Positions 1 to 64,000 of a DNA stretch of 64,000 nucleotides are shown in pieces; position 1 is the stretch's first letter, and each line of letters opens with the position of its first letter. This DNA is from Gammaproteobacteria bacterium (lineage in GTDB: Bacteria; Pseudomonadota; Gammaproteobacteria; UBA4575). Below the pieces are notes generated by a model. It searched no databases. It was given only the letters and a program-made list of their open reading frames with translations, and was not told the origin of the DNA. The DNA lies in contig CBDEUS010000002.1 of the NCBI GenBank assembly GCA_965243395.1, positions 768,001 to 832,000 on the forward strand. The letters run 5' to 3'. The translations under genes and the position numbers were made by a program.

Positions 1-466
1 ATGCAGAACTAAATTTGTGAATTGTTAAAAATTCGCCAAGTGTCAATTTTTCTTGGTCTTTGTCTAGATACTCCAGTGCAAGATCCTTAAAGCGTACAAT
101 ATCGTAAAAAATTTGATAAGGTTTTATCTTTTTCCAATTATCGCGGTTAAATATTAAACTTTGTAAACCACTTCCAGACCATTCAAATCCAGTTTCTTCA
201 CATTTAACTGAGAAGCTCATTTCAGAGTTTTGAGTTTTTACATCTAACTTCTCAATTAGTTTTTCAAAATTAGGATAAGTCCAATCATTAAATACAATGA
301 AGCCTGTATCAACAGCAACTGGTTGATGTTCAGCATACAAGTCAATTGTATTTACATGTCCACCTATATAATTACCTGATTCATATACAGTGATGTCATG
401 TTTTTTGTGTAGTAAGTGTGCAGCGGTTAAGCCAGAAACACCTGTACCGATGATTGCAATCTTCAT
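1..466 (-). CDS. FAD-dependent oxidoreductase (amine oxidase-like), runs off the window edge
   Basis: Not in the ORF track. ATG at 466 reads MKIAIIGTGVSGLTAAHLLHKKHDITVYESGNYIGGHVNT (GxGxxG and GGH motifs). Typical member of the SDR/SnoaL/DUF3833/cfa cluster. Confidence 0.85.
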   Translation of the reverse strand, partial: MKIAIIGTGVSGLTAAHLLHKKHDITVYESGNYIGGHVNTIDLYAEHQPVAVDTGFIVFNDWTYPNFEKLIEKLDVKTQNSEMSFSVKCEETGFEWSGSGLQSLIFNRDNWKKIKPYQIFYDIVRFKDLALEYLDKDQEKLTLGEFLTIHKFSSA

Positions 467-471
467 ATGAA

Positions 472-1263
472 TTAATTTCTATTTTTTACAATAGTTTTAG
501 TAAGTAACCAGCTAAGAATTGGATTAGGTAAAGAGCCAATAAATTTCAGTGTTAAGCTAAAACGTTTTGGGAAATGAATCTCTTGTTTGTTGGAGGCTAT
601 TCCAGACAAAATATATTCTGCAGAGCGCGCTGCTGATATCAGTGCGGGCATATCAAAGTCATTTTTATCGGTAAGCTCAGTTTCAACGAACCCCGGGCAA
701 ATCACTGATGCTTGAATATTATGTGGCTGTAAGCTAATGCGTAATGCTGCAAACATATTTCGTATTGCTGCTTTGGTGGCGCCATATGCTTCTGATCTTG
801 GTAATCCGAGATACGCGGCGGTACTACTCATTCCGACTAGTTGAGCAGAATCTGATTTTTTTAATAGTGGTAATGTAGCTTCTATCCCATAAACCATGCT
901 CATGAAGTTTGTATTCATTTGTCTGGCAAATAACTCACTATCGAAATTATCAATATCCACATATTCACAATTTCCTGCATTAAGTATTGCTATATCTAAT
1001 CCATTAGCCTTTTTATTTATTGTTTCAATAATCTCTTGATTAGTTTCTTTTGAAGCCAGATCACCTGCAACAATTTCAATGTTGTTATTTTTATTACACT
1101 GTTCAATAGTTTTTTGTAGCTTTTCTGGCGAACGAGAAGTGATAAATAAATGACAATTAATATTGGATAAGGCGATGACAACTGCGCGCCCAATACCAGA
1201 GGATGCACCTGTTACCCAGATTACTTTATTTTCAAAATGTTTAAGCACAGTATTAGATAGCAT
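472..1263 (-). CDS. Short-chain dehydrogenase/reductase
   Basis: TGASSGIG, NAG and YGATK motifs. Confidence 0.92.
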   Translation of the reverse strand: MLSNTVLKHFENKVIWVTGASSGIGRAVVIALSNINCHLFITSRSPEKLQKTIEQCNKNNNIEIVAGDLASKETNQEIIETINKKANGLDIAILNAGNCEYVDIDNFDSELFARQMNTNFMSMVYGIEATLPLLKKSDSAQLVGMSSTAAYLGLPRSEAYGATKAAIRNMFAALRISLQPHNIQASVICPGFVETELTDKNDFDMPALISAARSAEYILSGIASNKQEIHFPKRFSLTLKFIGSLPNPILSWLLTKTIVKNRN

Positions 1264-1678
1264 GACGTACCTTTTTTATTACTGAACCTAATACGGGTAT
1301 GTGCTCATAAACTAATGCGCCAAGATCATAATAATCACGATGACTGCATACTTTATTGTCTTTAAATTCAATGAATGAGGCACCATCTAGCTCAATTAGT
1401 TTATTACTAGCAATTTTTTTATGCTGAAAACGCATCAACCACTCAATTGAATGTTCATGACAGTTAGGTGTATGGCTTTTTAAAGTAAAATTACAAGATG
1501 TAAGGCTTGTGTATAGATCTTCAAAATATTTTGTTAAATTATCTAAACCTGAGATTGACTTGACTGGATCTATAAAAATTATATCTTCAGTATAAATCTC
1601 AGATAAAACATGCTGAGCATTCGAGTGTTTTATCGAGTTGATATCAGAAACGAATTTATTTATTTGAGAGGCGCTCAT
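1253..1678 (-). CDS. SnoaL/NTF2-like protein
   Basis: IFIDP and HRDYYD...YEHIPVLG motifs; overlaps both neighbours. Confidence 0.85.
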   Translation of the reverse strand: MSASQINKFVSDINSIKHSNAQHVLSEIYTEDIIFIDPVKSISGLDNLTKYFEDLYTSLTSCNFTLKSHTPNCHEHSIEWLMRFQHKKIASNKLIELDGASFIEFKDNKVCSHRDYYDLGALVYEHIPVLGSVIKKVRHAI

Positions 1679-2238
1679 GAATTTCCTTCCTCTTTGAGGA
1701 TGAATACAATCACTTCACCAACATTTATGCCAAATTTTTTGATAGCTGCTTGACTGATCACTGCTTTTTCGTCTACCTGGTATAGCCAGTCTTGTAAATG
1801 CACTTGAATTTGTTTTCCATCAGACTCAAACAACAAATCATAATTCCAATTGAAAGCGAAACCTGCTTGAGTGCCTGTAGCTGTGCCTACGACATCACTA
1901 GCAGTGCCTGTATTAATATCGTTTTTTAGTTTGTTTAAATACCAAGTTCGTTCTTGTGTACTGCCATCTGCATAAGTAAATAACTCATAGAGCACGCCTT
2001 TATCACCGTTCCATGTGCCATTCATATCTACTACAAAACGTTTAGTGACCTTTCCTTGATAATTTTTAATTAGGCCCCAACCTTTAAGGTCTCCAGTAAA
2101 AAATGTTTTTAAATCAAATTCTGGAGCAGTGTTTTTATAGTCAACAGGTGTCGTTCCACAACCAAGAAGTAATACTATTAATAACGTATATATGAAAAGC
2201 CTAGTCAGCTCTGGCTTGGCAGTTTTAGATCTATTCAC
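1675..2238 (-). CDS. DUF3833 family lipoprotein
   Basis: Lipobox LLGC; FF.G.L.GWG, RF.V, RTW, DW.Y and KFG motifs. Confidence 0.85.
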   Translation of the reverse strand: MNRSKTAKPELTRLFIYTLLIVLLLGCGTTPVDYKNTAPEFDLKTFFTGDLKGWGLIKNYQGKVTKRFVVDMNGTWNGDKGVLYELFTYADGSTQERTWYLNKLKNDINTGTASDVVGTATGTQAGFAFNWNYDLLFESDGKQIQVHLQDWLYQVDEKAVISQAAIKKFGINVGEVIVFILKEEGNS

Positions 2239-2851
2239 CTAATAGCTCCTTGCGATTTTTTTTAAAGCGTGAATTTTTATCTAACCAGATTGCTAAAAAA
2301 GCAGAGCCAAATTTTGGGTCATCAATAGTTCCTAAACTTTGGGTTTTGTTATAAAAAGTACTTTTTCCATCTGGTGTCGTCACGAAGATAAGCTGGTCGC
2401 CTTTATTCACATCAGGCCAGATGTTTGCAAGCATCACTAACCATGCATCCAAGGGGTATTGTTCCGCAAACCCTAATCTTATCCATTCTTTTTTTGTACT
2501 AGACAACAATTTTTGAGCACGGATTTTTCGTGCGTAGGTAATACTAAGAGCACTTGAATTGTTATTTAACAATTCATTTGCTTCTTTTTTGGAAGATGAA
2601 TAGTCATGTATCCAAAATGTAGAGTCATATATATGAAAACCGAAGCGACTTAATCTGGTTTGGCCCACTAGTTCAAAATTTTGCCACTTTTGTAATACAT
2701 TATTAGGTAAAGGGCTAAGAATATTCTCGTTCGTTGCCCAACTGGAGGGTATGAAAAACATCCACACTATAAGTATTGAATATTGAATTAATTTTCGGCG
2801 CATAACTATATAAGTCGTATAAACATGTGAAGAGTATGCAACTACCCACAT
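2231..2851 (-). CDS. Chalcone isomerase-like exported protein (likely start ATG 2803)
   Basis: FGFHIYD, WPDV..GDQL and FLAIWL motifs; signal peptide from MRRKL. Confidence 0.8.
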   Translation of the reverse strand: MWVVAYSSHVYTTYIVMRRKLIQYSILIVWMFFIPSSWATNENILSPLPNNVLQKWQNFELVGQTRLSRFGFHIYDSTFWIHDYSSSKKEANELLNNNSSALSITYARKIRAQKLLSSTKKEWIRLGFAEQYPLDAWLVMLANIWPDVNKGDQLIFVTTPDGKSTFYNKTQSLGTIDDPKFGSAFLAIWLDKNSRFKKNRKELLGE

Positions 2852-2860
2852 AAATTAGAC

Positions 2861-2888
2861 CTTAAGAAAATATTAAATATTTGTAATC
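2861..2888. promoter_or_regulatory. Putative OmpR-family (PmrA/QseB-like) binding site
   Basis: CTTAAG-N5-ATTAAA-N4-TGTAAT half-sites with about 11-bp periodicity, between the divergent lipid cluster and the response regulator. Confidence 0.35.
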
Positions 2889-2935
2889 TATGAGTGATTG
2901 GCAAATGTTATCTAGCCAGTATCATGGGCTTCATT

Positions 2936-3613
2936 ATGAGAATCCTTTGTATAGAAGACGACCAAGAGCTACTTGACTATGTAAGTAAGGGCCTGAAAGA
3001 AGTTGGCCATATTGTAGATACCGCTACCGATGGCAACGACGGTGTTTTGCTAAGTAGCACCGAACATTATGACGTAATCCTGGTTGACCGAATGCTTCCA
3101 AACGTAGATGGCCTTACCATTATTAAAATGTTACGTGGCGCAGGAAATCAAACTCCGATTTTAATTTTTAGTGCCTTAGGTGAAGTAGATGATCGTGTTA
3201 AAGGATTAAGGGCGGGCGGTGATGACTATCTGGTAAAGCCTTTTGCATTTTCAGAGTTACTCGCAAGAATTGAGGCGCTAAACCGACGAAACAAAAAATC
3301 AGAAGATACTGAAACCAGCCTAAAAGCACATGATATTGAGCTGGATCTACTCACTCGAAAAGTAAAACGCGGTAGTGAAGAGATTACTTTGCAGGCAACA
3401 GAGTTTCGTTTACTTGAATACTTACTTAGGCATAAAGGACAGGTCGTTACTCGTACCATGCTACTCGAATATGTTTGGGACTATCATTTTGATCCTCAGA
3501 CAAACGTAATTGATGTGCACATTAGTCGTTTACGCCAAAAAATTGGCAAAGAGACTGGAAATCAAATAATCAAAACCATGCGCGGTGCAGGCTACATTAT
3601 TGACGATGATTAA
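2936..3613 (+). CDS. OmpR/CusR-family response regulator
   Basis: MRILCIEDD, D..LP, DDYLVKPF and winged-helix NVIDVHISRLR; likely start ATG 2936. Confidence 0.95.
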   Translation: MRILCIEDDQELLDYVSKGLKEVGHIVDTATDGNDGVLLSSTEHYDVILVDRMLPNVDGLTIIKMLRGAGNQTPILIFSALGEVDDRVKGLRAGGDDYLVKPFAFSELLARIEALNRRNKKSEDTETSLKAHDIELDLLTRKVKRGSEEITLQATEFRLLEYLLRHKGQVVTRTMLLEYVWDYHFDPQTNVIDVHISRLRQKIGKETGNQIIKTMRGAGYIIDDD

Positions 3614-4643
3614 TGAAAATAAATCACGTGATTATAGAAAAAGCTCAAGCTTCAAGGTTGCTACACTATTTGCGATCTTATTAGCTATTGCGATCTCGGC
3701 GTTAAGTATTTCTATTTATCTATTTGTTCAACAGTCTGATCATCAATCAGTTGGCAATCTTGTGGTTATTCTCAGTGCTATTAGTATTCTCTCTTTGCTA
3801 ACAATGGGAGTAATTGGCTATTTAATTAGTGTGTTTGTTGTAACAAGAATTAACCGTATTGCCGATACTGCACAAGAAATCATATCGACTGGAGATTTAA
3901 CTAAACGCATTGAAATAGATTCACGCTGGGATGATTTGAGCTTCCTGGGTGATGTTTTAAATGAAATGCTACAAAAAATTGAAATTTTAATGGAAGGTGT
4001 TCAGCATATTACGGACACTGTGGCACATGATTTACGTACTCCCCTTGCCAGATTGCGAAATAAATTAGAGCATGCCTCCTTACAGGCAGACTTAATACAA
4101 AGTGATGAAGCAAAAACAGAACTTGTTAAAGATGTTGATAATTTACTAAAAACATTTAACTCATTGTTAAGTTTATCCAGCCTGGAATCTGGTCGCCAAG
4201 GTCTTAAATTTGAATCATTTGATCTAGATAGAGTTGTTCAAGATGCAGTTGATCTTTATCTACCTCTAGCAGAAGAAAAAAATCAAAAAATGATCGTCAA
4301 TACAAAAGCTATGCAATATGTAGGTAATCGGGATTTGATCTTCCAGGTCATTACAAACTTAATAGATAATGCGATTAAGTTTACTCAAACAGAAGGTACG
4401 ATAGGGATCAGTCTAGAAAGCAATATGGATGTGAAAAAAATTGTGATCGAGGACAATGGGCCTGGTATTCCTAAAGATTCCGTAAATAAAGTATTTGATC
4501 GCTTTTTTCGTGATCAAATGCAGCAACATATTGAAGGTTCTGGATTAGGACTTAGCTTGGTAAATGCAGTTTTACATCTTCATAAAGCATCAATTCACCT
4601 AGAAGAAAACCATCCAGGTTTAAAAGTAGTAATTGTTTTATAA
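3585..4643 (+). CDS. Sensor histidine kinase (2 TM, HAMP, HisKA, HATPase_c); likely start 3606
   Basis: AHDLRTPL H-box, NLIDNAIKF, DNGPGI and GSGLGL; very short loop between the TM helices. Confidence 0.93.
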   Translation: MQATLLTMINENKSRDYRKSSSFKVATLFAILLAIAISALSISIYLFVQQSDHQSVGNLVVILSAISILSLLTMGVIGYLISVFVVTRINRIADTAQEIISTGDLTKRIEIDSRWDDLSFLGDVLNEMLQKIEILMEGVQHITDTVAHDLRTPLARLRNKLEHASLQADLIQSDEAKTELVKDVDNLLKTFNSLLSLSSLESGRQGLKFESFDLDRVVQDAVDLYLPLAEEKNQKMIVNTKAMQYVGNRDLIFQVITNLIDNAIKFTQTEGTIGISLESNMDVKKIVIEDNGPGIPKDSVNKVFDRFFRDQMQQHIEGSGLGLSLVNAVLHLHKASIHLEENHPGLKVVIVL

Positions 4644-4718
4644 AGTGTGTGCTAGAAAGTTGAAACAAAAATAGCGCAACACCTTGCTTTGTTGGCGAGT
4701 ATTTGTAACTAAAAATTA

Positions 4719-6029
4719 TTAGCTGTTTTCTTTCCCCGCGATCGGGATAATTTTTTTGGCTTCTTGAAATAATTCTTCAAGCTCACGGATGCGTGTTTCT
4801 TGAGAATTTAGCTCATTACGTAAAGGCGATACTTGTTGTTTAGCTTGGGCAAGTACATTTTCAAGAGAGGTAATTTTGCTATCACGAAGTCTTATGGAAG
4901 TCTCTAATGCCTCTATACGCTTGTGACGCATTGAAACTTCATCACTTAATATAGAAATTTTTTCATCACGCGACTGAATATTTTTTTCAAGTTCAGGTAT
5001 TTGTTGATTTGCAGTTTCAACTTTAGATTGCAGAGTGCTCATAATTGTACGTGCTTCAGTTGTCTCAATTTCAAGTAAGCGAATTCGTTCACGTTCAGTT
5101 TCTAAAGTCTTATTTAAAGTAGCATTATCTTCAGTTTGTTTAGTAAGATTTTCCTTAAGTATGTTTACTTTATTTATCTGAGATTTCTGAGACTCAAGCT
5201 TTCTGACAAACCCTTCAATAGTTTGCTTGTCATTATCAATCTGTTTTTTCAACTCGGCTTCTTTGTGAGCACGTTGTTCAATTTCGCCTTGAAGTTGATA
5301 GTTCTTATTGTCCATATCATCTAATTCTTCTTGTAAGGCATTTATTTGATTACCACGAGCAGCAAAGTCTTTTTGCATATTGCTGAAAGATGAAATTTGG
5401 CTATCAAGCTCCTCGATGCGAGTAGTTAAATGGATTCGCTGATCTTCAAGTTCTTTACTCAAAATTTGGTTATCAGAATCTGATTGTTTAAGCTGCTCCC
5501 TTAATTCTTGAATATCGAGCACCTTCGAGCGCAGAGATTCAAGCTTTTCATTCAACCTCCTGACTTCGGTATTACTGGTCTTTAATTTATTAGATAAGAC
5601 TCGATTGTCTTCATCAGCTTGGTCTAATTGATTTTTCAGTGGTTGTAAATCAACAATAATCTCTTTTAATGAACGTATTTCTTCATTAAGAGTAAGAACT
5701 TCTTGATCTCGTTCTTGAAGATTTATACTAAGCAAATTGTTTTTTTCAGTTGCCTTGCCGAGCAATACTTTTAATTCATTCAGTTCATTTGGAATTATTT
5801 TAAATTCTTCTATTACTTTGGCTTGCTCATTTGAGTATTCAACGGCAATTTTTAATTTTTCTGCAAGTTCATCTCGAATTTGAGTGGCCGCCTCATAGGC
5901 AGAGCGTAAAGACTCCAGCTCATTGCCTCTACTTTCATTGGCACTAAGAATTGGTATTTCTAGATCCATTTCTAAATCAAAAGTGTCTTTGGCCTGTTTA
6001 TCTTTTGATGGGGTCTCGAAAGTAGCCAT
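4719..6029 (-). CDS. Long coiled-coil protein of unknown function
   Basis: 436 aa of E/K/Q/L-rich heptads; no ATPase motif or TM segment; RBS AAGGGAAG. Confidence 0.8.
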   Translation of the reverse strand: MATFETPSKDKQAKDTFDLEMDLEIPILSANESRGNELESLRSAYEAATQIRDELAEKLKIAVEYSNEQAKVIEEFKIIPNELNELKVLLGKATEKNNLLSINLQERDQEVLTLNEEIRSLKEIIVDLQPLKNQLDQADEDNRVLSNKLKTSNTEVRRLNEKLESLRSKVLDIQELREQLKQSDSDNQILSKELEDQRIHLTTRIEELDSQISSFSNMQKDFAARGNQINALQEELDDMDNKNYQLQGEIEQRAHKEAELKKQIDNDKQTIEGFVRKLESQKSQINKVNILKENLTKQTEDNATLNKTLETERERIRLLEIETTEARTIMSTLQSKVETANQQIPELEKNIQSRDEKISILSDEVSMRHKRIEALETSIRLRDSKITSLENVLAQAKQQVSPLRNELNSQETRIRELEELFQEAKKIIPIAGKENS

Positions 6030-6280
6030 GAAATTGTTCTTCCCTTAAACATTCACAAAAAAGAAACGAAAAACGTACAGTCTTCCAGTTAAGTATATGA
6101 ATTGTAATACATCTAGTATCAATTTTTAATCAATCACAATGAATGTTATTGAGAAAATGAGTGGTCAAAATCCAAGCAAAATTCCGCTAGTCAATTTATG
6201 GTATTCCCTCCTCAGGAAAACATTAGATTTCAATAAAGTAATTAAATGAGTATTTTGAATACCCATTTTAAATGCATATA

Positions 6281-6293
6281 AATCAAGCACTTA
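6281..6293 (+). promoter_or_regulatory. IHF binding site
   Basis: AATCAAGCACTTA matches WATCAANNNNTTR exactly, in an intergenic region. Confidence 0.45.
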
Positions 6294-6399
6294 CTATTTT
6301 ATTCAATTTAATCGACTGGAAAAATTAAACACTGTCAACGTTATGGCCATTCTCCACGTTGTAAATGGTATCGATAATCAAAATTGATGGAGGAGGAAA

Positions 6400-6684
6400 A
6401 TGAAATTGAAAAAGCAACTTTTATTGTTTGTTGCAGGAATGCTTATATTTGCAGTTTCTGCTACACATGCACAAGCATCTGTATATGGAAATGTCGGATA
6501 TAAAGATTACCCATGGAGAATCTTAATTGGATATAACAATCACTATCATGGGAATCATCATCATAAGTATTATCACAAACATAAAAAATATCATCATAAA
6601 AAACACTACCACCATAAAAATCATGGTTACAGCCATCACTATAGACATGACCATAGCCATTACCGTCGTAGTTGCCGGTACTAA
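6400..6684 (+). CDS. Exported His/Lys/Tyr-rich small protein
   Basis: Strong RBS GGAGGAGG, signal peptide ending AQA, 18 His in the last 49 aa, own terminator. Confidence 0.85.
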   Translation: MKLKKQLLLFVAGMLIFAVSATHAQASVYGNVGYKDYPWRILIGYNNHYHGNHHHKYYHKHKKYHHKKHYHHKNHGYSHHYRHDHSHYRRSCRY

Positions 6685-6726
6685 TCAGGTATCAACAACA
6701 ACATTCACGTAAATAAAGTGATTTTG

Positions 6727-6753
6727 AAAGCCTCGCAATGCGAGGCTTTTTTT
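6727..6753 (+). terminator. Rho-independent terminator
   Basis: AAAGCCTCGC-AAT-GCGAGGCTTT followed by T-tract. Confidence 0.9.
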
Positions 6754-6800
6754 ATGAAGGTCACATAATAAATTAAATTAAAACTCTGTAAGATCAGCAC

Positions 6801-8177
6801 ATGCTGGATACCTTAAAGAATCGCTGGTCGGATGAAAGTGGTTATCGTGAAGTTTTAACTATTGCAATTCCGCTTATCCTTAGTACGGGCGCTTGGAGTG
6901 TTCTATTATTTTTTGATCGAATGTTTCTGTCATGGTATTCAGAAGATTCAATTGCTGCTGCAATGCCAGCCGGTATGACAAGTTTTGCCATGTTAAGTTT
7001 ATTTATTGGTACAGCCGCATATGTAAATACGTTTGTTGCGCAGTACTTTGGTGCTGATGAAGAAAACAGAATTGGTGCAATTGTTTGGCAAGGAATTTAT
7101 TTTAGTTTGCTATCTTTTATTGTGATTATTCCGGCCTATTTTTTAGCAGAAAAATTTTTCGCTTTAGTTGGGCATACTGCAGAAGTACAAGCTCAAGAGA
7201 CTATCTATTTTAAAATACTAATGTATTCCGCCATGTTCATGGTTCTTAATAATGCCTTGTCTAGTTTTTTTTCTGGTTTAGGAAAAACGATGATTGTAAT
7301 GTGGGTCAGTTTCCTTATAGCAATTATAAATATTGTCTTAGATTACATTTTCATTTTTGGAAAGCTTGGTTTTTCTGTCATGGGTATTCGAGGTGCGGCG
7401 ATAGCAAGCAACATTGCTGTTATTGCAGGAACAGCAGTGTATTTATTACTGATTTTTCAAAATAAATATCGCATGCGTTTTGAGCTTGTTTCTTCTTGGA
7501 GACTGAATATTCCGTTGTTTAATAGATTAGTATATTTCGGTTTTCCAAATGGGTTGAGGTTATTTATTGATATGACTGCATTCACAGCATTTCTAATGTT
7601 TGTTGGAACAATAGGTACGCGTGAACAAGTTGCTACGAATATTGCATTTAATATTGAAGCGCTAGCGTTCTTACCTATGGTCGGCATGATGATTGGAACA
7701 GCGGTTCTGGTCGGTCAAAGGTTGGGGGAAAATAAACCTAAACTCGCTGAAAAAGCCGTATGGTCTGCAATCCATATCACATTCGCATTTTTTAGTATTC
7801 TTGCAGTGCTGTATATCACGATTCCAGGAATGTTTATCTATCCTTTTACATTGAATGGAGGGCTTGAAAATATTGAAAACAGTATTGATCTAATCGTAGT
7901 GCTATTGCGGTTTGTTGCGGTTTTCTGCCTATTTGATGCAATTTTCTTAGTATTTATCGGTGCATTGGAAGGGGCAGGAGATACTCGTTTTATTATGAAA
8001 ATGAGCTTTATAATTTCAATATTACTGTTTGTAGTGCCATGCTACATCTATATAAAGTTTTTTGAAGCAAAGGTATTGGTACTTTGGTGGATAATTACAA
8101 TTAATGTGATTATTTATTGCAGCGTATTTTTCTGGAGATTCAAAACAGGCCCATGGAGAAATATGAGAGTAATTTAA
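6801..8177 (+). CDS. MATE family efflux transporter
   Basis: About 12 TM; DRMFL, AQYFGA, GQRLG and GAGDT motifs. Confidence 0.92.
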   Translation: MLDTLKNRWSDESGYREVLTIAIPLILSTGAWSVLLFFDRMFLSWYSEDSIAAAMPAGMTSFAMLSLFIGTAAYVNTFVAQYFGADEENRIGAIVWQGIYFSLLSFIVIIPAYFLAEKFFALVGHTAEVQAQETIYFKILMYSAMFMVLNNALSSFFSGLGKTMIVMWVSFLIAIINIVLDYIFIFGKLGFSVMGIRGAAIASNIAVIAGTAVYLLLIFQNKYRMRFELVSSWRLNIPLFNRLVYFGFPNGLRLFIDMTAFTAFLMFVGTIGTREQVATNIAFNIEALAFLPMVGMMIGTAVLVGQRLGENKPKLAEKAVWSAIHITFAFFSILAVLYITIPGMFIYPFTLNGGLENIENSIDLIVVLLRFVAVFCLFDAIFLVFIGALEGAGDTRFIMKMSFIISILLFVVPCYIYIKFFEAKVLVLWWIITINVIIYCSVFFWRFKTGPWRNMRVI

Positions 8178-8243
8178 TAATTTTTTAAAATAAATAATAA
8201 ATGAACAATAAATACGTTTATTGATATCAGTAGGAGTCATATA

Positions 8244-9431
8244 ATGAAAAAAGTAGAAGTCTATTCAAAAGAGTGGTGTCCCTATTGCGCCAAAGCAAAA
8301 TCTTTACTTAAATCAAAAGAAATTAATTACCAGGAAATTGATGTCACCAATGATGCTGAACGTGAAGAAGAAATGATTCAACGTTCGCAACGTCGAACTG
8401 TTCCACAAATTTTCATAGATGATGAATCAGTTGGTGGCTACGATGATCTTGCGCAGTTAAATGCAACAGGGTTACTCGATCAAAAACTTGGTCTCGCATC
8501 ACAACAAGCATTGCACGAAATTTATGATGTTGCTGTATTAGGTGCAGGGCCAGCAGGCATGACTGCTGCAATTTATTCAGCGCGTAAAAATTTAAAAACT
8601 ATAATCATTGCTTATGATAGTGGTGGTCAGGTTGGAACTACCTATGAAATCGGAAATTATCCAGGCTTTCAAATGATCACTGGGCCAGATTTAGTCGATA
8701 TGTTTGCGGCACATGTAAAAGAATATGAGATTGAAACCATGTTGGGCGAAAAAATTAGCAAGATCGATATAGAAAATAAATGTAAACAAATTTATACAGA
8801 GTCTGGACAAAAAATTTGTGCAAAAGTAGTTATTGTGGCAACAGGCGCATTTAAAAGAAAACTCAATATACCGGGTGAAAAGGAACTTTCAGGTAAAGGA
8901 GTCGTGTATTGCTCAACATGTGATGGGCCGTTATTTAAAGATTTAAATATAGCAGTGATTGGTGGAGGCAACTCGGCCTTAGAGGCTGCGATAGAAATGA
9001 ATGGTATTGCTAAGAGTGTGCAATTGGTTTCAACTTCAGATTGGTCTGGAGATGAAATTTTGCAAGATAAAGTTCGAAGTGCAAAAAATATAACAGCACA
9101 TAAATATCATCAGCCTCTAAAAATACAAGGTGAAGAAAGTGTTACCGGTCTAGTGATAAAAAATAAACAAACAGGAGAAGAAAATACGCTAGACCTGGAT
9201 GGAGTATTCATTGAAATTGGTTTATATCCAAATTCTGATTTCATTCTAGATTTAGTCGAAACGACAGAACGTGGTCAAATAAAAGTCGATCAAAATGGCG
9301 ATACGGGGGTAAGGGGTATTTTTGCAGCCGGAGATGTTACAGATAATAGAGAAAATCAAATAATCGTAGCGGCTGGTGAGGGCGCGAAAGCGGCCTTAAG
9401 CGCCTTTAACTACTTGGTTACACAGGTTTAA
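8244..9431 (+). CDS. Glutaredoxin-thioredoxin reductase fusion
   Basis: N-terminal Grx3 domain (CPYC, TVPQIFI, GGYDDL) fused to a TrxB/AhpF-type domain (GAGPAG, CSTCDG, GGGNSA, AAGD). Confidence 0.9.
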   Translation: MKKVEVYSKEWCPYCAKAKSLLKSKEINYQEIDVTNDAEREEEMIQRSQRRTVPQIFIDDESVGGYDDLAQLNATGLLDQKLGLASQQALHEIYDVAVLGAGPAGMTAAIYSARKNLKTIIIAYDSGGQVGTTYEIGNYPGFQMITGPDLVDMFAAHVKEYEIETMLGEKISKIDIENKCKQIYTESGQKICAKVVIVATGAFKRKLNIPGEKELSGKGVVYCSTCDGPLFKDLNIAVIGGGNSALEAAIEMNGIAKSVQLVSTSDWSGDEILQDKVRSAKNITAHKYHQPLKIQGEESVTGLVIKNKQTGEENTLDLDGVFIEIGLYPNSDFILDLVETTERGQIKVDQNGDTGVRGIFAAGDVTDNRENQIIVAAGEGAKAALSAFNYLVTQV

Positions 9432-9529
9432 TGGAATAAATATGTTTTTAAAATTGACATGAAATAGATCATTCTTTAACTTGGTCTAATCTGATAAGAA
9501 TAACAAAAGAGTCAGAATATGCGCATATT

Positions 9530-10570
9530 TTGCAGCATATTAAAGTCATGATTAGACGCATACCAGGTCCTGCCTTGCTGTGGTATTCCATAATTATTTT
9601 TGGAGCAGCAAGCTCAATCGTACACATAATTGCTGATCTAGGTAGTCAACATACCATTGATGGGCGTAATGTTATTTCCTTTTGTAATTTACTGTTTGCA
9701 GGCAATGCTTGTGCAGTCATTGTGTTGTTTATTGTGCATCGAAAGCAATGGACACGTGAAACATTAAGCAAGATTAAAAAATTTGAGTGGTTGTTCTTAT
9801 TTATTTTAGCTTTACTCGCAAATTGTCTTGCGCCGTGGTTATTTTTTGTAGCGATTGAAACTACTATGGTCACTAATGTTGTGTTAGTGAGCCAAATTGA
9901 ACCTCCATTACTACTTTTTTTAGCATGGCTTGTATTTAAAGATAGTATCAGCAAATGGTCATTTATTGGTTCAATTTTATGCTTGATAGGTGTGGCTTTA
10001 ATTGCTTTTTTACAACCACAATCAGAAGAATTATTAGTGGGTAAAGGTGAATTATCTGCAGCTTTAGCAGCAGTGACTTACGCGGTATCCACTGTGCTTG
10101 CAAAGTTGTACCTCAAGGATATACCTATTGGAATTTTCAGTGTATTTCGAAGCGCAGTAGGCACCGTCGCCTTTTTTATCATCGCTGCCTATTTATATGG
10201 TTTAGAGCACTTTATAGATATTGGTTCTCCATTTCTTTGGAAATGGATGTTGCTATATGGCGGTCTAATCATTGTAACCGGACAGCTTGCCTGGGACTCA
10301 GGGGTTCGCAAATCAACATCCACAGATGTTTCGCTTGCGACTTCTTTTGCTCCAGTGGCAGGTGTTTTGGCTGCATTTTTAATACTGGGTGAGCAACCTA
10401 CACAAGCTCATTACATTGGTGGTGGAGTGTTGTTGTTAGGTATTGCAATTTGCTTATTTGCAACCTTGCACAAATTACGTGAAGAAAAGCTACATGAAAC
10501 AACTATGGAAGAAAACGAGGCTGTACCCGGTTTAGAGGCAGAATGTAGAACAGGGTTTAAGGGTGTTTGA
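9530..10570 (+). CDS. DMT/EamA family transporter
   Basis: Two EamA repeats, about 10 TM. Confidence 0.85.
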   Translation: MQHIKVMIRRIPGPALLWYSIIIFGAASSIVHIIADLGSQHTIDGRNVISFCNLLFAGNACAVIVLFIVHRKQWTRETLSKIKKFEWLFLFILALLANCLAPWLFFVAIETTMVTNVVLVSQIEPPLLLFLAWLVFKDSISKWSFIGSILCLIGVALIAFLQPQSEELLVGKGELSAALAAVTYAVSTVLAKLYLKDIPIGIFSVFRSAVGTVAFFIIAAYLYGLEHFIDIGSPFLWKWMLLYGGLIIVTGQLAWDSGVRKSTSTDVSLATSFAPVAGVLAAFLILGEQPTQAHYIGGGVLLLGIAICLFATLHKLREEKLHETTMEENEAVPGLEAECRTGFKGV

Positions 10571-10616
10571 TTGGTAGGGACAGAGAAATGAGTAAAAATT
10601 TATTTAGGAGGATGCT

Positions 10617-11090
10617 ATGTTTTCACATTTATTGAAAATTACTTTAACAGGGGAACGTAGTTGGGAGTGGTTACCCATTTTAGTGGCAAGATTTTCACTG
10701 GGTTTATTTTTTGCTGTATCAGGTTACAACAAACTGTTCGTGCCAGAAAAACATGCAGATTTAATTTCACTTATGGCCGATATCGGAATGCCGTTTCCGG
10801 AATTTACCGCACTGTTTTTAGCAATCGTAGAATTCTATGGTGGTTTAATGCTCATGGTGGGCTTTTTGTCCTCAATTGTTTGTGTTGCGCTCAGTATTGC
10901 CATGGTAGTAGCGATAGCAACAGTTGAAATTGAACATGTCATACCAAAAGGCATTGGCCCGCTCGACTGGATGAGCTGGTTTCTCTATCTTCCGCAGGTT
11001 ATGTACATCATTCTATTTGTTTGGCTCATAACAACTGGCCCGGGAAAACTAAGCGTGGATCATTGGCTAGCCAATAAATTGAGATTATAA
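10617..11090 (+). CDS. DoxX family membrane protein
   Basis: R..LG.FF..SG..KL and GPGKLSVD motifs; RBS AGGAGG. Confidence 0.9.
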   Translation: MFSHLLKITLTGERSWEWLPILVARFSLGLFFAVSGYNKLFVPEKHADLISLMADIGMPFPEFTALFLAIVEFYGGLMLMVGFLSSIVCVALSIAMVVAIATVEIEHVIPKGIGPLDWMSWFLYLPQVMYIILFVWLITTGPGKLSVDHWLANKLRL

Positions 11091-11200
11091 ATTTGAAGCA
11101 GGTATGGTGAACAATAACTTAGATTAAAATTTTATATTTATATATATATGATAAGTTGATTTATTATAATTTGTGGTTAGTTTTATAAATTCTCCATAGT

Positions 11201-13117
11201 GTGCATTTGTATAAGTTAACCTATTCATTCAGTGTTTTGTTTTGTGCAGTTTGTAGTTATTCTGCTGCTACCGAAGCAGCGAATAGCTCAAGCGCTACTT
11301 CTGAATTTGTAGAAATCCAATCTTATCGGCTATCTCCTAGCCTTAAACATACGCCTGCAAATGTCACTGTAATTAACCGTAATGATATTGAAACACTTGC
11401 AGCACAAAATGTAGTTGAACTATTAACCAGCTATGGTTTTCATGTTGAACAAGCGGCTGGTTCTGGCAGCCTAAGTTCTATTTATTTACGTGGAGCCGAC
11501 CCAAATTTTACTTTGGTACTGATTAATGGGGTAAAGGTCAATGATCCCACAAATAGTCGGGGCGGCTCATTTGATTTTTCCAGCCTTAGTCTAGACACCA
11601 TTGAACAGATTGAAATTGTTCGCGGGCCTTTGTCTTCTACGTATGGTTCCGATGCCTTATCTGGCGTTATAAATATCATAACTAAACAAGCACAAAAAGA
11701 ATTAGAAGCCAGTGTGAATTTGGTGAAAGGAGAAAACGGCATGCAAGCGCTTTCATCAACTTATGAAATTCAGTCAGATCAATTTCAGTTTAGTATTACT
11801 GGCGCATATAACGACTCAGGGGAACAAGTAGAAGGCACCGAGCTTGAAAGTAGTAGTGCAGATTTAAAAGGAACGTGGATAATTAGTAATGCTACACAGT
11901 TAAATTTTCACACACGCTATTATGATAGTGATAGCAAAGCTTTTCCTGATGATAGCGGTGGTTCAACTTTTGCAGTACTACCGGATGTGGATGAACGTGA
12001 TGTTTTTGAAACCCTAGCAAATTTGGAGTTGTTACATACTCTAAATAAAAAAGTAACCTTGTCATTAAAAAGCTCGGTTTTTCATCATGAAGAAGACACA
12101 GATTCGCCAGGGGTAGCGCCTGGTATTCGAGATCCTCTAGGAATACCTATAAACAGTAGCGATAGTGAATTCACGCGCTATGCACTTACTGCAAGCAGCA
12201 TTATTACACCTAATAAAAACATAAGCAGTGCGGTAGGTATGGATATTGAAATTGAAGAGGGAAATACAAAAGGCTTTTTAGATTTTGGATTTGGGCAAGT
12301 GCCCACTAATTTTGATTTAGACAGAACAACTTACTCTGCATTTTCAGAGATTGAAGCGTTTATAGGGCCATTCACAATGCTGACCGGGTTGCGTTTTGAT
12401 TCTCCGGAGGACTTTAGTGGTCGCCTAAGTCCAAATTTTGGTGCAAACTATCATTTGCCGAATTTAACATCTAACTTGCGGTTTAATTGGGGTAAGGGAT
12501 TTAAACTGCCGAGCTTTTTTGCCTTAGGTAATCCTATAGTTGGGAATGAAAATATTAAACCAGAAACGAGTGAAATATTTGAAGTAGGATTCGATACAAG
12601 CTTATTTAAAAACAAAGGGCAGGTAAATATAACCTTCTTTACTCAAGAATTTAACAATATAGTCGATTTTGATGCAGGTCCGCCTCCTAGTTTAGTAAAT
12701 AGAAGTAAAGTGCATACCAAAGGTATGGAGTTTGGCTTGGGCTTAATACCAATTAAAAATGTTACAAGCCAGCTATTTGTAAACTACGTAGATACCAATA
12801 TTAAAGGTGATGATGGAAATTTATTAAACCGTCCTGAATGGCGTGGGAGTGTATCTGTAAACTGGCAAGCTAAACATAATTTGCAATTTAGTTTTAATAC
12901 TATCTATGTTGATGAAGTAGAAGACAGTTCTATTCCTACAGGAATAGTAACTTTGGATGATTACATACGTGCAAATGTTTCTGCAGCGTGGCAGGCTATA
13001 CCTAATTTAAATTTAATTTTTGCAGTTGATAATCTGCTTGATGAAGAATATGAAGAAACCATAGGCAATGAAGAAGCAGGAATAAGCGCAAGATTCCAGC
13101 TTCGTGGGAAATTTTAA
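11201..13117 (+). CDS. TonB-dependent receptor
   Basis: Plug domain (IEIVRGP.S..YGSDALSGVINIIT), NLLD motif and C-terminal Phe. Confidence 0.92.
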   Translation: MHLYKLTYSFSVLFCAVCSYSAATEAANSSSATSEFVEIQSYRLSPSLKHTPANVTVINRNDIETLAAQNVVELLTSYGFHVEQAAGSGSLSSIYLRGADPNFTLVLINGVKVNDPTNSRGGSFDFSSLSLDTIEQIEIVRGPLSSTYGSDALSGVINIITKQAQKELEASVNLVKGENGMQALSSTYEIQSDQFQFSITGAYNDSGEQVEGTELESSSADLKGTWIISNATQLNFHTRYYDSDSKAFPDDSGGSTFAVLPDVDERDVFETLANLELLHTLNKKVTLSLKSSVFHHEEDTDSPGVAPGIRDPLGIPINSSDSEFTRYALTASSIITPNKNISSAVGMDIEIEEGNTKGFLDFGFGQVPTNFDLDRTTYSAFSEIEAFIGPFTMLTGLRFDSPEDFSGRLSPNFGANYHLPNLTSNLRFNWGKGFKLPSFFALGNPIVGNENIKPETSEIFEVGFDTSLFKNKGQVNITFFTQEFNNIVDFDAGPPPSLVNRSKVHTKGMEFGLGLIPIKNVTSQLFVNYVDTNIKGDDGNLLNRPEWRGSVSVNWQAKHNLQFSFNTIYVDEVEDSSIPTGIVTLDDYIRANVSAAWQAIPNLNLIFAVDNLLDEEYEETIGNEEAGISARFQLRGKF

Positions 13118-13134
13118 TATACTTTAAATGATGC

Positions 13135-13740
13135 TTAGATTTCAGCCTCAATACCTGGCATTGGAATAAAATTCGGTAATTGTTTAATTCTATTTATCCA
13201 AGTTTGTATATTGGGATACGGGTCTAAAGAAATTTTGCCTTCACCCGCCAGCGCAATGTATGGGAAGCAAGCAATGTCGGCAATTGTTACATGGTTTAGC
13301 GCCAGCCACTCATGATTTTTTAGGTGATTTTCAATAATAGTGAGAATAATTTTGCTTTTCTCATGCGCCTTATCAATATCAATATCAAGCTTAAGTTTGA
13401 AATGAGCGCGTGCATCCATAGGGCCGCGTGCTATTTCATTACAAGCAGTAGATAACCATTGCATTACTTGTGCCATTTCATTGGGTTTGCTAGGTAACCA
13501 ATCATCACTGCCATATTTTCTAGCCAAATAGACTAAAATAGCTTGCGAGTCTCGTAATACAAGATCGCCATCTTCGAGAGTGGGGATTTCACCTAGTGGA
13601 TTTTTCTTAAGATAGTCAGGCGCTTTTTGTTCACGTTTTTTAATGTCGATTGGGATAATTTCGTAGTTAATTTCTAACATAGACAAAAGTAAACGCACTT
13701 TGTAGCAATTACCCGAAAATTCCACGTTGTATAGCTTCAT
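13135..13740 (-). CDS. Glutathione S-transferase
   Basis: SGNCYKVRL, NPLGEIP, DSQAILVYLA and TIADIA motifs. Confidence 0.93.
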   Translation of the reverse strand: MKLYNVEFSGNCYKVRLLLSMLEINYEIIPIDIKKREQKAPDYLKKNPLGEIPTLEDGDLVLRDSQAILVYLARKYGSDDWLPSKPNEMAQVMQWLSTACNEIARGPMDARAHFKLKLDIDIDKAHEKSKIILTIIENHLKNHEWLALNHVTIADIACFPYIALAGEGKISLDPYPNIQTWINRIKQLPNFIPMPGIEAEI

Positions 13741-13946
13741 ACTAGTATGTCTTCAAATATTCTCTCAGCAATCTGAGCTTGCATTGTAACGCTAACGATA
13801 CCAATCGAGATATCAATTATTGGAAGCAATTTTTACATAGATATTCTTGATTATATTTATAGTAATTTACTATTTGTATTCACGGCACCATAAGTAGCAT
13901 TATGGATACTGGATTCTTTGATAATAATTACAAATAGAGGTATCCC

Positions 13947-14801
13947 ATGGCCAGCCAACTACTTTACTCACCTGAAGAAGTCAAAAATTTAATGTCGCAA
14001 GGTAATACCGTTGTTATCGATATACGTGACGAAGAAGATTACAAAGAAAATCATATTCCTGGGTCTGTTAGTGTTCCTGATGTTTTTTATTATCTCGCGA
14101 TGACAACCGATGAGGGATTAAAAGAGCTGCATGAAAAATTTCAAGCCTTGTTTTCTGCAGCAGGCGTAACGATGGATACAAAGGTTATTATTTATGAAGA
14201 TGCATTTGACAGCCGATATGGAGGTTCTTGTCGTGGTTATTGGTTGCTAACCTATCTCGGCCATCCTGATACAGGAATATTAGATGGTGGCTTCTCGGCG
14301 TGGGAAGAAGCAGGTTATGCAGTCGATAATGAAATTCCAAATCCTGAACCTACCGACTTTAAGGTGAATCCCCGCCAGGATATTCTTGCGACTAAAGATG
14401 TCATGTTGGCAGCTTTGAAAGACACAAATATAAAAATTCTTGATAATCGTGACAAAGTAGAATGGTTAGGAAAAAGTTCTTCACCTTACGGAGTTGATTT
14501 TGCACCGCGTAAAGGACGTCTACCCGGTGTGCGTTGGATAGAATGGTATAACTTTATGGAGCGTGATGGTCAGATTCCTTATTTCAAGTCTCCTGAAAAA
14601 ATACGTGCAATGTGCGCTGAATATGGATTGTATCCAGACGATGACATCATTTTGTACTGTTTCAAAGGTGCACGCGTATCCAACACCTTTGTTGCACTGC
14701 AACTCGCCGGATTTAAACATCTACGCAACTATTTTGGTTCGTGGAATGAATGGTCGCGAGATGAGAATATGCCTATTAATGCAGAAGTGTATTCAGACTA
14801 A
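13947..14801 (+). CDS. Tandem-domain rhodanese/sulfurtransferase
   Basis: HIPGS, LDGG..AW, active-site loop YCFKGAR, YFGSWNEWS. Confidence 0.93.
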   Translation: MASQLLYSPEEVKNLMSQGNTVVIDIRDEEDYKENHIPGSVSVPDVFYYLAMTTDEGLKELHEKFQALFSAAGVTMDTKVIIYEDAFDSRYGGSCRGYWLLTYLGHPDTGILDGGFSAWEEAGYAVDNEIPNPEPTDFKVNPRQDILATKDVMLAALKDTNIKILDNRDKVEWLGKSSSPYGVDFAPRKGRLPGVRWIEWYNFMERDGQIPYFKSPEKIRAMCAEYGLYPDDDIILYCFKGARVSNTFVALQLAGFKHLRNYFGSWNEWSRDENMPINAEVYSD

Positions 14802-14862
14802 ATGTTTTTAATTAGCGTTTAAAAATGTAATCAAATTCTGACCAAATTATGGTTATAGAATA

Positions 14863-16239
14863 ATGAAAAAATACGACGCCATCATTATCGGTGCAGGTCA
14901 GGCGGGTCCCTCGCTCGCTGCAAAATGTGTTTCTGAAAATCTCAAAACTGCCATCATTGAACGCCATCTATTTGGTGGCACTTGTGTCAACACAGGCTGT
15001 ATCCCTACCAAAACATTAGTTGCGAGTGCACGCGCTGCACACATGGCACGTCGTGGTGAGGAATTTGGTGTGGATATCTCGGGTGATATTAAAATGGATA
15101 TGAAAAAAGTCAAAGCCCGAAAAGATGCAGTTGTACAACAATCCAACCAGGGGGTAACGGGTTGGATGAAAAATATGGAAGGCTTAGATGTTTATGAAGG
15201 CCATGGTCAGTTTGAAAGTGAAAATGTTGTCAGTGTAAATAGCGAACAGCTACAAGCCGATAAAATTTTTATCAATGTAGGCGCACGTGCGCGTGTACCA
15301 GATATGCCAGGTTTAGATGAAATTGAATATTTTACTAACTCCAACATTATGGAAGTTGATTTTTTGCCGGAGCATCTCGTTATTATCGGTGGAAGTTATA
15401 TTGGTTTAGAGTTTGCGCAAATGTATCGACGCTTTGGCAGTGAAGTTACGGTAATCGAAATGTCAGATCGACTTATTCCAAGAGAAGATCAAGATGTATC
15501 TGAAACTGTACATGAAATTTTAGAAAATGAAGGTGTAAACATTCGACTCAGTGCAGAGTGTATTAGTTTTGCAAAAAAAGATTCACAAATTGTCGTAACC
15601 GACAGCTGTAATAATGAAAGACAAGATACTCTTGGGTCACATGTGTTGTTGGCAGTGGGGCGGCAGTCCAACACACATGATTTAGGTTTAGATAAAGCAG
15701 GTGTAAAAACCAATGACTTTGGCATTATCAAAGTAGATGATGAGCTTAAAACCAACGTACCAGGTATTTGGGCAATTGGAGAGTGCAATGGTAAAGGCGC
15801 ATTTACACATACCTCTTATAATGATTATGAAATCGTTGCCGATAATCTTTTTGGTACAAAAACGCGTCGTGTGAGTGATCGCATTATGTGTTATGGGCTA
15901 TTCATCGACCCACCTTTAGGTCGTGTAGGCCTGACAGAACAACAAGTGCGTGACTCTGGTAAAAAAGCTTTGATAGGGAAGATGATGATGTCACGCATTG
16001 GACGAGCCAAAGAGCGCGGTGAGACCCAAGGCTTTATGAAAGTGCTCATCGATGCAGAAACCGATGAAATATTAGGCGCAAATATTTTAGGAATCGGTGG
16101 TGATGAAATTATTCATTTATTCATCGACACCATGTATGCCAAAAAGCCATACCATGTCATCAAAAATGCTGTGCACGTACACCCCACGGTTGCTGAATTG
16201 ATTCCAACTATGTTGCAAGATTTACAATCCTTAAGTTAA
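14863..16239 (+). CDS. Class-I pyridine nucleotide-disulfide oxidoreductase (MerA/RclA/Lpd-like)
   Basis: GGTCVNTGCIPTK and HPT.AE motifs; lacks the MerA C-terminal CC. Confidence 0.9.
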   Translation: MKKYDAIIIGAGQAGPSLAAKCVSENLKTAIIERHLFGGTCVNTGCIPTKTLVASARAAHMARRGEEFGVDISGDIKMDMKKVKARKDAVVQQSNQGVTGWMKNMEGLDVYEGHGQFESENVVSVNSEQLQADKIFINVGARARVPDMPGLDEIEYFTNSNIMEVDFLPEHLVIIGGSYIGLEFAQMYRRFGSEVTVIEMSDRLIPREDQDVSETVHEILENEGVNIRLSAECISFAKKDSQIVVTDSCNNERQDTLGSHVLLAVGRQSNTHDLGLDKAGVKTNDFGIIKVDDELKTNVPGIWAIGECNGKGAFTHTSYNDYEIVADNLFGTKTRRVSDRIMCYGLFIDPPLGRVGLTEQQVRDSGKKALIGKMMMSRIGRAKERGETQGFMKVLIDAETDEILGANILGIGGDEIIHLFIDTMYAKKPYHVIKNAVHVHPTVAELIPTMLQDLQSLS

Positions 16240-16284
16240 TAATTTTCAACTCTATTATCCCTTTATCTGTAATTTAAAATTAAT

Positions 16285-16848
16285 GTGCAAACTTTATTAG
16301 ATAAATTTGAACAATTATTAAATTCTATTGAACAGATAAAGGATGAATTGTGTCCTCCTGCTACAGATGAAGAAATTAATGCTGTAGAAATTGAGTTGGG
16401 TATAAAATTTCCAGAAGATCTGCAGACATTGTATAAATGGCACAATGGACAGGTTGGCATACACTTTGTTTTTAACGAATTTAGAATGTATGCATTGAAA
16501 GATGTTGTTCAATTTTACAAAAATGGCCTTGAACATGATGAGCCTGATTATTATGAAACTGAAGATGAATCAGGTGTGTTTAAAGATTGTATAGCTAATA
16601 CAAAGTGGATACCCATAGGGGATAATGGCGGCAATACAATCCTGTTTTTAGACTTGGACCCTGGTGTTCAAGGAGTAAAGGGTCAACTGCTAGAGTCATG
16701 TGATGGTGAACCAGAATGTAATTATAGTGGAGTAAAAATATTCATTGAAGATGTTGTAAGAAAAATCGAGGCAGGAGAAATAATTTGGAATGAAAATGCT
16801 GGAAGTTTTTGGCCTGCCGATCATGAACCCTATCCTTGGGAACAATAG
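16285..16848 (+). CDS. SMI1/KNR4 (SUKH) family protein
   Basis: PPAT.EEI..VE.ELG..FPEDL..LY.WHNGQ and LDLDPG..G..GQ motifs. Confidence 0.85.
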   Translation: MQTLLDKFEQLLNSIEQIKDELCPPATDEEINAVEIELGIKFPEDLQTLYKWHNGQVGIHFVFNEFRMYALKDVVQFYKNGLEHDEPDYYETEDESGVFKDCIANTKWIPIGDNGGNTILFLDLDPGVQGVKGQLLESCDGEPECNYSGVKIFIEDVVRKIEAGEIIWNENAGSFWPADHEPYPWEQ

Positions 16849-16880
16849 AGCATTCAATATATATATAAATATCCGTACTT

Positions 16881-17591
16881 TTAGCTCTTTCCATATACTG
16901 GCACTGCTGCTCCCGTTACTCCTTTAGCTTGTTCAGAGCATAGGTGCAATATTTCATTAGCTAAATCGGTGGTGGGTACCCAGTTACTGAAGTTTGCATC
17001 GGGCATGTCGGCTCGATTCGTTGGGGTGTCAATTGTTCCCGGAAGAATGCAGTTCACATTGATGTTATTCATTTTATGTTCTGCCGCTAAACTTTGAGTA
17101 AGAGTGATGACAGCAGCTTTGCTCACACAGTAAGGTGCCATTTTCGCTTTACCTTCGACGGCGGCACGTGCAGCGACATTTACAATTTTGCCCTTTTGTT
17201 TTTCTAACATGTGCGGGATGACAGCACGGCACATGAGAAACACACTTTTTGCATTTAGATTTAGCATGAACTCCCAATCCGCTACAGAGGTTTCGTGCAC
17301 CATAGGGCCCATTTTGAATCCTCCGGCCACATTAGCAAGGCAGTCGATCTGATTAAAACGATCTACAATTTTTGCGACTGAATCAGTCACGGAATTCACA
17401 TCTGTTAAATCGGTTTCAAACATCCCAACATTCTTGGCATGTTTCCAACGAGGATGGGTCATCTTGGAAAAATCAATATCTACCAGCGCAATGTTTGCCT
17501 CTGCACGAAAGAAAAGTTCAGCAGTGGTAGAACCGAGTGCACCTGCAGCACCTGTGATGATTACGGTTTGATTATTGAAATTGAAGTTCAT
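16881..17591 (-). CDS. Short-chain dehydrogenase/reductase
   Basis: TGAAGALG, YCVSK and PGTIDT motifs. Confidence 0.92.
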   Translation of the reverse strand: MNFNFNNQTVIITGAAGALGSTTAELFFRAEANIALVDIDFSKMTHPRWKHAKNVGMFETDLTDVNSVTDSVAKIVDRFNQIDCLANVAGGFKMGPMVHETSVADWEFMLNLNAKSVFLMCRAVIPHMLEKQKGKIVNVAARAAVEGKAKMAPYCVSKAAVITLTQSLAAEHKMNNINVNCILPGTIDTPTNRADMPDANFSNWVPTTDLANEILHLCSEQAKGVTGAAVPVYGKS

Positions 17592-17645
17592 ATTAGCCCC
17601 AGGAAATATATTACCTGATATTCCAGGACATATAACTTTAAAGCA

Positions 17646-18134
17646 CTATTCGTTTAGCAAATTGATAATTTTTTGTTCAAGTTCACTATAGTCAGCATCA
17701 CCTTCTATATATTCACCACCTGGATGAATATGTTGAATCAATCCGCTTTTATCAATTAAAAACGAAACACTGGTCCAGTCCCTTTTTTTGAATAACCACC
17801 ACTTATTCAACGTGTCCCAGTTTGTATCGATACCAATGGGAAATTTAAAACCAAAACTGTCAGCACAGGTTTTGACATTTTCAGTAGCTAGAGGTGTATC
17901 TTTTTTATGATGATACATGCCTATGACTTGTAAACCCTGTGCAGAATATTTCTCATGCCAGGCATTGAGGGCAATAGAGGAATTTTTGCAATAAGGGCAA
18001 TCAGGTCCTGTCCACCAACGGATAAGCACGACTTTACCGCTTAAATATTCAAGCGAAATTGAGCTTGCATTAAGCCATTCTGATGCTTTTAAGGCAGGCG
18101 GACGAGTAGCAATTAATGATTCACCGGTAGTCAC
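17646..18134 (-). CDS. TlpA/redoxin family thiol-disulfide oxidoreductase (true N-terminus uncertain)
   Basis: GKVVLIRWWT..CPYC and LIDKSG.I motifs. Confidence 0.85.
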   Translation of the reverse strand: MTTGESLIATRPPALKASEWLNASSISLEYLSGKVVLIRWWTGPDCPYCKNSSIALNAWHEKYSAQGLQVIGMYHHKKDTPLATENVKTCADSFGFKFPIGIDTNWDTLNKWWLFKKRDWTSVSFLIDKSGLIQHIHPGGEYIEGDADYSELEQKIINLLNE

Positions 18135-18202
18135 AAGCAGAGCACATACTATTGTTATATAAAGACAAACATTTTTGCCTTTGGATGGATTAGATCCAAG
18201 TT

Positions 18203-19540
18203 TTATTTATTGATATCTAAAGTATCCGGAAAATAGCCACTCCAGGCAAACCAATAGGCAATGTGACCGGGTAGGCGGGAGAGTTTTTGGTCGTCAGGTC
18301 CTATAAGTTCGTTCTCGGTAAGTTTCCAGATTTGCTTGTCTGCTGCTAATTCTCCATTTTCTGAAAGCTTGAATTGGATACCTTCAGAACGGTAGGCACG
18401 AACCGTTTCACTTTTTGCATCGCCAATTAACACGATTGGAATGATGCCTACTTGATCATTGATTACATTTTTTTCTTTGAATAATGAAAGTGGCCAGGCT
18501 TTATTTGTACCACTGATGCGTAGTCCAAACACTTTTTCCTTCTTTTCTAGTGTTTCATCTTGCACGCTGGCCGGGAACATGAGCTCTTCACTGAAGAAAT
18601 AAGCACCATAGGACGCACCCGGTGTGTAGTCACGGTGAAAACCCGTATCTTCTGCTAATACTTTAGTGTCCGGATGTTGTTTTAGCCATTCACCCCAGGT
18701 GGTTGTCACGAGTGGCAGTACTTCAAGTTCAATTCCGCTATTAGTTAGTTCTCCAACGACAGGTTGGCCATTGAATTGATTCCACAAAGAATGGGTTTTT
18801 TGGTCATACATTAATTTATTGGAGCGATATAGAAACCCTGACGAACCGAAAATAAGGGGGTCATTATTTGAGTCAATTTTAGTTTTATACAAAATTCCTG
18901 AACCACAGAGTGTGCAGTAGGCTAATGAAACGGCTACTCCACCAATTTCATCATTCAGCATTTCGTGCCAGTCCATAAACCGGTAAGGATAAGCACGTGT
19001 GTCACCATTTATAGAGATGCCAAATACCAGCTCCTTGTCCGTGATGTAATCAGCTTCACTTGCCGGTGTTAATTTGGGGTTTGTTAACGCAGGAATACCG
19101 TCTTTACGTACTCCGCCCCATAAAATTTCTTCGAGACGTATTTGGCGCTCAATATCGGGATAGAAAAAAATATCGAAGTTTTTGTCTATTCGTTTAAAAA
19201 CTTTTTCTAGGTATATCTCATTATTTGCGAATGATTCGGTTTGGTTTTCTTGCCACCATACTATCCAGTCAAACCAGTTTTTGCCGAAATTTTCCCCGGT
19301 AAGTTCTTCTAAAACATATAATGTTTGTGAAGAATCTTCAGGGAAATAACGCAAGCTGCGGATAAGGGGTGGAACGATATCCGTTTTACCTCTTTCTAAC
19401 ATCCATTCTCTTGCGGCCATTCGCATGTGAGTGGCACCGAATAAGTCCAGTGCGTATTCATGTACTTCTTTTTCTTTCGCAGATATGCAATGACTGCAAC
19501 TAACGAAGAGGAGTATTAAGAAGAAAGTTAGTCGCAGCAT
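18203..19540 (-). CDS. DUF3179 domain exported protein
   Basis: GG..KDGIPAL, WHE..ND, YCTLCGSG, SG.LYRSNKLMYD and YWFAW motifs. Confidence 0.88.
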   Translation of the reverse strand: MLRLTFFLILLFVSCSHCISAKEKEVHEYALDLFGATHMRMAAREWMLERGKTDIVPPLIRSLRYFPEDSSQTLYVLEELTGENFGKNWFDWIVWWQENQTESFANNEIYLEKVFKRIDKNFDIFFYPDIERQIRLEEILWGGVRKDGIPALTNPKLTPASEADYITDKELVFGISINGDTRAYPYRFMDWHEMLNDEIGGVAVSLAYCTLCGSGILYKTKIDSNNDPLIFGSSGFLYRSNKLMYDQKTHSLWNQFNGQPVVGELTNSGIELEVLPLVTTTWGEWLKQHPDTKVLAEDTGFHRDYTPGASYGAYFFSEELMFPASVQDETLEKKEKVFGLRISGTNKAWPLSLFKEKNVINDQVGIIPIVLIGDAKSETVRAYRSEGIQFKLSENGELAADKQIWKLTENELIGPDDQKLSRLPGHIAYWFAWSGYFPDTLDINK

Positions 19541-19571
19541 TGTATATCAGTTTATTTATTCGCTTGAGAAC

Positions 19572-20324
19572 TCAGGGTTTAGTTCCGTTTAAGCTCCAGT
19601 CATACTTTAGATATTTAATTTTGTAATTTTCGGCACGCAAATCGTTAGCAACACTGTCATCGGTTACATATTGCGCAAGATATTTTTGTACTGAACCTGA
19701 GTGTTTCACAAAATCTTCTTCAAACCAGTCAAATATTTTTGAAATATGTGCGGTTTTTGTATCGGAGTCAAAATTATTTCTCATAGCGTCGTTGATGAAT
19801 GCGTAGGTTGCATCCGCAAGTTGTTGATCTAGTGCTTGTGCTTCAAATACTGTCGGTTTCAATTTTGGACAGGAGCTGGATGCACAGTTAATCGCGAAAT
19901 GAATACGAGGTTCACCAATCGGAATAATTACTTTGTGCTCAAGGTCATTTAAATTTATCTGCATACCGGCAAGTTCATACGTATCGCCTTTGAAAAAGCT
20001 TTGTCTGCTGAAAAACGTGCTGGGTGAACCACCATCTAGTATGCCTTTAATAACCAAGGCGTTGTAAGCGTTAATCCAGTAAGTTAGTTCTTGATCTTTG
20101 TTGTCAAACTTTGGTTTATCTTTTAGTGAGTCTATAAAAACTTGAAAGTTCGGATTAGCTTTAATCGCTTTATAATTGACATTTCCGTTGTGCACATTTC
20201 CAATTAATGCATCATTAAATGGCTTATAAAAGTCAGTATTTGCCCATCCAAGGTTGGCATATATTAACAGTGCGAAAGTGAACGCCATGATCACTATCAC
20301 CCCGAAGTTATTATGTTTTTGCAT
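19572..20324 (-). CDS. DUF547 domain exported protein
   Basis: WINAYN, EPRIHFAINCASSSCP, SKIFDWF and YDWSLN motifs. Confidence 0.92.
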   Translation of the reverse strand: MQKHNNFGVIVIMAFTFALLIYANLGWANTDFYKPFNDALIGNVHNGNVNYKAIKANPNFQVFIDSLKDKPKFDNKDQELTYWINAYNALVIKGILDGGSPSTFFSRQSFFKGDTYELAGMQINLNDLEHKVIIPIGEPRIHFAINCASSSCPKLKPTVFEAQALDQQLADATYAFINDAMRNNFDSDTKTAHISKIFDWFEEDFVKHSGSVQKYLAQYVTDDSVANDLRAENYKIKYLKYDWSLNGTKP

Positions 20325-20355
20325 TCGATTGAACTTTATAATTATTTATCAGAAT

Positions 20356-20544
20356 TTATAAGATTTCTACGGCGTCTAATAATGAGTTGTAGTAGTCATC
20401 ACATTTATCACATTCGCCGTTATAGTCGATCCATTCAGGATATTCTTTACGAATCACTTCGCGAAGATATAACTCCGCTACTAAATTTAGGTGTTTGTTT
20501 AAAGTTGCTTGCTTTTCAATAGGGCTCATGTTCTTACTCCACAA
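20356..20544 (-). CDS. Small CxxC protein (likely start ATG 20529)
   Basis: GGAG RBS before ATG 20529; EYPEW....GECDKC motif; co-oriented with the DUF547 gene. Confidence 0.6.
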   Translation of the reverse strand: MWSKNMSPIEKQATLNKHLNLVAELYLREVIRKEYPEWIDYNGECDKCDDYYNSLLDAVEIL

Positions 20545-20735
20545 TTAGTCTTTTTGGATTTATTATCTGTATGGTTTGCCTTAAACCCAGCAATATTAGT
20601 ACCGTCACGATGCAAAGCATTAGTACTACTATTGCTAAAGTTCTAGTTACAATTTTCATATTGATTCAGACTTAAAAAGAACGTCCTTGTTCGAGCTGTA
20701 ATCCCTTATTTGTTTATAGATTGCCATTTGGCAAG

Positions 20736-20996
20736 TTATATAACTTCATTAAACGAGTCATATGAAACATCTCCGTCTGAGCCATATGAGTGCTTAAGTT
20801 CGCTGGTGTTTACTTTTTCAGAATTTTCAATTTTTACATTGAATGCATCAGTGGGTCCTTGCACTTTGATCTCAGTTATTTCTACTTCTGTAGGTTGGAT
20901 GTTGCTTACATCTACTGAGTCAATACTTAAGCCAGATGCCCAGCTTGTTCCTGTAGCTGCGAGAAGAACAGCAAATAAAGTTGCTTTTGTTTTCAT
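20736..20996 (-). CDS. Small exported hypothetical protein
   Basis: RBS AAGGA; signal peptide ending SWA. Confidence 0.7.
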   Translation of the reverse strand: MKTKATLFAVLLAATGTSWASGLSIDSVDVSNIQPTEVEITEIKVQGPTDAFNVKIENSEKVNTSELKHSYGSDGDVSYDSFNEVI

Positions 20997-21357
20997 GTCT
21001 ATTTCCTTTTGTTAAAAGTTATATTAGTAATCAGTTACGTACTAATAGACATGGGGAAAGGGAATTTTATTGCAGCAGAAAACGTTGATTTCTATGCAAA
21101 AAACTCATCAAACCAATCGATTTTTTGCATGTAAGATTTTGGGAAATCTGGCGGTCTAATGGAGTGGCACGAAGATTTTTGCGTGTCCTCACCGCTCAAG
21201 CCTTCTGCTTCCAGTATTCATATTCCGAAAGTGCTGAATTTATAAATACTGGCAACTGCTCCTGTTTTATCACAAGTATTTATTTAATGTATTGCAAAGC
21301 TTTTACACGCCGAAAACTGCGTCCTGCGTTTTCGGCATGCCTGCCGTCCAGGCAGGC

Positions 21358-21386
21358 AAAAAAAAGGGAGCAGAGGTTGCTCCCTT
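21358..21386 (-). terminator. Terminator of nrdAB
   Basis: Minus strand AAGGGAGCA-ACCTC-TGCTCCCTT followed by T-tract. Confidence 0.85.
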
Positions 21387-21451
21387 AATATAACCACCAT
21401 AAGTGGTGGCCCCATAACGCCGGTTTCTAAAGCATGTTTACCCCAGAGAAT

Positions 21452-22756
21452 TTACCAGGTGAGTGCACCGCCTGTTTGATATTCAGTAACGCGTGTTTCG
21501 AAGAAATTCTTTTCTTTCTTAAGATCTAAAATTTCAGACATCCAGGGAAATGGATTATTCACGCTGTCATATTGTTGCGGTAAGCCAATTTGTGAGAAGC
21601 GCCGGTTGGCAATGAATTTGAGATACTCTTCGAACATTGGTGCATTTAAACCAAGAATGCCGCGAGGCATAGTGTCGTATGCGTATTGTGTTTCAAGTTC
21701 AACACCGCTCTTAATGAGCTCAATCATTTCTTGTTGAAATGCTTCGGTCCATAAATGTGGGTTTTCAAGTTTGATTTGGTTGATGACATCAATACCAAAG
21801 TTCATGTGCATGGATTCATCACGCAATATGTACTGGAACTGTTCGGCAACACCTGTCATTTTATTGCGGCGACCCATAGAGAGTATCTGCACAAAGCCAA
21901 CATAAAAGAAGATACCTTCAAACACTACATAAAATGCAATGAGGTCACGCAGTAAGCGTTGGTCATCTTCAACTGTGCCTGTGTGGAATTCTGGATCACC
22001 TAGGCTGTTGGTGTAAGGTAGTGCCCATTCTGCTTTGCGTGCTACTGCTGGAAGCTCGCGATACATATTAAAGACTTCACCTTCATCTAAACCTAAAGAC
22101 TCAATGCAATACTGATAAGCATGGGTGTGTACGGCTTCTTCAAATGCTTGACGTAATAAATACTGTCTGCATTCTGGATTAGTGATATGACGATAAACGG
22201 CCAATACCAAATTATTTGCTACCAATGAATCTGCGGTTGAGAAGAATCCAAGGTTGCGCTTGATGATGGTGCGTTCGTCTTCGGTTAAACCTTCTGGGTT
22301 TTTCCAAAGCGCGATATCTGCTGTCATGTTGATTTCTTGTGGCATCCAGTGGTTGGCACAACCGTCTAGATATTTTTGCCAGGCCCATTCATATTTAAAA
22401 GGCACGAGTTGGTTTAAGTCTGCACGGCAGTTGATGATTTTTTTATCATCCACTTGAATGCGACTGGCACCCATCTCAATGCTTTCTAAACCTGTTGCGC
22501 CATCATGACGCTCTTCTTTGGCATGCTGCTTTAACTTTTCTTCAGCTTCAATTTCTGTTTTTAACTTGTTAAGCGCTTTTGTAGCTTCAATGATCGATGT
22601 ATCACTCGGTCTTGCGACTACCTCATCAAAAGAAGGTTTAATGTCAACATGTGTTGGTGGTGCGTTTTCAGATGTTTCTGGTTCTGTAAAAACAGCAGGT
22701 GCCGCAGCACTTGTCATGACACGTGCATCTGCAATTGGATCTTCCCAGCTTTGCAT
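21452..22756 (-). CDS. nrdB: Ribonucleotide reductase class Ia beta subunit
   Basis: [22 protein letters not shown] and KEKNFFE motifs; Pseudomonas-type N-terminal extension. Confidence 0.97.
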
Positions 22757-22784
22757 AATCCCTTTCTCCTCTCTTTAGTGCCTG

Positions 22785-25676
22785 TTATTGGCAGGCTTCA
22801 CAATCTGGATCCAAAATCGAGCAAGCTTTTGGTGCTTCCTGGTCACTATCTGCGCCATTGCTTACAGCATTAAGTTTGCTTTCCCGACCTTGAACAGTAC
22901 TTTTCTCTACATGTGTAGCGCCCATGGAACGTAAGTAGTACGTCGTTTTTAAACCACGTACCCAGGCAAGCTTGTATAAATTATCGAGCTTTTGTCCTGA
23001 GGGTTCTGACATGTATAAATTGAGCGACTGAGCTTGATCGATCCATTTTTGTCGGCGTGAAGCGGCTTCAACTAACCAACGTGGATCTACTTCAAACGCA
23101 GTGGCGTATAAACTTTTTAATTCTTCCGGAATGCGGTCAATGGATTGCACACTGCCATCATAGTATTTGAGGTCATTGGCCATGACTTCATCCCAGAGAT
23201 TGCGTTTCTTTAAGTCCGCAATTAAATGCGGATTGCTAACAGTAAATTCACCGGATAAATTCGATTTAACAAATAAGTTTTGATAGGTGGGTTCTATGCT
23301 TTGTGTAACGCCACAAATATTAGAAATAGTTGCGGTAGGCGCAATTGCCATAGTGTTGGAGTTGCGCATGCCAACTTGTTGTACGCGTTGGCGTAGGCTA
23401 TCCCAGTCCATCGTGCTACTGCGATCTTGTTTTAAATAATCACCGCGCCCTTTTTCTAAAAGTTCGATTGAATCAATAGGTAAAATTCCTTGATCCCACA
23501 ACGAACCTTTATAGCTTGCATAAGTACCACGTTCTTCGGCTAAATCTGTAGAGGCTTGAATGGCAAAATAACTTACTGCCTCCATCGAACGATCTGCAAA
23601 CTCTACGGCTTCTTGACTACTGTAAGTAATGTTCTGCTTATACAAAGCATCTTGGAAGCCCATCATGCCTAAACCAACAGGGCGATGACGTAAGTTAGAA
23701 CGTTTTGCTTTGTCCACACTGTAATAGTTGTACTCAATCACGTTGTCTAACATACGCATAGCAGTAGATATGGTTTGCTTGAGCTTTTGAAGGTTCAAAC
23801 CGTTTTCATCAATGTGCGCGGCTAGATTTACAGAACCTAAGTTGCACACTGCAATTTCATCTTTAGTAGTGTTGAGAGTGATTTCTGTACATAAGTTTGA
23901 GGAATGCACAACACCCGCATGTTGTTGTGGCGAACGTAAATTACAGGGGTCTTTAAATGTGACCCAAGGATGACCGGTTTCGTACAACATGCCGAGCATC
24001 TTGCGCCATATGTCTACTGCCTGAACTTTTTTAAAGTTCTTGATTTCGCCGTTGTCTGCCATTTGCTCATAGACAACATAACGTGCTTCAAACTCTTTAC
24101 CACTCAGTTCATGTAAATCGGGTGTTTCGTGTGGTGAGAATAAGGTCCATCCTTTTTCTTCAATTACGCGCTTCATGAATAAATCAGGCACCCAGTTTGC
24201 GGTGTTCATATCATGTGTGCGACGACGATCATCGCCGGTGTTTTTGCGTAGTTCTAAAAACTCTTCAATATCTAAGTGCCAAGTTTCTAAATAAGCACAC
24301 ATTGCGCCCTTGCGTTTGCCGCCTTGGTTAACTGCTACAGCGGTATCATTCGCAACCTTAAGAAACGGAACTACACCTTGAGATTTACCATTAGTACCTT
24401 TTATATGTGCACCCATAGAGCGCACAGATGACCAGTCATTACCTAAACCTCCGGCAAACTTGGATAACATTGCGTCATCCTGAATAGCCTCAAAGATACC
24501 GAATAAATCATCCGGTACTGTAGTCAGGTAACAAGAAGATAATTGTGGCCGTAATGTGCCAGAGTTAAACAAGGTTGGTGTGGAACTCATGAAGTCAAAC
24601 GAGGACAACAATCGATAAAACTCGATAGCGCGTGCTTCGCGTTCTACTTCATTTATGGCTAAGCCCATGGCGACGCGCATGAAAAATGCTTGAGGTAATT
24701 CAAACGGAATGCCATCACTTTGAATAAAGTAACGGTCATACAATGTTTGCATACCGAGGTATGTAAACTGATGATCACGTTTTGGCTCGAGTGCTTTACC
24801 TAATTTTTTTAAGTCATATTCACTGGCGAGTTTTGAATCGAGTAACTCTAATTTAATGGCTTTATGAATATACTGCTCAAAATAGTCTGCATATTGATAA
24901 GCCATTTCCTTGAACGTTGCTTCGGACGGTACACCGTATACAAAACTAAGTGCTTGACGGCGTAGTGTGTCTAATAATAAACGCGCTGTTACATAGGTGT
25001 AGTTGGGCTCTTGTTCGATCAAGGTGCGCGCACTCATAGTTACGGCGGTGCCGACTTCATTTTCAGGAATACCATCGTATAAATTACGCAGTGTTTCATC
25101 GATGATGGGTTTTGCTTGTACGTCAGCGGTATCCACACATGCTTCTTCCACCATGCGCGCGAGTCTTTCTACGTCGAGAGGCTTTAAATCACCGGTTTCA
25201 TTTTTTACATTTAGTGTCGCTATGCTACTGCCTTGCTGAGAAGCTTCAGCGGCAAGTTCAAGTTGTTCGCGTTCTTTATGACGTTCTTCTCTATATAAAA
25301 CATATGCGCGTGCAATTTTGTGATGTTCGCTACGCATTAATTCCAGTTCTACCTGGTCTTGAATATCTTCTATATGAAAAGTACCGCCTTGTGGACGACT
25401 GCGTGATAGGGCATAAAAAACTTTATCGGTAATTTCATTTACCATTTCATGAATACGCGTGGAGGCGGCAGCATGGCCACCTTCTACGGCTAGAAAGGCC
25501 TTGGTTACGGCTACCTTGATTTTGTCACGATCAAAGCTTGTGACTTTGCCATTACGGCGAATTACACGGTATTGGCCAGGTGCTGTGGCCGCTATTTCAA
25601 GCTTTGTAGGAGCATTATTTTCGTGTGTAGGGTTAGGGGCTTTTTCGTTGGCAATAGTAGTAAGTTCTGGCTGCAT
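22785..25676 (-). CDS. nrdA: Ribonucleotide reductase class Ia alpha subunit with two ATP-cones
   Basis: VIRRNG cone, TPTLFNSG, SSC, SNLCTEI, APTA, GLKTTYY and C-terminal CEACQ. Confidence 0.98.
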   Translation of the reverse strand: MQPELTTIANEKAPNPTHENNAPTKLEIAATAPGQYRVIRRNGKVTSFDRDKIKVAVTKAFLAVEGGHAAASTRIHEMVNEITDKVFYALSRSRPQGGTFHIEDIQDQVELELMRSEHHKIARAYVLYREERHKEREQLELAAEASQQGSSIATLNVKNETGDLKPLDVERLARMVEEACVDTADVQAKPIIDETLRNLYDGIPENEVGTAVTMSARTLIEQEPNYTYVTARLLLDTLRRQALSFVYGVPSEATFKEMAYQYADYFEQYIHKAIKLELLDSKLASEYDLKKLGKALEPKRDHQFTYLGMQTLYDRYFIQSDGIPFELPQAFFMRVAMGLAINEVEREARAIEFYRLLSSFDFMSSTPTLFNSGTLRPQLSSCYLTTVPDDLFGIFEAIQDDAMLSKFAGGLGNDWSSVRSMGAHIKGTNGKSQGVVPFLKVANDTAVAVNQGGKRKGAMCAYLETWHLDIEEFLELRKNTGDDRRRTHDMNTANWVPDLFMKRVIEEKGWTLFSPHETPDLHELSGKEFEARYVVYEQMADNGEIKNFKKVQAVDIWRKMLGMLYETGHPWVTFKDPCNLRSPQQHAGVVHSSNLCTEITLNTTKDEIAVCNLGSVNLAAHIDENGLNLQKLKQTISTAMRMLDNVIEYNYYSVDKAKRSNLRHRPVGLGMMGFQDALYKQNITYSSQEAVEFADRSMEAVSYFAIQASTDLAEERGTYASYKGSLWDQGILPIDSIELLEKGRGDYLKQDRSSTMDWDSLRQRVQQVGMRNSNTMAIAPTATISNICGVTQSIEPTYQNLFVKSNLSGEFTVSNPHLIADLKKRNLWDEVMANDLKYYDGSVQSIDRIPEELKSLYATAFEVDPRWLVEAASRRQKWIDQAQSLNLYMSEPSGQKLDNLYKLAWVRGLKTTYYLRSMGATHVEKSTVQGRESKLNAVSNGADSDQEAPKACSILDPDCEACQ

Positions 25677-25791
25677 CTGCTCTCTCAGCTTAGTATTGTA
25701 AGTTGTTGTTTTTTATATCCATTTTCACAGGTCCATCGAGGTGTTTTTATTAGCTTCAGGCACTACTGAAGTGGACTGCTGTGAACCGGAA

Positions 25792-25838
25792 TAACTATAA
25801 ATTGGGGTGCGAAATCCGTCAAGCACAATATCTTGTGT
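25792..25838. promoter_or_regulatory. Tandem NrdR boxes
   Basis: TAACTATAAATTGGGG (25792) and GCACAATATCTTGTGT (25823), 31 bp apart, upstream of nrdA. Confidence 0.8.
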
Positions 25839-25856
25839 GTATATTGCGGGAAATCC

Positions 25857-25865
25857 TGTGGATAA
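25857..25865 (-). promoter_or_regulatory. DnaA box in the nrdA promoter
   Basis: TGTGGATAA is the reverse complement of the perfect box TTATCCACA. Confidence 0.65.
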
Positions 25866-26189
25866 ACGGTTTAATGTTACAAGCAGGTTAAAAATATCCC
25901 AAACGTTTGTGGGGTTTGGAAAATGCAAGCTTTTTTTAAGGGTTCTGGCTTAAAATCTTTCAATCGATTGAATAGAAAAGTTTTATAAATTTTTTTATAA
26001 GATTTAGCCAATTTCAAAAAAATCAGCCTCAAAACGACCGCTTATTTTTTTCACATAGACAAATTTGGTTACATGAAATTTCTTATTTGAGAATTTTTTT
26101 GATTCATATCGCATCACACAAGTTAGCGAATGTAATTACTTGCAATTTACATCTAATTTTAGTGAGCAGATATTAAGTAAAGTAAAAAT

Positions 26190-27998
26190 ATGCAATTCCG
26201 CGCCCGTACTGAAGCACCACATAAGCAGCGAACCGACTTTAAAAACTTGCTGCAGATGTTTCCGTATGTGTGGGCCTACCGTTGGCGGGTGCTTATCGCA
26301 TTGACCTGTCTGATAATCGCAAAAGTGGCAACGGTTGCTGTACCGCTAATATTAAAACGCATTGTAGATTCACTGGATATTGAAGCTAGCTTATTGATTT
26401 TGCCGCTAGGTTTGTTGTTAGCCTATGGTGCATTACGTTTAACTACGGCGTTATTTAATGAACTGCGAGATGTGCTGTTTGCGCGTGTGCGCTATCGAGC
26501 TATACAAAAACTTTCTACACGCGTATTAGAACATTTGCACAATTTGCCTTTGCGTTTTCACTTGGAACGTCAAACAGGCTCAATCACGCGAGATCTGGAA
26601 CGCGGCACACAAAGTCTATCTTCTATTATTAATTATATGGTGTTTATTATTTTACCTACTTTTGTCGAATTGGGTTTAGTTGCTGTAATTTTATTAGGTG
26701 CCTATGCACTTAAATTTTCACTCGTTACTCTCGTTACAGTTGTTGCTTATATTACGTTCACATTATTAGTAACTAACTGGCGGATGAAATATCGTCATGA
26801 AATGAATCGTTTGGATTCACAAGCTAATTCGATAGCTGTAGACAGCTTATTAAATTATGAAACCGTAAAATACTTTAATAATGAGCATTATGAATTGTCG
26901 CGTTATGGTGAAACGCTATCGAAATGGGAAAATGCGGCAGTAAAAAGTATTACTACAATGTCCATGTTGAACTTTGGACAAGCAATTATTATTGCCATTG
27001 GCGTTACTATTATCATGATCTTTGCAGCGCAAGGCGTAACTACAGAAACGATGACATTAGGGGACCTTGTGTTAGTTAATGCCTTAATGCTGCAATTATT
27101 TGTACCGTTAAATACTTTGGGAATTGTATATCGACAAATTACTTACTCACTTGCAGACATGGATATGTTAGTTAAGTTGTTAGAAAAAGATACTGAAATT
27201 AAAGATTCAGATAACGCTGCCTCATTAAAAATTAGTGCTGCAAACATCGAGTTTGATGATGTTTCGTTTGCATATAATCAAGACCGTGAAATTTTACGCA
27301 ATGTATCTTTAAACATTCCATCTGGTCATAAGGTTGCAGTAGTAGGGCCATCTGGTGCAGGAAAATCAACTATTGCAAGATTGTTATTTCGATTTTATGA
27401 CGTTACTTCGGGAGCAGTACGTATCGACGGACAAGATGTGCGAGAATGCACACAGCAAAGTTTGCATGAAAATATTGCTGTGGTACCACAAGATACAGTG
27501 CTATTTAACGAAAGTATTTTCTTCAATATACAATATGCCAAACCTGGTGCTAATAAAGAAGAAATCGAACATGCTGCCAAGTTGGCAAATATTCATGACT
27601 TTATTGCCCAGTTACCACAACAGTATGAAACGGTTGTAGGCGAGCGGGGCTTAAAGCTATCGGGTGGAGAAAAACAACGTATCGCCATTGCCCGTGCGGT
27701 GCTCAAAGGGCCACGAATTTTAATTTTTGATGAAGCTACTTCTAGTCTCGACTCGCAATCTGAAAGCATGATTCTAAATGCTATGAAAGAAGTCACTAAA
27801 GGCGTTACGACACTGGTCATTGCACACAGGCTTTCCACGATTGTAGATGCAGATACTATTTACGTATTTGATCATGGCCGAATAGTTGAGTCAGGCAATC
27901 ATCATGACCTGCTTCAGCAGCAAGGTATCTATGCCAATATGTGGGCCTTGCAGCAAGAGGAGCGTGCTGCTGAAAAAGCAGCGGAGCATGTTGTCTAG
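26190..27998 (+). CDS. Atm1/ABCB7-like ABC exporter (fused permease-ATPase)
   Basis: FHLERQTG, DSLLNYETVKYF, GPSGAGKST, LSGGEKQR and DEATS motifs. Confidence 0.95.
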   Translation: MQFRARTEAPHKQRTDFKNLLQMFPYVWAYRWRVLIALTCLIIAKVATVAVPLILKRIVDSLDIEASLLILPLGLLLAYGALRLTTALFNELRDVLFARVRYRAIQKLSTRVLEHLHNLPLRFHLERQTGSITRDLERGTQSLSSIINYMVFIILPTFVELGLVAVILLGAYALKFSLVTLVTVVAYITFTLLVTNWRMKYRHEMNRLDSQANSIAVDSLLNYETVKYFNNEHYELSRYGETLSKWENAAVKSITTMSMLNFGQAIIIAIGVTIIMIFAAQGVTTETMTLGDLVLVNALMLQLFVPLNTLGIVYRQITYSLADMDMLVKLLEKDTEIKDSDNAASLKISAANIEFDDVSFAYNQDREILRNVSLNIPSGHKVAVVGPSGAGKSTIARLLFRFYDVTSGAVRIDGQDVRECTQQSLHENIAVVPQDTVLFNESIFFNIQYAKPGANKEEIEHAAKLANIHDFIAQLPQQYETVVGERGLKLSGGEKQRIAIARAVLKGPRILIFDEATSSLDSQSESMILNAMKEVTKGVTTLVIAHRLSTIVDADTIYVFDHGRIVESGNHHDLLQQQGIYANMWALQQEERAAEKAAEHVV

Positions 27999-28009
27999 TC
28001 GAAGTAAAA

Positions 28010-28396
28010 TTGAAAACGTACAATAGTTATATGACAAATTCTAAAACTCCGATCAATGAGCAGGTTTTGCAAGCGGATTTAGCCGATCATGGTGGTTGTG
28101 CGAACTCAGAGCCGTTTGCCTTGCGTGTAATGGGTGACAGCATGGAACCTGAATTCAAGGACGGTTGTATTATCATAATCGATTCTGCAGCCGCAGTAGA
28201 AAGTGGTAGTTATGTATTAGCAATGGTGAATGACGAATATATTTTTCGACAGTTTATTGAAGAAAATGGTCGTTGTTGTTTGCGCGCACTCAAAGAGGGC
28301 TATGAAGATATATCACTTTCGAGCAGGGAAGCAGTTAGAGGAGTCATCGTGCAAAGAGCAGGAACACGTCGTAAGGATCACAAACATTACACGTAA
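28010..28396 (+). CDS. Stand-alone S24-fold (LexA/UmuD C-terminal-like) protein; likely start 28031
   Basis: FALRVMGDSMEP motif; no HTH domain. Confidence 0.85.
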   Translation: MKTYNSYMTNSKTPINEQVLQADLADHGGCANSEPFALRVMGDSMEPEFKDGCIIIIDSAAAVESGSYVLAMVNDEYIFRQFIEENGRCCLRALKEGYEDISLSSREAVRGVIVQRAGTRRKDHKHYT

Positions 28397-28585
28397 ACTT
28401 AAATTTGTTTTAGAGTTTTTTACGCTGTGACATACACCTTGTCATTTATTCCATTACATTTACCTTTTGTCATAAAGCCATCAACGATCTGTAATACTGT
28501 ATTCATTTTCTAAGTATAGTCTGGCCCCGTTGTTTAGATGCAGAAGCGTTTTAAACACTAAAGATGTTAGAAAATGCAACACGGC

Positions 28586-28602
28586 TGCACATAGAATGTG
28601 CA
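28586..28602. promoter_or_regulatory. NtrC-type enhancer
   Basis: TGCAC-ATAGAAT-GTGCA matches TGCAC-N7-GTGCA, about 60 bp upstream of a sigma54 site. Confidence 0.65.
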
Positions 28603-28633
28603 ATGTATACTAAGCACAATTACGGTTGATTGG

Positions 28634-28646
28634 TAAGTGTTTGAAA
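28634..28646 (-). promoter_or_regulatory. IHF-like site between enhancer and sigma54 promoter
   Basis: Minus strand TTTCAAACACTTA, one mismatch to WATCAANNNNTTR. Confidence 0.45.
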
Positions 28647-28663
28647 ACTAAGCCGATGAGAAC

Positions 28664-28680
28664 TTGGCATGGCATTTGCT
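28664..28680 (+). promoter_or_regulatory. Sigma54 (-24/-12) promoter
   Basis: TTGGCATGGCATTTGCT with exact GG-N10-GC spacing. Confidence 0.8.
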
Positions 28681-28871
28681 AAATAGAAAATAAATTCTGG
28701 TTGTTTGCTAAAAGCATATAAAGATATCGGTATTCTTATATAGAAAAGATTCATATCGGTAGCTTGAACTTAAAGTGGTTGGCCCCATCTAAATTAATGC
28801 TCGGAACGCAAGAAAGTAACTAGGATTGTGCTAAAAATTAACCCATAACTTTAAACTAGAGGAACTTAACC

Positions 28872-28982
28872 ATGACACACGAAGCAGAAAATGAATTTGC
28901 TTTCAATATATTGGTACCAGACTTCTTGCTTTTTGCGATTGCAATGACAGGAGTGTTTGGTTTGCTAATAGCTATTTTTTAA
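28872..28982 (+). CDS. 36-aa single-TM small protein
   Basis: Not in the ORF track. RBS GAGGA; MTHEAENEFAFNILVPDFLLFAIAMTGVFGLLIAIF*. Confidence 0.65.
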   Translation: MTHEAENEFAFNILVPDFLLFAIAMTGVFGLLIAIF

Positions 28983-29045
28983 CAATTATTCAAGCATGCA
29001 ATTTAATACGTAGATAACTCCTCCAAAAACCCCTACTACGTATGG

Positions 29046-29078
29046 AGCCTCACTATCCTATCCAGTGGGGCTTTTTTT
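29046..29078 (+). terminator. Rho-independent terminator
   Basis: AGCCTCACT-ATCCTATCC-AGTGGGGCT followed by T-tract. Confidence 0.8.
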
Positions 29079-29118
29079 ATGTCGTTTATAAATGCTGGAT
29101 ATTTTTGCTTAAGTTTAC

Positions 29119-30795
29119 TTAATTGTAGTCTTCATAGAGTGAGATTAGAAAATCAACTAATGGCTGGATGTCTTTTGGTTTGATGTGGATTTTCTCGATA
29201 TCCTGGTCCGGGTTTCTTATTAAACCTTGGCGTGTATTAATGGATACTGCTAAATAAAAGCTTACTACGGCATGTAAATCACTGATTTGACCATTATGCA
29301 TGTAGGGTCCCGAGTGTCCAAGATTCCGCACACTTGGAGTTTTAAACGTTGCAATACTTCTTTTAAGAGTATCGTCTCTTGAGGTACAAATCTCATTTCC
29401 TTCAGAAATACAAACTGCGTTATATATGCTTTCTTGTGGCAGAGGGAAATCAGAGTTAAATAATATATTCCATGCACCAAGGTCTGTTGCCATAGCATTA
29501 TTTTGTGTAGGAATACTACGAAAGAGCCCTTTTCGATTTGGATGTTTAGACGTTGCAGGCAAATAAAGATCAGCCTGCTTTTCGCGTTGATTAACATTTG
29601 GAATTTTTAATTCATTGAATGTGTTTTGCCCGTGTATCGCTTCATATTCAACTTGCGTGATTCCTGTATTGTGTAAGTCAAAATCAGTGAAATGTGGTGC
29701 AGGGTGACATGCAACACAATTACCTGCTGAGGCTTCATCTTTTTCTTGTTTAGAAAAGAATATGCGCATACCTGCAAGTTGTTTTTCACCAAACTCAAAC
29801 GGTTGCTCGTCATGAAACTGAAATTTACCGTCTTCGGTATTAGGGTTTTTGGTAACCAAGGTTAATTTATTTTTTTGGTCTAGCTCATTGATACGTGTTA
29901 TTAGTTTCGCGCTATATTGCTGATGAGTTTCATCTTGCTCAGGCCCAGTGGGTAGACTATTAAGTTTCAGAAATAAATCATATGGAGAAATGATTTCCTC
30001 GTCTTGTGCGAATACGAGATCCTCGGTATAGATTGCTATCAAATTTGAAGCTGTAGAAAATACTTTTTCACAGCTTTCATTTTGTGGGTCAATTAGCAAA
30101 TCTTTTGGGATAAGAAAATCATTACTTACTTGTTTCCCGTCAGAGGTTTTCCCCGAGAATACTTCTGTATAAGAATACCCGCCAAACTCTTCAGCAAGCT
30201 CGCTTTCACCATTGTCTTCTCGTATCACTTTACATATGTGTTCCATGGCAGCAGATTCTTCGCCCGGTAGCCAACCCATGTTGCGACCTGTCAATGTACC
30301 GCGTACTAAATGATCTAGTGATGAAAACTCACCATCAAAGTGCAACATAAAATTTCTTCGCGGAAGTGATGCATCTACCAGTGCGGGACTATTTCTGACC
30401 GTGGTAACCATTCCGTCATTTCGAGCAGGCAATGGACTGCGGGAAGCAAAGTCTGCATAAGAGCGCATACCCAGTTCACTTTGTTCCAGGTGCTCGTCTA
30501 CAAGATGACAAGAGCGGCAATTAAAGCTTTGCCCTGCATAAGGGCCATCGGCAAACGGAATTTGATAAGGAGGTAATCCAAAGAAACGAGCAGTTTTATT
30601 AAGCGCTGGATCACCTTTAGTTAAAGGTGAATTAACATCACCGCCTTCATTTTGACTAACAGCGAAAAATTGTGAAAAACGAGTTTCTAAAAACAATCTT
30701 TCACCAAGCATAATTTCTGGCGGATCTAGGTCCTCAGCCTGAATGGATGGAAACACTATGCACAGTATGAGGAGGCTGAGTAGACGATTCATCAT
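29119..30795 (-). CDS. Exported di-heme enzyme of the bCcP/MauG superfamily
   Basis: LGERLFLE, CRSCH, RNSP.L, CVACH and FKTPSVRNL...GPYMHNG motifs. Confidence 0.88.
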   Translation of the reverse strand: MMNRLLSLLILCIVFPSIQAEDLDPPEIMLGERLFLETRFSQFFAVSQNEGGDVNSPLTKGDPALNKTARFFGLPPYQIPFADGPYAGQSFNCRSCHLVDEHLEQSELGMRSYADFASRSPLPARNDGMVTTVRNSPALVDASLPRRNFMLHFDGEFSSLDHLVRGTLTGRNMGWLPGEESAAMEHICKVIREDNGESELAEEFGGYSYTEVFSGKTSDGKQVSNDFLIPKDLLIDPQNESCEKVFSTASNLIAIYTEDLVFAQDEEIISPYDLFLKLNSLPTGPEQDETHQQYSAKLITRINELDQKNKLTLVTKNPNTEDGKFQFHDEQPFEFGEKQLAGMRIFFSKQEKDEASAGNCVACHPAPHFTDFDLHNTGITQVEYEAIHGQNTFNELKIPNVNQREKQADLYLPATSKHPNRKGLFRSIPTQNNAMATDLGAWNILFNSDFPLPQESIYNAVCISEGNEICTSRDDTLKRSIATFKTPSVRNLGHSGPYMHNGQISDLHAVVSFYLAVSINTRQGLIRNPDQDIEKIHIKPKDIQPLVDFLISLYEDYN

Positions 30796-30804
30796 CTTCT
30801 AAAT

Positions 30805-30823
30805 AGTAATGATTATCATTTAT
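30805..30823. promoter_or_regulatory. Fur box
   Basis: Minus strand ATAAATGATAATCATTACT: 14/19 to consensus with a perfect AATGATAATCATT core, 10 bp upstream of the start codon. Confidence 0.75.
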
Positions 30824-30852
30824 ATTTAAATAACACGTAAGGTATACAACGA

Positions 30853-30890
30853 ACTAAAAACCCCCTATTCCTATTAAGGAATAGGGGGTT
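30853..30890 (-). terminator. Strong terminator after the 488-aa gene
   Basis: 14-bp perfect stem AACCCCCTATTCCT-N4-AGGAATAGGGGGTT; T-run on the minus strand. Confidence 0.88.
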
Positions 30891-30921
30891 AGCGATGAAT
30901 CAATTTAAGGAGAATTTTACC

Positions 30922-32388
30922 CTAATGCACTGGAGTAACGGGTGGTTCAACGGTTGGATATTTTAACTTCACTTCGCCAGTTAAATTTTCAGCATCCGGA
31001 TTTTTAACTCCGCGTTCCACGTTGTAAGGATCAGTAAACACTCCGTATTCGCCAGGTTCAACAGTGTAAACAACTTCTTCTTTACCATGTCCTGCATTGG
31101 CTAAATATTTATTTGGATTATTCCAGCTTTTACCATCCAAGTTAGCGAAGAATTTGATATCAACTAACACACCATCACATAGTGGAGTGATTTCTTCATA
31201 GTTGGTGGGCCAGCCCGCAGCACCGGTGGTTTTAGGATAGTTACTCCAGTCTCCACCTTTTAACGGACAAGCGCCCCCGCCACCAAATGCTGCACGATTA
31301 GGATGATGTACACCGTAAACAGGTAGGCCCTTTGCGGCTGCCATTTGACCATTTTCTAGATGAAACCTTGGTTCATGAGTTACTTCAGTTTTTACTTTTT
31401 CATCTTGTAACGAATCAAAATATGCACCGTCGGGACGTACGTATTGAAAATCCTGATTGTCATCATTATCAAATACAGCGGTAATGAAAAGATATGGCTC
31501 ATTAAAAAAGGGTCTCTCGATTAAATAAAATTCAGCATTGGTTTTGCTTACATCTACGGCTTGCCAATCCACAGTAGATTCATCTTCGCCACCAACATTT
31601 ATCCAGGCACGTGCATCAGGAAATAAATCAACTCGCAAGACTTTTGTATATAACTCGTTAACATCTAAGCCTGCGCGTTTGCCTAATGGACCTACTTCTC
31701 CTGCACCATCCTGATTGAAAGCATAATCAATAGCTTTTTTTGCATACGGATAACGATTTGCAGACATCGTGCAATAAAAGTGAGGCAAATCAATAGGCAC
31801 ATGATCAGCATATTTACCTTTATATTTTGGATGATTAAGGGTTAAGTCGACGAAGTTTAAACTTCCATCTTCTGCAACTTGCTGGTGTGGATGTTTATAA
31901 CCATCCCAACTTTCTTCAGGAATGTAGCTGCTATATTGATTAGCAATCGTTGCAAGATTTTCTTCTGCAAAAAGATCCGCGTTTTGAGGTAAGCCTTTTG
32001 TACCTTTTTTGCGATATTCCCGAATAGTACCATTGTCTTGTACGCGCCATAAACCATGTTTCCCTTCGCCTACCATGGTAAATGTTTGTTCAACAATATT
32101 TACAAACCGATATGTGTAGTTTGTATTCATGTATCCAGAATAAACAGGAAGATGGGGTATTTTTGAATGAGTGGTTTTAACACGACCTAAACCAACAACA
32201 TTTTTCTGCGCATTATCTTCTTCGATGATCTGGTCTTGCGTGTAGTAGTAGGGATCATCACCGGTTAAATCGGTGAGATTTCCTTCAACAGGCAGTTCAT
32301 TTTTATCATCTGCAATTGTGCCAGGAATGTAAATTACAATTGCGATACACACTATGCAAAGTAAATATATTTTTTGCATATTTTTCAC
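30922..32388 (-). CDS. Exported 488-aa protein of unknown function
   Basis: RBS AGGAGGT, N-terminal signal peptide, no family I recognise. Confidence 0.8.
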   Translation of the reverse strand: MKNMQKIYLLCIVCIAIVIYIPGTIADDKNELPVEGNLTDLTGDDPYYYTQDQIIEEDNAQKNVVGLGRVKTTHSKIPHLPVYSGYMNTNYTYRFVNIVEQTFTMVGEGKHGLWRVQDNGTIREYRKKGTKGLPQNADLFAEENLATIANQYSSYIPEESWDGYKHPHQQVAEDGSLNFVDLTLNHPKYKGKYADHVPIDLPHFYCTMSANRYPYAKKAIDYAFNQDGAGEVGPLGKRAGLDVNELYTKVLRVDLFPDARAWINVGGEDESTVDWQAVDVSKTNAEFYLIERPFFNEPYLFITAVFDNDDNQDFQYVRPDGAYFDSLQDEKVKTEVTHEPRFHLENGQMAAAKGLPVYGVHHPNRAAFGGGGACPLKGGDWSNYPKTTGAAGWPTNYEEITPLCDGVLVDIKFFANLDGKSWNNPNKYLANAGHGKEEVVYTVEPGEYGVFTDPYNVERGVKNPDAENLTGEVKLKYPTVEPPVTPVH

Positions 32389-32422
32389 CTCCTAAATACT
32401 CTTAGAGTATTTTTTATATTTA

Positions 32423-32857
32423 TTACAATTCTCCAAGGGCGCGTTGTCCGCAATAGAAACCAAGACCACTTGATTTACTTGAGAATGTTATTTTCGCACC
32501 TTCTTCAAAGTAAAGAACATCTCCTGCTTTTACCTCTATTGTTTCACCACCCACTTCAGAAATTGTCATTTCTCCTTCAAGGATTATCTTGGCCTCATCG
32601 TAGCTGTATACGTACTCAAGTGGATTACCCTTGTCCATTCTAAAAAAGCCGCAGGTGATTGGAGCATTTGGATCATTCGATGCAACAACATCTTGAAGAT
32701 AAGCGTTAACACCTTCGATATTCAGTGATGCAATATCTTTTGATTGGGCACCTGCATGATGCTCCATTAGAGCTTTATGCGCATGGATTGAATATGATCC
32801 TAGGAGTAAAACTAAAATTACAAGTAAATAGAAATAAATAGTGTTTATTTTCTTCAT
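32423..32857 (-). CDS. EutQ-like cupin with signal peptide
   Basis: CGFFRM, Y.YDEAKIILEGE and AGDVLYF..G motifs. Confidence 0.8.
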   Translation of the reverse strand: MKKINTIYFYLLVILVLLLGSYSIHAHKALMEHHAGAQSKDIASLNIEGVNAYLQDVVASNDPNAPITCGFFRMDKGNPLEYVYSYDEAKIILEGEMTISEVGGETIEVKAGDVLYFEEGAKITFSSKSSGLGFYCGQRALGEL

Positions 32858-32982
32858 GAGCGTTCTCGGTTATTTGTTATAAATACATGGTAAGTGGAAT
32901 ACATAAGGATTACATGACAATAAACCCCTATGAGATTGAACATGTGCTTGGAATTTGTCCAGAACTCACGTAGATAGGAGCT

Positions 32983-33768
32983 ATGAATTTCAAACAAGAA
33001 CCACCCTCGACTAAAGCATTAAAACAGCACTTTATAGATGGTAATTACCAAACTATCACAGATAGTATGTTGGACTGTGTTGCGCATATGATTTTAGTTA
33101 TTGAAAACCCAACTGAAACTGTACGCATAGCACTGAGTTATTTAGGAAGTCATTTAGATACATGCAGAGCTGATGCCGGGTTTGCAGTACCTACGGATCG
33201 AGAGTACACACCTTTAGCAGAATACTGCAGTGAGGATTCAAAACCTCCGTCAGTAGCTGATTTTGTAATTTCTAATCAGCATGAAGTTATGCAACGTGTA
33301 TGGCGTAGTCGTATACCTGTTAAATATGAATATATTGCAACCAACCCTCAATTAATAGAAGTTCGTGACATACTTGATGCGATCAATAGTAAATCAATGA
33401 TGCTGCAACGCTTAGTGTGGGATAAAGATCCTATAGGAATTACATGTGTCGATCATACTTTAAAAGAACACGAATGGGATGACACAGAAGTAAACTTTAT
33501 GCACCAATTTTGTACAAAGTTTTTTGCACCTCTTGCAGGGATTAGTAACTATTGGCATAACCCTACTATGCATCAAATGTTTAAAAAGCCTAGTGAGTCA
33601 GAATTAAATGCGATTCGTTTAGCTGCGGAAGGCTTAAGTTATAAAAAGATCGCAGAAGAATTAAATAAATCAGTACGAACAATTGAAAATCAACTTCGTA
33701 ATGCGCGAAGCAGATTGAATGCAACTAACCAAGCAGAGTTAATTAAAAAATGTGAGCCTTGGCTTTAA
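32983..33768 (+). CDS. LuxR-family regulator with GAF-like sensor domain
   Basis: C-terminal AEGLSYKKIAEELNKSVRTIENQL HTH; RBS AGGAG. Confidence 0.85.
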   Translation: MNFKQEPPSTKALKQHFIDGNYQTITDSMLDCVAHMILVIENPTETVRIALSYLGSHLDTCRADAGFAVPTDREYTPLAEYCSEDSKPPSVADFVISNQHEVMQRVWRSRIPVKYEYIATNPQLIEVRDILDAINSKSMMLQRLVWDKDPIGITCVDHTLKEHEWDDTEVNFMHQFCTKFFAPLAGISNYWHNPTMHQMFKKPSESELNAIRLAAEGLSYKKIAEELNKSVRTIENQLRNARSRLNATNQAELIKKCEPWL

Positions 33769-33769
33769 A

Positions 33770-34003
33770 TTATTTTTTTTTGTAAGAGTTCCAAAACAAC
33801 ACATATCCTGCAAATAAAGCGATTAAAAGTACGATTAGGGATAATGCTTGATTTAAATTCAGCATTGGAAGGTTAATGATGATGACCGATAGAAATATTA
33901 CCAGCACGAGTGCAATTCTATTGCGTTGCCAGGGGCGCATATTTATTTGGTAAATTGTTGAGGGGTAGTGCTCAAGCTTAAAAATTTTCAACTTGCTTGG
34001 CAC
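33770..34003 (-). CDS. Small 2-TM membrane protein (likely start 33940)
   Basis: Two hydrophobic helices and a basic C-terminus. Confidence 0.5.
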   Translation of the reverse strand: MPSKLKIFKLEHYPSTIYQINMRPWQRNRIALVLVIFLSVIIINLPMLNLNQALSLIVLLIALFAGYVLFWNSYKKK

Positions 34004-34084
34004 TTTCGGTTACAAGATCTTGAAAGCTTTTCATTATTTAAGAATTTACGACTTAGGTTAACAATATTTTGTTAACCCAAAGCG

Positions 34085-34762
34085 CTAGGTTCCAGGAAAT
34101 GTTTTGTTCGCTCGCAGACCCTGTTCAACTGCAATCACAGCGGCTTCAACACGTGAGTGAATATTGAGTTTTCTTAATATCGCTTTAACATGCAACTTCA
34201 CAGTGCCATCTGATATTCCCAAATTTCGTGCAATTACTTTATTGCTTTGGCCTTCAGCCAATAAACTTAAAATTTCTCGCTCTCGAGGTGTGAGATTATC
34301 AAGTGGACTTGGTTCAGGTTCTAATGGATCTTCACCTTTTACGACTTTAGCAAGAATTTGTGTAAGATTGGGCGCCACTACAGTTTCACCCTGAATAATT
34401 TCACGCAGGGCAGCCACAACATCATCAGGTTCCATATCTTTCAGCAGATATCCCTTTGCTCCATTGCGTAAAGCTTCAACCAGATCTCTTTCGTCCCCAC
34501 TCGTTGTCAGCATGACAATAGGGGACTCAAACTTTACTTGCTGAAACTGTTTGAGTACATCTAAACCACTCATATTCGGCATACGCATATCCAGCAGGAC
34601 AATATCAGGTTTAAGCTCTTGGGCCTGACGAATGCCTTCACGCCCATCCCCTACCGAAGCCACTACTTCGATTCCATGACGACCGAGAAGGGTCTGTAAT
34701 CCTTCGCGAAAAAGGGTGTGATCATCGATAACGACGATACGTAGCGGTATTTCCACAGTCAT
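34085..34762 (-). CDS. NarL/NarP-family response regulator
   Basis: DDH.LFREG, GYLLKDMEP and LTPRE...SNKVIAR.L.IS.GTVKLHVK motifs. Confidence 0.93.
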   Translation of the reverse strand: MTVEIPLRIVVIDDHTLFREGLQTLLGRHGIEVVASVGDGREGIRQAQELKPDIVLLDMRMPNMSGLDVLKQFQQVKFESPIVMLTTSGDERDLVEALRNGAKGYLLKDMEPDDVVAALREIIQGETVVAPNLTQILAKVVKGEDPLEPEPSPLDNLTPREREILSLLAEGQSNKVIARNLGISDGTVKLHVKAILRKLNIHSRVEAAVIAVEQGLRANKTFPGT

Positions 34763-34768
34763 ATTCTT

Positions 34769-36175
34769 TTAACTTATATTTTCGTTTTTATTGATATTTT
34801 GCAGATTTATATCTTGCAGGTCATCGGGTAAATAATCAAATTCCAGGCGTACTTGAACACCTTCTCCGGTATCGCCATCAATGCTTAGTGTACCACCAAT
34901 TCTATTCGCACGGTCTTGCATCACGCTGAGGCCCACATGTTCTCCTGCAGTATTCTGTTTTTGATGCTCGGATATTCCTATACCGTCGTCCTCAATTAAT
35001 ACAGTGAAATGACCATTCTTGTCGCCCCGCATCCAGACACGAACTACATTTGCTTCACTATGTTTACGTGCATTGGTTAGTGCTTCTTGGATGATTCTTA
35101 AAACTTGTAACTCAATTTGTGCGGGTAAGGCAATATCGGGCCACTCTTTTTGCAGATAGATCTGAGTATCGTCAGAGTCTTGTTTAAAACGTTCAACAAT
35201 TTGTTCAACAGAAGCAATTAAACTATGTTCACTTATGGGTACGCGAAAATGAGCGATTAAGGCACGTAATTCAGAGTGTGCTTCATCAATTGTAGTTTCT
35301 ATACGTTCGAGTTCTTGCCAAGTTGCTGCTTCATCTCCTTGATGGATGGTTTCATCCAATACGCGAACTTGATATTTCACACTAGCAAGAGTTTGAGCCA
35401 ATGAATCGTGCAGTTCATTTGCAAAACTCGTGCGTTCGTGCACGATACTTAAAGCATTTGCTTCGTTATCTAAACGCGCTTTTTCTACAGCGATCCCAAG
35501 ATGTCTTCCGATGCTTGTAAATAATTCTTCGTATTCGCTTCTACTTGAAAATCGATTTTCATCAATATATATATTATAAACACCCAATATATCGCCTCTG
35601 TATTGCAATGGTACAACCAGTATCGAAAGTTTTTTACCATCGAAATAGTTATCTAAAATCTCTTTTGGACAAGGGATGATGCTCACAGGAATGGTTTGTT
35701 GTTGATCTGAATTATTATTTTCTTCTGGTAATTGTGGGTGTTGATTACTGAATTCATTGCTTAAGCCAATTTCAGAAATAAGTAAGCAGGTATTTTTTTC
35801 AGATTTTAAATACACGGTCGCAGCGTGTGCATTTGCAAGTTCGGTCATGGTATGCAAGAAATGTGTGAGCAGTGTATGAATATCTCGCGTCATATTAATG
35901 CTCGTGACTACATCGTAGAGCGTTTCAAGTGATTTATTTTTTTGTGCAATATGCTCAGTATGTTTTTGTAGTTGTAACTCAGCTCCACGGGATAATGAAT
36001 TCAACATTTCGGCTACAAAATTAATATCTTGGCAAAGCTCGGATATTTCACTATTTTCCGCAATAGGTATTCGCGCAGAGAGTTCTCCTGCACGGATTTT
36101 TTGAGTCCATAAACGCAGTGAAGATAAGAAATCGTTTACAGTTTGTTGGGTTGTAGATTGCAGATCTTGTTGCAT
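34769..36175 (-). CDS. Soluble NarX/NarQ-like histidine kinase (HAMP-like, GAF, HisKA_3, HATPase)
   Basis: ER...ANELHDSLAQ, QEALTNARKHS, DDGIG and GLSVMQDRA motifs; no TM segment. Confidence 0.9.
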   Translation of the reverse strand: MQQDLQSTTQQTVNDFLSSLRLWTQKIRAGELSARIPIAENSEISELCQDINFVAEMLNSLSRGAELQLQKHTEHIAQKNKSLETLYDVVTSINMTRDIHTLLTHFLHTMTELANAHAATVYLKSEKNTCLLISEIGLSNEFSNQHPQLPEENNNSDQQQTIPVSIIPCPKEILDNYFDGKKLSILVVPLQYRGDILGVYNIYIDENRFSSRSEYEELFTSIGRHLGIAVEKARLDNEANALSIVHERTSFANELHDSLAQTLASVKYQVRVLDETIHQGDEAATWQELERIETTIDEAHSELRALIAHFRVPISEHSLIASVEQIVERFKQDSDDTQIYLQKEWPDIALPAQIELQVLRIIQEALTNARKHSEANVVRVWMRGDKNGHFTVLIEDDGIGISEHQKQNTAGEHVGLSVMQDRANRIGGTLSIDGDTGEGVQVRLEFDYLPDDLQDINLQNINKNENIS

Positions 36176-36239
36176 GAAATTGTTTTATTTTTAGTACTTA
36201 TTTTTATTATACGCATTATATTGCGTAAGAACTGCTAAC

Positions 36240-37016
36240 TTATTCCCAAATACTCTTCAGATAAGTGCTTCCTCCCAATAACTTGATTTGTTCTTCAATA
36301 TGTAAAGTGCGTAGCTGGACATATTCAGATGGCTGGGAGGCATGCATTGTGTGCGGGTTGGGTAATACAGCTGCTAGAGTTGATGCTTCGTATTGCGTGA
36401 GTTGTAAGGCTGGTTTTTTATAATGCATAAATGCTGCATTTTGAGCACCAAAAATATTAGGACCAAATTCTGCAACGTTTAAATATACTTCTAAAATACG
36501 CCACTTAGGCCATAAGGTTTCAATCAGTAATGCAAAATAAGCTTCTAAACCTTTTCTTAATAAACTTTTCTTTGGCCAAAGGAAAACATTTTTAGCTACT
36601 TGTTGAGTAATCGTACTGGCGCCACGTAATGTTTTACCTGTTTTATTTTTTTCTAATGCTAGTTGGATAGCTTTAAGATCAAATCCATAATGGACTGGAA
36701 ACTTTTGATCTTCAGCAGCAACTGCTGCAATTTGTAAATGCGGTGAAATATTGTCAAGCGATACCCAGTTAATTTTATAAGGCACAAAATCAGTCGCGAT
36801 CCGTTGTACGATCATAAAGCTTGTGTACGGCGGGTTAATCCAGCGCATTGACAGCGTTAACAGAAAAGTAATACCAACAAAAACGAAGATTAAATTTCTT
36901 ATCCACTTCAATAAACGTTTTAGCGCGTAGAGTGGTGAAAAGAAAATATTTTTCCTGCTGGAACGTTTTTTTCTGTATTTAGGCTTTCTTCTTTCAGTAT
37001 AAATGTGCAGGCTCAT
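36240..37016 (-). CDS. mtgA: Monofunctional peptidoglycan transglycosylase
   Basis: EDQKF..H.GFD, RGASTITQQVAKN, RK..E and RILEVYLN motifs. Confidence 0.93.
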   Translation of the reverse strand: MSLHIYTERRKPKYRKKRSSRKNIFFSPLYALKRLLKWIRNLIFVFVGITFLLTLSMRWINPPYTSFMIVQRIATDFVPYKINWVSLDNISPHLQIAAVAAEDQKFPVHYGFDLKAIQLALEKNKTGKTLRGASTITQQVAKNVFLWPKKSLLRKGLEAYFALLIETLWPKWRILEVYLNVAEFGPNIFGAQNAAFMHYKKPALQLTQYEASTLAAVLPNPHTMHASQPSEYVQLRTLHIEEQIKLLGGSTYLKSIWE

Positions 37017-37260
37017 GGTGTATCAATATATAGACAAAATAAGCTATGACTCAAAGTCTAGACCTTAACTTGGGCTATCTTATTTTGAGAACGTTTAAAA
37101 TCGATATAAAACAATAGATTATAGTATTTATCGTCTCCCAGCATGGCTTTAGCAAGGAAGGGGGCAGTGGTATAATACGGCATGGCTGGATCTGCCTCAT
37201 GGCTGTATATCGTAAAAGCCAAATAAAACCATATAAAAATATTTCATAGGAGTAATGAAA

Positions 37261-37350
37261 ATGGATGAGTTTGTAAAAACGATGCTAGTAGTGGCGGCAA
37301 TGGTAATCCCCTGCATCATTTTAGCTGTTGCTATTATCGGCAAATTTTAG
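37261..37350 (+). CDS. 29-aa single-TM small protein
   Basis: Not in the ORF track. AGGAG 8 nt upstream; MDEFVKTMLVVAAMVIPCIILAVAIIGKF*; extended -10 TGGTATAAT at 37168; hairpin at 37372-37395. Confidence 0.6.
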   Translation: MDEFVKTMLVVAAMVIPCIILAVAIIGKF

Positions 37351-37439
37351 CCACCGGCCCGAATCTGTACTAGGCGCGGTATTCATTCGCGCCTAAGTCG
37401 CAGATAATCAGTTCTTTATAGTTTCTTTCTTCATTAAAT

Positions 37440-37790
37440 TTGATTCGTTCTAATTTGAATTTAAAACGTTCCCGTTTACTTGTACTTAGCATGCTGAGTA
37501 TAAGCGTATGTAGCGCTTGTTTATCCTTACCAAAATCAAATGAGGAGGTACAGGCAAAGTATAGCCACACAGAGCTTAGCGCAGGCAAACATTACTTGGC
37601 TTATAGTGGTGAATTATCGATGACCTTGGAAATCGCGAGTGAAAAGTGGTTAGCTAAAGCAGAGAAGTTGTGTAAGTCCCGTGAATTTGATTATGAGTTC
37701 GATAAAGAAGAATTTCGCGGTAGAGATTTTTCTGAAAATAAATACCCATACATTGAAGGGAAATTATTCTGTAATAAGCCAGAAGTCTAG
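37440..37790 (+). CDS. Putative lipoprotein
   Basis: Basic N-terminus, hydrophobic stretch and CSAC lipobox-like motif. Confidence 0.6.
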   Translation: MIRSNLNLKRSRLLVLSMLSISVCSACLSLPKSNEEVQAKYSHTELSAGKHYLAYSGELSMTLEIASEKWLAKAEKLCKSREFDYEFDKEEFRGRDFSENKYPYIEGKLFCNKPEV

Positions 37791-38012
37791 CGTTTTTTCT
37801 TAATTAATTTTTTTTAAACTCAAAAATTAAACTATTGTTAGCTGACAATGGTTTACGTCGTACTTTTATCATGGCCAATTAAATTGATTCTCGGCATAAG
37901 AAATTTTTGTCGAAAAGTCAGATACTTTGATTTACAATTATTTAACATTTGAGCGATTCAAATGTCGAAGTTGGTAATAATAATTATTGAATGAGAGAGT
38001 TGGAGTTGGATT

Positions 38013-38375
38013 ATGGCTATATGGTCATCACGTGCGAAAAAAAGCGATTCGTCTAAACGAGCGCAATTAAATACTGTAACGAAATCTTCGACCAGTCCCT
38101 ATCACTGTGTTGAGATAAAGATGTCATATAATGCTTGCGAAGAAGTATTAAAGCTTTATGGCAAGCGTTATTTATCTGCTGAAGCCCCATTATTGCCGGT
38201 CGCAGGGTGTGACCAACAATGTAAATGCAAATTCAAGCATTATGAAGATCGACGTCATGAAGATCGTCGGGATGCTTTTAGTTCCAGTGGAATTCATTTC
38301 AGTGGTGAAAAAAATCGCCGCTTGGGAGGAGACAGACGTCGTAACTCTGAAAGCTACCGCTATGGCTTAGGTTAG
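38013..38375 (+). CDS. Cys-containing hypothetical protein with DRR repeats
   Basis: AC...APLLP..GC...CKCKFKHYEDRR..DRR motif. Confidence 0.75.
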   Translation: MAIWSSRAKKSDSSKRAQLNTVTKSSTSPYHCVEIKMSYNACEEVLKLYGKRYLSAEAPLLPVAGCDQQCKCKFKHYEDRRHEDRRDAFSSSGIHFSGEKNRRLGGDRRRNSESYRYGLG

Positions 38376-38427
38376 TTGCTGATCAAAGCATAAGCCGGGT
38401 TTGTGTAGGTGTAAATCTTCAGGCATC

Positions 38428-39132
38428 TCAAATGTCTTCTTTTTGCTGAGCAACAATTTCTTCATCTAGTTCAATTTCATCGATATCAAAATCGATGGGC
38501 CGCAAATTTAAATCATTGGTTATGTCTGCAAATGCAGATTCAAATGCATGTACCATTGCTTGATATATTGCTTGACCATAGCTATCTTGAGTATCGCGTT
38601 TAGTTCGCAAAATTTCACTTTCTTTACCCTCGCCAACTGCAGTAAATACACTTTCATATATACGGTTTCCATCTGTATCAGTTAAAAACACTTCAATCTT
38701 AGTTTTTGTCATTGGCTGCATACGGCCTTTTACAACACGGATAGAGTGATCTAACTTATAAATACGAGCATGTATATTTAATAATGGTACATCTGTATGT
38801 TTACCGTCATCTTGGAACCAGCGGAAAATACTTGCATGACCCGCAAGGTTAAGCATTTCATCTTCGGGGAAGACAATTTTATTCAAATTGCGTTGGTCAG
38901 CATTATCGACTTCGACTTTCCCTGATTTAGTGCGCACTTCAGGATAAAAATATACTTTTGCTAAGTACGGCTTTACTTCAGGAAGTTCTTGCATGGCAGC
39001 AACTAATTGGTCTGCGTCTGCATCTGCTTCATATTGTGTTGCACATGCAGATAACATGAGCAAAGCTAGAAAAAAGATAGATTTGATTACATGATTGATC
39101 TGATGTATTCGCATACTCATCTCACTTGTCAC
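38428..39132 (-). CDS. Putative lipoprotein
   Basis: Lipobox LSAC. Confidence 0.75.
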   Translation of the reverse strand: MTSEMSMRIHQINHVIKSIFFLALLMLSACATQYEADADADQLVAAMQELPEVKPYLAKVYFYPEVRTKSGKVEVDNADQRNLNKIVFPEDEMLNLAGHASIFRWFQDDGKHTDVPLLNIHARIYKLDHSIRVVKGRMQPMTKTKIEVFLTDTDGNRIYESVFTAVGEGKESEILRTKRDTQDSYGQAIYQAMVHAFESAFADITNDLNLRPIDFDIDEIELDEEIVAQQKEDI

Positions 39133-39256
39133 TACTCCTATATAGAAGTGTAACGGGATCAGCAGCTAACACGAATACACTAGCAGACCGTTAGTAAGCT
39201 AGATTGAACTTACGGTCTGGATATCTAATGAGAGGCTAGAAATATAAGCCGTCTGC

Positions 39257-39781
39257 TTACTTGTCTTGTTCTACGGTACTTTTAAGTTGGGTTAAGTTTT
39301 CTTTAAACATTTTGCCAATTGAATATTGTATGAATAAAGCAAAATAACCACCAATAATAGGAACATCCATATTTCCTTCCAGTGTCCATTTCACACGTGT
39401 TCGTGTTGTAGAGGCACTATGATATTGAATCGCACTTTTACTTTTATATTTTCCGCCCTGAAAAAAAAGATCATATTCAATACCTTTTTCAGGTGACCAA
39501 TATGTAAATGTAAGCGATCCGCCTCCATGTTTGTCTTTCCAGCTTTGGTTAGCACCAATACCTTTCGTTTTTTCACTAACAGTTATTTCTATATCTGGGT
39601 CATCGCCTTTCCACACAGTCCATTCTTGCCAGGTGCTTAAGTCTCCCACGTATTCATGGATATGTTCAGGTGTAGAAGAGATGGTTGTAGTTTTACTTAT
39701 TAAAAAATTTGTAGGTAAAAAATATCCTAGTACACCTAAAATAATAATCAGCAACAGCAGGGTGCTTAGTAATTTTTTCAT
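39257..39781 (-). CDS. SRPBCC/polyketide cyclase family protein
   Basis: N-terminal TM; DL..WQEW..W, G.GA..SW and L..LK..VE motifs. Confidence 0.85.
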   Translation of the reverse strand: MKKLLSTLLLLIIILGVLGYFLPTNFLISKTTTISSTPEHIHEYVGDLSTWQEWTVWKGDDPDIEITVSEKTKGIGANQSWKDKHGGGSLTFTYWSPEKGIEYDLFFQGGKYKSKSAIQYHSASTTRTRVKWTLEGNMDVPIIGGYFALFIQYSIGKMFKENLTQLKSTVEQDK

Positions 39782-39799
39782 TAGGATTAGAAATAATGC

Positions 39800-40210
39800 T
39801 TAGCTTGACTTGTTTCGATAAATCAAAGCAACAATTACACCAGCTAAAACGAGTTGTATTGTAATCGCAACTATCCAGTTAATTACCAAACTTAGCGGGT
39901 AAGGTGCCACGGCATAGCCAATTAAGTTGTGTCCAGCAAATATTATCGCCAACAGTAAGCCATATACCGCACCTTCAATAATACCGCCTCTTTTAAATGC
40001 TTTTGTAAACAATGCGACAAAACCAATTGAGATAATTATTTGTCCAATCATTATCCAAATTCCATGGTTTTGCATATCTGCTTCAGGTCGCCATAAGCTC
40101 GCAGTGTTTTTGTATGTATCCGCCATTAGCATGCCATGGAATATATAATCAAAAGCCATAATGAAAATAATAACTGCGATGCACGCAATGATAAATTTTT
40201 TAGTGTTCAT
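39800..40210 (-). CDS. 4-TM hypothetical membrane protein
   Basis: Hydrophobic profile; RBS GAGG. Confidence 0.75.
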   Translation of the reverse strand: MNTKKFIIACIAVIIFIMAFDYIFHGMLMADTYKNTASLWRPEADMQNHGIWIMIGQIIISIGFVALFTKAFKRGGIIEGAVYGLLLAIIFAGHNLIGYAVAPYPLSLVINWIVAITIQLVLAGVIVALIYRNKSS

Positions 40211-40231
40211 ACAATTTCCTCGCTTATTAAT

Positions 40232-40558
40232 TTAAGTTTCTGTTGGAGGTACGTAGTTAGGGTCGTTAGGATTTAAAAACACAAAATGAAATTGTTTGGG
40301 CTCTAATTCAATATAATCAAGCGTAGTGCCATTCAAAAATTCGTAGCTTGAATCTGCCACAACTATCTCTATTCCATTTGATTTAAAAGCATGATCTTTT
40401 TCACCACTGCTCCCAACATCATCAAAGCCGAGCCCATAGTGGAGTGAATTATCTTCTTGGCGAGTGGCCGCAATGCGAAGTGGGGTGTTTTCCAATTTAG
40501 CTTCAAGAGCCGCTTTCTTGATTTGTTCTGCAGCGGCTTCAGTTACTTCAATTGTCAT
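40232..40558 (-). CDS. dsrR: DsrR (IscA-like, cysteine-free)
   Basis: HesB/IscA-like sequence with no Cys, F.FLNPND motif; last gene of the dsr operon. Confidence 0.85.
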   Translation of the reverse strand: MTIEVTEAAAEQIKKAALEAKLENTPLRIAATRQEDNSLHYGLGFDDVGSSGEKDHAFKSNGIEIVVADSSYEFLNGTTLDYIELEPKQFHFVFLNPNDPNYVPPTET

Positions 40559-40606
40559 AGAGCCTTACATTTATAATTATTATTTAAGCTTCTAATTGTA
40601 GTACAT

Positions 40607-41965
40607 CTACTTATGTGTTTTTACAAATTCTAGAAAGTTTGATATCCACTGATTTTGTGACGTATTTCGTTGATGTGCATAACAAGCCAGGAGGTTTTTA
40701 TACACAATTCCATCATTTTGACCATTTATTCCATAACCACGATTTACTTGATAGGCATATTGCTGGTGATCCAAAGAATTGTTTAATTTTGAATAATGAA
40801 ATTCATGTCCTGGCAATTCACTAGTTTCTACATCTCCCCAGGGATGGCGTGAAGTTTTTTGTAACAATGTATAACCGCGCCCAATGGGCTTCTCTTGCAT
40901 TTTGCAATCAGCGTCGATGATTCCGACCATTTCTGCACGTTGTTCTTCATATTCGATGGTACTGCACAAATACATTAAGCCTCCGCACTCTGCGTAACAT
41001 GGCATACCATTCTCAATCGCTGTTCTGATCGTGTTTTTCATCTGAGAGTTTTTTGCAAGTTGTTGCATGCGTTTTTCCGGGAAACCGCCACCGATAAATA
41101 ATGCATCCGCTTCGGGTACAGTCGTATCATGTAATGTATCAAAGGGGATAAGTTGTACTCCAAGTTCGCGAAACATATCTAGGTCATCTGCATAATAAAA
41201 GCCAAAGGCTTCATCTTTTGCATAAGCAATTTTCAAATCATACTTAATATTAGTTTTGTCATTCTTATATGACGGTATGGATTTTGCTGTTTTGGAAATT
41301 TCAAAAATTTTATCTATGTCAACCTGATCTGAAATAATTTCCGCAATTTGTTTTACTTTTTTATTTGCAAACTGATCTTCATTGCTTGGCATAAGTCCTA
41401 GATAGCGTTCGACTAATTCAAGTTTTTTGTTGCGATGTACTACGCCTAATACGGGGATTGTTGTGTAACGTTCAATTACAGTTTGTAATTTGGCTGCATG
41501 TCGACTGCCACCTACAAAGTTTAAAATTACACCTGCGATATTTACTTCGGGATCGAATTGCTGATAACCCAACAATAGAGGTGCGACCCCGCGAATTGTG
41601 CCACTTGTGTTTAATATAAGAATTACCGGGGCGCCTGTAAGCTTTGCTAAGGCAGCATTGCTGTTACTGCCATCTGCAGCGAGTCCATCATGTAAACCTT
41701 TATTGCCTTCGATAATAGAAATATCGGAATTTTGGCTATGCACACTTAGTGTGGTTAGGATTTCCTTTTTACTTTGTGTCCAGAAGTCTAGGTTATAACA
41801 ATCACGCTGTGTGGCTTTCGCTAACCACATCGGATCAATATAGTCTGGACCCTTCTTAAAACTTTGTACGGTATAGCCTTTGTTGCGCAGCGCGTTACAG
41901 ATTCCTACAGTGAGAACGGTTTTACCTGAAGATTTTTGTGCGGCTGAAAGTAGTAAATTAGCCAC
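40607..41965 (-). CDS. dsrN: DsrN, siro(haem) amidase (CbiA-like)
   Basis: SSGKT, KGPDYIDP, AECGGLMY and GHEFHYS motifs; position after dsrP. Confidence 0.92.
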   Translation of the reverse strand: MANLLLSAAQKSSGKTVLTVGICNALRNKGYTVQSFKKGPDYIDPMWLAKATQRDCYNLDFWTQSKKEILTTLSVHSQNSDISIIEGNKGLHDGLAADGSNSNAALAKLTGAPVILILNTSGTIRGVAPLLLGYQQFDPEVNIAGVILNFVGGSRHAAKLQTVIERYTTIPVLGVVHRNKKLELVERYLGLMPSNEDQFANKKVKQIAEIISDQVDIDKIFEISKTAKSIPSYKNDKTNIKYDLKIAYAKDEAFGFYYADDLDMFRELGVQLIPFDTLHDTTVPEADALFIGGGFPEKRMQQLAKNSQMKNTIRTAIENGMPCYAECGGLMYLCSTIEYEEQRAEMVGIIDADCKMQEKPIGRGYTLLQKTSRHPWGDVETSELPGHEFHYSKLNNSLDHQQYAYQVNRGYGINGQNDGIVYKNLLACYAHQRNTSQNQWISNFLEFVKTHK

Positions 41966-42004
41966 GATGTTTTAAGCAAGCACCTTGGTGCTGGAGAAAT
42001 TAAT

Positions 42005-43252
42005 TTAAGAAGCCTTAGCCGTGTCTAGCTTTAAAGCTTTATCTGAAAGGCTTTCAGGTAAGAAGTCAAGTACGGCAACGCTTACAGTGACAATTAAGAG
42101 TGCTATACAAGTGCCACCAATACCAAGCAGAATTTCCCATATGCTTGGTGAATATTCCGCTACAACACCATCAAAGAAGCCACTGCTAACTTCATAACCT
42201 GGAAACATATCGAGAGGATAGGCTTGTCCACCGATGATAATGACATATAACTGAGCTAACCCACCGATGATGACCAGTACCGAAGCAATACTTAAGCAGT
42301 TTCGGCATTGACTCATAGGTTTAATAAACACAAGTGCGAGTGGGATTAAACTACCTAAAACAATCTGTACGCCCCAAAATAAGAATGTATAGATACCACC
42401 GTTTAACAAAATAAATGCTTCTATGCCGTGATGTTCTGTTGCATATAAGTTTGTTAAATGTTTTGCGATTACAAAGTACAAAATTGCTGAAACAAATATA
42501 CCGAGTAACTTTCTAAGCTTATCCAGCATAGCATCACCCAAATTGCGATGTGTCCATGCATAGCTTGCTTGAAGAACTAAAATGAAAACAGCTAAACCAA
42601 ATGCAAATGACATGATAATAAACATGGGTGCCATGATGGCAGCATCATAGGCCTGGCGAGCGACTAAAAAACCAAAAATAGAACCAGTACCTGTAGTAAG
42701 TATTAATCGCCAAATAAATGCTAAGAAACCAGCAGGCTTGGTAAATTTGTTCATTTTGCGTTCCATCATCATCCACAAATAAATACCCGTAATGATGATA
42801 AATCCGGTATATAAGAAAATATTCCAGGCAAAGATCGATTTAAAGTTATATACCGTCATGGCAACGATCAGCCTATCCGGTCGGCCTAAATCCAAGACGA
42901 GAATAACCAGCCCACCAACTAACAAGGCAATTGCTAATAGGGCAGAAAGTCTGGCTAGGGGTTTGTAATCATATTTTCCAAATACAGATGAAATAGAGGC
43001 GACGTTAAGAGCACCAGAAGCGGCGACGATTAAAAAGATCGCAATGACATGCGGGAAGCCCCAGATAATTTGATTACTCATGCCTGTAATATGGTGGCCT
43101 TCAACATCCATATGATGTGCGGATAGATAACCAATCAATGCGGCAAGACCAAGTGCACTTAACAAAATCCAATACTGAATAGATTTTGCTTCGATAGAAC
43201 TAAAACGTGTGGTTTCCATAATACTTGTCTTATAAACCGCTATATCTAACAC
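42005..43252 (-). CDS. dsrP: DsrP, NrfD-family membrane subunit (likely start 43219)
   Basis: DLGRPDRL motif, multiple TM, synteny. Confidence 0.95.
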   Translation of the reverse strand: MLDIAVYKTSIMETTRFSSIEAKSIQYWILLSALGLAALIGYLSAHHMDVEGHHITGMSNQIIWGFPHVIAIFLIVAASGALNVASISSVFGKYDYKPLARLSALLAIALLVGGLVILVLDLGRPDRLIVAMTVYNFKSIFAWNIFLYTGFIIITGIYLWMMMERKMNKFTKPAGFLAFIWRLILTTGTGSIFGFLVARQAYDAAIMAPMFIIMSFAFGLAVFILVLQASYAWTHRNLGDAMLDKLRKLLGIFVSAILYFVIAKHLTNLYATEHHGIEAFILLNGGIYTFLFWGVQIVLGSLIPLALVFIKPMSQCRNCLSIASVLVIIGGLAQLYVIIIGGQAYPLDMFPGYEVSSGFFDGVVAEYSPSIWEILLGIGGTCIALLIVTVSVAVLDFLPESLSDKALKLDTAKAS

Positions 43253-44033
43253 CCGTGTTGAGATTTAAATCAGCACGAATCTGTACACCACCATGTTTTT
43301 CTAATTTTTTAGAAATCTCACTGTTAGGGTCATTTAAATCTCCGAACAATAAAGCTTGATGCCCATCTTTCGCACAAGCTTCAGCGCAGGCAGTATTGTT
43401 ATCACCACGATCCACTTTGTGCACACACAAAGTACAGCTCTCTACACAACCTTTTCCACGTGGTGCATGCGGAAGTTGGTCTACAAGGGGTTCGTGTATA
43501 AATGAACGAGCTTTATATGGGCATGCCATCATGCAGTAACGACAGCCGATGCATGTGTGTGGGTTGACTAATACGATACCGTCTGCACGTTTAAAGGAAG
43601 CCTTAGTAGGGCAAACATCTACACAAGGCGGATGCTCGCAGTGTTGGCACATCATAGGCAATGATGTTACATGTCCTGTTTGTTTGTCTTTTATATTTAA
43701 TTTTCGAATCCATTGAGCATCAGTTGCGGGACGCCCTAAATCCCATAAACCATGCTCTTCATTGCATGCGGTAACGCATGCATCACAATCTTCTTGGCAG
43801 ACGTTTGTGTCAATTAACATACCCCAACGTTGCTTGTCCGTTACGGGTTCATCATCGAGTTTAGCAGATGCGGTTTGGTATAGCATCACACCAGGGGCGA
43901 TGGATAGTCCGCCTACTACAGCAGCGCTACGTAAAAAACTGCGCTTCTCAAGATCGACCTCATAAACGACATCGTCTGATGAATTGTTTAGTACGTGATC
44001 AATATTCGTATCAATATCTAATTTGTAGCGCAT
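43230..44033 (-). CDS. dsrO: DsrO, 4Fe-4S subunit
   Basis: Tat-like KRSFL; CQHCEHPPC and CIGCRYCMMACP motifs. Confidence 0.95.
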   Translation of the reverse strand: MRYKLDIDTNIDHVLNNSSDDVVYEVDLEKRSFLRSAAVVGGLSIAPGVMLYQTASAKLDDEPVTDKQRWGMLIDTNVCQEDCDACVTACNEEHGLWDLGRPATDAQWIRKLNIKDKQTGHVTSLPMMCQHCEHPPCVDVCPTKASFKRADGIVLVNPHTCIGCRYCMMACPYKARSFIHEPLVDQLPHAPRGKGCVESCTLCVHKVDRGDNNTACAEACAKDGHQALLFGDLNDPNSEISKKLEKHGGVQIRADLNLNTGVRYSGL

Positions 44034-44051
44034 GAGTATAATTTTACGTTA

Positions 44052-44546
44052 TTAACGCTCTACATTACTAAATTGCAAGTAATGTTGTATTTTTTCCTCG
44101 TTTGATTGATCCACTGTCTGGTTAGGATTCATAGCTTTACGTATCGCTTCTTCAGGGCGATCCGCATGGCACTGAAAACAATCAATGTTTACTGCCGTAA
44201 ATTGATGACAGCTTGCACAAAAATGCGTTTCCTCTGAATAGCGCGCATATTCACCTTCTGCATTCGCGGTGATATGACATTCAATACATTCAATTAAGCT
44301 GTGTTTTTTTGTGCGAATTCCATCGATTACGGTTTTATCGCGATGATCCAGCACAAATTCAAAATGTTGTTTACGCATAACTTCCACCGGCTCAACGCAC
44401 AATGTTTCATCATTATAATTTTCTTTTGGCGGCGGAATGTCTGGATGGTCATCATGTGCATAGGCAATCGTAATACCAATTATGCAGAACACGAGCGTGA
44501 TAGCTAATAACAAATAAACAAGATATTTTTTTACAAGTTTTCGCAT
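44052..44546 (-). CDS. dsrJ: DsrJ, triheme cytochrome c
   Basis: Three CxxCH motifs (CIECH, CASCH, CFQCH) and CVEP..VMR..H. Confidence 0.95.
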   Translation of the reverse strand: MRKLVKKYLVYLLLAITLVFCIIGITIAYAHDDHPDIPPPKENYNDETLCVEPVEVMRKQHFEFVLDHRDKTVIDGIRTKKHSLIECIECHITANAEGEYARYSEETHFCASCHQFTAVNIDCFQCHADRPEEAIRKAMNPNQTVDQSNEEKIQHYLQFSNVER

Positions 44547-44596
44547 CTCTAGATTTTATAAAAACGCTGTCTTCGACCCTTATCAATGACCCAATC

Positions 44597-46549
44597 TCAA
44601 TGACCCAGGGCCATATCAATGTAGCCCGTAGGGCATACATCTGCACAAATATGACAACCAATACACTTGTTGTAATCGGTGTCTACATAACGACCTGTTG
44701 TTGACTCATCTTTCTTGACTCTGAAAACAGCGTCTTGTGGGCAGTACACAACGCAGTTATCGCATTCAAAGCACATGCCGCAACTCATGCAACGATTGGC
44801 TTCTTCTACAGCTTGTTCTTCAGTGAAATTTTTCATGCGTTCTTCAAAGTGACCTAATACTTGTTCTGCATCTGGGCCATGTTCTTCACGTAAACCGCGT
44901 GGCGTGAAGGGGAAGTGTCCTAGGAATAATTCATCATAAGAAATGATTTCTTGTTCTGAACGATCTTCATAGTTATGTACTGAGAATTTAGATTCATCTG
45001 TGCCACGTGTTTCGCCAACGCTATAGTCGTCAGGTTCAAGACCAGACTCACGCAATTTTTCTAAAAGATCAAAATGATGCACATCCACTTTAGGGCGTTT
45101 TCTGATTTCGGTATCTTTAAAATAATAATCGATACTTTCAGCTGCAATGGATGCTTGTCCGATAGCAGTGGTTAATAAGTGAGGGCGAATGATGTCGCCA
45201 CAAACAAAATGGCCTTCGCGATCTGGTACTGCATAAAATTTATCTGCATCGATTAACCCACGGCCATTATCAAATTCTTCCAAGCCATCCAGGTCACCTC
45301 CTTGACCAATCGCAGATACGATAAGATCACATTCAATTTCAAATTCTGTACCTTCAACTGGTACGGGTCGGTTATCTTCCATTTTGCATTCCGCCATACG
45401 TATTGCGGTTGCACGGCCATCCTCTCCAGTCACAACTTTGACAGGCATTACACCATCTTTAATTTTTACCCCTTCGCGTTGTGCATCATGAACTTCGTGT
45501 TCCGCTGCAGTCATTTCTGATTTAGGGAACAATGAAGTAAGTGTTACATCTGCACCTTCACGAGCCGCGGCATAAGCCGCATCATGTGCTACATAGCCAC
45601 CTATCACATGTTCAGGGGCTTCTTCTTTATTAAGTTTTTCAATTTTTCCAAGTCGGCGTGCAACGGAAACGACGTCGATTGAAGTATCACCACCGCCCAC
45701 ACAGACAACACGGTCTGCGGTAACTTGTAAACGACCTGTATTGAAGGCTTCTAAAAACTTCACCCCCGAAACACAGTTTGGCGCATCGCCGCCCTCGACC
45801 GGCAAGCCGCGACCAGATTGACAACCTAATGCCCACAGAACTGCATCAAATTCTTTTTCGATATCTTCGACCGATACATCTTTACCAACACGGGTATTCA
45901 TACGTGTTTCGATGTTGCCCATGTCTAGAATGCGTTGTATTTCATGGTTTAGAAAATCACGCGGGGTGCGATAACCAGGTATGCCATAACGGAACATGCC
46001 GCCCAGTTCTTCATGATCATCGAAAATAACGCTGGCATGGCCCATACGACGTAATTGGTAGGCAGCAGCAAGTCCTGCTGGTCCACCGCCGATAATGGCT
46101 ATGGTTTTACCGGATAATTGTTCAGGAGCCTCAAATTTGAAACCTTGCTCATAAGCCGTGTCACCAATATATTGCTCTACAGCATTAATACCTACAAAGT
46201 CTTCTACATGGTTGCGATTACAGCCATCCTCGCAAGGTGCGGGACAAACTCGACCCATCATAGATGGAAAAGGGTTTGCATCCGTTGAACGCAAGAACGC
46301 ATACTCTTGCATACTCATGCCTTCTACTTGTGGTTTTTCTATACCACGTACAATTTGCAACCAGCCACGAATATCTTCTCCAGAAGGGCAGCTACCCTGG
46401 CATGGAGGTGTGCGATGTACATAAGTAGGGCATTTATGTGAATGATCAGCTTCAAAGATTTTTTCGCCAAAATTTCCCCACTCGTAATCTCCGTCTTCAA
46501 ATTTTCTAAACGTTAGTTTGTGGGTTATTTGTTCCTTAGGCGTCGCCAT
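44597..46549 (-). CDS. dsrL: DsrL iron-sulfur flavoprotein (DsrL-1-like)
   Basis: PPCQGSCP, GRVCPAPCE, GGGPAG, C-terminal 2x4Fe-4S; no YRR motif. Confidence 0.96.
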   Translation of the reverse strand: MATPKEQITHKLTFRKFEDGDYEWGNFGEKIFEADHSHKCPTYVHRTPPCQGSCPSGEDIRGWLQIVRGIEKPQVEGMSMQEYAFLRSTDANPFPSMMGRVCPAPCEDGCNRNHVEDFVGINAVEQYIGDTAYEQGFKFEAPEQLSGKTIAIIGGGPAGLAAAYQLRRMGHASVIFDDHEELGGMFRYGIPGYRTPRDFLNHEIQRILDMGNIETRMNTRVGKDVSVEDIEKEFDAVLWALGCQSGRGLPVEGGDAPNCVSGVKFLEAFNTGRLQVTADRVVCVGGGDTSIDVVSVARRLGKIEKLNKEEAPEHVIGGYVAHDAAYAAAREGADVTLTSLFPKSEMTAAEHEVHDAQREGVKIKDGVMPVKVVTGEDGRATAIRMAECKMEDNRPVPVEGTEFEIECDLIVSAIGQGGDLDGLEEFDNGRGLIDADKFYAVPDREGHFVCGDIIRPHLLTTAIGQASIAAESIDYYFKDTEIRKRPKVDVHHFDLLEKLRESGLEPDDYSVGETRGTDESKFSVHNYEDRSEQEIISYDELFLGHFPFTPRGLREEHGPDAEQVLGHFEERMKNFTEEQAVEEANRCMSCGMCFECDNCVVYCPQDAVFRVKKDESTTGRYVDTDYNKCIGCHICADVCPTGYIDMALGH

Positions 46550-46597
46550 TAGTTACTCCTATGTATAAATTTCCATCTAGGTTAATGTGTTAAAAAA

Positions 46598-48139
46598 TTA
46601 AGCGGCTTCTGCTTGCTCTTCATCATCAGGCTCGATTGCATCTCGGTTCTCAGGCTCAAATACAATTGCATTGCTGACTAATTGATGCAGACTCAAAATT
46701 TGATCCATACGAAAGTCATAGTATGGGAAAACTTTAGAAAATTGACTCTTACAAATGGCACATATGGCGGCCATATGGGTTACTCCATATGTATCCACAA
46801 CGTTTTTAAGAGCTTCCATGCGTGGTTGTGCACCTTTCACACGCAACTCAATTAAATCGTCGGTAAGTAGGCCACCACCACCACCACAGCAGTAAGTACC
46901 TTCTTTGATGGCATAGCTGGGCATATCCACATAGTTGTTGCATACCGCTTTGATAATTTCTCTGGGGATCTCAAACTGACCACCAGGTTTGTCACCCATA
47001 CGTGATGCCCGTGCAACATTGCAAGAATCATGATAGGTCACAACCATGTCATCATTTTGTGAAGGGTCTAAAGTTAACTTACCTTCTTTAATTAATTCAT
47101 GAGTAACTTCGCAAATATGTTGTGGCACTGGATAGTTGGGGTCTAGAAAATCAAATGGGCCCGCCAATGTGTTTAAGAAAGAATATGCGACACGCCATGC
47201 ATGTCCACATTCTCCAAAAACAATTCTTTTTGCACCTAAATCTATTGCAGCTTGACGTATGCGTAAGGCGAGTTTCTGCATGTTTTCATAACTACCTATA
47301 AACATGCCAAAGTTTGCAGCTTCACTGGCATAAGAACTTAAAGTCCAGGAAATGCCTGCTTGATGAAATACTTTTCCGTAACCAATTAAACCGTCAATAT
47401 GAGGTTCTGCAAAAAAATCAGCAGAAGGGGTAATTAACAATACCTCTGCACCTTTTTCATCTACCGGGAAGCGAACTTTTACACCTGTATCTTCTTCAAC
47501 GTCTTCTTCTAAACCTTCTAAGGTGTCAATTAATGCTGGTTCAGGTAAGCCTAAGTTGTTACCAATGGTTTGGGCTTTACCGATAATCTCATTGCAATAC
47601 TTTTGACCTTTGCCTACAGCGTCCATCACTTCACGAGCAGCCATAGAAATTTCTGCAGTATCAATTCCATATGGGCAATACACTGAACATCGTCTGCACT
47701 GAGAACACTGATGGAAATAGCTGTACCAATCATCCAACACTTCTTCTGTTAAATCTTCTGCCCCAACAAGCTTTGGAAATAGTTTTCCAGAAATAGTGTG
47801 GTAGCGACGATAGACTTTACGAAATAAATCTTGTCGAGCAACTGGCATATTTTTTGGGTCAGTTGTGCCTAGGTAGTAATGACATTTATCAGTACAAGCG
47901 CCACATTTCACACAGGAATCCAAAAACACTTGTAAGGAGCGATATTTGCCAGTGAGCTCTCCCATTTTATCGATTGCAACCTGTTGCCAGTTATCAACTA
48001 GCTCACCAGGGAAACCTAATTTTTCTTGAAACTCAGCTTTGGCAACAAATGGCTGACTATGTTTCATCACATCTTTTTGTAGATGTGGAATAACGGGATA
48101 TTCTTTTAATTCCGGTGTATCAAATTCTGCAGCAGCCAT
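46598..48139 (-). CDS. dsrK: DsrK, HdrD-like subunit
   Basis: CVKCGACTDKC, CSQCRRCSVYCP, ECGHAWR and CCGGGGG motifs. Confidence 0.97.
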   Translation of the reverse strand: MAAAEFDTPELKEYPVIPHLQKDVMKHSQPFVAKAEFQEKLGFPGELVDNWQQVAIDKMGELTGKYRSLQVFLDSCVKCGACTDKCHYYLGTTDPKNMPVARQDLFRKVYRRYHTISGKLFPKLVGAEDLTEEVLDDWYSYFHQCSQCRRCSVYCPYGIDTAEISMAAREVMDAVGKGQKYCNEIIGKAQTIGNNLGLPEPALIDTLEGLEEDVEEDTGVKVRFPVDEKGAEVLLITPSADFFAEPHIDGLIGYGKVFHQAGISWTLSSYASEAANFGMFIGSYENMQKLALRIRQAAIDLGAKRIVFGECGHAWRVAYSFLNTLAGPFDFLDPNYPVPQHICEVTHELIKEGKLTLDPSQNDDMVVTYHDSCNVARASRMGDKPGGQFEIPREIIKAVCNNYVDMPSYAIKEGTYCCGGGGGLLTDDLIELRVKGAQPRMEALKNVVDTYGVTHMAAICAICKSQFSKVFPYYDFRMDQILSLHQLVSNAIVFEPENRDAIEPDDEEQAEAA

Positions 48140-48141
48140 AA

Positions 48142-48882
48142 TTAACTCGATTTATTAGATTCAAATTGATTTGCCCATTCTGCGAGATGGCGTTGTTCAC
48201 GCGGGTTATCAATTTGATTTCTTGTTGGACTAAAAAATACACCTGGAACATGTAAGAGCTTACTAAATGGAAATATGATCATTAAAATTATTACTAAACT
48301 CAGATGTATAATTAAGAACAGGTCATTAGGTAAGGGGTTAATTTCAAAAACCATAAGACCCAGTAAAAAAGATTTTAAAGAGACAATGTCGGTATGATCG
48401 ACAAACGTCATGAGCGCGCCTGTTACACCAATTGCAATAAGTAACAGCAACATTAAATGATCAGAAGGCGCAGAAATATAACGCACACGATCAACAAAGA
48501 TTCTGCGTGCTAATAATCCTGCCAAGCCGGCTAACATCATAAACGACGCATATTTGCCAAACGGCTGCAAAAAGACTACCCAGCCCCAAACAGGATCAGT
48601 GAAGTAACGCAAATGTCTCAATAAAACTAAAAACAGGCCAAAATGAAATAACCAACCAAACAACCATGTCCACTTATTTGATTTAAATAAGCTCTCAAAT
48701 ATTGTGACTTCTTTTATTATTCTAAAAGCTACGCCACTGCGTGTAGTCGGGGCAGGTGTGGTCGGGATTTTTAAAGGTGCCGGTATTTTTGCGTACAGCC
48801 AAACTTTATATGCTAAACCTACTACTAAAATAGCGGTCGCCACATAAAATAAAATTGCAAAAGTTATGGTTAAGGCTGACAT
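48142..48882 (-). CDS. dsrM: DsrM, NarI-like cytochrome b
   Basis: FH.G...V.LRHLRYF and PFSKLLH motifs. Confidence 0.96.
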   Translation of the reverse strand: MSALTITFAILFYVATAILVVGLAYKVWLYAKIPAPLKIPTTPAPTTRSGVAFRIIKEVTIFESLFKSNKWTWLFGWLFHFGLFLVLLRHLRYFTDPVWGWVVFLQPFGKYASFMMLAGLAGLLARRIFVDRVRYISAPSDHLMLLLLIAIGVTGALMTFVDHTDIVSLKSFLLGLMVFEINPLPNDLFLIIHLSLVIILMIIFPFSKLLHVPGVFFSPTRNQIDNPREQRHLAEWANQFESNKSS

Positions 48883-48935
48883 GTTTGTTACTTCCTTGAA
48901 ACATCATGCTTTGTTAAACATGACTAGCAAATAAC

Positions 48936-48963
48936 ATTTAGAGGTGTTTAAACCACCCTAAAT
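48936..48963 (-). other. Stem-loop between dsrC and dsrM
   Basis: ATTTAG(A)GGTG...CACCCTAAAT inverted repeat just after the dsrC stop; no T-tract. Confidence 0.5.
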
Positions 48964-48971
48964 TATATGTG

Positions 48972-49304
48972 TTATACGCAACCAGTTGGTTTAGGTAGAC
49001 CCGCATATTTACATGCTTGTTTAGCAGGACCATAAGGAAATAATTCATATAAATATTTACTATTACCTTTGTCTTTACCTAATTTTTTACCAATTGCTTT
49101 AGTCAATACACGAACTGCTGGTGCAATTTGATATTCTTCATAGTACTCACGTAGAAAGTTAATAACTTCCCAATGATTATCTCCTAGCTCTGCACCATCA
49201 GCAGCAGCCATTGCATCTGCTAATTCGGGGCGCCAATCATTAAGATTTGCTAAATAACCTTCTTCGTCAGTTTCGTATGACTGCCCATTTACTTCTAAGG
49301 ACAT
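48972..49304 (-). CDS. dsrC: DsrC, canonical
   Basis: C-terminal QACKYAGLPKPTGCV with both CysB and CysA. Confidence 0.98.
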   Translation of the reverse strand: MSLEVNGQSYETDEEGYLANLNDWRPELADAMAAADGAELGDNHWEVINFLREYYEEYQIAPAVRVLTKAIGKKLGKDKGNSKYLYELFPYGPAKQACKYAGLPKPTGCV

Positions 49305-49342
49305 ATTGTTCTCCTGTTACCTATATAACGTTTATAAAAAAA

Positions 49343-49651
49343 TTAAAGCCAAGACTGAACTGTTTCATGTTCGGTCGTTAGATCTACAAAGCCGTCATAA
49401 TCGATTACATTGATACCATCGATTAATTTAGTGTCGCTAAGGCCACGGGCTTTGATATCGGGGCCTAAGACATAAAACGAAAAATCATCCATTGCTTTAG
49501 AAACGGCATCACTATATTTGGTGTTTTGCATTGCTCCAATTACACCGTCTTCAAATAACAATACAGAGCTACCTTTTTTTGCCAAGCGCAAGCAAGATTC
49601 AAGAGTATTGCGTTCAAATGGAGATTTATTAACTGTATGTAAAGTTGCCAT
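49343..49651 (-). CDS. dsrH: DsrH
   Basis: LHTVNKSP, EDGV and DYDGFVDL motifs. Confidence 0.97.
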   Translation of the reverse strand: MATLHTVNKSPFERNTLESCLRLAKKGSSVLLFEDGVIGAMQNTKYSDAVSKAMDDFSFYVLGPDIKARGLSDTKLIDGINVIDYDGFVDLTTEHETVQSWL

Positions 49652-49707
49652 AAATTTTAATTAAAAGATTAGTGATCTTGTAAATTGTTAATTTGATATT
49701 TTGTCTC

Positions 49708-50127
49708 TTAGAAGCTCAAGACCACGTCTTGTTCATCAATAATATTAGTAAGCTCTTCACGACCAACAACGAATAAAGAATCTTTTTCAGCCCAATCATC
49801 ATCTTCGTCTTCATATTTTAATGCTTGAAGGTCATCTACTGATAAGCCACGTTCCTCTAAGGATTCTTTTTCCACGTAGATCTTTTTAATGTCGTAATCA
49901 CCCAACGCAGTATAAGTTTTAGAGAAATTTTTCATGCCTATACCGTCGGTATCCTGATCTTTAGTAAGTTGAAAAACACCATCATCAGCAAATACCAAAC
50001 TAATATCTTGATCAAATGCTGCCGCAATAAGTACAACTTCTAGCGATTCCAATGCGTAAATCGTTCCATAAGGGGCTTTACGATTGATATAACAGAATTT
50101 TTTTACTATGCCTTCACCATCTTCCAC
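49708..50127 (-). CDS. dsrF: DsrF
   Basis: KAPYGTIYALESLEVVLIAAAFDQD motif. Confidence 0.97.
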   Translation of the reverse strand: MEDGEGIVKKFCYINRKAPYGTIYALESLEVVLIAAAFDQDISLVFADDGVFQLTKDQDTDGIGMKNFSKTYTALGDYDIKKIYVEKESLEERGLSVDDLQALKYEDEDDDWAEKDSLFVVGREELTNIIDEQDVVLSF

Positions 50128-50144
50128 TAGGTGTTCTCCTAAAA

Positions 50145-50537
50145 TTAATCTCCAAAGGTAACAAGTCGATCAGCTTGTATGCCCGCTTCAATAAGTTGTC
50201 CAAGACCTGATATGCGAAAGCCTTTGGCTAAATTATTTGCTTCTTTACCATGTCGTTTCATTTCATCTTCATCTAGCATGCCTCGACGCTGTGCTGCAGC
50301 AACGCACACAACTAAATCAAGCCCATGTTTCTCAGCTAGCTCAGACCATTCATTAGTAAGATTACGGTCATCTTGAGGTGGCACGCTTAAACTTGTGCCG
50401 TTGTTAACGCCGTCGTGGTAAAAAAAGACACGAAATATTTCGTGCCCATTATTCAACGCTGATTTGACAAACTGCAAGGCCGAATCAGAAGATTGATGCG
50501 TGTACGGTCCCTCGTTTATAACAATTCCAAATTTCAC
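50145..50537 (-). CDS. dsrE: DsrE
   Basis: FFYHDGV, active Cys in CVAAAQRRG, SGLGQL. Confidence 0.97.
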   Translation of the reverse strand: MKFGIVINEGPYTHQSSDSALQFVKSALNNGHEIFRVFFYHDGVNNGTSLSVPPQDDRNLTNEWSELAEKHGLDLVVCVAAAQRRGMLDEDEMKRHGKEANNLAKGFRISGLGQLIEAGIQADRLVTFGD

Positions 50538-50551
50538 ATTGATCCCTCATG

Positions 50552-51625
50552 TTAGAAGCGAATGTGAGTCGAAGAATTCAAGCTTCGACGTGCACCGCGC
50601 CAGTTATCAATGTGGAACTTTGTAAACGGAAGTCCAGTAACCTCAAAGAAACGTGGCCAACCAATGCGCTCAACCCAATCGTTAATGCGTTCCCAGTCTT
50701 TTGCATTGTCACGATAGGCACGCAAAATATTTTTAACTACTGCAGTTGCTTCGGGCCACCGTGGCGGATTGTTAGGAATTCCAGCTGCCACTAATTTTTG
50801 GAATGTAGGTTTGCCTCTTGCATTACTGTGATTTCCACCCACCCAAATCGCGAGCTGACTATGTTCAGCGTCATTAATTTGCATTGGTGGGCATGGTGGG
50901 TAACAAGCCCCGCAGCAAATACATTTTTTCTCATCAACTTCTAAAGAAGGTTTGCCGTTAACTTGAGCAGGTCGAATGGCCGCAACAGGGCAGCGTGCTA
51001 CTACAGAAGGTCTTTCGCAAACATTAGAAACTAAATCATGATTTATTTTAGGTGGTTTGGTGTGTTGCACATTAATTGCAATATCACCTTGCCCACCACA
51101 ATTAATTTGACAACAAGATGTTGTGATATGAACACGATTAGGCATGTTGTTTTCGCGGAACTCATCAATGAGTTCATCCATCATTGCTTTAACAACACCT
51201 GATGCATCAGTACCGGGGATATCGCAGTGCAACCATCCTTGAGTATGCGAAATCATTGCTACTGAATTCTTTGTGCCGCCAACAATAAAGCCTTCAGATT
51301 CTAATACATCAATTAATGGCTGTACTTTTGCCTCATCGGCAACCATGTATTCAATATTGCTTCGAATCGTAAAACGCACATGTCCGTCTGCATACTCATC
51401 GCCTATGTCGCACAACTTGCGTAGAGTAAACACGTCTAATATGCGCTGAGTGCCTGCACGCACTGTCCAAATTTTATCGCCACCATCAGCTACATGAAGT
51501 AATACCCCTGGACGTGGGTGCTCATGATATTCCCAGTTACCATAATTTTTACGCATCAACGGATGCATGTATTGAAATCCGTCCGGACATCCAGATTCAA
51601 TGGGTGGACGATGTTCTTGCGCCAT
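50552..51625 (-). CDS. dsrB: Reverse dissimilatory sulfite reductase beta subunit
   Basis: HTQGWLHCDIP, CCQINCG and CICCGACYPPC motifs. Confidence 0.98.
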   Translation of the reverse strand: MAQEHRPPIESGCPDGFQYMHPLMRKNYGNWEYHEHPRPGVLLHVADGGDKIWTVRAGTQRILDVFTLRKLCDIGDEYADGHVRFTIRSNIEYMVADEAKVQPLIDVLESEGFIVGGTKNSVAMISHTQGWLHCDIPGTDASGVVKAMMDELIDEFRENNMPNRVHITTSCCQINCGGQGDIAINVQHTKPPKINHDLVSNVCERPSVVARCPVAAIRPAQVNGKPSLEVDEKKCICCGACYPPCPPMQINDAEHSQLAIWVGGNHSNARGKPTFQKLVAAGIPNNPPRWPEATAVVKNILRAYRDNAKDWERINDWVERIGWPRFFEVTGLPFTKFHIDNWRGARRSLNSSTHIRF

Positions 51626-51689
51626 TATTTTCTCCTACGCTTATATATTTAAATTTTTATTGAAAGCTGTTGTGTTTATTTACGTGTGA

Positions 51690-52949
51690 TTAACCAGCTG
51701 CAGCTTGTTCAGCTTTGTTGTTAAACCACTTCTCAGCTTCCTCGTCCCAACTATCTGAACGGAAATATGAGCTTTGGCGCGGTTCATTGATCATATTTGG
51801 ATCAACTTCAACACCAACACCTTCTAAGAAGTTGACCAAACCAATGCGTTCGATCATCTCTCCACAACGTTCATGCTCAAGACCATTTTCAGCCCAGAAA
51901 TCAATAGTTTCTTCAGCCAACTCTACTAGGCTCTCGTAATCTTCTTCGGTCTCAAGTTTCTTAAACGGAACAATTACAGTTCCCATTAAGTCGCCAATTT
52001 TAAGTGTACGCTTGCCACCAATTAATATTGTTACGCCTTGATCGTCACCTGGAGATAATGCTTTCACCATGACATTTAAACAGTGCATGCAGCGCACACA
52101 GTCTTGGTTATTTACTTCTAAGGTATCATCATCTTTAAGAGCGAGGGCTTGAGTGGGGCAGCGAGTGATTACATTATCAATTACATATTGGCGTCCTTTG
52201 CGTTTAACGAATTTTTTAACTTCGTCTTGGTCAACCTTCATGTCATCACGCCAAGTGCCAATAATGGAAAAATCCGAACGTTCGATTGAGTTCATGCAAT
52301 CATTTGGACAGCCTGAAACTTTAAATTTAAATTTGTATGGTAAAGCAGGACGATGAACATCATCTGTGAAATTATTTAGAAGTGTGCGATGAATTTTCAT
52401 TTCATCTGCATTGGACATTTCACAACGTGCAGCGCCTACACATGACATGCCTGTACGTACGCATGGTCCAGCACCACCTAAGTCCCATCCATAATCATTA
52501 ATTTCATCAAAAAAGTGTTGTGTGTTTTCAGTTGTTGCACCAATGAACATGATGTTTCCGGTTTGACCATGGAAAGTAACAAGACCTGAGCCATGTTTTT
52601 CCCAACTATCACCAAGCTGTCGTAGCATGTCTGTGGTGTAATAGTTACCTGCAGGTGGTTGTACTCGTAAAGTATGAAATTCCTTTGATTCAGGAAATGC
52701 CGCACCTACTTCAGAAAATCGTGGAATGATTCCACTACCGTAACCAAATACAGAAACCGTACCGCCTTTCCAATAACCTTTACGTGTTTCGTAAGAGTGT
52801 TCCAGTTGACCTAATAAAGAATTTGCTACGCCTTGAATTCTTTCGTCTTGATGTTGATCGCGTAAACGTTTAATGCCAGAAACAAAACTAGGCCAAGGAC
52901 CCGTTTCTAGCTCATCGAGCATGGGAGTTGGATGATGCTTGTCGGCCAT
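51690..52949 (-). CDS. dsrA: Reverse dissimilatory sulfite reductase alpha subunit
   Basis: TPMLDELETGPWPSF, CVGAARC, GCPNDC and CVRCMHC motifs. Confidence 0.98.
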   Translation of the reverse strand: MADKHHPTPMLDELETGPWPSFVSGIKRLRDQHQDERIQGVANSLLGQLEHSYETRKGYWKGGTVSVFGYGSGIIPRFSEVGAAFPESKEFHTLRVQPPAGNYYTTDMLRQLGDSWEKHGSGLVTFHGQTGNIMFIGATTENTQHFFDEINDYGWDLGGAGPCVRTGMSCVGAARCEMSNADEMKIHRTLLNNFTDDVHRPALPYKFKFKVSGCPNDCMNSIERSDFSIIGTWRDDMKVDQDEVKKFVKRKGRQYVIDNVITRCPTQALALKDDDTLEVNNQDCVRCMHCLNVMVKALSPGDDQGVTILIGGKRTLKIGDLMGTVIVPFKKLETEEDYESLVELAEETIDFWAENGLEHERCGEMIERIGLVNFLEGVGVEVDPNMINEPRQSSYFRSDSWDEEAEKWFNNKAEQAAAG

Positions 52950-53267
52950 GGTGGAATCTCCTAATAACTTTAGTCGAGAATGTAAAATTGCACTTTAAAT
53001 AAGTGGACTAATTGTACCGAAACGGCACTGGCATAATTGCCGTAACCGTCATGGAAACACATGTTTAGCAGTCTAGAAGTAGGGCTAAATAGGCAAAATC
53101 CCCTCCATGGGGTGCCGACTTAAATACAACTTATCCCATGAGAGATAGAGTTTATTAGGGCGAGGAGATAAGTGAAATTCAGTGTACATAATGTAGTCTA
53201 AATACTTATTCTATAACCAATTTATTTACATCGGCTTATTCTTCAAAACTATTGTAATTCTTTAACT

Positions 53268-54185
53268 ATGAAGCCATGTTTTCTCGAATCTGAAAGTGAT
53301 TATCGCCAATGGCGGGCAGAGAAGCTTAGTGGATATCCTGACTCCATCGAGCCGCTCATTGTAGATATCGAGGATCCCTATCATATTTCGCAGCAAGAGA
53401 GGACGAAATTAGTCCAAATATGCAAAAAAACCAATATGGTTTTCTATCGGATACTAAATCTCAAAACTGAGGAAAAGGGAATTGTTAAAACTATTGCTGC
53501 ACAAGTTGGTTTAATGAACATGGATGGAAATTTGTGTGCGGATCAGAATCGAATTTCTTCGATTCAAGTTCTAGATGATAAGTTGAGTGGCAACTATATT
53601 CCGTATACTAACAAATCACTTAATTGGCATACCGATGGATATTACAATCAAGATCAACAACGCATTCGTTCTTTTTTGATGCATTGTGTACGACCTGCAC
53701 ACTCAGGTGGAATCAATTCTTATTTAGATCCTGAAATCTTTTATATTTTGTTGCGTGATCTAAATCCGAACTATATTGAGACATTGCAGAAAGAGGATGT
53801 GATGTCCATCCCGGCAAATATTGATAAAAATAAAGTAATTAGAAAAGAAAAGCAGGGACCAGTATTTTTATTTGATAAAAAATCACAATCGCTCTATCTA
53901 CGTTATACCGCAAGAGCGCGCAATATTATTTGGAAAGATAATGTTGAAACGAAAAAGGTAAGAGATGTGATATTAGATATATTAAATAATAACGATTATC
54001 AGTTTCAATATCGTTTGCAGAGTGGTGAAGGCGTTATTTGTAATAACGTATTGCACAACCGAACTTCATTTAAAGACCAACCTAACTCTACACGTTTACT
54101 ATACCGTGCACGTTTTTATGACCGCGTTGCGGCTACTGTACAAGAACATGACTTAAGGGAGCAGATTGATGTTGTGGCTAAGTGA
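53268..54185 (+). CDS. TauD/TfdA-family Fe(II)/2OG dioxygenase
   Basis: WHTDGYY (HxD) and NNVLHNR...R.LYR motifs. Confidence 0.85.
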   Translation: MKPCFLESESDYRQWRAEKLSGYPDSIEPLIVDIEDPYHISQQERTKLVQICKKTNMVFYRILNLKTEEKGIVKTIAAQVGLMNMDGNLCADQNRISSIQVLDDKLSGNYIPYTNKSLNWHTDGYYNQDQQRIRSFLMHCVRPAHSGGINSYLDPEIFYILLRDLNPNYIETLQKEDVMSIPANIDKNKVIRKEKQGPVFLFDKKSQSLYLRYTARARNIIWKDNVETKKVRDVILDILNNNDYQFQYRLQSGEGVICNNVLHNRTSFKDQPNSTRLLYRARFYDRVAATVQEHDLREQIDVVAK

Positions 54186-54369
54186 AGTTTTGTTGCAACA
54201 TCATGAATTGCAATCTTTTGAGGAGCTTAAGTTAAAGTTGGGTGAGCGAGCCCAGCAAGGTGAAATGTTTTTTAGAATGGACGTGCGTCCACCCTTTCAA
54301 GATACACCCGAAAATTGGGAAGATATATTAGAAGCCGTGTTTACAGCGGCGAACAAATCGTCTGACTAA
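54169..54369 (+). CDS. 66-aa hypothetical protein
   Basis: RBS AAGGGAG; overlaps the stop of the TauD-like gene; MDVRPPF.DTPENWE motif. Confidence 0.8.
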   Translation: MLWLSEVLLQHHELQSFEELKLKLGERAQQGEMFFRMDVRPPFQDTPENWEDILEAVFTAANKSSD

Positions 54370-54378
54370 AAAATTAAC

Positions 54379-55068
54379 ATGTATTGGCAAGATAAAGAAG
54401 ATAAGAAAGAACAGTTTATCGTTCCAGACGACATCATTGATGTGTCATTTAAAGTGCAGTGTAAACAACTACCCTTGGATCATGCTTATGCGCTTTCGCA
54501 AGCCATTCAAAATGAATTACCCTGGATACATGATGAACCTCAGGCGGGGATCCACTTAATACATGGCGCAGAGTCTGGCAATGGCTGGATTCGTCCACAA
54601 GAGCCTGATGCAATTCTAAATTTATCTCGACGTACACGTTTTATGTTAAGGCTTCCAAAACATCGTGTTGAAGAAGCTCATCAGTTATTAAATGTGCCCA
54701 TAAATGTGGGAGGTTTTGAGGTGATTTTGAGCAATCCTCAGTCAAAAAAGCTTTCTGCACTGACTACAATATTCGCACGTCATATCATTACAGAAAGTAT
54801 TGAAGATGAAGATGAATTTTTAAATCAAGCGGCCCTGTTATTAAAGAATCAGGGAATACGGGTAAAGAAAATGATGAGTGGTTTAGCGCATGTGCTACGC
54901 ATGCCGGAGCAAAATTTATCAACCCGTAGCCTGATGATTGATGGGCTTGATATTGAAGAATCAATATTTTTGCAACAGCATGGTTTGGGGGAAGGCAGGA
55001 AAATAGGTTGTGGCTTATTTTTACCACATAAGGGGATTGACGCAGTGGGAGAAGCTCAGCAAAAATAA
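54379..55068 (+). CDS. cas6: Orphan Cas6 (type I-MYXAN Cas6/Cmx6-like RAMP protein)
   Basis: N-terminal LPLDHAYAL and C-terminal Gly loop S..LQ..GLGEGRKIGCGLF.P (GhGxxxxxGhG); 229 aa. Confidence 0.85.
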   Translation: MYWQDKEDKKEQFIVPDDIIDVSFKVQCKQLPLDHAYALSQAIQNELPWIHDEPQAGIHLIHGAESGNGWIRPQEPDAILNLSRRTRFMLRLPKHRVEEAHQLLNVPINVGGFEVILSNPQSKKLSALTTIFARHIITESIEDEDEFLNQAALLLKNQGIRVKKMMSGLAHVLRMPEQNLSTRSLMIDGLDIEESIFLQQHGLGEGRKIGCGLFLPHKGIDAVGEAQQK

Positions 55069-55133
55069 TTACTTTGAAAGTAATTTAATAATAATTATCA
55101 AAACTGTTATTTATATTTTGTGAGGAGTTAGAT

Positions 55134-55475
55134 ATGGCAATGAATGTAAATGGCAAAGAAATAGAAACCACTGATTCTGGGTTTCTAGTGAGCCTAGAAG
55201 ACTGGAATAAAGAGGTGGCAGAGGAAATTGCTAAAGACGAGGGCGTTGAATTAACAGATAAACATTGGGATGTAATCAATTATTTACGGGATGAGTTTGT
55301 AAATAATAATGGCAATCTGCCTAATACCCGCAATATGGTTAAGGCTATGGCCAAAGCTTGGGGAGAGAAAAAAATTGATGCCAAAGTTTTATATGACTTA
55401 TTTCCAGGCAATCCAAGTAAACAAGCAGGCCGTATTGGAGGATTACCTGAGAGTAGGCGCAAAGGTGGTTATTAA
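55134..55475 (+). CDS. DsrC/TusE-family paralogue with no cysteine (RspA-like)
   Basis: TD.GFL....W, LT..HW.VI.YLR and LFP.NP.KQA..I.GLP motifs; ends SRRKGGY. Confidence 0.9.
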   Translation: MAMNVNGKEIETTDSGFLVSLEDWNKEVAEEIAKDEGVELTDKHWDVINYLRDEFVNNNGNLPNTRNMVKAMAKAWGEKKIDAKVLYDLFPGNPSKQAGRIGGLPESRRKGGY

Positions 55476-55574
55476 CTTCTTTGTATAATTCCACCCAATA
55501 CGGAATACAGACAGGCTTCAGGGGTCTGATTACATTAGTTATAACTATTTTCAGTGTTACTGAGCGAGGTTAAA

Positions 55575-55778
55575 GTGAGTTCAAAACAGGAAAAGATTAA
55601 AAAATTACTCGAAATGCAAAAAAAGTTTATTGAGTTTGAGCAGAATGGTGAATTGACTGCACAAGGTTATTGGTTTCCTGAAGATGGCTCTGAGCTTGAT
55701 GGCTACAAAGAAGAATATATGAAGCTTGCTATGGAAGTGGTAGATGACGCGCATGAAGAAGTGGGCTCGAAACGATAA
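55575..55778 (+). CDS. 67-aa hypothetical protein
   Basis: GAGG RBS before GTG 55575; last gene before the terminator. Confidence 0.75.
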   Translation: MSSKQEKIKKLLEMQKKFIEFEQNGELTAQGYWFPEDGSELDGYKEEYMKLAMEVVDDAHEEVGSKR

Positions 55779-55787
55779 CCAAAATTC

Positions 55788-55839
55788 ATAATGTAATAAA
55801 AAAAAGGCCGCGAATGCGGCCTTTTTTTTATTACATTAT
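55788..55839. terminator. Bidirectional terminator with 24-bp perfect arms
   Basis: ATAATGTAAT-A8-GGCCGC-GAAT-GCGGCC-T8-ATTACATTAT between convergent genes. Confidence 0.92.
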
Positions 55840-56507
55840 TAAACTTCACTCCACATGCGTACCAAGTTTACATATACATTATCGATTCGTTTTGTATCTT
55901 CTGATTCAGGATCTTTACGCAACATTTTTTCTCTCGTTTTGTTGAGTTGATAAAGTAGCTCACGTTGTTCATTGCTGCGAATTAAACTTTGCACCCAGGT
56001 AACGGCTACCAAGCGCTCACCTTTGGTTATCGGTGTCACTTCATGATGAGTAGTAGCAGGATAGAGGACGGCGTCACCTGCAGGATATTTAATAGTTTGT
56101 TCACCATAGGGTGATCGTATGCGTAGTTCACCCCCTTCATATTCATCAGGAGCATTTAAGAAAATCGTTACTGCAATATCGGAACGGTAGTAATTGTCTT
56201 TGCCCATAATCGGGTCATCTAGATGTTCGCCATATTCCATTCCTATCTGGTAACGAGCATAAAATGGTGTGGCAACTCGATGTGGTAAAGCGGCACGTTG
56301 ATATTCTGGATGGCGAACTAAGTTATTCATGACAATTTGATTTAACTCGGCAATAATATTTTCATTAACCAGTTCTTCATTGTTTTTAACAGTTTTTGCA
56401 ATGTCGCCTGCTGATAGTTTTCCATGATGAAAATCTGCATTTGAGAGTAAAGCTTGAACTTGTTTGAGTTCCTTATCTCCAAGCACATGTTTAATTTGTA
56501 CTAACAT
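55839..56507 (-). CDS. PKHD-type Fe(II)/2OG hydroxylase (PiuC/YbiX-like)
   Basis: YGEHLD, RSD...TIFL..P.EYEGGEL and H.V.PIT.GER....W.QS motifs. Confidence 0.92.
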   Translation of the reverse strand: MLVQIKHVLGDKELKQVQALLSNADFHHGKLSAGDIAKTVKNNEELVNENIIAELNQIVMNNLVRHPEYQRAALPHRVATPFYARYQIGMEYGEHLDDPIMGKDNYYRSDIAVTIFLNAPDEYEGGELRIRSPYGEQTIKYPAGDAVLYPATTHHEVTPITKGERLVAVTWVQSLIRSNEQRELLYQLNKTREKMLRKDPESEDTKRIDNVYVNLVRMWSEV

Positions 56508-56560
56508 TTTTTATAGTGCACGAAAGGTTATACTAGTGATCAATTCTGAATATGTAATTT

Positions 56561-56887
56561 GTGATGATACTTAAAGTTACAATCGATGAGAAAACATTTC
56601 CGCTTGAGGTGGATGAAGAGATGATGCAGCGTGCGGATAACGCATTTAAAAAAATGGATGACGACATGAGTCAAGGTTGGCAGATGAGTAGAGTGTGGGT
56701 TGAAAACCCATCTGATTTACAACGCTGTCAAATCGCTGCAGATAAAATGCTAACGGCCATACAGCAAGAGAATAAGGCTACGGTTGGTCTCATGGCGGCT
56801 TATATTATGCGTAAACTACCGGGAATCACTGCTATTGATATTGATACCTCGGGCGATATGACTTTAACGGAAGTCGTGATGAATTAG
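56561..56887 (+). CDS. Hypothetical protein
   Basis: 108-aa ORF with KMD.DM..GWQMSR.WVE.P...RCQIAADK. Confidence 0.75.
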   Translation: MMILKVTIDEKTFPLEVDEEMMQRADNAFKKMDDDMSQGWQMSRVWVENPSDLQRCQIAADKMLTAIQQENKATVGLMAAYIMRKLPGITAIDIDTSGDMTLTEVVMN

Positions 56888-57086
56888 GGATGTTCAGCTT
56901 TACTAGTAACTCAGTAAATTCCTCTGAAACAACACAAAGTAAAACAGAATCAATACTTTTATTAGTGTTGTTTCCATCATCATAGCTCGCATTTTTAAGC
57001 ATAATCAGCAATACTTATCCCCCTAAAAATATGATTATTTAATTCCGGCAATGGCATGTCGGAATACCTTATCTCTGGAGGTACTT

Positions 57087-59015
57087 ATGGCGGAAGAGAG
57101 ACTTACGTTTCGACGCTACAAGGATGGTGATCATGTAACCACGCAGTGGAACAAGGACGTTGTTCAAAACGGACTTTCTGAAATTTGCCCGGCCTATATT
57201 CATCGCACTCCACCTTGTCAGGCTAGTTGTCCTTCTGGCCATGATATACGCGGATGGTTATCTATTGTTCGTGGCATCGATAAACCAAAAGGCGATATGA
57301 CGTGGGAAGAATATGCTTTTAGACGCATGACTATGTCGAATCCGTTTCCTTCTGTAATGGGTAGAGTGTGTCCCGCTCCTTGCGAAGATGGGTGTAATCG
57401 TAATGAGGTGGAAGAAGCGGTTGGAATTAATTCAGTTGAGCAATACGTTGGAGATTGGGCACTCGAACATAATTTAACTTTTCCAGAACCTGGACCAGAC
57501 AGTGGCAAAAAAGTTGCCATTGTTGGTGGTGGATGCGCCGGACTTACTGCGGCCTTCTTTTTAAGACAAAAAGGTCATGCATGCACATTATTTGATGAGT
57601 ATGACCAGCTTGGTGGCATGATGGTGTTTGGTATACCAGGTTATCGTACACCGCGTTCTGTTTTGGAAGGCGAGATTCAAAGAATTATTGATATGGGTGT
57701 AGAGGTCAAACTCAATACTCGTGTGGGTACTGATGTTTCGGTTGACGAACTTGAGCGAGATTATGACGCAATCTTTTGGGGGATTGGCGCAGTAGCTGGA
57801 AAAAGAATTCCTATTCCAGGTGGTGATGCGCCGAATGTTGTAGATGGAATGTCATATCTTCGAGCTTTCAATGAAGACCGATTGAAGTATTTAAATGGAC
57901 GCATTCTGGTGATTGGTGCCGGTGATACTGCAATGGATGTGCTAGCGGTTGCGCGACGTATTGGAAATATAAATAAAGTTACTAAAAAAGATCGTCCTGA
58001 AAATGTAATTTTAGGATACACCGTGCACGATGTTGCATCAGTGGCTAAACGTAAAGGTGCAGATGTTTGGGTAGTGTACAGACGTCCTATTTCTGAAGCG
58101 CCTGCAACTAAACATGAACTTGATGCCGTTATACGCGAGGGTGTGGAGATTCATGACGGTTTATCCCCTGTAGAAGTTATTCTGGATGAGAAAGGTCGGG
58201 CCAAAGCATTGCGCGTGGTGCCCGTTGAGCTTGTTGATGGTGAATTAAAAACTAAAGATGGTGAAGAGTTTGATATCGAATGTAGCCTGATAGTGAGCGC
58301 AACCGGTCAAACAGGTGATTACCGCGGTATTGAAGAGTTTGATAATGGATGGGGCTTAATGAATGCCGACAAGGTCTATCGAGTTGAAGGGAAGCCAGGG
58401 CATTTTGTTGCAGGAGATGCGATTAATCCGCATTTGTTAACTACTGCAATTGGGCAAGCGTCTATCGCTGCTGAAAGTATGCACCATTATTTAATGGACG
58501 AGGAAATTCCAGCCAGGCCTAAAATTGATACTCATCATTTTAAGTTGTTAGATGAATTACGAGAGCGTGAATTAGAGCCTGAACATTTTGAAACTCAAGA
58601 AGCATGGGGCACTGATTCTGCAAAATTTGCAGTGCATAATTATGAAGATCGCTCTGCTACAGAGATTGCAACTCATGACCAGTTGCACATGGCGTATTTT
58701 GAAGAAGTGCCAATGAATCGTAGAGATGAAGCGAACATTACTGCGGAAGAAGTGCTAAATAATTTTCAAGAACGTTTCTCTGTATTAGAAGAACAAAAAG
58801 CAATTGATGAAGCAGAGCGTTGCATGAGCTGTGGTATGTGTTTTGAATGTGACAACTGCGTTGTCTATTGTCCGGAAGATGCAATCTTCAGAGTAAAAAA
58901 GGAACAGTATGCAGTGGGGCGTTATGTCGATACCGATTATGACAAATGTGTAGGTTGTCACATCTGTGCAGATGTATGTCCAAGCGGTTATATCAAAATG
59001 GGATTAACGTATTAA
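57087..59015 (+). CDS. dsrL: Second DsrL paralogue with YRR motif
   Basis: RBS GGAGG before ATG 57087; colinear with the operon DsrL; GAGDTAMD and VYRRP motifs. Confidence 0.92.
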   Translation: MAEERLTFRRYKDGDHVTTQWNKDVVQNGLSEICPAYIHRTPPCQASCPSGHDIRGWLSIVRGIDKPKGDMTWEEYAFRRMTMSNPFPSVMGRVCPAPCEDGCNRNEVEEAVGINSVEQYVGDWALEHNLTFPEPGPDSGKKVAIVGGGCAGLTAAFFLRQKGHACTLFDEYDQLGGMMVFGIPGYRTPRSVLEGEIQRIIDMGVEVKLNTRVGTDVSVDELERDYDAIFWGIGAVAGKRIPIPGGDAPNVVDGMSYLRAFNEDRLKYLNGRILVIGAGDTAMDVLAVARRIGNINKVTKKDRPENVILGYTVHDVASVAKRKGADVWVVYRRPISEAPATKHELDAVIREGVEIHDGLSPVEVILDEKGRAKALRVVPVELVDGELKTKDGEEFDIECSLIVSATGQTGDYRGIEEFDNGWGLMNADKVYRVEGKPGHFVAGDAINPHLLTTAIGQASIAAESMHHYLMDEEIPARPKIDTHHFKLLDELRERELEPEHFETQEAWGTDSAKFAVHNYEDRSATEIATHDQLHMAYFEEVPMNRRDEANITAEEVLNNFQERFSVLEEQKAIDEAERCMSCGMCFECDNCVVYCPEDAIFRVKKEQYAVGRYVDTDYDKCVGCHICADVCPSGYIKMGLTY

Positions 59016-59061
59016 TAAAAACCCATAGAAGAAAATAAAAGCTTTTATAAAAAAGTAATTT

Positions 59062-59400
59062 CTATACTGCGCTTCCGAAGCCTTTGTCTTGTGCACCAGC
59101 AGGTGCATGCAGACCCGCTACTCTACAGCCTTGCGCAACTGGACCACCTGGGAATAGATCATATAAATATTTCATGCCGCCTTTGTAGTGGAATTTTTCT
59201 TCCAATGCATCATGCAATTCACGCATATTAATTTGCTTAATTTCATGGCGCGAATAAAATTCTTGTAAAGCATGGATTACGCCAAAATGATCTTCAGTCA
59301 GAACCAGACCTTCTTCTGTAGCTACATCAGTTGCATTCTCGTCCGTCCAATCTTCCGTAATGAACATCCGGGCATAATCATTTTTAGTAGTTACTGTCAT
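59062..59400 (-). CDS. DsrC/TusE-family paralogue lacking CysA (RspA-like)
   Basis: LT.DH..VI..L and YLY.LFPGGPVAQGCRVAGL motifs; ends DKGFGSAV. Confidence 0.9.
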   Translation of the reverse strand: MTVTTKNDYARMFITEDWTDENATDVATEEGLVLTEDHFGVIHALQEFYSRHEIKQINMRELHDALEEKFHYKGGMKYLYDLFPGGPVAQGCRVAGLHAPAGAQDKGFGSAV

Positions 59401-59618
59401 TTGTTTATCCCTTTTGTTACAACTAGATTACGTAAATAAATTGACGCTTCTAATTATATCAGTTTTTGCAAGCTCTAATAAAAAAAGGAATAGATAAAAG
59501 CTCAAAAATATTTGGGTTTATGCATATGGCTGTTTAATAAATTAGAGACGATATAAAATCGTTTTGTCTTTAAAGAAAGATTTATTTATATTTAAGCTGT
59601 ATCTCTATGGGAAAAATA

Positions 59619-60059
59619 TTACTTTGTTAATCTCTTTTCCATTCTTTTATGCTTGATTTCTGACAGCTCGCTTTTATTCTTACCTTTAATCACATAACCA
59701 TTTTTATGGTAAAAATTAATTGCGTTCTCGCGAGCATATAACCAACACTTTTGTGCATTATTGGTTATGGCATGATTCTCTAGATGGTTAAGAATTGTGC
59801 TGCCAATCATTTGATTTTGAAATTGTTCATGAACAGCCATATAGCGAATGCGTGCATCGCTATTTAATTCAAAATGAAGTCGACCGATTCCGACTATAGA
59901 ATCATTATAAAAGGCAGCCATATGAAAAGCGCTTTTTTCTAAGTCATCTTTTTCTGTTCCAATAGGGAGATTTAAGGGCTTACGTAATTGCTCCCAGCGG
60001 AATGCGAAATATTCTTCAAATTCATTCTTATTTGATGGTGACCGGTATATATACGACAT
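59619..60059 (-). CDS. GNAT N-acetyltransferase
   Basis: R..LR.PL, IRYMAV...Q...IG and A..FY.KNGY motifs. Confidence 0.9.
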   Translation of the reverse strand: MSYIYRSPSNKNEFEEYFAFRWEQLRKPLNLPIGTEKDDLEKSAFHMAAFYNDSIVGIGRLHFELNSDARIRYMAVHEQFQNQMIGSTILNHLENHAITNNAQKCWLYARENAINFYHKNGYVIKGKNKSELSEIKHKRMEKRLTK

Positions 60060-60653
60060 TTAAGCAAAGACGATCCAAGTCGTAGCAATGTACTTAACTC
60101 CACTTTCCAAAATTACGCCACGATGTTCATGGGTCCAAAATGGTGGAAATAAAATTAACTTTCCAAGTTCCGGTTTAATTTTAATATCTTGAAATAAAAA
60201 TTCTGTTTCACCTCCTGGTCCTTCTACATCATTTAAATACCAAATAGCCACCAGTTGTCTATGGCTAAAATCATGACTACCTCCATCGATATGCCAATGG
60301 TAATGCTCACCCGGATTTGTTCGTTGCACGCCATAGCCCATGTCTTTAAACGGGCCTTTAAAAAAAGGATAGGTTTCGCGAAACTCTAAAATGGTTTTGC
60401 CTAAAGATTGAAATAATGCTTTATCTACGTCTTTCCAATGCTCTTTTCCACTTACAAGAAGATCAGTTGATTTTTTGATACTTTCATCTTTGTCTGCGAG
60501 TTGACCAATTCGTCCTTTATATTGTCCCTTTTTGTCTTTTTCAAAACGTTCAATTATGTCTTGGCAAAATTCATTTGTGAGCGCGTTTCGTTTTTCAAAA
60601 ACAAATGAATAGGGCTTGACCTCTTCTATGGTCTGTAAAGATTTAGTGGACAT
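60060..60653 (-). CDS. 2OG-Fe(II) oxygenase
   Basis: WHID, WYLND...GGETEF and FPPFWTHEHRG....KY..TTW motifs. Confidence 0.9.
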   Translation of the reverse strand: MSTKSLQTIEEVKPYSFVFEKRNALTNEFCQDIIERFEKDKKGQYKGRIGQLADKDESIKKSTDLLVSGKEHWKDVDKALFQSLGKTILEFRETYPFFKGPFKDMGYGVQRTNPGEHYHWHIDGGSHDFSHRQLVAIWYLNDVEGPGGETEFLFQDIKIKPELGKLILFPPFWTHEHRGVILESGVKYIATTWIVFA

Positions 60654-60656
60654 TTT

Positions 60657-61700
60657 TTATAAGATATTACTTTCTACAAGACGTTCTAATTTTGCAAAAT
60701 CCATATTTTTATCTTTTTTGTACTGTTGTAACAATTTATTTGCCAAGTTGCTCCAATGTTGCACTCCTTTAGCAACAAGTGTTTTCATAGGTTTAATATC
60801 ATTCGTTTCTATCCAAGTCTGATAGGCTTTATGAAAACTTGGGAATAACTCTTTACGCATGGCCACTAAATTAGCTGAATAAAAATGTAGGGAGGCAGGA
60901 TTGTAATTTTCAATTAAACCGGGAAGTGTAGACAAACAATCAGCCAGTAAATCTTTAACTGCTCTTGCCATAAGTTCAGCACGTGAACGTGGTAAGTTTA
61001 CAATCATTTCCCGCCAATCCTCGCCCAGTTCTTTAGTAGCAATTAATTCTCCGATTTCATGCAGAGTGACAGCTTCAAGCTCATTGTCTGTCATTTGATC
61101 GAGTGCATGATCAACATTATTTTCAAAATCGTAATAAGATAAAGCACGTGACATTGCGTTTTCATATTTGTGCCACTGCCATTCGGTAAATTTTTCCCAA
61201 AGATATCTGCGTAACGCTTCGCGTCGAATGAAAACATTTTTACCTTGTGTCATTGCTGGAGGGGCTGTTAAGTCACGTGCACATTCATCTGCAGATACAT
61301 ACATAGTGAAATCGTTATACACTTCTTTTTCTTCTAGCTTGGCTAGAAAAAAATGCGGTGCAGATCGAACACCGATACCACCACTGTACACATAGCCTTT
61401 AGGCGCCAAAACTTTATTGATATTTTCGGTATCGAAAGGATCATATTCTTTGCCATCAATTTTTAAAGGAATATATGATTGATCTTCAATTTCCTCCCAC
61501 AATGTTTCACGCTCTTGTACCCAATTTCCAACATCTTCTTTTGGTAAGACATCATTATATGAATAACCATTCTCCCAACGATAATATTCACGCATCTTAA
61601 GTAGATACACACACAGAGTGTAATTTGCCGCGTGATGAGCATCTGAAATATCACAGTTCTTCTGAACCGTTTCACAAAGTGGATGTGTATCTTTTTGCAT
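60657..61700 (-). CDS. Conserved hypothetical protein (Sfum_1244-like)
   Basis: QKNCDISDA, C.YLLKMREYYRWE, LHEIGE and RAVKDLLAD motifs; family name recalled, not searched. Confidence 0.7.
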   Translation of the reverse strand: MQKDTHPLCETVQKNCDISDAHHAANYTLCVYLLKMREYYRWENGYSYNDVLPKEDVGNWVQERETLWEEIEDQSYIPLKIDGKEYDPFDTENINKVLAPKGYVYSGGIGVRSAPHFFLAKLEEKEVYNDFTMYVSADECARDLTAPPAMTQGKNVFIRREALRRYLWEKFTEWQWHKYENAMSRALSYYDFENNVDHALDQMTDNELEAVTLHEIGELIATKELGEDWREMIVNLPRSRAELMARAVKDLLADCLSTLPGLIENYNPASLHFYSANLVAMRKELFPSFHKAYQTWIETNDIKPMKTLVAKGVQHWSNLANKLLQQYKKDKNMDFAKLERLVESNIL

Positions 61701-61770
61701 AGGCCTATTATAAGGACTCTATGTTAGGATCTTAATACCATGTTTATTAACACTATAAATTGCAGGTTAA

Positions 61771-62385
61771 ATGGCAAGATTAAAGACTAAATGGAATCAA
61801 GCAGATAGAAAGCGTACCCCTGAGGAAGTTGCGAGTGTCATCGGATTCAATGTTTGGGTGTTGGCTGGCGATTCTTGTCTATTTCTTGAAAATGAAGGTT
61901 TTGAAACCGAGACGCAATCTCAGCGACTAGATGTAATAGCTGAGTTTGCCGCCTTTGGTGCACACATTGCTGATCGAATGGTTTTCGACGAGCTTACGGC
62001 TGCGGAACGAGAATTATTTATAAATGCATTAGGACATAATCTTGCAAATACTATGCAAGCTAATCGTGAAGAGCTGTATGGTTCTGGAGAGTATCGAAAA
62101 GTATTTATTAATCTGCTAAATAATCGGATGAATGAGTATAGTGAATATTCATATACACATGAAGATGGTCCGAGTTTTTCCATGCGGCGTTTAGTGGGTA
62201 ATCATGTGCAAGAAGTAATGGGTGAAAAAGATAATAAATGGATTCCTGATTACGTAATCGATTCAGAAATTCCGAAAATATTATTAGGGCTAAAAAGAGT
62301 GTTTAAAGGTCAAAGTGCATCTTTAAGTGACGCTGAATTTGCTCCACCTCCTATACCTGAAAGTGGCGTTTGGGGTGAAGAATAA
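61771..62385 (+). CDS. Hypothetical protein
   Basis: 204-aa ORF with protein-like composition; RBS AGGT. Confidence 0.75.
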   Translation: MARLKTKWNQADRKRTPEEVASVIGFNVWVLAGDSCLFLENEGFETETQSQRLDVIAEFAAFGAHIADRMVFDELTAAERELFINALGHNLANTMQANREELYGSGEYRKVFINLLNNRMNEYSEYSYTHEDGPSFSMRRLVGNHVQEVMGEKDNKWIPDYVIDSEIPKILLGLKRVFKGQSASLSDAEFAPPPIPESGVWGEE

Positions 62386-62403
62386 ATAAACAAAGGAGTA
62401 AAG

Positions 62404-62655
62404 ATGCTTTTATTAAAACCAAGTTGTGAATGCTGTGATAAAGATCTTCCTCCTGAATCAATGGAAGCACGAATGTGTTCATTCGAATGCACATTTTGTT
62501 CATCGTGTGCGGATTCGGTTCTTAGTGGCAAATGCCCAAATTGTGGTGGTGAATTGGTAAGGAGGCCACGAAGACCGAAATATAAGTTAGTAGAGTTCCC
62601 CGCATCCACAGAACGTGTATTCAAGCCAGATGGATGTAAAAAGATTGCCTCATAA
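62404..62655 (+). CDS. DUF1272 family Cys-rich protein
   Basis: LKPSCECCDKDLPP...CSFECTFC..C...CPNCGGELVRRP motif. Confidence 0.92.
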   Translation: MLLLKPSCECCDKDLPPESMEARMCSFECTFCSSCADSVLSGKCPNCGGELVRRPRRPKYKLVEFPASTERVFKPDGCKKIAS

Positions 62656-62757
62656 TTAGGTATAAAGTATTAAAGACTGCTAGCAACCCAAAGTGGTTTT
62701 TCTATTCGTTTACATTTATTAACAAAAGTTTTTACTTTTGTATCATGCTTAGAATTC

Positions 62758-62921
62758 TAAACCGTTCTAACTCTTAACTCTAAACCACACTCCACTGTTT
62801 GTGTGTTTTATTTCGCTTAAATTTTTCTATAAAAAATTTATTTTAGAATTAAGCGTTGTTTATATAAACACGCTCTAACTCTTAACTTTAAACTAAACTC
62901 CAATGTTTATTTCTCTTAAAT
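62758..62921. repeat. Imperfect direct repeat of about 60 bp, two copies
   Basis: TCTAACTCTTAACTCTAAACCACACTCCACTGTTT (62766) versus TCTAACTCTTAACTTTAAACTAAACTCCAATGTTT (62874); both followed by TATTTCNCTTAAAT. Confidence 0.75.
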
Positions 62922-63030
62922 AAATATGGACTAAGATCATTTATGGACCTTAATGCAATTTAATCCTTGAACATTTCCGTTAAGTAAAAACTTTATTTAA
63001 GCAATTATTTTTTTATGTTTAAATAAATTT

Positions 63031-63732
63031 ATGCAAAATACATTTATACATCCAGACTATATGTTGTTAGTTAAAAATCTAGCTAACTATTATAAAAATA
63101 AATTTATTAATAATACTGATTATAAAGATCTAGAGCAGTCCGGTTTGGTAGGTTTATTAGAAGCACTACGCTTAGTTGATGAAAATAAGCAAGACAGCTT
63201 TAGGTCTATTGTATATGCGCGTATATGTGAAGAAATGCAAAAAGAACTTCGCAATGGAGATTGGACACCTCCCAGATATACCAAATTGTTTCAAAACATC
63301 ATCGATGCTAGAGAAAATATTGAAAGAACAAAAGGAACTAAAGCAACTGACTTACAGGTTGCAAACGAAATGAAAATATCAATCGAAAAGTACTATAAAC
63401 TGATTAGTGATTATCAAATCTCTCGCATGTTGAGTTTTAAAGAAAATCAAAACCTTCATGCCTCCTCACAATATGATGACTTGTTACAGTTAAATTTCAC
63501 TGCAAGTATCTACTTAAGCCCTGCTGATAAATGTAATTTAGATGATTTACGCGCAAGACTTGCAAAGGAAATAGATAAGTTACCAAAAAAACAAAAGCTG
63601 GTGCTCTCTATGTATTACGATGATGAGCTTAAAATGAAAACAATCGGTAATATCCTTGGCATCAGCGAATCAAGGGTATGTCAAATACATAAAAGTGCAT
63701 TAGATCAATTACGCAAATCATTCGTTAATTAA
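63031..63732 (+). CDS. Divergent FliA/WhiG (sigma28)-family sigma factor
   Basis: DLEQSGLVGLLEA, LR..DW.P and region 4 IGNILGISESRVCQIH motifs. Confidence 0.85.
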   Translation: MQNTFIHPDYMLLVKNLANYYKNKFINNTDYKDLEQSGLVGLLEALRLVDENKQDSFRSIVYARICEEMQKELRNGDWTPPRYTKLFQNIIDARENIERTKGTKATDLQVANEMKISIEKYYKLISDYQISRMLSFKENQNLHASSQYDDLLQLNFTASIYLSPADKCNLDDLRARLAKEIDKLPKKQKLVLSMYYDDELKMKTIGNILGISESRVCQIHKSALDQLRKSFVN

Positions 63733-63769
63733 TCGTAAATTGTAGTAACTTTACGCAAGGATGCAGACT

Positions 63770-64000
63770 ATGAAAACTCAAAACGATACCTACAATTACC
63801 CTAAAGAAGTAATTTCAGTTCTCTCTGAGAGGCTCATTAAATGCCGCCAATTTGATAATCGAGATACCACTGTGATGTATCAAGCTAATGATAATGACAC
63901 AATTTATGAAACTCCCACAGATGGAGCAAATACCAAGATATGGAAGGCGCGAACAAATTTATTTAATAAGGCAAAAATAAAAATTAGTCTCAATACAATA
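63770..64000 (+). CDS. Hypothetical protein, runs off the window edge
   Basis: AAGGA upstream; frame MKTQNDTYNYPKEV... stays open to the end. Confidence 0.5.
   Translation, partial: MKTQNDTYNYPKEVISVLSERLIKCRQFDNRDTTVMYQANDNDTIYETPTDGANTKIWKARTNLFNKAKIKISLNTI

Follow-up and report, generated by a model that had tools for sequence, protein, structure and literature searches.

Proteins of the Cas6 family are CRISPR RNA-cutting proteins. Here we ask why a gene for such a protein lies next to dsrA in a gammaproteobacterial genome in which no CRISPR system was found, and what the protein may do there. The gene is located in a 64,000-nucleotide stretch of DNA that was analysed as a whole (the window), at a locus that an earlier sequence-only reading had described as a five-gene operon divergent from dsrA, with the Cas6-like protein co-opted from immunity into sulfur oxidation. 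We report that the protein is a member of a large clade that has given up its CRISPR function and is now an accessory of rDsrAB (the oxidative-type DsrAB) in Gammaproteobacteria. A literature search found no paper describing this cluster of Cas6-like and dsr genes.

Genomes and samples

The genome that contains the window comprises 2.58 Mb in 2 contigs and is 100% complete. Gene counts were obtained from a class sample of 301 evenly drawn Gammaproteobacteria genomes (93 dsrA-positive, 208 dsrA-negative) and from a phylum sample of 401 genomes. Families were assigned by Pfam, NCBIfam and PADLOC-type profile searches, and structures were predicted with AF2 and compared using Foldseek.

Results

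The operon headed by dsrA consists of dsrABEFHCMKLJOPN and an IscA-like dsrR; the window's own true DsrC is encoded at 48972-49304. On the opposite strand, 318 nt from the start of dsrA, begins the cluster of the TauD-like gene, where the ORF list of the window confirmed five same-strand ORFs divergent from dsrA (Table 1). The start of the second ORF overlaps the stop of the first by 17 nt.

Table 1. Coordinates of the features at the dsrA/Cas6-like locus, given as positions in the window.
Feature	Position	Strand	Evidence or remark
dsrA	51690..52949	-	TIGR02064 dsrA, 629.4 bits (cut-off 392.85)
Conserved intergenic block CAAAATCCCCTCCATGGGGTGC	53094..53115	.	Alignment of dsrA-dsrQ intergenic regions
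16-bp palindrome TATCCC-ATGA-GAGATA	53132..53147	.	Candidate operator or candidate RNA hairpin target
dsrQ, TauD-family Fe(II)/2-oxoglutarate oxygenase	53268..54185	+	PF02668, E 3.4e-16
66-aa acidic protein	54169..54369	+	ORF; travels with dsrQ
Cas6/Cmx6-family protein	54379..55068	+	PF09559, 197.3 bits; TIGR02807, 132.4 bits
Cys-free DsrC/TusE-family paralogue with RKGGY tail	55134..55475	+	PF04358, E 1.7e-35
Motif CCCAATACGGAATACAGACAG upstream of the 67-aa gene	55494..55514	+	Anchored alignment of intergenic regions
67-aa acidic protein	55575..55778	+	ORF; kept in relatives
Bidirectional intrinsic-terminator-like hairpin	55790..55837	.	20-pair stem, T runs on both strands
PiuC/YbiX-type Fe(II)-dependent oxygenase, convergent neighbour	55839..56507	-	NF003974, 242 bits
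108-aa acidic protein, conserved neighbour	56561..56887	+	46/69 related loci

The product of the third ORF is a true Cas6/Cmx6-family protein, with a double-RRM fold (two ferredoxin-like domains) in its predicted structure. It matched PF09559 (E 3.1e-58) and the equivalog model TIGR02807 cas6_cmx6 with bit scores (Table 1) above the cut-offs of 26.7 and 98.85, respectively, as well as the PADLOC Cas6 models (E 2.4e-58), and its sole sequence match in the PDB was the Cas6 of a type I-B CAST (8fcj_B; E 9.5e-12). The best Foldseek matches of the AF2 model (pLDDT 92.5, pTM 0.88) were 8fcu_B and 8fcj_B (E about 1e-16, TM 0.72-0.79), followed by 5yi6, 3i4h, 3pkm and Cse3 structures; among the matches listed, the strong ones were Cas6 in every case. 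In families and fold, the protein agrees with the Cmx6 of type I-MYXAN systems and the type I-B CAST Cas6; it also has the DH motif (D34, H35) and the Gly-rich loop GxGxxRxxGCGxFxP (G202, G204, G210, C211, G212, F214). All of these residues are common to the dsr-linked clade and CRISPR-linked Cmx6, together with R91, F147 and Q199; for each of the four loop glycines, conservation is 58-62 of 62 rows in the clade and 5/5 in the CRISPR-linked group. H35, which we assume to be the candidate catalytic histidine, is present in 53/62 clade rows and 5/5 CRISPR-linked rows, and the solved relative 8fcj_B has an asparagine there. Identity, motif and loop are as the sequence-only reading had it, and the fold that it had proposed to confirm was borne out.

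The dsr-linked copies differ from CRISPR-linked Cmx6 in several respects. They share only 25-28% identity with them and form a separate long-branch clade, which has an added MxWQE stretch at the N-terminus and, in the majority of its members, also a GNGWxRP insertion. The clade lacks the Lys/Arg-rich insertion of CRISPR-linked Cmx6, is not basic overall (median pI 6.47, 37/58 below 7; 5.92 for the protein of the window) and has invariant residues of its own (R85, E144, K218, W70). These residues and the loss of the basic insertion hint at a new site in the dsr-linked proteins. A search for fusions of the Cas6-like protein among longer proteins found none, which the tool's own note rates as weak evidence.

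The occurrence of the Cas6-like gene follows that of dsrA. In the class sample it was present in 90/93 dsrA-positive and 5/208 dsrA-negative genomes, and in the phylum sample in 5/47 and 0/354, respectively; since kin are not independent, fewer independent events lie behind these co-occurrence counts than the figures suggest. In 72/90 carriers of the class sample, dsrA lies within 6 kb of the gene, and at 68/74 related loci it is divergent upstream. In the tree, a branch of 1.21 changes per column (SH-aLRT 99) lies between 62 clade rows and five cyanobacterial Cmx6 that are CRISPR-linked; 57 tree rows are cluster representatives without genomic context of their own. Phylogeny and neighbourhoods show that the homologues are a clade linked to dsrA, tauD and the DsrC paralogue rather than to arrays. 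The points on which the sequence-only reading had staked its case (a RAMP fold, homologues that do not flank arrays, a linkage that is not a one-off) came out in its favour.

No CRISPR system was found alongside the gene in its own genome, which extends to the complete genome what had been read in the window. No Cas1 was found in this genome, two helicases matching cas3_core (43 and 29 bits) both fell under the cut-off of 102, and an exact-18-mer scan for spaced repeats returned a coding KRKT repeat as its only match; PF09559 is represented by a single gene. Around the dsr-linked copies neither cas genes nor arrays occur (0/80 loci), and often there are none genome-wide, in contrast to the cyanobacterial plasmid copies of Cmx6, of which 5/6 lie within full cas operons. 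These five have the order cas6-cas3-cas8-cas7-cas5-cas1-cas2, with arrays beside four of them. Membership of the Cas6-like gene in a type I-MYXAN CRISPR-Cas system was rejected on the basis of the missing Cas1, above-cut-off cas3 and array of its own genome, the 0/80 loci with arrays, and the lack of Cas1 in 40/90 dsrA-positive carriers of the class sample, several single-contig genomes among them.

The steadiest and core partner of the Cas6-like gene is the DsrC paralogue. It matched PF04358 (Table 1) and TIGR03342 (E 2e-31), shares 43% identity with the window's own DsrC, has a pI of 5.21, contains no cysteines and ends in ...SRRKGGY. An assignment as DsrC proper, the substrate protein of DsrAB, was rejected because both cysteines of the C-terminal arm are missing and the tail is RKGGY; this tail is invariant in 67/67 full-length copies at related loci. 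The paralogue lies downstream of the Cas6-like gene at 72/77 loci on any strand and at 63/77 on the same strand (inverted in 9 of 72), still adjoins it in the distant loci L120-L122, and an RKGGY copy is retained in a genome in which the genes are scattered (G101). Members of the DsrC family without cysteines have been termed RspA and called regulatory (PMC8477390). The paralogue agrees with RspA in its family matches and in lacking both cysteines, but differs in its defined, invariant RKGGY end and its fixed Cas6-like neighbour, and the regulatory label of RspA is itself a proposal.

Complex prediction for the Cas6-like protein and the paralogue gave an ipSAE of 0.55 (runs 0.54, 0.59 and 0.55; best of 3 controls 0.03). 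In the calibration, the pass mark was reached by 58/80 solved complexes and 2/110 mismatched pairs, but values up to 0.60 comprise only 7 of the 80 solved complexes and both of the passing mismatches. The runs share at least 71% of contacts, with a partner pLDDT of at least 84. The prediction lends weak support to a pairing of the modelled proteins. The partnership suggested by the sequence-only reading is backed by co-occurrence and weakly by the models.

The first two genes form a second, older sub-module. Of 72 related loci, 71-72 have residues H121, D123, H263, R265, R280 and R282 in dsrQ; the sequence has the His-x-Asp...His iron site and 2-oxoglutarate arginine of TauD, at a place divergent from dsrA. 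The 66-aa protein is encoded at 76/80 related loci. In another class, dsrQ lies beside dsrA without the Cas6/RKGGY pair in 6/6 loci, with the 66-aa gene in 4/6, so the cluster consists of two sub-modules rather than one unit. A tauD-like gene divergent from dsrA has already been named dsrQ (Lenk et al. 2012, as quoted in Loffler et al. 2020; PMC7596348). The window gene resembles the published dsrQ, as far as the quoted passage describes it, in family, orientation and occurrence in chemotrophic sulfur oxidisers; the difference is that the passage covers the tauD-like gene alone, with a guessed sulfonate-to-sulfite role, and includes neither the RKGGY DsrC paralogue nor the small proteins. In PMC7596348, the words Cas6 and CRISPR do not occur. 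The dioxygenase noted by the sequence-only reading had been named before and also occurs without Cas6 in another class.

Neither the 66-aa nor the 67-aa protein matched a family in the Pfam, NCBIfam and PADLOC-type profile searches, nor did the 108-aa protein in those with Pfam and NCBIfam. The AF2 model of the 66-aa protein has three helices (pLDDT 87.2), for which no fold match was found in the PDB. Among relatives, the 67-aa protein is conserved from about residue 8 of the 74-aa ORF in the list onward, where a GTG follows a GAGG; its gene is present at 55/73 related loci, and its Atlas matches are unnamed 67-aa clusters only. The PiuC/YbiX-type oxygenase is a neighbour at 55/70 related loci.

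Across 16 dsrA-dsrQ intergenic regions of close relatives, the block CAAAATCCCCTCCATGGGGTGC is near-invariant. The palindrome in Table 1 has the consensus TATC(C/T)C-N4-G(G/A)GATA, about 160-240 nt from the dsrA ATG, and its best match scored at least 11 of 12 in 35/61 dsrA-dsrQ regions versus 0/1220 shuffles. It scored only 9 of 12 in the basal loci L120-L122, which carry the Cas6-like gene, and was not found in 6/6 other-class dsrA-dsrQ regions without that gene. As a hairpin (6-bp stem, 4-nt loop), it is similar in size to the short hairpin found in repeats next to CRISPR-linked Cmx6. It folds no better than shuffles (z -0.31 and -0.85), and one-sided changes favour neither strand: G-U pairs would form on the plus strand in some lineages but on the minus strand in the family of the window. 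A search for structured RNA with Rfam yielded nothing at gathering score. No structured RNA thus stood out, and processing of the 12.7-kb dsr mRNA by the Cas6-like protein, as the sequence-only reading had suggested, found no backing.

Upstream of the 67-aa gene, CCCAATACGGAATACAGACAG is similar to a half-site of the palindrome, and the -10-like TACATT (55531-55536) comes after it at a constant distance. CCCAATACGGAATACAGACAG was aligned in 40/46 intergenic regions and is a single copy in its own genome. Judging by this alignment, CCCAATACGGAATACAGACAG and TACATT probably form the promoter of the 67-aa gene. The five-gene operon holds as far as the five same-strand ORFs and the terminator-like hairpin are concerned; the promoter-like element before the 67-aa gene, the inversion of the DsrC paralogue in 9/72 loci and the two sub-modules speak against a single unit.

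Discussion

Our best explanation is that of an exapted Cas6, which has become an accessory of rDsrAB, is partnered by the DsrC paralogue and tunes dsr expression at the RNA level; taken as a whole, we give it nearly an even chance. Since the DH motif and the Gly-rich loop have been retained, the Cas6-like protein would still work through the RNA-binding face of Cas6. A short hairpin in dsr-locus transcripts would be bound, and perhaps also cut, by the protein on its own or jointly with the DsrC paralogue, which would tune dsr expression post-transcriptionally. The best candidate target would be the palindrome upstream of dsrA, which could equally be a DNA operator for another regulator. Action on such a hairpin, as suggested by the retained residues, is a tentative step that we consider somewhat more apt to fail than to hold. 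Several observations count against it: the clade is not basic, has lost the Lys/Arg-rich insertion and has invariant residues of its own, H35 is not universal (53/62), the folding of the palindrome is unexceptional, and the palindrome is strand-neutral and scores 9 of 12 in L120-L122. Further, the half-site upstream of the 67-aa gene stands at a fixed spacing from the -10-like box, as a DNA element would, and the complex prediction counts as weak when judged by the calibration of the tool itself.

A wholly ordinary Cas6, either left over from a type I-MYXAN system that was lost or an in-trans nuclease for arrays elsewhere in the genome, is close to refuted and in our view highly improbable. 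It would suit the NCBI and JGI names, the score above the equivalog cut-off and the 50/90 carriers that have Cas1 somewhere in the genome, but the other 40 have none, and the gene tracks dsrA, not Cas1. In the window's own family the gene is present in 23/24 genomes and Cas1 in 4/24, and its copies are intact, one per genome, in conserved synteny and 67-77% identical across the family. Where Cas1 is present in G101, G318 and G360, it is far from the Cas6-like gene, whereas the true CRISPR-linked copies of the class sample (G440, G679 and an extra fragment in G678) are about 7 kb from Cas1, and G440 and G679 are dsrA-negative. A role at the protein level is possible, if on balance doubtful: the Cas6 fold would be an adaptor or chaperone that holds the Cys-free DsrC paralogue, for example by its RKGGY arm, with no RNA involved. 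The adaptor would hand the paralogue over either to rDsrAB, where it would act as a modulator or plug, or to the DsrQ and PiuC-like oxygenases, which would use it as a substrate for oxygen-dependent modification. Such a role would agree with the joint retention of the gene pair (72/77 loci, L120-L122, and both genes in G101 although scattered), the near-neutral to acidic Cas6-like proteins, the invariant R85, E144 and K218, the lost basic insertion, the invariant tail (67/67) and two oxygenases that, from their sequences, appear active or intact. The complex score (0.55 versus 0.03 for the best control), with its contact agreement and partner pLDDT, adds weak support, but lies within the range of false passes. 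By analogy, DsrD, formerly taken for a DNA binder, allosterically activates DsrAB (PMC8794893) and would be a precedent for a small accessory protein that is encoded with dsrAB and acts on the enzyme instead of DNA, but it belongs to the reductive-type systems of sulfate reducers. On the other side, the DH motif and the entire Gly-rich loop are kept over a very long branch, which makes more sense if the nucleic-acid face has remained in use, and dsrQ, with or without the 66-aa gene, lies beside dsrA without the Cas6/RKGGY pair in all six other-class loci, so the oxygenase does not need that pair.

Another reading, which we consider unlikely, has the palindrome bound as DNA by the DsrC paralogue (as an RspA-type regulator) or by another protein, with the Cas6-like protein as a co-factor, for example with a new enzyme site at R85, E144, H217 and K218. 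The palindrome has the classic form of an inverted repeat of 16 bp, a related half-site stands upstream of the 67-aa gene in a promoter-like position, and the new invariant polar residues of the Cas6-like clade would find a use. Grimm et al. in 2010 reportedly observed binding of A. vinosum DsrC to the dsr promoter region. The regulatory label of the Cys-less DsrC family members, as worded in the passage cited above (PMC8477390), points the same way. The paralogue is acidic, however, and for the Cas6-like protein no particular chemistry is indicated, nor were fused forms found among longer proteins (weak evidence).

Returning to the exapted Cas6, one may speculate that here a Cas protein was domesticated to serve core energy metabolism and that the Cas6-like protein and the RKGGY DsrC paralogue together form a switch on the sulfur-oxidation machinery, an idea that we hold to be possible but rather doubtful. 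A hairpin-specific RNA binder or nuclease might set the level or processing of dsr transcripts according to the state of rDsrAB, sensed via the DsrC-like arm; or the Cas6 fold might have been re-tooled to grip a protein tail rather than RNA. Either version, if true, would make this the first Cas6 with a housekeeping role, and would add new dsr genes carried by almost all of the sampled Gammaproteobacteria with dsrAB, organisms that dominate the oxidation of sulfide in oxygen-minimum zones, vents, sediments and symbioses.

The Cas6-like gene behaves as a dsr gene, with its presence in nearly all dsrA-positive genomes of the class sample and its usual place within 6 kb of dsrA. To CRISPR biology it offers an extensive and clean example of a Cas6 that was exapted for a role outside defence, and to sulfur biology it adds at least two near-universal partners of rDsrAB, the Cas6-like protein and the RKGGY DsrC paralogue. 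Public databases (NCBI, JGI) annotate members of the clade as 'type I-MYXAN CRISPR-associated protein Cas6/Cmx6', by which many sulfur oxidisers would be wrongly credited with a CRISPR component.

Identity and fold

The Cas6-like gene lying divergent from dsrA encodes a bona fide Cas6-fold protein that belongs to a big, CRISPR-independent clade. Its score of 132.4 bits against the NCBIfam equivalog cas6_cmx6 (TIGR02807), versus a cut-off of 98.85, places the Cas6 assignment well clear of marginal as judged by profile matching. An AlphaFold2 model, obtained with an input alignment of 58 diverse relatives, had a pLDDT of 92.5 and a pTM of 0.88. The top Foldseek matches in the PDB were exclusively Cas6 proteins, headed by the Cas6 of a type I-B CAST (8fcu_B and 8fcj_B; E about 1e-16, TM 0.72–0.79) and followed by 5yi6, Pyrococcus Cas6 and Cse3/Cas6e; the same CAST Cas6 was the sole match in a PDB sequence search (E 9.5e-12). 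HMM search and structure prediction thus bear out the family and the fold proposed in the sequence-only reading. No fused forms were found among proteins of 402–2000 aa, which is weak evidence.

The gene cluster

The plus strand encodes five ORFs at 53268–55839 (Table). On the opposite strand, 318 nt away, dsrA heads dsrABEFHCMKLJOPN and an IscA-like dsrR. The DsrC paralogue shares 43% identity with the true DsrC of the window and, as noted before from the sequence, contains no cysteine at all. The cluster had also been read as one five-gene operon; the five ORFs and the hairpin at their end are present, but the 67-aa gene is probably transcribed separately. A palindrome-related motif, found as a single copy in the genome, occupies the gap that separates this gene from the DsrC paralogue. 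In 40 aligned loci a −10-like box comes after the motif at a constant distance, which leads us to predict a promoter specific to the 67-aa gene. In several relatives (L048, L092, L111, L115), G+C-rich hairpins were seen by eye between the two genes, which fits a separate 67-aa transcription unit in those lineages. Rfam gave sub-threshold matches alone, all on the terminator.

Table. Features of the cluster and its surroundings, with the frequency of each gene near the Cas6-like gene among the best 80 of 569 relatives (loci with sufficient flank only)
Feature	Position	Strand	Remarks	Related loci
DsrL of the dsr operon	44597–46549			
dsrA		−	divergent	68/74
Near-invariant block	53094–53115		CAAAATCCCCTCCATGGGGTGC; own CCCC...GGGG inverted repeat	
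16-bp palindrome	53132–53147		TATCCC-ATGA-GAGATA	
TauD-family oxygenase (dsrQ)	53268–54185	+	PF02668, E 3.4e-16	72/78
66-aa acidic ORF	54169–54369	+	overlaps oxygenase stop	76/80
Cas6-family gene, 229 aa	54379–55068	+	PF09559 197.3 bits; TIGR02807 132.4 bits	
DsrC-family gene, 113 aa	55134–55475	+	cysteine-free, C-terminus RRKGGY	72/77 downstream, 63 on same strand
Palindrome-related motif	55494–55514			
67-aa acidic ORF	55575–55778	+		55/73
Bidirectional hairpin with T-runs, strong	55790–55837		3' of 67-aa ORF	
PiuC/YbiX-type Fe(II) oxygenase	55839–56507	−	conserved cluster neighbour	55/70
108-aa acidic protein, no family	56561–56887	+	conserved cluster neighbour	46/69
Second DsrL-like NAD(P)-binding Fe-S flavoprotein	57051–59015	+	NF009410, 684 bits	
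Third DsrC-family gene	59062–59400	−	five in the genome	

The 66-aa protein had no match in a PDB fold search (best E 1.2) and matched only automatically named clusters without Pfam in the Atlas; matches of the 67-aa protein were unnamed clusters only. A PADLOC search gave nothing for either small protein, and nothing for dsrQ and the DsrC paralogue. In all, the cluster neighbourhood encodes two oxygenases together with four uncharacterised proteins that are small or acidic. In 18 of 80 related loci (L066, L070 and 16 others), the 66-aa and Cas6-like genes are separated by an extra, conserved gene of about 235 aa, for which a Pfam search gave no family; a copy with 40% identity is found in the same genome as the window, 44 kb upstream of it (C2:724017–724688), and the module may include this gene as a sixth component.

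Linkage to dsr

Within the class, the distribution of the clade almost coincides with that of dsrAB, and the gene is mostly adjacent to dsrAB. The Cas6-like gene was present in 23 of 24 other genomes of the same family (Cas1 in 4 of 24), and all fetched loci of this family had the same gene order, mostly between dsrA and the PiuC-type oxygenase. A one-genome-per-species collection yielded 569 relatives out of 595 pattern matches, of which the best 80 (43–76% identity) were used for the neighbour counts in the Table. Their hosts include sulfur oxidisers labelled Thiothrix, Thiogranum, Sulfuricaulis, Thiohalobacter, Thiomargarita and Parabeggiatoa, and many other Gammaproteobacteria. The linkage to dsrA, tauD and a DsrC gene, first noticed at this single locus, is therefore general, with CRISPR arrays at none of the 80 loci; two repeat matches were rejected as one coding repeat and one AT-rich tandem.

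An evenly drawn sample of 301 genomes of the class (at least 90% complete; dsrA defined by TIGR02064, E ≤1e-40) contained PF09559 in 95 genomes, including one unpublished genome (G679), and dsrA in 93: both genes occurred in 90, PF09559 alone in 5, dsrA alone in 3 and neither in 203. Since these genomes are related and hence not independent, the figures describe a distribution and not a number of events. The two genes were at most 6 kb apart in 72 of the 90 genomes; in 3 they shared a contig but were over 0.6 Mb from each other, and in 15 they were on separate draft contigs. In a phylum sample of 401 genomes, the five carriers were all dsrA-positive and all from this class, and the Cas6-like gene was absent from all 42 dsrA-positive genomes of other classes.

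The cluster consists of two sub-modules. In six genomes from other classes that carry dsrA (DsrA 64–68% identical), dsrQ is always divergent from dsrA, with the 66-aa gene after it in four; neither the Cas6-like gene nor the paralogue ending in RKGGY was found in them. This agrees with the published placement of dsrQ, the name given by Lenk et al. (2012) to a tauD-like gene that precedes the dsr clusters of many aerobic sulfur oxidisers according to excerpts of PMC7596348. The iron and 2-oxoglutarate residues of DsrQ are kept in 71–72 of 72 loci. The Cas6-like protein is paired with the RKGGY paralogue, whose tail is invariant in all 67 full-length copies. These two are the steady pair, because three distant gammaproteobacterial genomes have the order dsrA, Cas6-like gene, DsrC paralogue, other genes, dsrQ, and because genome G101 keeps both, with the paralogue 0.33 Mb and dsrA 0.6 Mb from the Cas6-like gene on the same contig. 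The gene in G101 stands alone (L123, C11:9746–10417), divergent from rnc (RNase III)-era-recO-pdxJ-acpS and with an IS element adjacent.

Independence from CRISPR

The genome carrying the window (2.58 Mb, two contigs, 100% complete) has one PF09559 gene. Cas1 was not found in it, cas3_core gave only two helicase matches, both sub-threshold, and a scan for spaced repeats with exact 18-mers gave a single candidate, which is a coding Lys/Arg (KRKT) repeat and was ruled out as an array. The lack of CRISPR elements reported for the 64 kb thus extends to the whole genome. The rejected repeat belongs to a gene of about 180 aa (C1:81450–81930, minus strand) that consists almost entirely of KRKT/AKRKT repeats and has a histone-H1-like composition.

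Of the 90 class-sample genomes that have both the Cas6-like gene and dsrA, 40 lack Cas1, several single-contig genomes included, and Cas1 was found in 74 of 206 genomes without PF09559 (these counts take in the unpublished genomes G679, G458 and G533). Cas1 was far from the Cas6-like gene in all three Cas1-bearing cases inspected. The ordinary kind of PF09559 gene was also sampled, about 7 kb from Cas1 in two dsrA-negative genomes (G440, G679); G678 has a second PF09559 fragment, likewise about 7 kb from Cas1.

Six cyanobacterial Cmx6 copies (25–28% identity) were retrieved from plasmids by tblastn, five of them in complete cas6-cas3-cas8-cas7-cas5-cas1-cas2 operons, and arrays adjoin all four CRISPR-linked loci searched. 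A maximum-likelihood tree of 68 rows was built from 57 cluster representatives without genomic context, the window protein, proteins of four genomes with known context and the six plasmid copies. The 62 non-cyanobacterial rows form a single group, and the branch that separates it from the CRISPR-linked five measures 1.21 changes per column (SH-aLRT 99). The sixth plasmid copy (Gloeobacter morelensis pGMOR1, L125, 8974–9765) is annotated as Cmx6 and is not in a cas operon; its neighbours are PAPS-reductase-family genes, a cupin and DNA methyltransferases. It branches between the two groups, and the family may here have been turned to a non-CRISPR use a second time, independently.

The dsrA-dsrQ spacer

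The spacer has a conserved core that includes the palindrome. The best match to TATCCC-N3-5-GGGATA scored at least 11 of 12 in 35 of 61 spacers and at least 10 in 46; in 1220 shuffles a score of 11 was never attained, and a score of 10 was attained 49 times. Its distance to the dsrA start codon is about 160–240 nt in most loci. It was not found in six other-class spacers without the Cas6-like gene, nor in three basal loci with it. As RNA, it would form a 6-bp stem with a 4-nt loop, the same size as the small hairpin in the repeats beside CRISPR-linked Cmx6. The folding of two candidate elements, the palindrome included, was no better than that of shuffles, and one-sided changes in the palindrome favoured neither strand, so that it could be an operator acting as DNA or a target acting as RNA. 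A loose regular expression (small hairpin plus tail) was dropped after 416 matches in 1.09 Mb, and a stricter one also matched a fixed site within dsrE, taken as coding conservation. The near-invariant block, located on the dsrA side of the palindrome, probably belongs to the sequences that control dsrA.

Possible function

A literature search found no publication tying Cas6, Cmx6 or orphan Cas6 to DsrC or dsrAB (supplements and Lenk et al. 2012 were outside its scope), and excerpts of Makarova et al. 2011 (PMC3150331) make no mention of dsr-linked or solo Cmx6. Of the cluster, the literature searched describes dsrQ alone (PMC7596348, in excerpts).

Both groups in the tree share D34, H35 (in 53 of 62 rows of the dsr-type clade), R91, F147, Q199 and the loop G202-x-G204...G210-C211-G212-x-F214. 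Because these signature motifs have been kept across a very long branch, we tentatively favour, at somewhat below an even chance, a protein that has retained RNA-hairpin binding and would act on transcripts of the dsr locus. The dsr-type clade alone has an N-terminal MxWQE stretch, W49, an invariant R85, E144, K218 and a GNGW-RP insertion (missing from basal members), whereas CRISPR-linked Cmx6 carries an additional Lys/Arg-rich insertion; the clade is non-basic (median pI 6.47, below 7 in 37 of 58). New chemistry of the Cas6-like protein, with control exerted at the DNA level by another protein, is one way to read such clade-specific residues beside a possible operator, and we consider it unlikely. 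In this CRISPR-independent clade, an ordinary or relic CRISPR role is very improbable.

A somewhat less likely alternative to hairpin binding is that the protein works purely through protein contacts, as an adaptor with the DsrC paralogue, and one complex prediction bears on it, with both chains entered as alignments. In the calibration, 58 of 80 solved complexes attained the mark, as did 2 of 110 mismatched pairs; a score of at most 0.60 was given by only 7 of these 80 and by the two mismatched pairs that passed. The Cas6-like protein and the RKGGY paralogue gave an ipSAE of 0.55 (runs 0.54, 0.59 and 0.55), versus 0.03 for the best of three controls, with at least 71% of contacts in agreement between runs and a partner pLDDT of at least 84. 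The outcome counts as weak support, and binding of the two proteins is taken as no more than a lead.
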